Part shown: piece by piece, positions 1-38,140 of the stretch | Numbering within the stretch: position 1 is the first letter of the stretch | Layout of the letters: the number at the start of each line of letters is the position of its first letter | Source: a virus | Lineage: Duplodnaviria > Caudoviricetes | IMG/VR virus record: IMGVR_UViG_3300037308_000199 | Coordinates: 1-38,140 of that record | Length of the DNA: 38,140 bases | Direction: 5' to 3' (one strand) | The notes under the pieces: generated by a model | Told to the model about the DNA's origin: nothing | Seen by the model: the letters and a program-made list of their open reading frames with translations, nothing else | Database searches by the model: none | Position numbers and translations under genes: made by a program

Positions 1-134
1 CAGTCGCGCAACAGCTGGCGTTCGCGCTAGACTCCGGGCCTATGGCCGCGCCCAAGCCGAACAAGACCCGCCTGGATGACGGCCGCATCATCGCGGCGTT
101 CAACGCCTGCTACCGGGACGGCAAGGCCGCCACG
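1..134. repeat. Terminal direct repeat, left copy (circular overlap)
   Basis: 1..134 matches 38007..38140 except at positions 11 (A vs T) and 21 (T vs A); covers the terminase stop and portal start, implying a ~38,006-bp circle. Confidence 0.97.
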
Positions 135-1973
135 CACGACTGGCGCACCGAGGCGCGCGAGCTGTTCGACCTGGTGGCCGGGCACCAGTGGCCCGACGAG
201 GATGCGGCCCAGCTGAGGCAGGAACAGCGCCCGGCGGTCACCTTCAACGTCAGCGGCAAGTTCCTCGACGCCCTGATTGGCCTGCAGATCAACAACCGCC
301 AGGAGATTCGCTACTACCCGCGCGAGCCCGGCGACACCGCGATCAACGAGCTGCTGACCGGCGCGGCCAAGTGGATGCGCGACGAGGCGGACGCCGAGGA
401 CGAGGAGACGGACGCCTTTGCCGACCTGCTGATCTGCGGCATGGGCTGGACCGAGACCGACATCGACTTTGACAGCGACCCCGAGGGCCGGGTGCGCATC
501 GAGCGGCGCGACCCGCTGCTGATGTATTGGGACCCGAGCGCCCGGCGCAAGAACCTGGCCGACGCCCGCTGGATGATCCGCGTCAAGCCGTACAGCCAGG
601 CGGAGTTCGAGGCCGAGTGGCCAGGCGTCGAGCTGGCCCAGGGCCAGGACACCGGCCCGACCGAGGACGAGCTGGACCTGCTGCCGCACGATGCCGACAG
701 CGCGCACCTGTACGCGCGCGACGCCGGCCCCGCCGGCCAGCGGCGCTCGATCCCGGTGGCCGAGTACCAGTGGTACGAATCCGCCGAAGTCTGGAAGGTG
801 TCATCCGAGTACGGCACCCGGCACTTCACCGACGAGCAGTGGGCCCGCCTGGAACCGGCGCTCAAGAACAACGGCACCAAGTACCAGGCCGAGAAAGCCA
901 AGGGCCGGCGCTACTACCGCGCCTTCATCTGCGGCGCGACCCTGCTGGAGGCGCACGAGAGCCCCTACCAGGAGGGCTTCACCTACGCCTGCATGACCGG
1001 CAAGCGCGACCGCAACCACGGCACCTGGTACGGCGTGGGCCGCGCGATCCGCGACCCGCAGGCCTGGCTCAACGTGTTTTTCAGCCAGATTCTGTACACC
1101 CTGCAGTCCAATGCGAAGGGAGGCCTGATTGTCGAAGAAGGCGTGTTCACCGACCCGCGCAAAGCCGAAAGCGAATGGGCGCGGCCAGACTCGATCACCT
1201 ATGTACAGGAAGGGGCCATCGCGCAGCAGAGGCTGATGCCGAAGCCTGTGGCCCCCTACCCGGCCGGCCTCGACAAGCTGATGGAGTTCAGCCTGCGCAT
1301 GCTGCCCGAGACATCGGGCCTGAACCTGGAAATCATCGGCATGGCCGATCGTGTCCAGCCGGGCATCGTCGAGGCGCAGCGCAAGCAATCCGCCCTGACG
1401 GTGATCGCCTGGGCGTTCGACGCGATGCGCCGCTACTACAAGCAGCACGGCCGCCTGCTGGCCTACTACATCCGCGAGTACATGAGCGACGGCCGCCTGG
1501 TGCGGATCAACGGGCCGAAGGGCCAGGCTCAGTACGTGCCGCTGGTGAAGGACGCGGACACTTACCGCTACGACGTGGTGGTGGACGATGCCCCGACCAG
1601 CACCAACCTGAAGGAGCGTGTCTGGGCCGTCCTGGAGACGCTGCTGCCGGCGCTGATGAACATGGGCGTGATGCCGCCGCCCGAAATCCTCGACTACAGC
1701 CCGCTGCCGTCCGACCTGGTGAACGCCTGGAAGAAGGCGCTCACCACCCCGCCGCCGCCTGAGCAGGTGCAGCTGCAGAAGCGCAAGGCCGAGGCGGAAG
1801 CCCGGGAGGTCGAGTCCAAGGCCAACCTCAACGAGGCGAAGGCCCGCGAGGCCGGTGGCGGTGAAATCCAGAAGCGCGCCGATGCCGTCAAGAAGGCGGC
1901 CGAGGCGGGCAAGGCGATGGTCGGCGAGGCACCCGCCCCGGCGGCCCCCAGCGGTGGAGGGAGTGAACGATGA
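42..1973 (+). CDS. Portal protein, P22-like
   Basis: 643 aa; directly follows the terminase on the circle; G-x-QW...RP-x-x-T-x-N N-terminus, 'D-x-LICGMGW', 'WDPSAR..NLADARW', 'YDVVVDDAP' typical of P22-family portals. Confidence 0.92.
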   Translation: MAAPKPNKTRLDDGRIIAAFNACYRDGKAATHDWRTEARELFDLVAGHQWPDEDAAQLRQEQRPAVTFNVSGKFLDALIGLQINNRQEIRYYPREPGDTAINELLTGAAKWMRDEADAEDEETDAFADLLICGMGWTETDIDFDSDPEGRVRIERRDPLLMYWDPSARRKNLADARWMIRVKPYSQAEFEAEWPGVELAQGQDTGPTEDELDLLPHDADSAHLYARDAGPAGQRRSIPVAEYQWYESAEVWKVSSEYGTRHFTDEQWARLEPALKNNGTKYQAEKAKGRRYYRAFICGATLLEAHESPYQEGFTYACMTGKRDRNHGTWYGVGRAIRDPQAWLNVFFSQILYTLQSNAKGGLIVEEGVFTDPRKAESEWARPDSITYVQEGAIAQQRLMPKPVAPYPAGLDKLMEFSLRMLPETSGLNLEIIGMADRVQPGIVEAQRKQSALTVIAWAFDAMRRYYKQHGRLLAYYIREYMSDGRLVRINGPKGQAQYVPLVKDADTYRYDVVVDDAPTSTNLKERVWAVLETLLPALMNMGVMPPPEILDYSPLPSDLVNAWKKALTTPPPPEQVQLQKRKAEAEAREVESKANLNEAKAREAGGGEIQKRADAVKKAAEAGKAMVGEAPAPAAPSGGGSER

Positions 1974-2842
1974 GCGCAAGGCCGGATGATTTCGCGGACG
2001 ACCTGGACCCGCAGCTGCCGCCCGAGGACCAGCTGCCGCCGGATGACCAGGCCCTGCTCGACGACCAGGCCCGCCAGCAGCAGGAGGACCAGCGCACGGT
2101 GCCGCTGGCCACGCTGCTGGAGGAGCGGCGCAAGCTGCAGGCGCAGCTCGACGAGGAGCGTGCCCGGGCGCAGAGATTCGAGCGCCTGGAGGCGGAGCTG
2201 CGCGCCATGCGCGAGCAGCGGAACCAGCCGCCGCCGGCTGAGCCCGAGCCGCCGACGCCCGCGCCCGAGTACCTGGAGGACCCGAAGGGCTACGTGGACC
2301 ACCGCGTCCAGGAAGCCGTCCAGGCGCTGAAGAAGGTGGAGGGGACCGCGACCCAGGCACAGCAGCTAGCGCAGCAGCAGGCGATCGTCGCCCAGGTGCG
2401 CACGGCTGTCGCTGCCGCCGAGGCGGAGTTCTCGGCCAAGACGGCCGACTATCACGACGCCCTGGCCCACCTGCGCAACGTGCGCCTGGCCCAGGCGAAG
2501 CTGATGTTCCCGGACGCGCCCGAGGCCGCCATCCTCCAGGCGCTCGACCGGGACGAGCTGCAGTTCGCGGCGCAGCAGCTGCAGACCAGCAAGAACCCGG
2601 CCGAGCTGGCCTACGCGATGGCCAAGACGCTTGGATACCAGCCGAAGCAAGTGCAGAATCCACCGCAGGATGGTCAGCGCCGGGGCGGCGATGCGCCGCC
2701 TGCCGAGCGCCGTCGCCTGCAGGGCATGGGGGGCGCGGCAGCTGGAACCGGCGAGCCGGATTCCGAGCTGGACAAACTGATGTCCGGGGAGGCTGACGAG
2801 TTCGACCAGGCGATGGCAGAGCTTTTCCCGCGCCGCCGCTGA
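1970..2842 (+). CDS. Capsid scaffolding protein
   Basis: 290 aa, acidic/coiled-coil, 'TVPLATLLEERRK' motif; between portal and capsid; ATGA overlap with portal. Confidence 0.8.
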   Translation: MSARPDDFADDLDPQLPPEDQLPPDDQALLDDQARQQQEDQRTVPLATLLEERRKLQAQLDEERARAQRFERLEAELRAMREQRNQPPPAEPEPPTPAPEYLEDPKGYVDHRVQEAVQALKKVEGTATQAQQLAQQQAIVAQVRTAVAAAEAEFSAKTADYHDALAHLRNVRLAQAKLMFPDAPEAAILQALDRDELQFAAQQLQTSKNPAELAYAMAKTLGYQPKQVQNPPQDGQRRGGDAPPAERRRLQGMGGAAAGTGEPDSELDKLMSGEADEFDQAMAELFPRRR

Positions 2843-2984
2843 GTGGCGCACGGCTCACCGGCCCGACTGCCGGTGGTTCGGGTGGGGTCCGAGATAGCCC
2901 TGGGCGCGCACGGCCTCAATCGTGCGTTTCGCGGCTACGGCGCATGTAGCGGTGTGAAACGGCAACAACTCTCAGGAGACAGCG

Positions 2985-4043
2985 ATGGCAACGACCGACT
3001 ACGGCGTTAACCACCCGCTAGCCGTCAAGCACTGGAGCAAGGACCTGATGGTTCAGGCGCTGAAAAAGACCGCTGCCCTGCAGTACATGGGCAAGGACTC
3101 CAACAGCGTCGTGCAGATCAAGACCGAGCTGAACAAGGCAGCCGGCGATCGCATCAGGTTCGGACTGCGCATGCAGCTCCAGGGCGACGGCATCGTGGGC
3201 GATGCGGTCCTCGAAGGAAACGAGGAGGACCTGGTGACTTACAGCCAGGACATCTACATCGACCAGCTGCGTCACGCAGTCCGGTCGGGTGGCAAGATGT
3301 CCGAGCAGCGCGTCCCGTTCTCGGTGCGCGCGGAAGCCCGGGACGGCCTGGCCGACTGGTGGGCCGACCGAATCGACACGGCGTTTTTCAACCAGCTGGC
3401 GGGTGCGGCGCACGTCACCGACGTTCGCTACACCGGCATGCAGGCCGCGACCGCGCCCGACGCGGGCCACGTCCTGTACGCAACGCCAGCGGGTGTCGCC
3501 GGTCACAACACCGAGGCGTCAGTCTCGACGACCGACGTGTTCCACCTGCAGCTGATCGACAAGGCCGTGGAGATCGCCAAGCTGGCGACCAACACGATCC
3601 GGCCAATCCGGGTGGGCGGTGAGAACAAGTACGTGATGTTCCTGCATCCGTACCAGGTCACCGACCTGCGCACCAACACCAACACCGGGCAGTGGCTCGA
3701 CATCCAGAAGGCGGCGTTGTCGGGGGGTCGCAGCAGCGGCAGCTCGATCTACACCGGCGCGCTGGGCGAGTACAACGGCGTGGTGCTGCAGGAGGCCCTG
3801 CGCGTCCCGCTTGGCGAAAAGGCCAGCGTGCGGCGCGCGATCCTGGTGGGGGCCCAGGCTGGCGCGATCGCGTTCGGCAAGGGCTACGGCAAAAACACGT
3901 TCGACTGGACCGAGGAGCTGTTCGACTACAAGAACCAGCTCGGCGTTGCGGCGGGTTGCATCTGGGGTCTCCAGAAGAACCGCTACAACGGCTCGGACTT
4001 CGCCACCGTCGTCGTCAGCAGCTATGCTGCTGCGCATACGTAA
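2985..4043 (+). CDS. Major capsid protein, N4-gp56/DUF4043-like
   Basis: 352 aa; RBS AGGAG upstream; 'K-x-AGDRI-x-F-x-L', 'LEGNEE-x-L', 'IDQLRHAV', 'YVMFLHPYQ-x-x-DLR', 'EE-x-FDY-x-N' motifs. Confidence 0.92.
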   Translation: MATTDYGVNHPLAVKHWSKDLMVQALKKTAALQYMGKDSNSVVQIKTELNKAAGDRIRFGLRMQLQGDGIVGDAVLEGNEEDLVTYSQDIYIDQLRHAVRSGGKMSEQRVPFSVRAEARDGLADWWADRIDTAFFNQLAGAAHVTDVRYTGMQAATAPDAGHVLYATPAGVAGHNTEASVSTTDVFHLQLIDKAVEIAKLATNTIRPIRVGGENKYVMFLHPYQVTDLRTNTNTGQWLDIQKAALSGGRSSGSSIYTGALGEYNGVVLQEALRVPLGEKASVRRAILVGAQAGAIAFGKGYGKNTFDWTEELFDYKNQLGVAAGCIWGLQKNRYNGSDFATVVVSSYAAAHT

Positions 4044-4055
4044 GGAGGCCTGACC

Positions 4056-4481
4056 ATGGCAACCCGCTATGCAACGATGGCGAACGTCGCCAACAAGGGC
4101 GACTTCCAAGGCGAGAACGTGATCCTCACCAGCTACTCGTCCAACACCACCCTATCGGTCGGCGACATCGTGATCGCCTGCCGGCTGCCGTCCGGAGTGC
4201 AGGTGACCGAAGTGGTCATGTACCCGGGCGCGGCAGGTCCCAACGGGGTGTACCAGGTCGGAACGTCCGCCTCGGTGGAGCAGTTCCTGACCTCGGCCAC
4301 GATGTCCACCGCGCTCGCGGTCAAGGCGTCGAAGGCCTCCAGCATCGGCTACGTGTTCTCGGCCTCGGACGCCGCAGTGGTCCAGTACGAGAACGTGGTG
4401 GTCACGCCGCGCTCGGGCGTGACGGCCGGCCGCTGGTTCGACCTGGTGGTGAAGTACGTCAACCGCGGGATGAACACCTGA
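4056..4481 (+). CDS. Capsid accessory (decoration/cement) protein, putative
   Basis: 141 aa beta-rich ORF right after the capsid gene with strong RBS AAGGAGG; function inferred from position. Confidence 0.65.
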   Translation: MATRYATMANVANKGDFQGENVILTSYSSNTTLSVGDIVIACRLPSGVQVTEVVMYPGAAGPNGVYQVGTSASVEQFLTSATMSTALAVKASKASSIGYVFSASDAAVVQYENVVVTPRSGVTAGRWFDLVVKYVNRGMNT

Positions 4482-4501
4482 CGGTAGTTCAGCATCCGCA
4501 G

Positions 4502-4533
4502 CCAGGGGCACGGCCGGTGCCCCTGGTGTCTTT
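4502..4533 (+). terminator. Probable intrinsic terminator after capsid genes
   Basis: 10-bp stem CCAGGGGCAC/GTGCCCCTGG followed by an imperfect U-tract TGTCTTT. Confidence 0.6.
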
Positions 4534-4555
4534 CAGCTGAAGGGGACGAGGGAGC

Positions 4556-6019
4556 ATGCAGGAAGTCGGGCTGGGCCAGGTATTCCAGGCCATCGAGCAG
4601 GCGTTTAAGGACAAGGAATACCCGAGGGTCGAGGCGCTGCTGTGGCCGGCGATTGACCAGTTCAACGACCACCCCGCCCTGTGGTTCTACGCCGCCAATC
4701 TGTTCTTCGCCCGTGAGCTGTCTGCCCTGGCGGCGGCCTGCTACGAGCGCAGCCTGGAGCTTGAGCCCAACTCCGTGGCGCTGGCCAACCTGGGAGCCTG
4801 CTACCGCAGGATGAACCAGCACGAGCGGGCCATCGAGGTCCTGCAGAGGGCCACCGAGTACGACCAGGACAACCCCGGCACCTGGACCAACCTGGGGGCC
4901 TGCTACGTCAACGAGGGCGACCCGCGGCCTGGCATCGTCGCCTGTGAGCGCGCCCTGCAGATCAAGCCAGGCTTCCCCAGGGCCGAGTGGAACCTGGGCC
5001 TGCTGCACCTGGAGGCCGGCGACTTCGACAACGGTTTTCGCCTGTACCGTTCCGGCCTGGGCAAGGAGCGCCTGCTGCGCTACTACCACGGCCCGGACAT
5101 CGACACCCCTGGCGAGAACGAGCCGGAGCTGCTGGACCGCAGGCACCTGGGCAAGCTGACGGGCCGCAAGGTGGTGGTATGGGGCGAGCAGGGCCTGGGC
5201 GACGAGCTGATGTTCGCCAACTGCCTGCATGAGCTGCTGGCCGAGGGCTGCCAGGTGGTGTTCGAGCACCATCCGCGGATGACCGCGATCTACCAGGCCG
5301 CCTTCGGCAAGTACACCAGCCTGACGCTGATCCCGACCCGCAAGGCGAACACCGCGGCCGAGGCCATGAAGCATGGCCCGTTCGACTACCGCTGCGGCGT
5401 GGGCGACCTGGCCTGCCTGTTCCGGCGCTCGGCCGATGACTACGCCGAGGCCTGGCGGGATTACGGCCCGTTCTGGCCGTGCGCCGACCAGGGCATTCGG
5501 GCCGAGTACCGCGCGCGCCTGGAGGAGCTGGCAGCCGGGCGCAAGATCATCGGCCTGGCGACGCGCGGCGGGGTCATCAAGACCATGCGCAGCTACAGGA
5601 CCATTGGCATCGGTGACCTGGCCCCGCTGCTGAAGCTCTCGGACAGGTTCCTGTTCGTATGCTTCGACTACGAGGACGTGGGCGAGGCGGTGCTGGCGGT
5701 CAACCAGAAGCACGGCGAAAGCGCAATGTGCTGGCCGCGCGCCGCCGTCCAGCATTTCGACTACGACCACACGCACGCCCTGGTGCTGGCGACCGATCGG
5801 CTGGTGACCGTCTGCCAGTCCATCGCGCACCTGGCCGCCGGCTCGGGCCACCCGACCGACGTGCTGGTGCCGTCGAAGCCCGCCTGGCGCTACGGCCTGC
5901 AGGGCAGCGAGTGGTTCCTGTACCCGGGCCCGCACGCGCGGCTGCACAGGCAGAAGGGCGACAGCTGGGAGGAGGCGGTGCACTCGACCGTGGAGGCGCT
6001 ATGCGCAGGTGGGAAATAG
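4556..6019 (+). CDS. TPR-repeat glycosyltransferase (GT-B, GT9-like C-terminus)
   Basis: 487 aa; N-terminal TPRs (ALANLGACY, TWTNLGACY, AEWNLGLLHL) then 'WGEQGLGDELMFA' and 'D-x-LVTV..SIAHLAAG-x-G-x-PT...AWRY' motifs. Confidence 0.85.
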   Translation: MQEVGLGQVFQAIEQAFKDKEYPRVEALLWPAIDQFNDHPALWFYAANLFFARELSALAAACYERSLELEPNSVALANLGACYRRMNQHERAIEVLQRATEYDQDNPGTWTNLGACYVNEGDPRPGIVACERALQIKPGFPRAEWNLGLLHLEAGDFDNGFRLYRSGLGKERLLRYYHGPDIDTPGENEPELLDRRHLGKLTGRKVVVWGEQGLGDELMFANCLHELLAEGCQVVFEHHPRMTAIYQAAFGKYTSLTLIPTRKANTAAEAMKHGPFDYRCGVGDLACLFRRSADDYAEAWRDYGPFWPCADQGIRAEYRARLEELAAGRKIIGLATRGGVIKTMRSYRTIGIGDLAPLLKLSDRFLFVCFDYEDVGEAVLAVNQKHGESAMCWPRAAVQHFDYDHTHALVLATDRLVTVCQSIAHLAAGSGHPTDVLVPSKPAWRYGLQGSEWFLYPGPHARLHRQKGDSWEEAVHSTVEALCAGGK

Positions 6020-6531
6020 TCGCCGGGCTGCTGGAATCCGAGGGGGCCCGCAGCTTTGCGGAAATCGGCACGAAGGAGGGGCGATTGACCGCCTACGTGC
6101 TGGAGCACTGCCCGAAGGTTGAAGTGGTATGGGCCTGCGACCCGTGGATGAAGCAGGACCTGGCGGCCACGCCTGACGCCGAGACCTACGAGGATTGGGA
6201 CTTCGCCGCCATCCGCGCCGAGTTCGAGGAGCGGACCAGGCCGTGGGCTTCGCGGCTCAAGTTCTTTCAGGAGACCGGCCAGGAGCTGGCTGCCCGCATC
6301 GAGAGGGAAAGCCTAGACTGCGTTTTCATCGACGCCAGGCACGACTACGACAGCGTGCATCAGGACATCGCCACCTGGTATCCGCTGGTCAGGCCGGGCG
6401 GATGGATCACCGGGCACGACTTCAACCACCGCTGGCCTGGCGTGCAACGCGCCGTCGCGCGGCACTTCAGCCTGATGGACGTTGGCGTGATGGAGGACTC
6501 GGTTTGGATGTATCGAAAGCCAACCCCGTAA
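6001..6531 (+). CDS. Class I SAM-dependent methyltransferase (Methyltransf_24-like)
   Basis: 176 aa from ATG 6001 (GGAGG upstream); 'AEIGT..G', 'DPW', 'LDCVFIDARHDY..V..DI..W...VRPGG.I.GHDF'. Confidence 0.9.
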   Translation: MRRWEIVAGLLESEGARSFAEIGTKEGRLTAYVLEHCPKVEVVWACDPWMKQDLAATPDAETYEDWDFAAIRAEFEERTRPWASRLKFFQETGQELAARIERESLDCVFIDARHDYDSVHQDIATWYPLVRPGGWITGHDFNHRWPGVQRAVARHFSLMDVGVMEDSVWMYRKPTP

Positions 6532-7265
6532 GGGCGGTCGTCTATTGGGCGACCAAGGCCGAGGGCCTGGCCCAGGCCGAGCTGTCCGCCCGCACCGCCA
6601 AGCAGGTGCAGGAAGCGATCGTGTACCTGTACACCGATCGGTCCGCCCCGCCGCAGCTATGGGCCGACGTAACCGTGCGGATGCCGTTCGGTGAGCGCCC
6701 GCTGATGGTGGAGAACCTGGTGGCCCAGGCGCATTTCATGCTGCGGCACATGCCGGTGCTCGACTGCCCGGTGGCCTTCCTCGACAGCGACACGCTGATC
6801 GCCCATGAGCTGCGCATGCCGCCCGCGGTGGACCTGGCGGTGACCTACCGCGACCACGTTGCCCGGGATAAGGACGGCAACAAGGTGGCCGGGGTGGCCG
6901 AGCTTATGCCCTACAACTACGGCGTGATCCTGGCGAACCCGACCATGGCTGCGACCGAGGCCATCCTGGCGCTGCGCGAGCGGGTGGCCAAGCTGTCCAG
7001 GAACTACCAGGACTGGTACGGCAACCAGGTGGCGCTGCGCGAGCTGGTGGGCCTGGACAAGACCAAGCGGATGCCCTACGTCGTGCGCCGCAAGACTCCC
7101 TGGGCCGACATCCTGGTGTCGGTGCTGGACGCTGACGTATGGAACTACACGCCCGAGGCGGCCGGCGAGCCGATCGAGGGCAGGAAGGTGCTGCACCTGA
7201 AGGGCCGCAGGAAGCACCTGATGCAGCACTACCTGGACCGAATCCTGGCGGAGGCCGAGCTGTGA
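6504..7265 (+). CDS. GT-A fold nucleotide-sugar transferase (DxD)
   Basis: ~253 aa, probable TTG start after GGAGGA; 'FLDSDTLI', 'YNYGVI', 'W-Y-G-N-Q-x-A-L', 'WNYTP', 'VLHLKG-x-RK'. Start uncertain. Confidence 0.75.
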   Translation: MDVSKANPVRAVVYWATKAEGLAQAELSARTAKQVQEAIVYLYTDRSAPPQLWADVTVRMPFGERPLMVENLVAQAHFMLRHMPVLDCPVAFLDSDTLIAHELRMPPAVDLAVTYRDHVARDKDGNKVAGVAELMPYNYGVILANPTMAATEAILALRERVAKLSRNYQDWYGNQVALRELVGLDKTKRMPYVVRRKTPWADILVSVLDADVWNYTPEAAGEPIEGRKVLHLKGRRKHLMQHYLDRILAEAEL

Positions 7266-8218
7266 GCATTACCGAGCGCATCGACGCGGTGACCCTGATC
7301 CCCCAGGGCTACCTGCGCCCCGACCCGCCAGCGCCGCGCGCGGTGAAGATCGAGCTGACCGGCCGCTGCAACTACCGCTGCGGCTTCTGCGCCCTGCGCA
7401 GCCGCGACGTGCAGCCCAAGACCGACATGGACCTGGACCTGTTCAGGCGGATCACCACCGAAATGCGCCAGGCCGGGGTCGAGGAGATCGGGTGCTTCTA
7501 CCTGGGCGAATCGTTCATGGCCCCGGAGCTGCTGGTGGAGGCGATCCGCTGGTGCAAGCGGGTGATGGGCTTCCCCTACGTGTTCCTGACCAGCAACGCC
7601 TCGCTGGCCGACCCGGAGGACGTGGAGGCCTGCATGGCCGCCGGCCTCGACAGCCTAAAGTGGTCGGTGAACGCCGCCGACACGGAGCAGTTCGCCAGGG
7701 TCATGGCGGTGAGCCCCAAGTATTTCCACCGCGCCCTGCGCAACATCGAGCTGGCGCACGAGGTCCGCACCAGGGGCGGCTACAAGACCGGCCTGTACGC
7801 CTCCAGCATCCGCTACGACGGCGAGCAGCAGGCAAAGATGGAGACGCTGCTGGCGGACCGCGTGCTGCCCTACGTGGACCAGCACTACTGGCTGCCGCTG
7901 TACAGCATGGGCTCGGTGGCCACGCAGCGCGAGGAGCAGCTGGGCTACCGGCCCACCGCCGGCAACCAGGGCCGCCTCGACGCGCTGCGCGACCCGCTGC
8001 CGTGCTGGTCCGCATTCACCGAGGGCCACGTCACCGCCGAGGGCAAGCTGTCCGCCTGCTGTTTCGACGCGGACGGAAGGTTCGCCATGGCGGACCTGAA
8101 CCTGGTTCCGTTCATCGACGGCTGGCGCTCGGTGCGCTTCCAGGAGCTGCGCGCCGCGCACCTGAAGCGCGACGTGAGTGGGACCATTTGCGAGAGCTGC
8201 GTCGCCTACAGGAGCTGA
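7262..8218 (+). CDS. Radical SAM enzyme with C-terminal SPASM/twitch cysteines
   Basis: 318 aa from GTG (GTGA overlap); CNYRCGFC = CxxxCxxC; C-terminal 'PCW...G-x-LSACC-x-D...ICESC'. Confidence 0.93.
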   Translation: MSITERIDAVTLIPQGYLRPDPPAPRAVKIELTGRCNYRCGFCALRSRDVQPKTDMDLDLFRRITTEMRQAGVEEIGCFYLGESFMAPELLVEAIRWCKRVMGFPYVFLTSNASLADPEDVEACMAAGLDSLKWSVNAADTEQFARVMAVSPKYFHRALRNIELAHEVRTRGGYKTGLYASSIRYDGEQQAKMETLLADRVLPYVDQHYWLPLYSMGSVATQREEQLGYRPTAGNQGRLDALRDPLPCWSAFTEGHVTAEGKLSACCFDADGRFAMADLNLVPFIDGWRSVRFQELRAAHLKRDVSGTICESCVAYRS

Positions 8219-8220
8219 CC

Positions 8221-9033
8221 GTGAGCATGCCCGTGTTCATCGGCTACGACCCGGCCGAGTCCATCGCCTACCACGTCCTGGCGCACAGCATCCTGACCAC
8301 CGCCTCCCTGCCGGTGGCGATCGCCCCGGTCGGCAACACCGTCCTGCCGTCAGTCTGGACCCGCCCGCGCGGCCCGAACGACTCGACCGAGTTCAGCAAC
8401 GCCCGCTTCATGGTCCCGTGGCTCGTCGGCTACCGCGGCTGGGCATGCTTCATGGACTGCGACATGCTCGCCCTGGCCGACATCCGCAACCTGTTCGAGG
8501 AGGCCGAGCGCCAGCCCGACAAGGCGGTGCTGGTGCGCAAGCACGACCACCAGCCCGACTACACGCAGAAGTTCCTGGGCGCGCAGCAGCTGCGCTACCC
8601 GCGCAAGAACTGGTCCAGCCTGATGCTGCTGAATTGCGGCCACCCGGTTGTCGCCGGCCTGACGCCCGAGTATGTCAACACCGCCGCCGGCATCGACCTG
8701 CACGGCTTTGCCTGGTGCCCAGACCAGTTCATCGGGGCCCTGCCGGAATGCTGGAATGTCCTGGTCGAGCACGGCCCCAGGAAGCTCAAGCTGCCGGAGG
8801 GGGTCCAGCCCAAGCTGGTTCACTACACGCAGGGCGGGCCTTGGCACGGCTACGTGGCCCAGCAGTACAGCTCGGACTGGCTGAGCGCCCTGGAGGACCT
8901 GCTGATCGGGGAGAACCCGCGCGCCGCGGTCAGAAGCGAGTTCAGCCCCATGCGGGCCCGCATCCGCTGCGACCTGGAGTACGCCCTGGACAGTGGCCGG
9001 CCGGGCGATCGCAGGCGGGTGCATCAGGCGTGA
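8221..9033 (+). CDS. CDI-like / GT8-like glycosyltransferase
   Basis: ~270 aa; 'VFIGYD', 'STEFS-x-x-RF-x-VP', 'FMDCDML', 'YPRKNWSS-x-ML-x-NC', 'HYT-x-GGPW' motifs. Start 8221 or 8227. Confidence 0.88.
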   Translation: MSMPVFIGYDPAESIAYHVLAHSILTTASLPVAIAPVGNTVLPSVWTRPRGPNDSTEFSNARFMVPWLVGYRGWACFMDCDMLALADIRNLFEEAERQPDKAVLVRKHDHQPDYTQKFLGAQQLRYPRKNWSSLMLLNCGHPVVAGLTPEYVNTAAGIDLHGFAWCPDQFIGALPECWNVLVEHGPRKLKLPEGVQPKLVHYTQGGPWHGYVAQQYSSDWLSALEDLLIGENPRAAVRSEFSPMRARIRCDLEYALDSGRPGDRRRVHQA

Positions 9034-9221
9034 GGCGCAGGCAGGCCTACCAGGCGAAGCCTGCGCCGCCGCCTGCGGCTGCGCTAGAATCCCCGCAACC
9101 GGGGGTATGCCCGACGTGCGGAAAGCGCGTCGTTAGGGGAGTCCGCAAGCACGCGGAGGCATGCCGGCGTGAGCACCTTCGGAAGAATGGTCCAGAGGAT
9201 CAGGTCCGACCTCGACCGTAA
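9030..9221 (+). CDS. Small zinc-finger-like protein
   Basis: 63 aa; GTGA overlap with upstream stop; CPTC...H...C pattern; overlaps next gene by 53 nt. Confidence 0.45.
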   Translation: MRRRQAYQAKPAPPPAAALESPQPGVCPTCGKRVVRGVRKHAEACRREHLRKNGPEDQVRPRP

Positions 9222-9801
9222 CACTACCGCCGATGACCGCATCAAGCAGGCCATCGAGGACGCGATCGAGTTCTACCGGGCACGCCGCCTGGGCTTCAAC
9301 CAGAAGCGCGCCACCACCAACACCGCCGCCGGGCAGGAGTTCTACTCGCTGCCCACCGACTTCCTGGAAGCGGACGCCCTCAGAATCGAGGAGCAGGCCA
9401 ACTACTACGAGCCGCTGGCCGAAGTCACGTTCGACTGGATAGACGAGCACAACGGGCGCGTTGACCACTACAGCGTGCCGGCCAAGTTCGCCGTCCAGAA
9501 CCGCGAGCTGCGGCTGTTCCCGATCCCGGACGGCACCTACGAGCTGCAGCTGTCCTACCTGTACGACCTGGGCGGAGTCTCCGCCAGCGCCTCGGATGGG
9601 GCCAGCAACGCCTGGACCGACGAGGCCGAGCAGCTGGTGCGCCTGCATGCCCAGGCCGACGTGCTGGAGCTGTACATCGGCGGCCAGGAGTCAGTCGTCG
9701 CCGCCCAGCTGCTGCGCGGCAAGGCAGCGGCCGTCTACAACGAGCTGAAGCGACGCGCTAACCGCGAGCAGTCCACCGGGAGGTTGAGACCATGGACCTG
9801 A
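9169..9801 (+). CDS. Head-tail adaptor protein, putative
   Basis: 210 aa; 'GQEFYSLPTDF', 'P-x-x-F.....L-x-L-x-P-x-PD-x-x-Y', 'NAW' typical of podophage adaptors; position after head module. Confidence 0.75.
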   Translation: MSTFGRMVQRIRSDLDRNTTADDRIKQAIEDAIEFYRARRLGFNQKRATTNTAAGQEFYSLPTDFLEADALRIEEQANYYEPLAEVTFDWIDEHNGRVDHYSVPAKFAVQNRELRLFPIPDGTYELQLSYLYDLGGVSASASDGASNAWTDEAEQLVRLHAQADVLELYIGGQESVVAAQLLRGKAAAVYNELKRRANREQSTGRLRPWT

Positions 9802-10454
9802 AAACCCCTGTCCTGACGGCCATCGAGAAAGTCACGCCACGCACCTGGGCGACGGTCGTCGCCCTGCTGGTCGCGCTGCTGCTGCTGACCTGGGGGGTCG
9901 CCGCGCTGGCGGCCGAGGCCAGCCTGACCTGGACCGCGCCCACCGCGCGCGAGAACGGTGCGCCGCTGGCGGCCGGCGAGCTGGCCGAGTACGAACTCGA
10001 ATGCACCGGCTTCACGCCCACCGGAGGCACGCGCGGGGCGTGCCCCATGCCACCCGTGAAGGCCCCCGGCACCGCTACCGGCGTGACAATGACCGGCACG
10101 ATCAGCCCCCTGGGCGGCACCGCCTACTTCCGGGCGCGGGTGAAGGACACGCTCGGCCTGTACTCGGCCTGGACCAGCGAGGCCAGCAAGGTGTTTGCGC
10201 CCAACCCGCCGCTGCCGCCGACGATAACCACCATCGCGGCCGTCGCCGGGATGCTGCAAGCGCCCGTGTTCAGCGTGACGGCAGCGGGCGCGCGCGGCAC
10301 CTACTTCGGCGTGATCGACCTGGGCAAGCCATGCACAGGCGCACCGCTGTTCACGTACCGCACCAAAGCGTTCTACCTGGTGGACCGGGCCGACGTGCGG
10401 CTATGGGGCTCGACCAGTCTGCGCCTCGCTGCCCCATGCCGCGTCGCGTCGTAA
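9792..10454 (+). CDS. Exported/membrane-anchored fibronectin-III-like protein
   Basis: 220 aa; hydrophobic N-terminal segment ending ALAAEA, then 'LTWTAPT-x-RENG-x-PL...YEL...YFRARVKD' FN3-like pattern; four Cys. Confidence 0.65.
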   Translation: MDLKTPVLTAIEKVTPRTWATVVALLVALLLLTWGVAALAAEASLTWTAPTARENGAPLAAGELAEYELECTGFTPTGGTRGACPMPPVKAPGTATGVTMTGTISPLGGTAYFRARVKDTLGLYSAWTSEASKVFAPNPPLPPTITTIAAVAGMLQAPVFSVTAAGARGTYFGVIDLGKPCTGAPLFTYRTKAFYLVDRADVRLWGSTSLRLAAPCRVAS

Positions 10455-10681
10455 AGCAGGGGACACGAAACGCTAGAGCCGGCCAGCGGCATTGCCAGGG
10501 CTGCCGGCGCTGGCGGCCGATTGCCGAGTTTATCGTCGAGGACTCACGCTCCGATCGCTATCCCATTTGCCCACAATGCAGGCTCATTGATGCTTGGTGG
10601 CGTACAGGCGTCGCAAGCAAACATCATGAGCATGGTTGCCGCTGCGCGCCGTGCGCTGATTATCGCAGGGCGCTAGCGTGA
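10436..10681 (+). CDS. Small Cys-rich (zinc-binding) protein
   Basis: 81 aa; CQGC, CPQC, H-G-CRC-x-x-C; stop overlaps next start (GTGA). Confidence 0.6.
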   Translation: MPRRVVKQGTRNARAGQRHCQGCRRWRPIAEFIVEDSRSDRYPICPQCRLIDAWWRTGVASKHHEHGCRCAPCADYRRALA

Positions 10682-13497
10682 CGATCAGCGTCGTACAAGA
10701 AGGCGCGCTTGTTAACGTCGATAACGCGGCGACCATTGCCGACTCGACGGCTAGCAACGTCACTTCTGGCAACCTTGTCGTCTTTGCAGTCTTTGGCTTC
10801 AGCACTGTAGCGCCTGCATTTGTTTCCGGCGACGTGACGCAGACAGCTGGTACTGCGACGGTCACGGATATCAGGCTTGATCGCACGCAAGAGTGGGAGG
10901 AGAGCACAAATAATTGGTTGTCCGTGGCGATCTTCTCAGCGGTCGTCACCGGCTCCGGAACACTGACGCTATCATGCGCCTTGCCGACGGGCAGTTACTA
11001 CTCAAGCACGCTTTGTGAGTACAGCACGTCGGGCTCGTGGCCGACCAGTGCGGCGCGGGTCGCGGACACCGACGGGCAGAATCAGACGACCGCTACGACC
11101 GCGTGGACGACGCCCGATGTCACGTCTAGTGGAGAGGCGCTATTTGTTGGCGGCGTATGTTCGAATAGCAGCACAAACCCGACGACCTACACGCCGGATG
11201 CGGCTTGGACGGAGATCATCGAGGAGACCGAAGGCGGTGCGGATCAGCCGGGCACGGTTATTCGGAGCATCGTCACAAGTGGTACGACGGATGCGGCGAG
11301 CGGTACGTGCAGCCAGACTGTACAGCATACATCGGCAGTCGTCGTCTACGCGCCGGCTACAGTAACTACTGACCAAGAAGGATTTCGGTTTGGCCTAGAC
11401 GATGGCAGCGAGTCTGCGCACACCTGGTCGCAGAACCAAGACACCAACGAGACCACGGCGCTTTCGATCACGCGCTTGCTGCGGCTACTCGTCAACGCCA
11501 CGGGCGATCCGGCCTCGGTCGCCTACACACTGCGCTATCAGAAAAATGGTGCCGGTGGATACACCGCCGTTCCGGTAGGGTCGAGCACGACCAGTTACAC
11601 CTCGCCGCCGGCTGCGCCGACTGGCACCGGTACGACGGTAGGCACGGCCGCGACAACGTGGAACATCACGCGCCCAAGCGCGTCGAGCGGCGATCTTGTG
11701 GTGTTCGTGGTCGCCTGGGACGACTCCACGACGACCGATACGGTGACTCCACCGGCCGGGCCGAACGGTGAGGCGGCGGTCAGCATCGCCGGGCCCGTGG
11801 CGTCGGCGAGCACTGAGATGCGGATGCAGGCGTGGTACTACGTAGCCACCGGCGCGTGGTCTGGCGGCACGTCGGGCTGGACGGCATCCGCGTCCGAAAC
11901 CTGCCGCGCCGTGACCTTCGTCATTCCGTCCGGGCAGTACAACGCAAGCGACCCGATAGGCTGGTCGAACACCCGAGCTTCAGCAGGCACGGCCGAGACT
12001 AGCGTCAACTCCCCGACGGGCACGACGGAATCGAATGATCTGAATGGTCGGATGTACATCGGCTTCGGGTCTGACGTAGACGCGCTTACCGCGCCGGGGT
12101 CCGACTGGAACACGATCAACAACGCGACCGGCGGTGGCGTCGGCTTGTGCGTCGGTAGTCGCAACACCCTTGCTAGTAACAGCGAATCGATCACGGCGTT
12201 GACGGCAACCATTGCCGGTGATTCATGGGCATCGCTCGCGTTCGTCGTCAAACCGTATTCGACCACTGTCACAAATCAAGTCTACATCAGCACCTCGGCC
12301 AACATCGCGGCCGGCGGCGAAGCGACCACGGCGCGCCTGAGTGCGCCGAGCGGCAAAAGCACCTCGGATTTCTTCACCGGGCGACGCTGGGACGACGAAA
12401 ACGGCAGTGATTCGACGGACATCACGACCGACGATTACAGTGAATTCGAGTGGTGCCTGACGGTCCAATCTCCGGCCGCCAACGGCGACTACTTCGATTT
12501 CAGGGTGTATTCGGGTGCCAATCAACTCAGCACATACGGCGTAACCCCGCGCTGGACGATTAGCACAAGCGCCGCAACCACGGTTTCGGCGGGGGCCGGG
12601 GCGGTCACGTTCACCGGCCAGGCTCCCACGATCATCAGCCGGGCGCTCACCCTGCCGGGCACCGCAACCGTCACCTTCGCCGGCCAGGCGGCAACCGCCA
12701 TCAGCATCGCGCTGGCGCTGCCTGGACAGGCCGCCGTCACCTTCACCGGCCAGGCGGCCACGGTCATCAGCACTGCCCTGGCCCTGCCTGGCCAGGCGCA
12801 GCCGGTCATCGCCGGCCAGGCCCCGACTGTTACCGCGGTGGGCGGCGATACGGTCACCGCCTCCCCCGGCGCTGCGGCCGTCACCATCGCCGGGCAGGCG
12901 GCCACCATCATCGCCAAGCTGCTGGCGCTGCCGGGCAATGCCTCGCCTGCGATTGCCGGGCAAGCGCCCACGGTGCTCTCGCGCACCCTGGCGCTTCCGG
13001 GGGCGGCTTCGGTGGTGGCCCAGGGCCAGGCGGCCACGGTCATCAGCACCGCCCTGGCGCTTCCCCAGCAAGCCCAGCTTGCGATCGCGGGGCAGGCCCC
13101 GACCGTCACCGCGACCTCGGCGGGAGTCTCGACGGCGCTGCCCGGGGCCGCGACCGTCACCTTCGCCGGCCAGGCCCCGGTCACGATCAGCCGCGCTGCG
13201 GCAGCTCCAGGGGCGGGGACGGTCACGGTCCAGGGCCAGGCCGCAAGAGCTGCGGCCCTCGTCGCCGCGGGTGCTGCGCCGGTGGTGGTCCAGGGCCAGG
13301 CCCCCTCGCTGTCAATCTTCTACACCGCGACGATCACGCCAGGCGCGGCGGCACTTATCGTCGAGGGGCAGGCTGTTATAGTAACCGCCGTTAGCGGATG
13401 GCAGGCCGTGCCGGCGGCTGGCGGTTCCTGGGCTGATGCAGCGGCATCGACCGGGGTATGGTCCGACGTGGCTAGTTCAGGGGGGAGCTGGGCCTAA
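10678..13497 (+). CDS. Large Ser/Thr-rich virion fibre/spike-like protein
   Basis: 939 aa; beta-rich N-terminal domains plus a C-terminal stalk of ~30-aa 'ALPG-x-A-x-V-x-x-x-GQA-x-T' repeats; within the tail module. Confidence 0.75.
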   Translation: MTISVVQEGALVNVDNAATIADSTASNVTSGNLVVFAVFGFSTVAPAFVSGDVTQTAGTATVTDIRLDRTQEWEESTNNWLSVAIFSAVVTGSGTLTLSCALPTGSYYSSTLCEYSTSGSWPTSAARVADTDGQNQTTATTAWTTPDVTSSGEALFVGGVCSNSSTNPTTYTPDAAWTEIIEETEGGADQPGTVIRSIVTSGTTDAASGTCSQTVQHTSAVVVYAPATVTTDQEGFRFGLDDGSESAHTWSQNQDTNETTALSITRLLRLLVNATGDPASVAYTLRYQKNGAGGYTAVPVGSSTTSYTSPPAAPTGTGTTVGTAATTWNITRPSASSGDLVVFVVAWDDSTTTDTVTPPAGPNGEAAVSIAGPVASASTEMRMQAWYYVATGAWSGGTSGWTASASETCRAVTFVIPSGQYNASDPIGWSNTRASAGTAETSVNSPTGTTESNDLNGRMYIGFGSDVDALTAPGSDWNTINNATGGGVGLCVGSRNTLASNSESITALTATIAGDSWASLAFVVKPYSTTVTNQVYISTSANIAAGGEATTARLSAPSGKSTSDFFTGRRWDDENGSDSTDITTDDYSEFEWCLTVQSPAANGDYFDFRVYSGANQLSTYGVTPRWTISTSAATTVSAGAGAVTFTGQAPTIISRALTLPGTATVTFAGQAATAISIALALPGQAAVTFTGQAATVISTALALPGQAQPVIAGQAPTVTAVGGDTVTASPGAAAVTIAGQAATIIAKLLALPGNASPAIAGQAPTVLSRTLALPGAASVVAQGQAATVISTALALPQQAQLAIAGQAPTVTATSAGVSTALPGAATVTFAGQAPVTISRAAAAPGAGTVTVQGQAARAAALVAAGAAPVVVQGQAPSLSIFYTATITPGAAALIVEGQAVIVTAVSGWQAVPAAGGSWADAAASTGVWSDVASSGGSWA
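12580..13400 (+). repeat. Degenerate ~90-bp coding tandem repeats (PG..GQA units)
   Basis: Recurring CCGGCCAGGC/GGGCCAGGC and GTCACCTTC; about nine GQA-containing units in the protein. Confidence 0.85.
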
Positions 13498-13511
13498 CAC
13501 AGGAGATACCG

Positions 13512-13943
13512 ATGGCCGCGGGCAACGTCGTCCTCTACAACCACGCGCTGGAGGACATCCTCAATGGTTCCCTGGATTGGGACAGCGTGACCGTCAGGTT
13601 GAGCCTGGTCAGCGCCGGGTACACCCCGAACGCCGCCAGCCATTCCAACTTCGATACGCAGGTTAGCTCGTTCCAGGTGGTGGCCAGCGGCTACGCCGAG
13701 CAGCTGCTGGCCGGCAAGAGCACGGCGCGCAGCTCCGGCTCGTTCGTGGTCCTGGATGCCACCGACTCGACTTTTTCCGCCAGCGTGGTGATGAGGGCCA
13801 AGTACGCGGTGGGCAGGCTCGACAACAACCGGCCCGTGTTCTACTGCGACCTGGAATCCGGCTCGACCACTGGCGTCGAGGCGACCATCGTCATCGTCAT
13901 CTGGAACGCTAACGGCCTGGTCAAGATCAGTAACCCGAACTAA
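13512..13943 (+). CDS. Virion structural protein (fibre-associated)
   Basis: 143 aa; RBS AGGAG; 'YN....ILNG-x-LDWD...L-x-LV...YTP...W-N-A-N-G' pattern common in phage structural modules. Confidence 0.7.
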   Translation: MAAGNVVLYNHALEDILNGSLDWDSVTVRLSLVSAGYTPNAASHSNFDTQVSSFQVVASGYAEQLLAGKSTARSSGSFVVLDATDSTFSASVVMRAKYAVGRLDNNRPVFYCDLESGSTTGVEATIVIVIWNANGLVKISNPN

Positions 13944-13957
13944 GAGGGGATCAGCCA

Positions 13958-14461
13958 ATGCCCCTCGAAACGGCCACTTACATCGCTGGGCTGGTCGATA
14001 CGAACCCGGATGGCGGGCTCGACGACCTGGCCACCGCGGACGATCACCTGCGCCTCATCAAGGCGTCCCTCAAGCGGACGTTCCCTGCGCTCGACGGGGC
14101 CGTGTCCGCCACCGCCGCGGAGATAAACCTGCTGCGCTCCGCGACGGCCAACATCCAGGCGCAAATCACCGCCCTGGTGAACGCCAGCGCGACCTACGCC
14201 TCGTCGGCCGGCTACGCCGCCTCGGCCGCTTTCGCCGCCTCGGCCGGCTACGCCGCCTCGGCCGGCTACGCCGCCTCGGCCGCCTATGCCGTGTCTGCGG
14301 GCCTGGCCGCATCAGCGGCGGCGCTCCTGGGCGGAGTCTCCACACACCGCGTGCTGTTCCACGACGCCGACTACTCTGGCGGCAGGGTGTTCGTCACGAC
14401 CGCTTCCCCGACCGCGAACGCCGGACAGGACGGGGATATCTGGTTCCGGTATTCGGCGTGA
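13958..14461 (+). CDS. Short tail fibre protein (N-terminal anchor domain)
   Basis: 167 aa; 'LET-x-TYI-x-x-LV-x-TNP...DDHLRLIK-x-x-LK-x-TFP' fibre anchor, YAASAG repeats, C-terminal 'GQDGDIWF-x-Y'. Confidence 0.78.
   Translation: MPLETATYIAGLVDTNPDGGLDDLATADDHLRLIKASLKRTFPALDGAVSATAAEINLLRSATANIQAQITALVNASATYASSAGYAASAAFAASAGYAASAGYAASAAYAVSAGLAASAAALLGGVSTHRVLFHDADYSGGRVFVTTASPTANAGQDGDIWFRYSA
14195..14320 (+). repeat. 18-bp coding tandem repeat (YAASAG)
   Basis: TACGCCGCCTCGGCCGGC-like unit repeated about 6-7 times with variation. Confidence 0.9.
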
Positions 14462-14943
14462 CCTCCAGGGTCAAAATCGGCGGCACCTGGCGACAGATCG
14501 ACCGCGCCTACGTGAAGGTGGGCGGGGCGTGGCGCGACTGCGGCCTGGCCTACGTGAAGGTGGGCGGGGCGTGGCGCGAGTGGCTGGAGGCGTTCCCTGC
14601 CTTCCTGACCGCGGCTTCGGGCGGGAGTGACGTGGTGGGGTATGACGCCGGGTATTACGGCACGCTGGTAGGCGATCCGCTGGGGGACGGCAATACCCTG
14701 ACCCTGCTGTACGACTACGAAGGCTCTGGCGCGGACTTCAATGTGGCCGTGAGCTGGGAGACCAGCGACCTTGGCGCGGCCTACCTGGAAAGCGTCGAGA
14801 TCAACGGGATCACCTACACCCGCAACGACGCCTACTACGTGGGCAGCAGCATGGCCGGCGGCCGTCGATTCTGGAACTGGGACGGCATCGAGCCCGGGCT
14901 GGTGGCTGGCGAGACCTACGGTGTTCGTATCAAGCGCACCTGA
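14458..14943 (+). CDS. Tail fibre-associated protein
   Basis: 161 aa; three VK(I/V)GG-x-WR repeats at N-terminus; GTGA overlap with fibre gene. Confidence 0.7.
   Translation: MTSRVKIGGTWRQIDRAYVKVGGAWRDCGLAYVKVGGAWREWLEAFPAFLTAASGGSDVVGYDAGYYGTLVGDPLGDGNTLTLLYDYEGSGADFNVAVSWETSDLGAAYLESVEINGITYTRNDAYYVGSSMAGGRRFWNWDGIEPGLVAGETYGVRIKRT
14506..14579 (+). repeat. Perfect 32-bp direct repeat (42-bp period)
   Basis: GCCTACGTGAAGGTGGGCGGGGCGTGGCGCGA at 14506..14537 and 14548..14579. Confidence 0.95.
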
Positions 14944-14945
14944 CC

Positions 14946-16484
14946 ATGAAGGCTTCATTCGACAACCTGGCGCAAGGCATCGCCCCGGACCAGCCGGGCT
15001 GGAACCTGCCGGACGGCACCTGGTCGGACGCGCGCAACGTGCGCTTCCGGGACGGGGCCGTGGAGCGCATGGACGGCCACGACCAGGCGCTAGGTGATCT
15101 TTCCGCCACCGCACTGTGGGCCGCCCAGATCAACAGCGGCACGACCGTCTATTGGGCCTACGGCAGCAAGACCGCCCTGTACGCCACGGACGGCTCGACG
15201 CACGCCAATGTCGGCAGCGCGAGCTTCAACGTGGGCGACGACCTGGCCTGGAACGGCGGCCCGTACAACGGCTACATGGTGGCGAATTGCGGCAGCGTCG
15301 CGCCGGTGACCTGGGCTCCTGCGCTGGCGAACAAGGCCGAGCCGCTGGTGAACTTCCCGGCCGGCGTGACGTGCAAGGTCATCCGCGCCTTCCGGAACTT
15401 CCTGGTGGCGCTGCGAATCACCGATGGCGGCGTCTACAACCCGCGGCTGATGCGCTGGGGATCAAGCGCCCTGGCCGGCGCGCTGCCGTCGAGCTGGGAC
15501 TACACCGATCCGGCCAACGACTCGGGCATCGCGGAGTTGGCGCAGACCAGCGACGCGCTGGTGGACTGCCTGCCGCTGCGCGACGTGAATTTTGTCTACA
15601 AGGAGCAGCACACCTGGCTGATGGAATACGTCGGCGGCAGCTCGGTGTTCGGCTTCCGGCAGGTGTTCAGCAACATCGGCATGCTGGCCGAGGACTGCGC
15701 CGCCTCGTTCCGCACCGGGCACCTGGTCCTGACCGATACCGACGTGGTGATCCACGACGGCAACCAGGCGGAATCGGTGGCCGATGGCAGGATGCGGCGC
15801 TGGCTGTTCAACCGCATCAGCACCAGCAGGTACAAGCGCTGTTTCGTGGTCGCCAATCATCGCGCGCGCGAGGCCTGGGTTTGCTTTCCGGAGGCCGGGT
15901 ACGACTGGTGCAATCTGGCCGCCGTATGGAGCTGGACTGACGGGCGCTGGACGGTGCGCGAGCTGAACCAGCCGCTGACGTTCGCCGCCTCTGGCGTGGT
16001 GCCGAGCGGCGCTGCGACGACCTTTGACGGGAGCACCGGCACGTTCGACGAGGCCACCGGGGCCTTCGACGACGCCAAGTACAGCGCCTTCCAGAGCCGC
16101 CTGCTGATGCTCGACTCCACGGCCATGCGCGCGTACCAGTCCGATGGCGGGCCGCTGTTCGGCGGGGCGACTCCGACCTGCTACGTGACCAGGAGCAGCC
16201 TCAACCTGGGCCGCGACGCGGACAGGCACAAGCGCGTCCTGCGAGTGTTCCCCAAGGTGCTCGGCACCACCGGCGAGGTCGTCAACGTCTACGTTGGCGC
16301 GCGCAGTATCACGGACGGCTCGGTGAGCTGGCGCGGACCGTACCCGTATGCCATCGGGGTTGATCGCAAGGTGGATGTCAGGGTCACCGCGCGGCTGATA
16401 GACATTCGATTCGAGTACGCCGGCACCGGCACGTTCCGGCTGTTCGGCTTCGATGTCGAGTTCGACCCGGCGGGCATCCGGTGA
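14946..16484 (+). CDS. Tail nozzle / DNA stabilisation protein (P22 gp10-like role)
   Basis: 512 aa beta-rich; 'LP...WSDARNVRF-x-DG' N-terminus, 'E-x-W-x-CFP', 'K-x-D-x-RV-x-x-R' C-terminus; precedes ejection genes. Confidence 0.78.
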   Translation: MKASFDNLAQGIAPDQPGWNLPDGTWSDARNVRFRDGAVERMDGHDQALGDLSATALWAAQINSGTTVYWAYGSKTALYATDGSTHANVGSASFNVGDDLAWNGGPYNGYMVANCGSVAPVTWAPALANKAEPLVNFPAGVTCKVIRAFRNFLVALRITDGGVYNPRLMRWGSSALAGALPSSWDYTDPANDSGIAELAQTSDALVDCLPLRDVNFVYKEQHTWLMEYVGGSSVFGFRQVFSNIGMLAEDCAASFRTGHLVLTDTDVVIHDGNQAESVADGRMRRWLFNRISTSRYKRCFVVANHRAREAWVCFPEAGYDWCNLAAVWSWTDGRWTVRELNQPLTFAASGVVPSGAATTFDGSTGTFDEATGAFDDAKYSAFQSRLLMLDSTAMRAYQSDGGPLFGGATPTCYVTRSSLNLGRDADRHKRVLRVFPKVLGTTGEVVNVYVGARSITDGSVSWRGPYPYAIGVDRKVDVRVTARLIDIRFEYAGTGTFRLFGFDVEFDPAGIR

Positions 16485-17089
16485 AGTACGAGCCCGCCCC
16501 TGGCCCGTCGAAGCTGGAGCACGTCCTGGAGTACCTGGCGCGCGAGTTGCGTCGCCTGGCCGGGCACACGCACGACGAGCCCTATTGGGACGACCTGCGC
16601 ACGCCAGCCACCGCGATCACCCCGCCAGGCCTGCCGTCCGACCCGCAGTGGGATACCAGCGCCGTCGGCTGGCTGTTCGACCAGGCCTCCCCAGAGCTGC
16701 TGCATATCGTCCTGCAGATGCCGCACACCTGGCGCGGCGGCACGATCCGCCCGCACGTCCATTGGGAGAAAACCACCAGCCTCAGCGGCTCGGTGGCCTG
16801 GCAGATCGCCTACCAGTGGTGCCGGGTGGGCGAGGCCAGGGACGCCGAGACGACCCTATCGGCGACGACGGTGGTGGCCTACACTGCGGCGGCCAACACG
16901 CACCTAATCACGAAGCTGGGCGACATCAGCGCCTCGGGCGCTGAAATCTCCGACATCCTGGTGGTGCGGCTGTCCAGGGACACGTCGAACCCCGGGGACA
17001 ACTACAGCGCCGACGCCAGGCTGCTGGAGTTCGACATCCACTACCAGGTGGACAGTCCTGGTTCCTTGTACGAGTACGTCAAGCGATGA
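16481..17089 (+). CDS. Tail-associated virion protein
   Basis: 202 aa; N-terminal 'LEYLARELRRLA' helix then beta-rich domain ('QMPH-x-W...PHVHW'); coupled to nozzle gene by GTGA. Confidence 0.6.
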   Translation: MKYEPAPGPSKLEHVLEYLARELRRLAGHTHDEPYWDDLRTPATAITPPGLPSDPQWDTSAVGWLFDQASPELLHIVLQMPHTWRGGTIRPHVHWEKTTSLSGSVAWQIAYQWCRVGEARDAETTLSATTVVAYTAAANTHLITKLGDISASGAEISDILVVRLSRDTSNPGDNYSADARLLEFDIHYQVDSPGSLYEYVKR

Positions 17090-17541
17090 CCACGCTGATC
17101 CGCAAGGTCCCGATGGAGTGGCTGCCGAGCCTGTGGCCGGAGCTGAAGCCCTGGGTGGCCAAGGCCATGCGCTATCACCCGTTCGTGGACGCGGACGACG
17201 TGCTGGTGCTGGCGATGAGCGGCCACCTGACCGTGTTTGTGGCCATCGTGGACGATCGCCTGGTCGGCACCTTCATGGTCGAGCTGTTGCGCTATCCGAA
17301 GCGGCTTGTGGCGAATATCATGGTGATCGGCGGCCGGCGCGGGAGCATGCGCCGGTGGCTGGATGAAATGCTGGGGGCCGTCGAGTCCTGGGCCATCGGC
17401 CTGGGATGCGAGGCCCTACAGGGCTTAGGGCGCGTGGGCTGGGCACGCAAGGCTGAATCCAGGCGGGAGGGATGGGAGACCATCCGTTACGCCGGACTTG
17501 CAAGGAGCCTGGCACATGAGCGGCGGCAAGGGCGGCGGTAG
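17086..17541 (+). CDS. GNAT-fold-like virion assembly protein, putative
   Basis: 151 aa; 'GG....W......E-x-WA...GC......GR-x-GW-x-R' pattern seen between tail and ejection genes of podophages. Confidence 0.6.
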   Translation: MTTLIRKVPMEWLPSLWPELKPWVAKAMRYHPFVDADDVLVLAMSGHLTVFVAIVDDRLVGTFMVELLRYPKRLVANIMVIGGRRGSMRRWLDEMLGAVESWAIGLGCEALQGLGRVGWARKAESRREGWETIRYAGLARSLAHERRQGRR

Positions 17542-19771
17542 CACGACGACGACCCCCTGGAGCGGCGTTCAGCCGTACATGACCCAGGGGTACAAGTTCG
17601 CCAGCAACGTCCTCCAGAACCCCCCCAGCTACTACCCCGGGCAGACCTACGTCGGCCCCCTGCCGATGGAGCAGGCCGCCTTCGGCAACCAGGCGGCGTT
17701 CCTCGGTAACGCCTTTGGGATGCCGGTCAACCTCGACAGCTCGTACCCGCAGCCAAGCTACGGGCTGTCAGGCGACGCCTACTACCCGAACACGCGCGCG
17801 GCCGGCGGCAACCTGGCGAACGACCTGTGGCGGGGCGTGGCTGGCGGCATCAGCGGCGGTCCGGCGATTCAGCCGGTGCCTGGGGCAGACACGGCGGCCG
17901 GCGGCCCGATGGCGGCCACCGGCGGGCAGCTGACCGGCAAGAGCGGCGCGATGCCGGCAACGCCGGCAACCACCGGCCCCACGACCGGCGCGACCCCGGC
18001 CGTGACCCCGCAGTACGCCAGCATGGTCGGCGCGCAGCAGGCGCTGGCCGCGGGCGGCCCGAGCGCCGCGGGGGCATCGGCCCTCGGGCAGGCATTCGGG
18101 CAGAACCTGGGCGTGTTCGGCGGCCAGCAGAACCTGATCCGCGACCCTGGCGACATGACGGCCGGGATGACCGCGCCCAACCTGAACCTGAACGCCGGAC
18201 TGACCGCGCCCAGCGTCAGCTGGAACCCGATCAACCCGATGGAAGGGATGGCCCCGGCGAGCGTCGGCTTCCGCCTGCCGGACCTGATGAAGGGGGTCAA
18301 CCAGGCCAGCTCCAACTACGACGTGCCCGACCTGACCGCCGGCATCGGCCGGCTGGGCTTCGACCCGGCGGCCTACACGCCGACGATCGACCCGGAAGCG
18401 CGCGCCGCCATGTCCAGGATGATGAGCGGCCAGCCGGACTACAGCGGCCTGCAGGGGGCCGTGGATGCCGCCACCGCCCCGATGATGCGCAACTTTCAGC
18501 AGCAGGTACTGCCGGCGATCGCGCAGCAGTCGAACCTGCTGAACAACAACACCGGGGCGATCAAGGACCTGAACCGGATCATCCCGGAAATGGAACGCAA
18601 CGTGGGCGACATCGGTGCGCAGCTCGCCTGGCAGGAGCGCATGCGCGCCGACCAGTCGCAACAGCTCGGTGCGCAGCTCGCGGCCAACTCCGGGCTGCAG
18701 GCCTACGGCATGGGCCTGCAGGGGGCCGGGCAGCGATCGAGCCTGGACCAGGCGGTGCAGCAGCTGCTGGCGTCGCAGCGCTCGACCGGCGCGCAGATGG
18801 GGCTCACGCAGTCCATGAACAACGCCTCGCTGGCCGACTCGTTCGCCAGGACCGTGGCCGGCCAGAACATGGGCGGCGCGCAGATCATGTCGAACGTGGC
18901 CATGCAGAACGCGCAGCTGAAGCAGGCCTACAACCAGATGGCCGCCGACTCTGCCATGCGCATGAACCAGCTGGGCCTGGAGGGCGCGCTGGGCATGGCC
19001 GGCATCGGCATGGACTGGAACCGGCTGCTGGCCGGCCAGAACCAGGCCTCGGCTAACCTGGGCATGGACTGGAACCGGCTGATGGGCTCGCAGAACCTGG
19101 GGGCCGGCAACCTGCAGCTGGGCGTGGACCAGGCGCGGCAGGGCGCGCTCGACCAGTACCGCCAGCAGGTGCTCGGCCTCGGCGGGCTGTACGGCGACAT
19201 GGCCGGGCAGACCGCCAGCAACATGCAGGCCGGTGCCGGGCTGTTCCCGCAGACCATGAGCACCGGGCTGATGCCCAGCATGTTCCAGCAGCAGTACGCC
19301 AGCGGCTACCTGCGGCCGTTCGCGGAGCAGGCGCTGCAGGGCGACATCAGCCGCTACAACTACGGCCAGAACCTGCCGATGGAAATGGGCAACTGGTACA
19401 GCGGCATGCTGTCCGGCCTGGGCGGCTCCGGCTTCGGCACCAGCACGCAGAAGCAGGGCGGCATGGAGACGCTGGGCCAGGCCGCTGACCTGGCCTCGAC
19501 CGGCTACCTGATGTACCTGCTGGCCGCGTCAGACCGCGAGGCGAAGGAGGACATCCGGCCCGCCGGCCGCGTGCTCGACCGCCTGCGCCGCCTGCCGATC
19601 TACCGCTGGCGCTACAAGGGCGACCAGACGCAGCACCTGGGCCCGATGGCGCAGGACTTCCAGGAAGCGTTCGGGGTGGGCGACGGCAAGACTATCGCCC
19701 TGGTGGACGTGATGGGCGTACTGCTGGCGGTCATGAAGGAGCTGGCAGAACAGAAGGAGGTCACCGCATGA
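17516..19771 (+). CDS. Ejection (internal virion) protein with C-terminal peptidase S74-like domain
   Basis: 751 aa from ATG after AAGGAG; begins MSGGKGGGSTTTTPW; G/Q/A/M-rich; ends 'SD-x-x-x-KEDI......L..L..L....W-x-YK.....HLGPMAQDF'. Confidence 0.82.
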   Translation: MSGGKGGGSTTTTPWSGVQPYMTQGYKFASNVLQNPPSYYPGQTYVGPLPMEQAAFGNQAAFLGNAFGMPVNLDSSYPQPSYGLSGDAYYPNTRAAGGNLANDLWRGVAGGISGGPAIQPVPGADTAAGGPMAATGGQLTGKSGAMPATPATTGPTTGATPAVTPQYASMVGAQQALAAGGPSAAGASALGQAFGQNLGVFGGQQNLIRDPGDMTAGMTAPNLNLNAGLTAPSVSWNPINPMEGMAPASVGFRLPDLMKGVNQASSNYDVPDLTAGIGRLGFDPAAYTPTIDPEARAAMSRMMSGQPDYSGLQGAVDAATAPMMRNFQQQVLPAIAQQSNLLNNNTGAIKDLNRIIPEMERNVGDIGAQLAWQERMRADQSQQLGAQLAANSGLQAYGMGLQGAGQRSSLDQAVQQLLASQRSTGAQMGLTQSMNNASLADSFARTVAGQNMGGAQIMSNVAMQNAQLKQAYNQMAADSAMRMNQLGLEGALGMAGIGMDWNRLLAGQNQASANLGMDWNRLMGSQNLGAGNLQLGVDQARQGALDQYRQQVLGLGGLYGDMAGQTASNMQAGAGLFPQTMSTGLMPSMFQQQYASGYLRPFAEQALQGDISRYNYGQNLPMEMGNWYSGMLSGLGGSGFGTSTQKQGGMETLGQAADLASTGYLMYLLAASDREAKEDIRPAGRVLDRLRRLPIYRWRYKGDQTQHLGPMAQDFQEAFGVGDGKTIALVDVMGVLLAVMKELAEQKEVTA

Positions 19772-20166
19772 GCCTTGCAACCACGATCGGCCTGCCCGTA
19801 TTCACCCTGACCAACGGCGCGCAGGTGGGCCTGTACTTCGACACCGAAATCGACGTGCTGAACGTCCTGGTGCGCAACGGCCCGGCGGACGGCTGGACGC
19901 AGGGCCCGTCCTTCCAGTTGAGCAACAAGGGCCAGGCCATGGGCAGCGATTACATCAGCACGAGGGGCGGCGTGACCAGCTACTTCGCGGCCTTCCTCCA
20001 GGTGGTGAACGCCAAGATCAAGGAGCTTTGGCCGGCGCTGTTCCAGCAGGCCCCGACCAGCCCGCTGCCCCCGGCGCTGACCGGACTGCACCCGAACACC
20101 GAGCAGTTCATGGTCAAGGTCATGGGCCTGAAGCTGGTCAACAACCAGCTGCAGGTGACGCCGTGA
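19768..20166 (+). CDS. Hypothetical protein
   Basis: 132 aa; RBS AAGGAGG, start/stop overlaps on both sides, host-like codon usage. Confidence 0.8.
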   Translation: MSLATTIGLPVFTLTNGAQVGLYFDTEIDVLNVLVRNGPADGWTQGPSFQLSNKGQAMGSDYISTRGGVTSYFAAFLQVVNAKIKELWPALFQQAPTSPLPPALTGLHPNTEQFMVKVMGLKLVNNQLQVTP

Positions 20167-21044
20167 GCGGCGGCAAGGGCGGCGCGATGCCGTCCGGCGC
20201 GTACCAGCAGCAGGCCGGCGGCGGCGGCGTCGGCCCGGTGCTGCAGCAGGGCGCGACCGGCGTTCGCGGCCTGGGCGCGCTCAACCCCTACTACGCCCAG
20301 ATGAACCCCGACGAGCAGAAGGCCGCGCGCACGCGCGCCATGCTCGGGGCGCTGCAGGGGCTAGGCTCCGGCAAGGGCATGCAGTACGGCCTGGGCCAGC
20401 TCGACGCGGTGGTTAACGAGTCCTACCAGCGGGCCGAGCGCAGCAACACCCGGGCAATGACCGAGCGCGAGCAGACCCGGCGCGAGGCCGAGGACAAGGC
20501 CCAGGCGGAACGCTGGGAGCGCTCCGAAAAGGCCGTGGCCGAGCGCGAGGAGCGCATGGCCAAGCAGTTCCAGGAATCGCTGAAGCAGCAGCGCGAGACG
20601 GCCAAGGCCAACCAGGAGGCGGTGGAGAGGCGACTGCGGATCGAGGAAGATCAGGCGCGCGCGGCCGAGGACGCGCGGAAGCGGCAGCTGACCAAGGACC
20701 AGCGCCTGGCGGAGCTGACCCGCAAGATGGCCACGGGCGGCCTGAACCAGAACGAGCAGATCGAGTACCATTCCCTCGGCGGCTCGCCCTATGCGATTGA
20801 TTTTGCGCGCCGGGGCGCTGGCACTGGTTCCACATGGAACATGACCCAGGGTGGCGGCGAGCCCAGCCTTGATGACAAGATCAGGGCGGCCGGCTCGCGG
20901 CCCACCGCGCCCGCGCCGACCCCGCCCGGCCTCGGCGGTGCGCCGCAGGCCACAGGCGGGCTCGCCCAGGGCTTCGTCGCGCCGCAGCAGCGACCAGGAG
21001 TAGATATGCCGTTCTGGATGCGCCAGCCCGGCATCATGTACTGA
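20163..21044 (+). CDS. Ejection (internal virion) protein, coiled-coil
   Basis: 293 aa from GTG (GTGA overlap); begins MSGGKGG; Gly-rich helix followed by long R/E/Q coiled coil. Confidence 0.72.
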   Translation: MSGGKGGAMPSGAYQQQAGGGGVGPVLQQGATGVRGLGALNPYYAQMNPDEQKAARTRAMLGALQGLGSGKGMQYGLGQLDAVVNESYQRAERSNTRAMTEREQTRREAEDKAQAERWERSEKAVAEREERMAKQFQESLKQQRETAKANQEAVERRLRIEEDQARAAEDARKRQLTKDQRLAELTRKMATGGLNQNEQIEYHSLGGSPYAIDFARRGAGTGSTWNMTQGGGEPSLDDKIRAAGSRPTAPAPTPPGLGGAPQATGGLAQGFVAPQQRPGVDMPFWMRQPGIMY

Positions 21045-21053
21045 GCCGCCGCC

Positions 21054-24000
21054 GTGGCCGCCCCCAGCTTCGACGAGTACTGGCAGAGGGTCCAGGCGCA
21101 GGTGCCTGGGGCGACCCTGGAGGACGCGCGCCGCGTCTACCGGCAGGACTACGGCACCGAGCCGGTACTGACCGCCGGGCCCAGCTACTCCGAGTTCAAG
21201 AGCCGGGTGCAGGCGCAGGTGCCGGATGCGCCCGAGGCGGACATCGAGCGCGTCTACCGGCGGGACTACGGTGCGCCACTGACCACCGACATCGCCCGCG
21301 GCCTGGGGCGCGGCGGCGCGTCCACCCGCCTGGCCGCGGCGGGCGGGACCCTGATTGCATCCGACTACCTGACCCGCGCGGCCGGCGGCCTGGCCCGCCT
21401 GTTGCCTGGCCGGCTGGCCGACAGCCTCCAGGGAATCGGAATGCTTGGCTCGGCCCTCGGTGGCGGCCTGTATGAAGCCGGCCGAGAGGGCTACGAGAAG
21501 AACGCGGCGGCCGCCGACCTGAAGCAAACCTGGCTTGAGAACCCGGCGCAGCTGACCCGGCCGGATTACTGGCTGTCCTCGGCCGCTGAGGGGGCCGCCA
21601 CTACGATCCCGACCCTGGCCACGGGCGCGTTCAGTCCTGCCGTGGGAACCACGGTGGGCACGCTGATGGAAGCCCTGCCGAGTTACGCCGAGCGGCGGCT
21701 CGGGCTGGGCCAGGGTGTCATGGAAGCGTCCGGCCGTACCGCGGCCGAAGCGGCGGCCATCGCGGCGCTGAATCGGCTGGGCATCGAGGCAGTGTTCGGG
21801 AAAATCCCCGGCGTGACCGGCCGCCCCGGACGGGCGCTGGCTGCCTTTGCCGGCCAGGGCCTGACCGAGTGGCTGGAGGAAGGCGTGCAGGGCGCGGCCG
21901 GCGCAAAGAGCCTGGCCGGCATCCTGGGCGATTTCATGCGAGCCATGCGCGAGTCCGCGGCCGTGGTTCCTGGTGCGGCACTGACCGGCAGTGTGTTCGG
22001 GGCGTTCCAGGGGCAGCCCGGGGGCGGACCCTCCAGGGACGAGCAGGAGGCCCGCAGGGCGCTCCAGGGGCTCCGCCCTGCCGCGGCCCAGCCAGAGGCC
22101 GTGCCGGCCGCTGCGCCGCCCCAGGCGGGCCCACAGTACGACTACGACCTGCCCCCGCCGCGCCAGGCCCCGCCGAAGGACCTGGGCCCGCCGGTGGCGG
22201 ACAGCCTGCAGGGCGCGCCGTTCCCCGACCGGGCGATGGAAGTGGTCACCGCCCGCGGGACGCGCGTGCCGGTGGTGCCCACGCTGGTCGAGCTGGACTC
22301 CCTGCGGACCAGCTCGGACGAGGGCTACGACCCGACCCTGCAGCCGCGCGATCGCAGCGACCGGGCGGCGATGCAGCAGCAGGAGCTGGAGATTGCCGCC
22401 AACCTGGACCCCATGCGGCTGCGCCCCTCGGTGGACGCCGACCGCGGAGCCCCGATCGTGCGGGCGGACGGCCAGGTGCTGTCCGGCAACGGCCGCACCA
22501 ACGCGCTGCGCCTGGCGGTCGAGCGGTTCCCGGAGAAGTACCAGGCCTACGTGCAGGACCTGGCGGCCCAGGGCTTCCAGGTGGAGGGCATGCGCCAGCC
22601 GGTGCTGGTGATGAAGGCCGCCCCGCTGCAGGCCGATTGGGCGGCGTTCACCCGCGAGGCGAACGAGTCCGCCACCGCCCGCATGAGCCCGACCGAGGCG
22701 GCCCGCGCCGACGCTGCGCGGCTGACCGATGCCGAGCTGGGGCTGTTCCGCGGCGGCGAGTTCGGGGATGCCCAGAACCGTGACTTCGTGCGCGCCTTCC
22801 TGCGCACCGTTCCGCCCGGCGAGGTCAACGCGCTGATTGACCGGGAAGGGACCCTTTCGCCGGAGGGCGTCCGCCGGATACAGGGCGCGCTGCTGGCGAA
22901 GGCCTACGGCGACAACCAGGTGCTGGCCCGGGCGCTGGAGACGAACGACAACAACATGCGTGCCGCCTCGGGCGCGATGCTCGACGCCGCGCCCGCGTTC
23001 GCCTCGCTGCGCGCCGACGTGCAGGCCGGTAAGCTGCGGCCCGAGTTCGACATCGGGGCCAGGGTCGTCCAGGCCGTGGAGCTGGTGTCCCAGCTGCGCG
23101 CGAAGCGCCAGGGCCTGCGCGAGTTCCTGGACCAGAAGGGGCTGTTCGGGGACCTGCCGCCGGAGACCGAGGCGATCCTGCGCGGCATGCACAACACCGC
23201 CCTGACCCGGCCGGTGGGCCGCGAGCGGATGGCGGACTTCCTGCGCTTCTACGCCAAGCAGGCCGCGGCGGCCGGCCAGGCAAAGCAGCAGGACCTGCTG
23301 GGCGGCGAGGCGGCCCCGGCCACCCCGGCCGACCTGCTGCGCCAGGCCGCGGCGCTGTTCACCGCCGGCGAGGAGCCCAGCCAGGCGGCCATGTTCGCCT
23401 TCCAGGGCCAGCCCGAGCGCCGCGCGCGGCCGATGCCGGCCAGCCTGGTAGGTCGGCTGGTGAACCAGGCCGCCTCGCGCTGGACCAACGGCCCGCGCAT
23501 GGTGGTGGCGGAGCACGCCTCGGACCTGCCGGTGCACGTCCTGATGCAGCTCGGCCCGGACATCACGGCCGCCTACATCCGCGAGCGCACCGGGCCGGTG
23601 GTGTACGTGGTCGCGGACAAGATCAGCGACCGCTTCCAGCTGCAGCGCGCCCTGGCCCACGATGTCGTCGGCCACTACGGCTTCATCAACCTGATGCAGG
23701 ACCGCTGGCAGTGGACCGTCGAGCAGGTCAACCGGCTGTCCACGCGCGACCCGCTGATCCGCAACATCGCCGCCGACGTGGACGAGCTGTACCGCGGCGT
23801 GGACTCGAACACCCGCGCGGCGGAGATTGTCGCGGCGCTGGCCGAGCGCAGCCCGAAGCACCCGCTGGTGCAGCGCGTCCTGGCGCAGTTCAAGGAGGCG
23901 CTGCGCAAGCTGGGGTTCGGCCTGAACCTGAGCCGCAACGACCTGGTGTACCTGCTGAACCGCAGCGCCGAATCGCTGCGCTGGCAGGGCGTACAGCCGG

Positions 24001-27000
24001 TACAGCGCGGCCTGAACACCGCCGAGCCGGTGGGCGGGCTCAACGCTGAAGGCTCGCCCGAGGCCTACGCCATGCGCCAGGCCACCGACGCGCAGCGCCT
24101 GCCGCCTGGGCCCATGAACTTCAGCGTGGGCCGGCCGAGCTGGGAGCACAGCCGCCGCACCAAGCAGGTACAGGTGCAGGTCAACCCGGACCTTTCCGCG
24201 CTGCGCCGCATGGGCAAGGACGCGGTGCTGCGCTACATCGACGACCAGGACGGCAACCGCTTTGTATGGGCGAGCAGCGAGGCCATGCACTTTGCGATGG
24301 CGCGCGCCCTGAAGCTGGCCGGCGTGAACCTGGCCGGCGAGGTCGAGAACCCGTACAGCGTGGGCGGCGGCAGCGGCTACATGACCGTGCGGCCGGACGG
24401 CGAAATCATCGTGGACGCCTACGACGACGAGGCCGAGCGCGCCCGCAACGGCCTGGTGCGCAGCACGATGGCGAAGGCGGCGCAGCCCGAGCTGCCGATG
24501 GGCGAGGGCGCGTACTCGAAGGCGGACCTGGACGCGATGTTCCCGCCGCAGGCGCTGGCGCAGCGCGTGCCGGCGTCCGGCGTCCGCCACTACGAGCACC
24601 AGTCCTGGCTCGACTGGACGCACGCCCAGGTCGCCATCATGTCGCGCACCGCGGCGACCGGCGTGGTCGATACGTCGGTGGACCCGAGCAAGGCCGCGAG
24701 CATCCAGCAGCAGACCGCGGACGCGCGCCAGGAGCAGGTGCGCAACAACATCGGCAGCGCGGCCAGCGTGCTGGGCCGGATCAAGGGCGGCCCGCGCACG
24801 CTCGCGCAGCTGCCGCCCGAGCAGATCGTGGAAGTGTTCGACATGGTGGCCCGGCTGCTGAACCAGGGCATCGTGAAGGACCCGCGCAACATCGTCCGCC
24901 AGCACCGCGACAAGAAGGGCTTTGGCTACATCGAGCCCGAGGCGATCGAGCAGCACCGGCTGGATACCGCCAGGTGGTTCAAGGAGGCGGTGCTGGGCGG
25001 CATGCCACTGTCCGAGGTCGCGGCCCGCCTGCGCTGGCGCGGTGACCACCGCGGCCACTGGTACGCGGACGGCATGGGGCGCTGGGGCGCGCTCATGCAG
25101 ACCTGGATTGCGTGGTACGACCACGCCACCCCGGACTTCACCAGCCGCGATCAGTATTTCGACAAGATTAAGGAGCTGGGCAAGGTGCGCGAGGCGCTGG
25201 GCAACCAGGCCGCCGAGGACGCCTTCGCCAGCTGGTTCCAGGAGCATATGTACCGCGTGCAGCGGTTCGCGCCCGACTGGCTGGGCCAGCGGCACATTTA
25301 CGTGCTGCCCGAGCGCCATCCGTGGTTGAACCCGTCGTGGAAGAAGGGCACGCCGTACTTCCAGCGCGGCGCGCGCGCCAGGCTGCACACGCGGCTGTTC
25401 GATGCGTTCACCAGGGGATGGAAGCCGACCAAGAAAGGCCAGCGGCCCACCTGCTACGTGATGATGGGCGGCCCTGGGGTCGGCAAGAGCGGCTTCCTGC
25501 GCACGCTGCAGCAGACGGGCAAGATACCGCGACACCTGCCGAAGGTTGACATCGACGATGCGCGCGTTAAGACGCCAGAGTTCACCAGGCTGGCGGCGAT
25601 CGGTGACACGCGCGCGGCCATCCTCATGCAGGCGGAGGCCTCGGACACGGGCAAGGCGGCGGTAGCCTTCCTGACCGACCCGAGCCGGCGGGCGAGCTTC
25701 ATCTGGGACGGCACTTTCGGGGACGTGGAGGACGACGCCAAGAAGCTGGCCGCCCTTAAGGACCCGGCGCGCGACTACGAAGTGGTGGCCATGGTGGTAT
25801 CCTCGGACCCGCTGACGGTGGCGAAGGACATCGCATTCAGGTCCAAGCAGTCCGGCCGATTCGTCCCAGACTCGCCCACCAAGCACTTCGCGGCCGATGC
25901 CTGGGGCGGCGCGATCGCTGGCATCAGCGGCCCGTACCTGGAGTACGTGGACCGCGTGATGGTGGTTGACCGCATCGGCGGCGAGTTCACGGTGGTAGCA
26001 GAATGGGCCCGTGACGTCGGCTGGAATTACAGCGACGCGACCCGCGCCAGGACCGTCTTTGCCAGGAGATACCTCGATGCAAGAGCAGCGACCCTTCCCG
26101 AAGCTGTCCGCGGCGCAGCTGATCGAGCTGCAGAAATCTGGGGAGCTGCGGAAGGCGGCGGACCAGGTTTGGGCGGAAATGCAGTGGGAGTGGCTGGAGC
26201 AGTTCGGGGGCCGCCCGCCGCGCCAGCCGGAGGAGTACGACCTGACGAGGGAGCAGCTGGACCTGCAGGAGGAGTAGAGCCGCCCCAGGCGCTGGCTTCC
26301 CGCGAGCCGGCCCTGGTCGAGCCGGCTGGCCGGCGCGAGCTGGAGGTCGGCGGCGGCGTCTACGGCAACATCCCGCTGGGCGAGCTGAACGCAAGCGAGT
26401 TCGACACGCTGGAGCGCACGCTGGAGGCCTACGAGCCGGCGGTGGGGGCGCAGCGCCGCGGCACCGTGCCATGGGACGAGACCGAGCAGCGCGCCCTGGA
26501 GCTGATCCGGTTGCGGCTCGGCATCACGCTCGACGGCCTGGTGAACCGCAAGGCCGGCAGCGCGGCGAACGCGGAGCAGCTGCTGGCCTACGGCAGCCTG
26601 CTGGGCAACGCGGTGCGGGAAGTCGAGCGCCTGGCCGCGGACGTGCGCAACACCGGCAGCGACCAGGCCAAGGTCGCCTTCATGCAGGGCCTGGAGCGCC
26701 TGGCCATGCTGGCCGCGCCCACCTACGGCGCGATGACCGAGGCGGGGCGGGCGCTCAACATCCTGCGCAAGGTCGCGCCGCTGGCGAAGTCAGCGCGCGC
26801 CATCGTCGAGGGCATGGGCGACGGTGCGGACGCCAACCTGCTGACCCTAGCTGGCGCGATCGGCAACGCCGGCAGCCGTGACGAAGTGCTCGGCATCGGC
26901 CGCGCGCTCCACCACCCCGACTGGTGGGACAAGTTCTACGAAGGGTGGATCAACGGCCTGCTGTCCGGGCCGGTGACGCACGCGGTCAACATCGTGTCCA

Positions 27001-28577
27001 ACGCCTTCTACCAGGCGATGGAGACGGCCAGCAACGCGGCCGGTGCCTTCACCGGGGACGGCCTGACGCTGCGCCAGGTCGGCGCGCGGGTGTCCGCGCT
27101 GGGCGACGGCATCAGCATGGGCCTGCGCAACGCGCGCGAGGCCTGGCAGACGCAGGCCCCGGTGCTCGACCCGATGCAGAAGATGGAAGTGGAGCGGCTG
27201 CGCGCGATCGGCGGCCTGGCCGGCGACCTGATCCGCACGCCGGGCCGCGCGCTGCTGGCCGAGGACGAGTTTTTCAAGGGCGTGGCCTACCAGATGGAGC
27301 TGGCGCAGCAGCTCATGGCGATCGCGGAGCGGGAGAGCCCGCAGGACCCGATGAGCCTGTACCGGGCGATGTTCCACAACCTGGAGGCGTTCCCCGAGGC
27401 GATGGCGAAGGCGCGCGAGGCGGCCAACAAGCTGACCTTCACGACCCGCCTGGGCCCGAGCGCCGGGGCGATCAACCACGCGCTGGTGCGCTCGAAGGTC
27501 GGCAAGCTCATCGTGCCGTTCGTGCGCACGCCCACTAACATCGTGAAGTCCTCGCTGGAGTACATGCCGGTGGGGGCGCTCGCGCCCGACACGCTGCGCA
27601 AGCTGGCCGGCAAGGGCGATCCGATGGAAGCCGCGCGGGCCCGCGGCCGGCAGCTCGTCGGCCTGGGCCTGGGCCTGTACGCGGTGCAGATGGCCGCCGC
27701 CGGCCTGCTGTCCGGGGCCGGCCCGGACGATCCGGCCGAGCGCCAGCTGCTGTACCGCACCGGCTGGCAGCCGTACTCGGCCAAGCTGGGCGGCACCTGG
27801 TACAAGTACAACCGCTTCGAGCCGCTGGGCATGCTGCTGGGCATCGCCGCCGACATGCACGAGCTGGCCGGCGCAGCGAAGGAGGAGGAAGTGGGCGTGC
27901 TCGCCAGCATGCTGGTGATGAGCTTCGCCAACAACCTGGGCGATAAGACCTTCCTGCGCGGCATTACCGATTTCATGCAGGCGTACTCCGACCCGGCGCG
28001 CTACGGCAAGAGCTGGGTGGAGGGCCTGGCCGGGACGCTGGTGCCGAGCGGCGCGGCGCAGATCGCCTATGCTGCCGACCCGTTCCAGCGCGAGGCGAAC
28101 ACCGTGCTGGATGCGATCAAGGCACGGGTGCCCGGCATGCGCCAGGACCTGGCGACGCGCGTGGACATCGCGGGCGAGCCGATCGAGACGAGCGCGCCGA
28201 ACCCGCTGCGGCCGAGCCCCGAGAAGCGCGACGTGCTGGCCGAGACGATGCTGCGCCTGGGCGTGTACAAGAGCCGGCCCAGCCACCGCCTGTACGACGT
28301 GGAGCTGTCCGACCAGGAGTACCGCGACTACGCCGAGTACTTGGGCAAGATCAGACAGCAGAACCTGGTGCCGATGGTGCAGAGCCCGCAGTTCCGCCAG
28401 CTGATGGACGGCAACCCGGCCGAGGCGGCCCGGCTGCTGGACAAGGCGTTCGAGGACCTGTCCCGCGAGGCCCGTACCCGCTACCTGTACGAGCACCCGT
28501 CCCTGTACTCTCGCGCCTGGCAGCGCCGCAACGCGCCGCCCTCGACCAGCTCTAGCCGCTACCTGCCCGGGAGCTAA
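21054..28577 (+). CDS. Large polyvalent ejection protein (ddrB-like ParB, metallopeptidase-like, zeta-toxin-like kinase, conserved C-terminal region)
   Basis: 2507 aa; 'LQPRDR...GAPIV..DGQVLSGNGRT' (~22300-22520), 'LAHDVVGHYG' (~23655), 'MGGPGVGKS...DIDD...IWDGT' (~25460-25715), 'PFVRTPTNI' and 'GWQPYS' near the C-terminus. Confidence 0.88.
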   Translation: MAAPSFDEYWQRVQAQVPGATLEDARRVYRQDYGTEPVLTAGPSYSEFKSRVQAQVPDAPEADIERVYRRDYGAPLTTDIARGLGRGGASTRLAAAGGTLIASDYLTRAAGGLARLLPGRLADSLQGIGMLGSALGGGLYEAGREGYEKNAAAADLKQTWLENPAQLTRPDYWLSSAAEGAATTIPTLATGAFSPAVGTTVGTLMEALPSYAERRLGLGQGVMEASGRTAAEAAAIAALNRLGIEAVFGKIPGVTGRPGRALAAFAGQGLTEWLEEGVQGAAGAKSLAGILGDFMRAMRESAAVVPGAALTGSVFGAFQGQPGGGPSRDEQEARRALQGLRPAAAQPEAVPAAAPPQAGPQYDYDLPPPRQAPPKDLGPPVADSLQGAPFPDRAMEVVTARGTRVPVVPTLVELDSLRTSSDEGYDPTLQPRDRSDRAAMQQQELEIAANLDPMRLRPSVDADRGAPIVRADGQVLSGNGRTNALRLAVERFPEKYQAYVQDLAAQGFQVEGMRQPVLVMKAAPLQADWAAFTREANESATARMSPTEAARADAARLTDAELGLFRGGEFGDAQNRDFVRAFLRTVPPGEVNALIDREGTLSPEGVRRIQGALLAKAYGDNQVLARALETNDNNMRAASGAMLDAAPAFASLRADVQAGKLRPEFDIGARVVQAVELVSQLRAKRQGLREFLDQKGLFGDLPPETEAILRGMHNTALTRPVGRERMADFLRFYAKQAAAAGQAKQQDLLGGEAAPATPADLLRQAAALFTAGEEPSQAAMFAFQGQPERRARPMPASLVGRLVNQAASRWTNGPRMVVAEHASDLPVHVLMQLGPDITAAYIRERTGPVVYVVADKISDRFQLQRALAHDVVGHYGFINLMQDRWQWTVEQVNRLSTRDPLIRNIAADVDELYRGVDSNTRAAEIVAALAERSPKHPLVQRVLAQFKEALRKLGFGLNLSRNDLVYLLNRSAESLRWQGVQPVQRGLNTAEPVGGLNAEGSPEAYAMRQATDAQRLPPGPMNFSVGRPSWEHSRRTKQVQVQVNPDLSALRRMGKDAVLRYIDDQDGNRFVWASSEAMHFAMARALKLAGVNLAGEVENPYSVGGGSGYMTVRPDGEIIVDAYDDEAERARNGLVRSTMAKAAQPELPMGEGAYSKADLDAMFPPQALAQRVPASGVRHYEHQSWLDWTHAQVAIMSRTAATGVVDTSVDPSKAASIQQQTADARQEQVRNNIGSAASVLGRIKGGPRTLAQLPPEQIVEVFDMVARLLNQGIVKDPRNIVRQHRDKKGFGYIEPEAIEQHRLDTARWFKEAVLGGMPLSEVAARLRWRGDHRGHWYADGMGRWGALMQTWIAWYDHATPDFTSRDQYFDKIKELGKVREALGNQAAEDAFASWFQEHMYRVQRFAPDWLGQRHIYVLPERHPWLNPSWKKGTPYFQRGARARLHTRLFDAFTRGWKPTKKGQRPTCYVMMGGPGVGKSGFLRTLQQTGKIPRHLPKVDIDDARVKTPEFTRLAAIGDTRAAILMQAEASDTGKAAVAFLTDPSRRASFIWDGTFGDVEDDAKKLAALKDPARDYEVVAMVVSSDPLTVAKDIAFRSKQSGRFVPDSPTKHFAADAWGGAIAGISGPYLEYVDRVMVVDRIGGEFTVVAEWARDVGWNYSDATRARTVFARRYLDARAATLPEAVRGAADRAAEIWGAAEGGGPGLGGNAVGVAGAVRGPPAAPAGGVRPDEGAAGPAGGVEPPQALASREPALVEPAGRRELEVGGGVYGNIPLGELNASEFDTLERTLEAYEPAVGAQRRGTVPWDETEQRALELIRLRLGITLDGLVNRKAGSAANAEQLLAYGSLLGNAVREVERLAADVRNTGSDQAKVAFMQGLERLAMLAAPTYGAMTEAGRALNILRKVAPLAKSARAIVEGMGDGADANLLTLAGAIGNAGSRDEVLGIGRALHHPDWWDKFYEGWINGLLSGPVTHAVNIVSNAFYQAMETASNAAGAFTGDGLTLRQVGARVSALGDGISMGLRNAREAWQTQAPVLDPMQKMEVERLRAIGGLAGDLIRTPGRALLAEDEFFKGVAYQMELAQQLMAIAERESPQDPMSLYRAMFHNLEAFPEAMAKAREAANKLTFTTRLGPSAGAINHALVRSKVGKLIVPFVRTPTNIVKSSLEYMPVGALAPDTLRKLAGKGDPMEAARARGRQLVGLGLGLYAVQMAAAGLLSGAGPDDPAERQLLYRTGWQPYSAKLGGTWYKYNRFEPLGMLLGIAADMHELAGAAKEEEVGVLASMLVMSFANNLGDKTFLRGITDFMQAYSDPARYGKSWVEGLAGTLVPSGAAQIAYAADPFQREANTVLDAIKARVPGMRQDLATRVDIAGEPIETSAPNPLRPSPEKRDVLAETMLRLGVYKSRPSHRLYDVELSDQEYRDYAEYLGKIRQQNLVPMVQSPQFRQLMDGNPAEAARLLDKAFEDLSREARTRYLYEHPSLYSRAWQRRNAPPSTSSSRYLPGS
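26077..26277 (+). CDS. Nested out-of-frame 66-aa acidic protein (candidate antitoxin)
   Basis: ATG 26077 with AGGAG 8 nt upstream; codons mostly G/C-ending in this frame while the host frame becomes low-complexity G/A/P. Confidence 0.7.
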   Translation: MQEQRPFPKLSAAQLIELQKSGELRKAADQVWAEMQWEWLEQFGGRPPRQPEEYDLTREQLDLQEE

Positions 28578-28587
28578 GGGACCGTCA

Positions 28588-28896
28588 GTGGTGAGCGATG
28601 CCATCGCAAACATCTTCAGCAGCAAGGTGGTCGGAGGGCTGTTCGCGCTCGCCTTCGGGGCCTGGGCGTTCGCGCTCAATTCGATGTCCGACAAGGTGCT
28701 GCAGGCGCAGGCCGACACCCGGAACGAGGTCATCCTGCTGAAGTCGCAGGTGGCCGAGCTGCGCGGCTCGCTGGTGGCCATCCAGCTCAAGCAGGCCGAG
28801 GATCTGACGTTGGTGCGGGAGCGGCAGAACGGCGTGCTGGTCCGACTGGAGCGACTGGAAGGGCACATTGATGGCGGCCAGCCCCGTCAGAAGTGA
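28588..28896 (+). CDS. Membrane protein with coiled coil (holin/antiholin-like)
   Basis: 102 aa; one N-terminal TM segment then heptads; immediately before endolysin. Confidence 0.65.
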   Translation: MVSDAIANIFSSKVVGGLFALAFGAWAFALNSMSDKVLQAQADTRNEVILLKSQVAELRGSLVAIQLKQAEDLTLVRERQNGVLVRLERLEGHIDGGQPRQK

Positions 28897-29371
28897 CCCG
28901 CCCTGGCTGACGATCGCGCGCAGCTACCTGGGCGTGACCGAGCGGCCTGGCCCGCCCACCGACAGCACGATCAAGGGCTGGCTGGCCCGGCTCGGCGCAT
29001 GGTGGGGCGACGACGAAACGCCCTGGTGCGCGACGTTCGTATCGGCCTGCTTGGTCCAGGCGGGCCTGCCGAAGCCCAGGCACTGGTACCGGGCGCGCGC
29101 CCTGGCCGAGTACGGCCACGACCTGGGGCGGCGGGCCTACGGCTCGATCGCCGTCCTGGAGCGCGGCGGCGCGGGCCACACCGGCTTCCTGGTGGCCGAG
29201 GACGGCCAGGAGCGCATCCTGCTGCTGGGCGGCAACCAGGGCAACCGCGTCAGCATCGCCTCGTTCGAGGCCTGGCGGGTGATCGGCTACCGCTGGCCGC
29301 CGACCGACACCTGGCCGCCCGTCTACCCGCTGCCGACCCTGCAGGCCGGCGGCGGCGTCGAGGAGGTTTGA
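28871..29371 (+). CDS. Endolysin, TIGR02594 / NlpC-P60-like peptidase
   Basis: 166 aa; 'PPWL-x-IA...LG', 'DETPWCA-x-FV', 'GHTGF', 'LGGNQ'. Confidence 0.9.
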   Translation: MAASPVRSDPPWLTIARSYLGVTERPGPPTDSTIKGWLARLGAWWGDDETPWCATFVSACLVQAGLPKPRHWYRARALAEYGHDLGRRAYGSIAVLERGGAGHTGFLVAEDGQERILLLGGNQGNRVSIASFEAWRVIGYRWPPTDTWPPVYPLPTLQAGGGVEEV

Positions 29372-29373
29372 CC

Positions 29374-29685
29374 GTGCTGTACTACTCTCCCGACACCGCG
29401 CTGATGGCTGGCCTGGGGCTCAGCATCCACTTCGTCAGCCGCTGGGCCGAGCACTGGCGGTCCTCCGGCCGGTCCTGGCCGTGGACCTACGCCGCCCTGG
29501 ACGTGCCCGGCTGGCTGTTCGCCGGCCTGTCCGCCCTGGCCGCCTACCTGGTGCTGCCGGAGTTCGGCGGCATCGTGGGCCAGGCGATCAGCACGTCGCC
29601 CGGCGGGGCCCTGCTGGCGGGCTATACAGCCTCGTCCCTGGGCGTGAAGCTGCCGACGCTGCTGGGGAGAGGGGGTGCCCAGTGA
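29374..29685 (+). CDS. Holin, putative
   Basis: 103 aa from GTG after AGGAGG; 2-3 hydrophobic segments; between endolysin and spanins. Confidence 0.72.
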   Translation: MLYYSPDTALMAGLGLSIHFVSRWAEHWRSSGRSWPWTYAALDVPGWLFAGLSALAAYLVLPEFGGIVGQAISTSPGGALLAGYTASSLGVKLPTLLGRGGAQ

Positions 29686-30191
29686 TCCCGCCACGGATGG
29701 CCCTATACGGCCTCTCGGCGGGCTTTCTTGCCCTGCTGCTGCTGGTGGCCTACAAGTGGGGCTTTCACCGCGGCGACCACCACGGCGCAAGCCAGGTCCA
29801 GGCGGCCTGGGACCGGGCCACCGCAGCACGTAACCAGGAAGTGCGGGCGCTGGAGCTGGCGGCCAGGAAGCGCGAGGCCGAGCTGGCGCAGGCCGCGGCA
29901 AGAATGGAGGAGGACCTACGTGCGCAACTCGACACTGCTGATGCTCGTGGCCGCGACCTGGCTCGCCGGCTGCGCCTCCACCAGGCCACCCGTCCAGGTG
30001 GCGGATGTCTGCCCGCGCCCGCCGAGCCCCCCGCCGGCCCTGATGGCACCGGCGGAGAGCCCGGGGACGGCGGCTCGCCTGGAACAGCTGCTGACCAGGC
30101 CCTAGAGGAGCACCTGGCCGCCTGCGCCCGCGATGCCGAGCGCCTGGACGGCTGGATAGCCTGGTGGGCGTCAGGTCTCCCGTCCAGCTGA
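29682..30191 (+). CDS. Inner-membrane spanin (Rz-like)
   Basis: 169 aa; N-terminal TM, 'G...VQAAWD' coiled coil, C-terminal Cys; contains an embedded lipoprotein gene. Confidence 0.85.
   Translation: MIPPRMALYGLSAGFLALLLLVAYKWGFHRGDHHGASQVQAAWDRATAARNQEVRALELAARKREAELAQAAARMEEDLRAQLDTADARGRDLARRLRLHQATRPGGGCLPAPAEPPAGPDGTGGEPGDGGSPGTAADQALEEHLAACARDAERLDGWIAWWASGLPSS
29920..30105 (+). CDS. Outer-membrane spanin (Rz1-like), embedded
   Basis: 61 aa; GTG after GGAGGAGG; lipobox LAGC; Pro-rich mature part; +1 frame inside Rz. Confidence 0.88.
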   Translation: MRNSTLLMLVAATWLAGCASTRPPVQVADVCPRPPSPPPALMAPAESPGTAARLEQLLTRP

Positions 30192-30192
30192 C

Positions 30193-30567
30193 ACGGTTTC
30201 AGACGGCCAGGACCGCGTACAGGCCCGCTGGGACGCCTCAGCGCTTCAAGCCGAGCGCGATTACCGGGCCGAGGTCGATCGCCTGACAGCGGCCGCCGTA
30301 GCGCGGCAGGCGGAGGATACGGCCCGCCAGCAGGCCCTAGCGCAGCACCTTGCCGCCGAGCGCGCCGAGACTGAGCGCCTGCGGGCCGCCCTGTCCCGCG
30401 CCCAGCTCGTCACCCGACCGGAGCCGACGAATGCGGACCCTGACCCTGATCCTCGCCTCAGTGATGCTTGGCGCTTGTGCTGGAACGCCCACTGGACCGG
30501 CGATCCCGCCGACCGTGCCGCGTGCCAAACCGCCGGACGAGCCGTGTCCGATCCCCGCGGTGGTTGA
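30193..30567 (+). pseudogene. Second Rz-like i-spanin lacking start codon and TM anchor
   Basis: Open frame 'TVSDGQDRVQARWDA...RLSDAWRLCWN...' to TGA 30567; in-frame TAG at 30157 and no usable start. Confidence 0.72.
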
Positions 30568-30715
30568 AGCGTGCAGGTTCCGGCCGAGCTTCAGCCTGCT
30601 AGAGCCTGCCGACCAGGCGGCGCTGCTGCTGAACTGCGCGTCGGTCGCAGGGCCGGCGCTCAGGGAGTGCGAGGGTCGGCGGCGGGTGCTGATGGAGTGG
30701 ATTCAGCGGGAGTAG
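30431..30715 (+). CDS. Second outer-membrane spanin-like lipoprotein
   Basis: 94 aa; MRTLTLILASVMLGAC lipobox, GGAG upstream, Pro-rich, 'EC..R...L..W' C-terminus. Confidence 0.8.
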   Translation: MRTLTLILASVMLGACAGTPTGPAIPPTVPRAKPPDEPCPIPAVVEACRFRPSFSLLEPADQAALLLNCASVAGPALRECEGRRRVLMEWIQRE

Positions 30716-31058
30716 CTGCTGCGCTGTCAGTAGGCACGGCGTCGAATATCGCTAACATATCGTCGGCCCTCGCACAGCCAGGAAAGCCATGAGCGCACTT
30801 ACTCATGTCGGCAGCGGCAAGGCCGCAATACTGACAATCCGCATTGCCATTAGCGGCAAGCGTTCTGAGGATGCAGTTTTCCCGCTCCGCTTCCGCGAGC
30901 CGGGCGCGCAGGTCCAGCGTCCCTGCTTTGAGCGTCCCGGCCGCATCCTCGGCCAGCCGAAGCTCCTGTCGCAGGCGCTCGATTTCGTCGGCGGCGCGGT
31001 TGCCTTCGATACCGAAGCCACGCAGCCACGCGATGCCTGCAGCGGTTAATTCACTCAC
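30660..31058 (-). CDS. Phage hypothetical protein (coiled coil + Cys cluster)
   Basis: 132 aa; 'AADEIERLR' motif, CQYC...C..GFPGC; purine-rich RBS upstream. Confidence 0.75.
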   Translation of the reverse strand: MSELTAAGIAWLRGFGIEGNRAADEIERLRQELRLAEDAAGTLKAGTLDLRARLAEAERENCILRTLAANGNADCQYCGLAAADMSKCAHGFPGCARADDMLAIFDAVPTDSAAATPAESTPSAPAADPRTP

Positions 31059-31180
31059 GGCTACCCCCCTCCCGATTGTGCATCTTCCTCAGCTGGTGCA
31101 TCAGCCTTCTATGCTCCCGCTCAACCTGCGGGTCACGCAGCTTCAGTCAGTACGGGCCGACGTAGCCGACGTGCCAGGGT

Positions 31181-31447
31181 CTAGAAGGGGATGGCGTCGT
31201 AGGCGTCCACGATATCAAACGGAACATCTTCGGTCGGCTTTGGCGCAGCTGCGGCCGTGTCCTTAATCGGCTTCGGCTCGTAGAAGTTCGCCCAGCCGTT
31301 CCAATCAACCGGCACGGATTCCAGTTTCATGCTGAAACCCTTGTCCGTCTTGAACACTGCGCCGATGTTCATGTAACGCTTTTTCGTGTTGCCGGCCCGG
31401 TCCGTGTACTCACCAACCGTCGCCACCACGTCGTAGACCTTACTCAC
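31181..31447 (-). CDS. Small ssDNA-binding-like protein
   Basis: 88 aa; 'GEYTD..G..K-x-RY..IG-x-VF' beta fold and acidic tail ending DAIPF. Confidence 0.7.
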   Translation of the reverse strand: MSKVYDVVATVGEYTDRAGNTKKRYMNIGAVFKTDKGFSMKLESVPVDWNGWANFYEPKPIKDTAAAAPKPTEDVPFDIVDAYDAIPF

Positions 31448-31575
31448 AATGCATAGTCCTGTCGCGCTTTCGCCGGCTGTCCGCTTTTCAGCACCGCCAG
31501 CACGTCCTTAAACCGCGATGCCGTCGCATGGCCGCAGCGCTCGGCCAGCCATTCAGGCGACCCCTGCTCGATCAT
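31444..31575 (-). pseudogene. Truncated YqaJ / lambda-exonuclease-family gene
   Basis: 43 aa MIEQGSPEWLAERCGHATASRFKDVLA...; matches the family N-terminus (Q-x-S-x-EW...R-x-G-x-x-TAS) but stops before the catalytic core. Confidence 0.85.
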
Positions 31576-31769
31576 GCGACATACCTCCGCGCCGCCATGC
31601 GCCGCCGAAACTCAGCCACGCTTCCAGGGCGCTCCGTCGAGCGACACGGCGGCGGCAGCACGTCGCGCTCGCGCTCGCACTTCAGCTTGCGGTCAATCCA
31701 CCACCCGACGACCGCGAACACCGTCGCCAGCACTGTCGAAATCGCAATGAGCCAGAATGCGTCGCTCAC
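31572..31769 (-). CDS. Small membrane protein
   Basis: 65 aa, N-terminal TM; 4-nt overlaps on both sides. Confidence 0.7.
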   Translation of the reverse strand: MSDAFWLIAISTVLATVFAVVGWWIDRKLKCERERDVLPPPCRSTERPGSVAEFRRRMAARRYVA

Positions 31770-32221
31770 TTTTTGTTCTCCGCGTCCATGATCCGGATAT
31801 GCCCGCGAATCAGTGCTAAAAACACCGTGTACTGCGCGTGCGCAATCACATTGTCTTTGTGCGTTTCATTGATCGCGGCCTCGAACTCTTCGACCGTGCC
31901 GCTAAAGCAGCCGCAGTTCACGCGCCAGCCGATTTTCGCGTCCCGGTGCACGGTCGTCGTCCGGCCGCTGCTGATCGCCGGGCCGAGCGTCAGGTAATCG
32001 CCCGCCGTTGACACACGCCCGTGGCCGCAAATGACGGCCGATCCGCCGACGACGGCCGATCCGCCGACGCGGGCCAATCCGCCGACGCGGGCCGATCCGC
32101 TGACGCGGGCCGATCCGCTGACGCGGGCCGATCCGCCGACGACGGCCGATCCGCCGACGCGGGCCGATCCGCTGACGCGGGCCGATTCGCTGACGACGGC
32201 CGTAGGTGCGATGTAGCTCAC
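31766..32221 (-). CDS. Hexapeptide-repeat (left-handed beta-helix) phage protein
   Basis: 151 aa from GTG; [SG]-G-S-A-[RV]-V repeats then 'GRTTT.......V-x-CGCF-x-GT-x-EEF...I..TH'. Confidence 0.85.
   Translation of the reverse strand: MSYIAPTAVVSESARVSGSARVGGSAVVGGSARVSGSARVSGSARVGGLARVGGSAVVGGSAVICGHGRVSTAGDYLTLGPAISSGRTTTVHRDAKIGWRVNCGCFSGTVEEFEAAINETHKDNVIAHAQYTVFLALIRGHIRIMDAENKK
32030..32200 (-). repeat. 18-bp coding tandem repeat
   Basis: GGCCGATCCGC(C/T)GACG(CG/AC)-type unit about 9 times. Confidence 0.93.
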
Positions 32222-32466
32222 TTCGACGCCTCCCATTTCTCAATCGCGGCTTCGACAAACTTGTGTTCTTGGCTGGTCAGGCGACCGTACTGATGCACGT
32301 AGCGCACGACCGCCAGCAAGCCAGCAACAGCCTCCGCAAGCGTCGGCTTTGCCGGCTGCGACCGAGCGTCGATTTCGACGGCACGCTTGCGCGTCTCCGG
32401 CGACAGCGTGTCCATGAACGCGCCCGGCGGGCACTGGTCGTCGTCAATGTCCGGCGGCGGCATCAT
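32218..32466 (-). CDS. Hypothetical protein
   Basis: 82 aa; 4-nt overlaps with neighbours. Confidence 0.7.
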   Translation of the reverse strand: MMPPPDIDDDQCPPGAFMDTLSPETRKRAVEIDARSQPAKPTLAEAVAGLLAVVRYVHQYGRLTSQEHKFVEAAIEKWEASK

Positions 32467-32816
32467 GCAACCTCTGCCGACTGCAGGGCGGCCAGCAGTC
32501 GCTTGCAGCGGTGCAGCACCGGCTCGGCCTTCACCATGACGGCCAGCAGATCGTCGATGATCCGTTCGGGCTCACCGGCGGAGACACTTGAATCCCTGGC
32601 GCAGTACTGCCCTAAGCTCAGGCGCTGGATGTCGCCCGCCTTCGCGGCCCGGCACAGCGCCGAGTTGACCGCGCCGCGCGTTGGCGGGGCGCGGAATTGG
32701 CTGTTGTTCAGCTCGCGCTGCAGCATCGAACTGGTGTAGGCCTTGCCCTGGTTGTTCTCCAGGTGCCTGATGACCGCGGCGGTCAGGCCGCGGGCGTTCA
32801 CGGTACGGCTTTTCAT
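32463..32816 (-). CDS. Winged-helix-like DNA-binding protein, putative
   Basis: 117 aa; RBS AGAGGA; 'AV-x-SAL-x-R....G-x-I-x-R...G-x-Y' wHTH-like pattern. Confidence 0.65.
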   Translation of the reverse strand: MKSRTVNARGLTAAVIRHLENNQGKAYTSSMLQRELNNSQFRAPPTRGAVNSALCRAAKAGDIQRLSLGQYCARDSSVSAGEPERIIDDLLAVMVKAEPVLHRCKRLLAALQSAEVA

Positions 32817-32836
32817 GTCACGTTCCTCTTGCTTGG

Positions 32837-32890
32837 TTAAAAAGGCAATTCGTCGTCGAAGTCAACGACGGCCACTGGTGCTACGGCTAC
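32837..32890 (-). pseudogene. Orphan C-terminal tail of an SSB-like gene
   Basis: Reads VAVAPVAVVDFDDELPF-stop; no plausible gene body upstream in frame. Confidence 0.62.
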
Positions 32891-32907
32891 CAGGTGGTGG
32901 AGGGATG

Positions 32908-32943
32908 AAAAGGCCCCGGTCCGCATCGCTGCGGGCCGGGGCC
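32908..32943 (-). terminator. Strong hairpin, probable leftward intrinsic terminator
   Basis: 14-bp near-perfect stem GGCCCCGGTCCGCA/TGCGGGCCGGGGCC with AAAA on its left (TTTT on minus strand). Confidence 0.6.
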
Positions 32944-33045
32944 GAGGGGTCGCGGCCAGAATGGAGTACCGACCGCGAGGGTTGCCGAGCACGAGGAACG
33001 TGATGCGCGGCTCGGTGATGGTATCTGACGATGGGAGGAGCTGTC

Positions 33046-33225
33046 ATGCGCGACTGGCTGAGGGTACTGGCCCCGTGGCTGTTCGCCGCCGGGGCGGCGT
33101 TGATCGCCTACGGTACGGGGGCTGACGACCTGGGCGCGATCCTGGTGGCCGGCCTGAGCTTTGTGGCCTACTTCACCGGGATCGAGGAAGGGCGGCTTGA
33201 CGAACGTGGCCGCCACCCCCTATAA
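33046..33225 (+). CDS. Small two-TM membrane protein
   Basis: 59 aa; RBS GGAGGAG; two hydrophobic segments. Confidence 0.7.
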   Translation: MRDWLRVLAPWLFAAGAALIAYGTGADDLGAILVAGLSFVAYFTGIEEGRLDERGRHPL

Positions 33226-33560
33226 ACAACACGCCCCTCGCAAGGAGGGGCGTGGCGCTCAAAGCCTGTCAGGGCTTGTTGTAGAGCGCGGTCCGGTAGC
33301 GGCGGACGGCACATATGGTGCCAATCCTCCCTCCTCACCGCAAGCGCCACGCCCCGCGAAGGGTCGTCAAGGCGCACGCAGTCATGCCCGTTCCGGTGTC
33401 GGGGCTCGCCAGGAAAGCATCGGTAAGTAAGTCGGGGACGTAGCGCACCCTGACGGCGAAATCCCGGGCAACGTCCTACCCCTGACGACCCGGTACCACC
33501 AGCGGAGGGCGCATACGAGTATCCCCGGTACCCCTACCGGAGTGGAGAAAGTGGGGGACC
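33226..33560. other. Highly structured non-coding region (candidate ncRNA, regulatory leader or origin)
   Basis: Largest intergenic gap; at least six stems and repeated short motifs (see findings). Confidence 0.5.
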
Positions 33561-33588
33561 TTTGGCAACGCAAAACGAGGAGAGGAAC

Positions 33589-33897
33589 GTGAAGCACAAG
33601 TACCAACAGCAGCCGCTGAAGCTGGGCAAGGCCTTGCTGGGGCGGGTGGCTGAGCCCGAGGACAACCACTACGACGAGCTGTACGCGCACGCCCGCAAGC
33701 GCATCGAGGAGCTGGGGCCCGGCATCGAAGTGGTGGCCGCGGAGCTGATCGAGGGCGGCCCGGTGCCGCGCGAGGGCCGCGTCCTGGGCGCGATCATGCG
33801 CCGGCTGCGGTCCGAGAACCGCATCATCCGCACTTCGCGGGTGAGCACCAGCTACCGATCGCACGGCGGCCTGGCCCGAGTCTGGAGGGTGCCATGA
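33589..33897 (+). CDS. Hypothetical, possible DNA-binding protein
   Basis: 102 aa from GTG after GAGGAGAGG; 'R-x-LGAIM..L....II...SH.....VW' pattern. Confidence 0.75.
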   Translation: MKHKYQQQPLKLGKALLGRVAEPEDNHYDELYAHARKRIEELGPGIEVVAAELIEGGPVPREGRVLGAIMRRLRSENRIIRTSRVSTSYRSHGGLARVWRVP

Positions 33898-34097
33898 ACC
33901 GCCGCCGCGGAAGGATCGTGCTGTACTCCATCCTGGGCGGACTCGCGCTGCTGGCGCTGGGTGCCATCCTGAGGCTGATCGAGCTGGTGCTGTCCGGCCA
34001 GATTGGCCCGAACGCCGCGCTGGCCTTCCTGGGCTTCGTCGTGGTGGCGGTGGCGGCCGTCGCCGGCGTGACCATCGACCTGCTGCGGGAGGACTGA
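33894..34097 (+). CDS. Small two-TM membrane protein
   Basis: 67 aa; basic N-terminus, two hydrophobic helices; ATGA overlap. Confidence 0.75.
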   Translation: MNRRRGRIVLYSILGGLALLALGAILRLIELVLSGQIGPNAALAFLGFVVVAVAAVAGVTIDLLRED

Positions 34098-34099
34098 CG

Positions 34100-34597
34100 A
34101 TGGCCACCCCGAAATCAGCCCTGCCCGAGGACTTCGAGCTGACCGAGCAGCGCCGGTCCTGGGCGAAGATTCACGCCCCGCAGGTCAACCTCCAGGTGGA
34201 GTTCGACCAGTTCCGCGACCACGCGAAGGCCACCGGCTGGCGCATGGTCGATTGGGAGGCGACCTGGCGGAACTGGTTGCGCAAGGCGCAGAAGGCCGCC
34301 GCCCCGCGCCGGTCCTACGAGCGCGCCGCCCCGCCGGCCCCGACGCCCCAGCCGCCCAGGTTCCGGCCTGGCCCCGGCCCGGTGCTGTCCGGCCCGCGGC
34401 GCTGGGCCAACCAGCGCATGCTGCGGGCGGTGGTGAAGGCCGGTGGCGTGGACCCCGACACCCTGCAGCGGATGATCGCTGCCAAGAACCACGTGGCCGA
34501 GGCATGGGAACCGTTCGAGGACGAGCTGGACATGACGGAGTACCGGGACATGGTGGACCAGGCCCTGCGGAAAGCCTACCGTCCCGCCGCGCGGTAG
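34100..34597 (+). CDS. Replication-initiator C-terminal (DnaT-like) domain protein
   Basis: 165 aa; 'LPEDF.....WA.........EF..FRDH........DWEATWRNW-x-R' motif; RBS GGAGG. Confidence 0.7.
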   Translation: MATPKSALPEDFELTEQRRSWAKIHAPQVNLQVEFDQFRDHAKATGWRMVDWEATWRNWLRKAQKAAAPRRSYERAAPPAPTPQPPRFRPGPGPVLSGPRRWANQRMLRAVVKAGGVDPDTLQRMIAAKNHVAEAWEPFEDELDMTEYRDMVDQALRKAYRPAAR

Positions 34598-34968
34598 TCA
34601 GGAACGCGCTGGAGCTGCGGCGGGTGTTCGAGTCCTGGGCCCCGTTCCTGAACGGCACGCCGGCCCGGGTCAGCATCGGCCCCACGCGGCCCCGGCGCAG
34701 CCTGGCGCAGAACGCGCTGCTGCACGCCCTGATAGGCCAGCTGGCCACGCACCTGGGCTACACACCCGACGAGCTGAAGGACGTGCTGAAGGAGCTGTAC
34801 GGGCGCAAGCGGGCGGTGGACATCGCCGGCGAGCGCATCCTGGTCCCGGTCAGCACGGCCTACTACACGAAGGCCGAGCTTTCGGACATGATCGAGCACG
34901 TCCACCGCCTGGCCGCCGAGTACGACTGCCAGCTGGAGGAGGAGGAACCCGATGCACCCGAAAATTGA
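34594..34968 (+). CDS. NinB-family recombination protein
   Basis: 'RSLAQNALLHALIGQLA' and 'ST...TKAELSDMIE.V....AE' motifs; start codon uncertain. Confidence 0.78.
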   Translation, partial: VVRNALELRRVFESWAPFLNGTPARVSIGPTRPRRSLAQNALLHALIGQLATHLGYTPDELKDVLKELYGRKRAVDIAGERILVPVSTAYYTKAELSDMIEHVHRLAAEYDCQLEEEEPDAPEN

Positions 34969-35197
34969 ATCCGCCTGCGTGGCCGCCGTCTTTGCGCGCC
35001 TCTCGGCCAGGAGCCGCGCCGCGACCGAACACATCCTGCGCGACCCGCTGCCGCACCTGCGGGCGGCCTCCGCCGAGCTGCGCGGCCGTATCACCGTCGA
35101 GGAGCCTGGCGGCCGGCTGCAGTACGTCTCGATGTCCCACGAGATGCTGGAGCGCAACCGGCGGGCAAAGGAAATCCTGAGGAGCGCCACATGCTGA
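34952..35197 (+). CDS. Hypothetical protein
   Basis: 81 aa; strong RBS GGAGGAGG; packed in operon. Confidence 0.7.
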   Translation: MHPKIESACVAAVFARLSARSRAATEHILRDPLPHLRAASAELRGRITVEEPGGRLQYVSMSHEMLERNRRAKEILRSATC

Positions 35198-35418
35198 TCG
35201 TCCCCACCGCCGCCCAGGCCACCCTGGCCGCCTACACCGACAACGAGCTGCGATCCGAACTCCACCTGGCCCTGCGCAACGTCGCCTTCGCCATCTGGGA
35301 GGCGCATCGCCGCGGCTACGAGCTGAACCAGGTGGGCATGGAGCCATTGGTTGGCGTGCCGACCTCCGACCAGGCCCGCGAGGTTCGGGTCATCCTGCGC
35401 AAGAACCTGGAGCTGTAA
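35191..35418 (+). CDS. Hypothetical protein
   Basis: 75 aa; RBS GAGGAG; G/C-ending codons. Confidence 0.75.
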   Translation: MLIVPTAAQATLAAYTDNELRSELHLALRNVAFAIWEAHRRGYELNQVGMEPLVGVPTSDQAREVRVILRKNLEL

Positions 35419-35419
35419 C

Positions 35420-35659
35420 ATGCCCATGCGTAAGCGCGAGGAGACGCAGCTGCAGTGCAGCCTGTGCCACCGCGACTTCGACCTGCAGGTGGAACGCGGG
35501 GCCCGCGGCGCGGTCGGCATCCTGCCCTGCGCCTTCTGCCCAACCTGCCTGGACGGCATCCGCGACATGGTGGAACAACTATGGCCCTGCCCACACTGCC
35601 TGGACGAGGAAGCCGCGGACGGGTCCCACCTGCTGGAGCTGGCCCCACGCATCCACTGA
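35420..35659 (+). CDS. Small zinc-binding protein
   Basis: 79 aa; CSLC, CPTC, CPHC. Confidence 0.75.
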   Translation: MPMRKREETQLQCSLCHRDFDLQVERGARGAVGILPCAFCPTCLDGIRDMVEQLWPCPHCLDEEAADGSHLLELAPRIH

Positions 35660-35756
35660 CCTGGCAGGACACGGCCTGGTGGCCGCAACGCATGACCCGG
35701 GAGCAGTACAACCAATGGCTGAAGGGCAAGTTCGACCCCTTCCCCGCGCCCACCCC

Positions 35757-36194
35757 ATGAGCCCCATGCAACGCTCCCTCGCCCTGCTGAAACGCCAGGG
35801 CCACCAGGTCGCCATCGTCGAACGCTGGAACCCGCGCGCCCGCAAGCGCCAGGACCTGTTCGGCTTCCTCGACCTGCTGGCCCTCTCCCAGGACGGACAA
35901 ACCATCGGCGTGCAGACCACCACCATCGACCACGCCGCCACCCGCCAGGCCAAGATCGAGGCCTCCCCCACCCTGCGCGCCCTGCTGCGCGCCGGCTGGG
36001 TCATCCAGGTCCACGGCTGGCGCAAGCCCACCGCCAGGCACCCCCGCTGGTCCGCCTCCGTCCGCGCCCTTACCCCGAGCGGCTGGATTGAGCTAACCTC
36101 ACCCCCGGCCCGGCACCAACGGGACCCGGCCCCGCGGGAAGCTCCCTCTCGCGGACCTGAAGGTGCCGAGCCACCTGTACTGGACGAAACATGA
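35757..36194 (+). CDS. PD-(D/E)XK-like endonuclease / resolvase, putative
   Basis: 145 aa; 'VERWN.....RQDLFGFLDLLAL......GVQ-x-T...I-x-VHGW'. Confidence 0.7.
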   Translation: MSPMQRSLALLKRQGHQVAIVERWNPRARKRQDLFGFLDLLALSQDGQTIGVQTTTIDHAATRQAKIEASPTLRALLRAGWVIQVHGWRKPTARHPRWSASVRALTPSGWIELTSPPARHQRDPAPREAPSRGPEGAEPPVLDET

Positions 36195-36664
36195 ACGCCG
36201 TCCTGAGTGGTGAGGTCCTGGGCGCGGAATCCAAGCCGCCGCGGGACGATACTGACGTAATCAGGGTCCACCGCCGACTCGACACCCTGGAGGCCGTCCG
36301 GCGCGAAATGTCCCGGGTGTACCGGGCCGCCAAGTCCCGCAAGATGAAATCGGCCGAGGCCGGCCGCCTCGTCTGGATACTGAGCCAGATCAAGGGCGTG
36401 CTGGAGGCCGAGGCCGCCTCATCCCAGGCCGGCCGCCTGGTCGGCGTAGGCTATGCGGAGCGCCATGCAGAAACCGACCAGCCCATCGGCCTACCCGCAG
36501 CTGCTGCGATCCTTGCAGAGCTTGTCCGAGAGGCAGAAGCGCGCCCTCCTGAGACTCCTGGCCCGGACGGACCTGTACTTTCTGCTGCGCTACCTGCTGA
36601 ACCGGCGGGACCTGGAGCACCCCTGGCTGTTCGCCCGCTGCCGGATGGTGGAGGCGAGCCCTGA
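36191..36664 (+). CDS. Terminase small subunit candidate
   Basis: 157 aa directly upstream of TerL; helical 'L-x-TL..VRREM-x-RVYR'; assignment by position only. Confidence 0.5.
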   Translation: MNAVLSGEVLGAESKPPRDDTDVIRVHRRLDTLEAVRREMSRVYRAAKSRKMKSAEAGRLVWILSQIKGVLEAEAASSQAGRLVGVGYAERHAETDQPIGLPAAAAILAELVREAEARPPETPGPDGPVLSAALPAEPAGPGAPLAVRPLPDGGGEP

Positions 36665-38036
36665 CGGCCACCTGGACCTGTGGGCCCGCGGCCACTACAA
36701 GTCCACCATCATCACCTACGGCAAGACCATCCAGGACATCCTGGCCAGCCACGGCGAGGAGCCCCTGTTCCACTGGCGCGGCCTCCAGCCGACGTTCGTG
36801 ATCTTCAGCCACACCAGGCCGATCGCCAAGGCCTTCCTGCGCCAGATCAAGTTCGAGTTCGAGCGCAACGACACCCTGAAGCAGCTGTTCCCGGACATCC
36901 TGTGGGAACGCCCAGACACGCAGGCCGCGCGCTGGTCCGAGGACGCCGGCGTGGTGGTCAAGCGCCGCAGCAACCCCAAGGAAGCCAGCCTGGAGGCCCA
37001 CGGGCTGATCGACGGCCAGCCCATCAGCCGCCACTACGACGTGCTGGTGTACGACGACGTGGTGGTGCAGGACTCGGTGACCACCCCGGAGCAGATCGCC
37101 AAGACCACGCAAGGCTTCGAGCTGTCCCTGAACCTGGAGAGCACCAACCCTCGCCGCCGTGTCATCGGCACCCGCTACCACCATGGCGACACCTACGCCG
37201 AAATGATCCGCCGCGGCACCGTCGAGCCGCGCATCTATCCGGCCACCGATGACGGTACACTGAGCGGCACCCCGGTATTCCTGCCCCAGGACCTGTACCT
37301 GCGCCGGGTGCGGGACATGGGGCCCTACGTCGCCAGCGCCCAGCTCATGCAGGACCCCACCGCCGACCGCGCCCAGGGCTTCCGCCGCGACTGGCTGCGG
37401 CACTTCGACGACCCGAGCGGCTACCTGGGCATGAACCGCGCCCTGCTGGTGGACCCGGCCAGCGAGAAGAAGAAGGGCAGCGACTACACCGCCGCCGCGG
37501 TCGTCGCCCTGGGACCGGACCGCAACTACTACGCCCTGGAGTGGGTGCGCGACCGCCTGAACCTGGCCGAGCGCGCCGCCCTGGTCATGCGGCTCCATCG
37601 CAAGTGGCGGCCGCAGGCGGTCGGCTACGAGAAGTACGGCATGCAGGCGGACATCGAGTACCTGCGCCAGGTGCAGGAGCGCGAGAACTACCGCTTTTTC
37701 GTCACCGAGCTGCCGAAGCCCGGCGACGCCCCGATGGCCAAGAACGACCGCATCCGCCGGCTGGTGCCGATCTTCGCGGAGGGCCGCTTCTACCTGCCCA
37801 CCATGCTGCACTACACCGGCTACGACGGCCGCACCCGCGACCTGGTGGAGGAGTTCATCAACGAGGAGCTGCTGACGTTCCCGGTGGGCGGCCACGACGA
37901 CGTGCTGGACGCGCTGGCCCGCATCTTCGACATGGACCTGGCCTGGCCGAAGGGGGCCGAGGACGACCAGCCCAAGGTTGACCGCTACGCCCGCGCCCTG
38001 GGCCGTCAGTCGCGCATCAGCTGGCGATCGCGCTAG
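36453..38036 (+). CDS. Terminase large subunit
   Basis: 527 aa; 'RGHYKST' Walker A-like, 'LVYDD' Walker B, 'IGTRY', RNase-H-like 'VDPA...SDYT' and 'HDD-x-LDAL'; precedes portal. Confidence 0.93.
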   Translation: MRSAMQKPTSPSAYPQLLRSLQSLSERQKRALLRLLARTDLYFLLRYLLNRRDLEHPWLFARCRMVEASPDGHLDLWARGHYKSTIITYGKTIQDILASHGEEPLFHWRGLQPTFVIFSHTRPIAKAFLRQIKFEFERNDTLKQLFPDILWERPDTQAARWSEDAGVVVKRRSNPKEASLEAHGLIDGQPISRHYDVLVYDDVVVQDSVTTPEQIAKTTQGFELSLNLESTNPRRRVIGTRYHHGDTYAEMIRRGTVEPRIYPATDDGTLSGTPVFLPQDLYLRRVRDMGPYVASAQLMQDPTADRAQGFRRDWLRHFDDPSGYLGMNRALLVDPASEKKKGSDYTAAAVVALGPDRNYYALEWVRDRLNLAERAALVMRLHRKWRPQAVGYEKYGMQADIEYLRQVQERENYRFFVTELPKPGDAPMAKNDRIRRLVPIFAEGRFYLPTMLHYTGYDGRTRDLVEEFINEELLTFPVGGHDDVLDALARIFDMDLAWPKGAEDDQPKVDRYARALGRQSRISWRSR

Positions 38037-38140
38037 ACTCCGGGCCTATGGCCGCGCCCAAGCCGAACAAGACCCGCCTGGATGACGGCCGCATCATCGC
38101 GGCGTTCAACGCCTGCTACCGGGACGGCAAGGCCGCCACG
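38007..38140. repeat. Terminal direct repeat, right copy
   Basis: Copy of 1..134 with two substitutions. Confidence 0.97.

Follow-up and report, generated by a model that had tools for sequence, protein, structure and literature searches.

A 66-codon gene nested out of frame behind a zeta-fold kinase domain in a giant phage gene: a candidate kinase partner and predicted antitoxin

Directly behind a zeta-toxin-fold kinase domain in the middle of a giant phage gene, a 66-codon gene is encoded one base out of step with the surrounding reading frame. Judged by its sequence marks, it is very probably a real, separately started gene, and comparison with related loci suggests that it is likely tied to the kinase as a dedicated partner. 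By analogy with characterized toxin-immunity pairs, we give a probability of about 55% to the reading in which the encoded peptide inhibits the kinase, that is, acts as its antitoxin.

The giant gene, its kinase domain and the nested frame

The window, the whole 38,140-nt stretch of DNA that was analysed, is a linear viral record (Caudoviricetes, IMGVR_UViG_3300037308_000199) estimated by a completeness tool to be 56% complete, and it carries portal, capsid, tail and terminase genes. The record gives no sign that the phage has been cultured. Placed after the portal, capsid and tail genes, at 21054..28577 on the + strand (as are all features given here), is a gene for a protein of 2507 aa. This outer protein contains a ddrB-like ParB domain at aa 401-520 (22254..22613; Pfam PF18763, E 6e-28), and its C-terminal region (26460..28530) resembles the T7-like 'internal virion protein D', matching 44 phage records by tblastn (best listed E 1e-40), many of which carry that annotation, and matching PHROG 6651 at aa 2063-2432 (E 2e-38). 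A giant multidomain late gene with polyvalent domains and an internal-virion-protein region shows the traits of the polyvalent/ejection class, and the T7-gp16-like region at the C-terminal end supports the reading of the preliminary description, which had called it a virion ejection protein. No close relatives of the giant gene were found in viral contigs.

The kinase domain occupies about aa 1425-1674 (25326..26075). Pfam Zeta_toxin (PF06414) matched aa 1459-1610 (E 1.3e-15, 57.8 bits vs a cut-off of 22.3), and an AF2 model of aa 1425-1676 reached a pLDDT of 90.4, with PezT, AvrRxo1 and zeta as its top Foldseek matches (PezT E 9e-9, TM 0.66). Fold and alignment profile (E 3e-22 against zeta) thus agree with the earlier assignment of the domain to the zeta/PezT family. 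Alignment of relatives placed a Walker A motif at aa 1472-1479 (25467..25490) and, at 25548..25559, a motif whose invariant Asp aligns to the catalytic Asp of zeta/PezT; the roles of that residue (Asp67/Asp66) and of the GTXR residues are described in PMC6362051. The Walker A Lys and the catalytic Asp are invariant across 104 aligned domains including that of the window. The motif aligned to GTXR keeps G-T and lacks the Arg that counts towards UDP-GlcNAc binding, and of 23 columns that relatives conserve the window kinase deviates at 5, among them those of His-Glu in the HEES motif, a comparison in which the relative loci were partly chosen by that motif. Because of the missing Arg and these atypical columns, toxicity of the window kinase is not assured; activity is plausible from the retained residues, and its substrate may differ from that of zeta. 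Close relatives of the kinase were absent from viral contigs and from annotated phages, and the best identity among 150 listed representatives was 39%. Since the kinase matched no record at all in the phage collection that gave the 44 C-terminal matches, the domain is an added module in the giant gene.

In the AF2 model the last kinase helix ends at aa 1674, and the ATG of the nested gene lies in codon 1675. The nested gene (26077..26277, with TAG at 26275-26277) is in frame +1 relative to the 2507-aa ORF, and is preceded by a Shine-Dalgarno-like AGGAG (26064..26068) with an 8-nt spacer. AGGAG or GGAGG followed by 5-10 nt and ATG occurs once in the whole 7.5-kb giant gene, at this start. The inner frame has a GC3 of 0.91 and a CAI of 0.686 (by a codon table trained on seven other genes), compared to maxima of 0.562 elsewhere in the giant gene (2291 other +1 windows) and 0.513 in the seven other genes (3558 +1 windows). 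Across the same stretch the outer frame has a GC3 of 0.36 and its CAI falls to 0.21, against a minimum of 0.491 elsewhere in the giant gene, with the switch to inner-frame codon usage running from near 26070 to near 26280. Among 15 nested candidates in the giant gene, this ORF ranks first, and the codon model prefers no other candidate over the outer frame. The encoded peptide is acidic, with 14 D/E vs 8 K/R, and the outer frame that covers it is a linker (aa 1675-1742; 26076..26279) consisting of 64% G/A/P vs 31% for the whole protein. These results bear out, at the exact coordinates, what the preliminary description had read from this stretch: the start signal and spacer, the 66 mostly G/C-ending codons of an acidic peptide, the low-complexity linker straight after the kinase, and a codon bias that moves to the inner frame over the nested stretch alone.

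The G/A/P-rich composition of the linker raises GC at outer position 1, and openness of the +1 frame is not unusual by itself, with 9 of the 56 stop-to-stop stretches in the giant gene reaching at least 66 codons; either could be taken to mean that there is no inner gene, and that the frame is a by-product of the linker or an assembly error. The inner ATG also overlaps an outer-frame motif: the first ~10 outer residues of the linker look like a motif found repeatedly behind the kinase in relatives, including loci without a nested gene, and the first ten inner codons are thus probably doubly coded. The fall in outer third-position GC is nevertheless confined to the nested stretch, the switch point coincides with the unique start motif, and a partner protein from related loci (family A, below) is itself found nested in the same way in relative locus L389. 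With regard to assembly, a contig from run X1, possibly the source itself, is identical across 2801 nt of the region, and short contigs from other runs are identical at 26209-26553 (X2) and 25899-26049 (X4); this letter-for-letter agreement rules out an assembly frameshift as the cause of the nested frame. Taken with these observations, the absence of an inner gene is very improbable. Searches for a sigma-70-like internal promoter for the nested gene found none, and RNA folding at the inner start region was no stronger than in shuffles (z -0.7).

A partner slot at the end of zeta domains

Because the peptide has no detectable homologue and the kinase is at most 39% identical to the 150 listed representatives, comparative tests were made on the position behind the kinase instead of on the peptide sequence. 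Scanning viral, metagenome and genome contigs for motifs yielded 591 loci besides the window, several of them encoding MuF- or portal-fused zeta proteins. The 201 near-complete zeta domains, window included, formed 145 clusters, of which 137 had downstream DNA and 54 were internal to their genes. We counted the slot as occupied where a codon-favoured nested ORF starts within -60..+140 nt of the zeta domain end. This was so in 28 of the 54 internal domains (window included), always in +1. These ORFs make up 28 of the 53 codon-favoured nested ORFs in these genes while falling within 4.6% of the length, a concentration with a binomial p of 1e-23 that overstates the case, since the loci are related and not independent. 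Five of the 28 scored under 4. The expectation that an open +1 frame would follow the zeta domains of homologous genes held for these 28 of 54 domains, against the 4.6% predicted by length. The remaining 26 internal domains had no codon-favoured nested ORF at their end; this set includes tandem-kinase genes, whose partner comes after the last stop, a group that has another domain downstream, and L271, which nevertheless encodes a nested peptide homologous to that of L359. An earlier domain-anchor rule had missed domains and given 16 of 36 internal domains as positive; the counts for 62 C-terminal domains given below still rest on that rule.

Comparison of closely related loci indicated which frame has been constrained. 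Between L398 and L401, third positions of the outer frame differ at 26 of 100 sites in the kinase, whereas the 40 sites of the nested stretch show 0 differences (p 7e-5). The third-position excess is lost in three pairs with a nested gene (p 0.003) and kept in four pairs without one; the pairs were split by presence of a nested ORF, leaving out L498/L437 (no nested call, flat pattern) and redundant L398, L281 and L287 pairings. In remote nested pairs, whose divergence is too great for the outcome to carry weight, the inner score equalled or exceeded the outer in 8 of 10 two-frame comparisons. The synonymous-site constraint that had been proposed as a check was thus found in relatives, where outer silent sites are frozen over the nested gene. 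It is conceivable that the gene of the window is a relic, once separate, recently swallowed by read-through and no longer translated, and a codon signal would outlast such a capture for some time. There is, however, no damage to start motif, ATG, open frame or stop, and the nested genes of relatives are under ongoing inner-frame constraint, so that loss of translation is improbable.

Of the two readings, the codon-adapted inner gene appears to be the older, and the outer G/A/P linker appears to be the overprint. This reverses the direction that had been proposed, in which the partner was kept as the overprinted gene. Reading over a GC-rich inner gene leaves 2095 of 3537 windows stop-free at +1 vs 687 at +2, which explains the uniform +1 offset. 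Most separately encoded partners begin at the kinase stop in frame +2, with a few already in +1, and nesting therefore needs a frame shift as well as the loss of a stop.

Partner families and the peptide of the window

Small genes behind the zeta domains of relatives fell into several groups. Family A lies beside 30 of the 62 C-terminal zeta domains in same-strand orientation and beside another 13 in the opposite orientation, as found with an HMM trained on 21 seeds that are part of the counted neighbours. Of its distinct matches, 44 of 51 lie within 500 nt of a kinase end, in loci that were chosen for their kinases. It occurs as a separate gene, as a convergent gene, as an in-frame fusion (L305; 0 of 200 shuffles as good) and as a nested +1 gene (L389; E 4e-13). 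An AF2 model of the natural kinase-partner fusion in L305 gave a partner pLDDT of about 57-68 and a pTM of 0.76, values that say nothing about docking. Family B is nested in 13 seed loci, 12 of which end in a conserved P-x-x-aromatic-P-x-x-acid-stop tail that coincides with a variable outer frame, and in L554 and L484 it also follows the kinase in frame +2. The two families were not significantly related by hhalign (E 0.07). A third small partner group is formed by L359, L400, L271 and L562.

In a kinase tree of 135 leaves, all 47 family A labels fall outside, and all 18 family B labels inside, the 47-leaf clade that contains the window. The window is the deepest branch of this clade (support 0.84), on a long branch with its nearest leaf 2.5 substitutions per site away. 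Because kin share labels, this clade tracking indicates joint inheritance and not co-evolution. A small gene that adjoins the toxin domain and appears to be inherited with it is thus found for the slot and for families A and B, and the window peptide joins them by its position only. The idea of a toxin-partner pair captured in an ejection gene stands to that extent: a small gene is tied to the kinase end, and is nested in +1 where the domain is internal, while the membership of the window's own peptide is positional.

A word search of 5.8 billion proteins (lengths 36-116) returned no homologues of the peptide, and the Atlas gave no usable match; 17 pattern matches in viral contigs yielded none that was confirmed. 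Family databases gave no Pfam match at E up to 5, no NCBIfam match and a best PHROG E of 0.15, and in these three collections the peptide showed no resemblance to the described antitoxin families epsilon, PezA and Arc1. Against the partner profiles it scored 0.1 bits for family A (64 of 200 shuffles as good) and 0.2 bits for family B (291 of 500). Its role is therefore assigned from position, as it matches neither of the two main families and its likeness to TnpV is weak.

That likeness suggests another origin for the peptide, as a real inner gene unrelated to the kinase, such as a shortened TnpV-like gene that the giant frame took in where two domains meet. In L273 and L404 a TnpV-like gene is nested in +1 immediately after the partner (Pfam TnpV, E 1e-4 and 4e-8), related ORFs occur in L482, L470 and L423, the giant genes with internal zeta domains contain 25 codon-favoured nested ORFs away from the kinase, and other linkers also hold nested genes. 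The window peptide, being outside families A and B, was the top scorer of 16 post-kinase peptides against a local TnpV-like profile (3.7 bits; 32 of 1000 shuffles as good), in a post hoc comparison that aligned 26 of 103 profile positions. The peptide has, on the other hand, no match to Pfam TnpV (PF14198), and it starts at +7 nt from the domain end, in the partner slot, whereas the TnpV-like genes start at least 240 nt further on. We regard a passenger of this kind as unlikely, and favour a dedicated partner of the kinase.

Predicted inhibition, precedents and significance

The canonical epsilon and PezA antitoxins are encoded upstream of their toxins. A downstream antitoxin is the rarer gene order (PMC4938570), and the candidate here, though adjacent to its kinase as the preliminary description had expected from zeta/PezT systems, departs from those systems as to order. 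For this reason AvrRxo1/Arc1 and the toxin-immunity pairs of MuF proteins are the fitting precedents, and it is from their gene order that we predict an antitoxin role. Arc1 is a tested antitoxin encoded downstream of AvrRxo1, and that pair is alike in having a zeta-fold kinase, a short gene directly downstream and a toxin delivered to another cell, and unlike in consisting of two separate genes and using type III secretion outside phages; the double-tyrosine motif described for Arc1 is absent from the window peptide, which had no Pfam match (PMC4938570). A small ORF comes after MuF toxins in 89.4% of 191 cases, in a study whose main text does not use the word 'zeta' (PMC5576092). There too the carrier is virion-associated, and the toxin domain is followed by a small ORF read as immunity; the difference is that MuF toxins are C-terminal with a separate immunity gene, whereas the window's toxin domain is internal with the partner off-frame within the gene. 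By this analogy, the pair described here would work like a MuF- or AvrRxo1-type toxin-immunity pair, with a peptide that lies outside every described antitoxin family.

The same linkage and clade-tracking data would fit a partner that is not an inhibitor, such as a folding chaperone, an activator or a packaging adaptor, and in-frame fusions like that of L305 suit a subunit as well as a cis-acting inhibitor. The window kinase, atypical at several conserved columns, may also not be toxic. A prediction of the complex of kinase (104-row alignment) and peptide scored 0.26 vs a mark of 0.32 and counts neither for nor against an interaction. Small, clade-specific, fast-diverging genes right after toxin domains are, however, the pattern of immunity genes (PMC5576092, PMC4938570), and the cis-antitoxin of EzeT shows that fusion is compatible with inhibition (PMC10532202). 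A non-inhibitory role is accordingly the less expected of the two for a dedicated partner, and we judge it rather improbable.

Under the preferred reading, in which the peptide inhibits the kinase, a cassette of kinase and small downstream partner would have joined the ejection-protein gene, and the long frame would have been extended across the partner at an offset of one base, giving the G/A/P linker. From one late mRNA, translation would then yield the giant protein and, through initiation inside the gene, the small inhibitor as well, which would hold the kinase inactive in the virion-building cell. Once packaged, the giant protein would be ejected into the next host with no free inhibitor alongside, and there its kinase may phosphorylate some nucleotide or nucleotide-sugar. 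Ejection proteins of the T7 type undergo refolding as they are ejected.

Other known systems share parts of this arrangement. Epsilon/zeta, PezA/PezT and EzeT have the kinase fold, Walker A Lys and catalytic Asp that are kept in the window (PMC10532202, PMC6362051). In epsilon/zeta and PezA/PezT, however, the toxin stands alone, whereas that of the window is a domain of a virion protein with an incomplete GTXR motif, and in EzeT the antitoxin is fused at the toxin N-terminus (PMC10532202). Zeta-toxin-like kinases have been mentioned in polyvalent and MuF proteins by Iyer et al. 2017 (PMC5512222), and the polyvalent proteins of that study are likewise giant late-gene multidomain proteins with ddrB-ParB; its main text contains neither 'overlap' nor 'linker', and no description of a nested partner was found there. 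Rpn antitoxins are also small proteins made from an internal start inside the toxin gene, but RpnS is in frame and has the same sequence as the toxin C-terminus, whereas the window peptide is off-frame and unrelated in sequence to the outer protein (PMC10327210). An engineered analogue, the overlapping alternate-frame insertion OAFI, is synthetic and has the toxin as the inner gene (10.1101/2024.11.07.622342). Our search of the open-access literature found no report of an off-frame partner nested behind a zeta domain; what is new here is that nested genes in the linkers of giant genes are tied to a toxin domain.

We tentatively extend this reading, at slightly under even odds, to a widespread and unannotated type of phage module, in which an ejection protein has a zeta-fold kinase in its interior and the linker that comes next encodes the antitoxin one base off-frame. 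The same partner families would switch among separate, convergent, fused and nested forms, cognate immunity genes would lie behind many of the 'low-complexity linkers' in polyvalent proteins, and read-through of toxin-immunity cassettes would be how giant virion proteins grow.

Such an arrangement would give a concrete answer to how a phage can make a toxic enzyme part of a virion protein while sparing the cell that produces it, and to how polyvalent proteins gain internal toxin domains while keeping the partner gene. It would also provide a first functional handle on the nested genes of giant phage genes, and at least three undescribed partner families have been obtained. Orphan zeta genes have been noted (PMC10532202). 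Gene callers miss inner genes of this kind, and the 'orphan' zeta domains of phages may often have a hidden partner.

Fusion and inversion of the kinase partner

The small partner gene tied to the end of the zeta-toxin-fold kinase domain is not always a separate gene, and in-frame acidic C-terminal tails were found on the kinase in loci L305 (3812-4681), L055, L073, L238, L293 and L304, and in the protein P0134. The L305 tail is confirmed as a fusion with partner family A; the tails of P0134, L055, L073, L238, L293 and L304 look like fused partners, although, unlike that of L305, they gave no score in the partner test. At a further set of loci (L395, L289, L419, L452, L410, L291, L406, L240, L561, L265, L283, L284, L311 and L275), the family A gene lies on the opposite strand, convergent with the end of the kinase gene, and linkage to the kinase is preserved despite inversion of the partner. 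Two zeta domains occur in tandem within virion-type proteins at L249, L242 and L281/L288, and in P0007, P0012, P0055 and P0086; at L281, a single family A gene follows, 3' of the final stop of the tandem-zeta gene.

Other features of the window

Immediately upstream of the window's kinase is a segment of about 135 aa rich in tryptophan and other aromatic residues (~24920-25325), for which Pfam, PHROG and NCBIfam gave no match, and which could be an additional domain or a cis regulator. The sequence HDVVGH (23658-23675), also without a family match, resembles HExxH, the zincin motif of polyvalent metallopeptidases, with Asp in place of Glu. Beneath the giant gene, the minus strand carries an antisense ORF of 1841 codons (20361-25886), probably a high-GC3 shadow. 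The capsid-region genes include a TPR-repeat gene and a methyltransferase gene (Methyltransf_24), at 4556-6531.

Additional nested genes and post-kinase linkers

Three relative loci carry a TnpV-like gene after the partner, nested within the giant ORF as a second gene in frame +1: L273 (4725-5042; Pfam TnpV E 1e-4), L404 (3686-3973; E 4e-8) and L482 (3701-3988). In L470 and L423, the partner is likewise followed by a TnpV-like gene. Codon-favoured nested +1 ORFs, alike in appearance, also lie 1.7-2.3 kb before the kinase anchor in L273 (2622-2789), L404 (1529-1663) and L482 (992-1198). Many giant proteins known from protein sequence have the same type of G/A/R/E-rich linker directly after the kinase (for example P0008, P0021, P0040, P0048, P0067 and P0090), and this recurrence suggests that more nested genes may be present.
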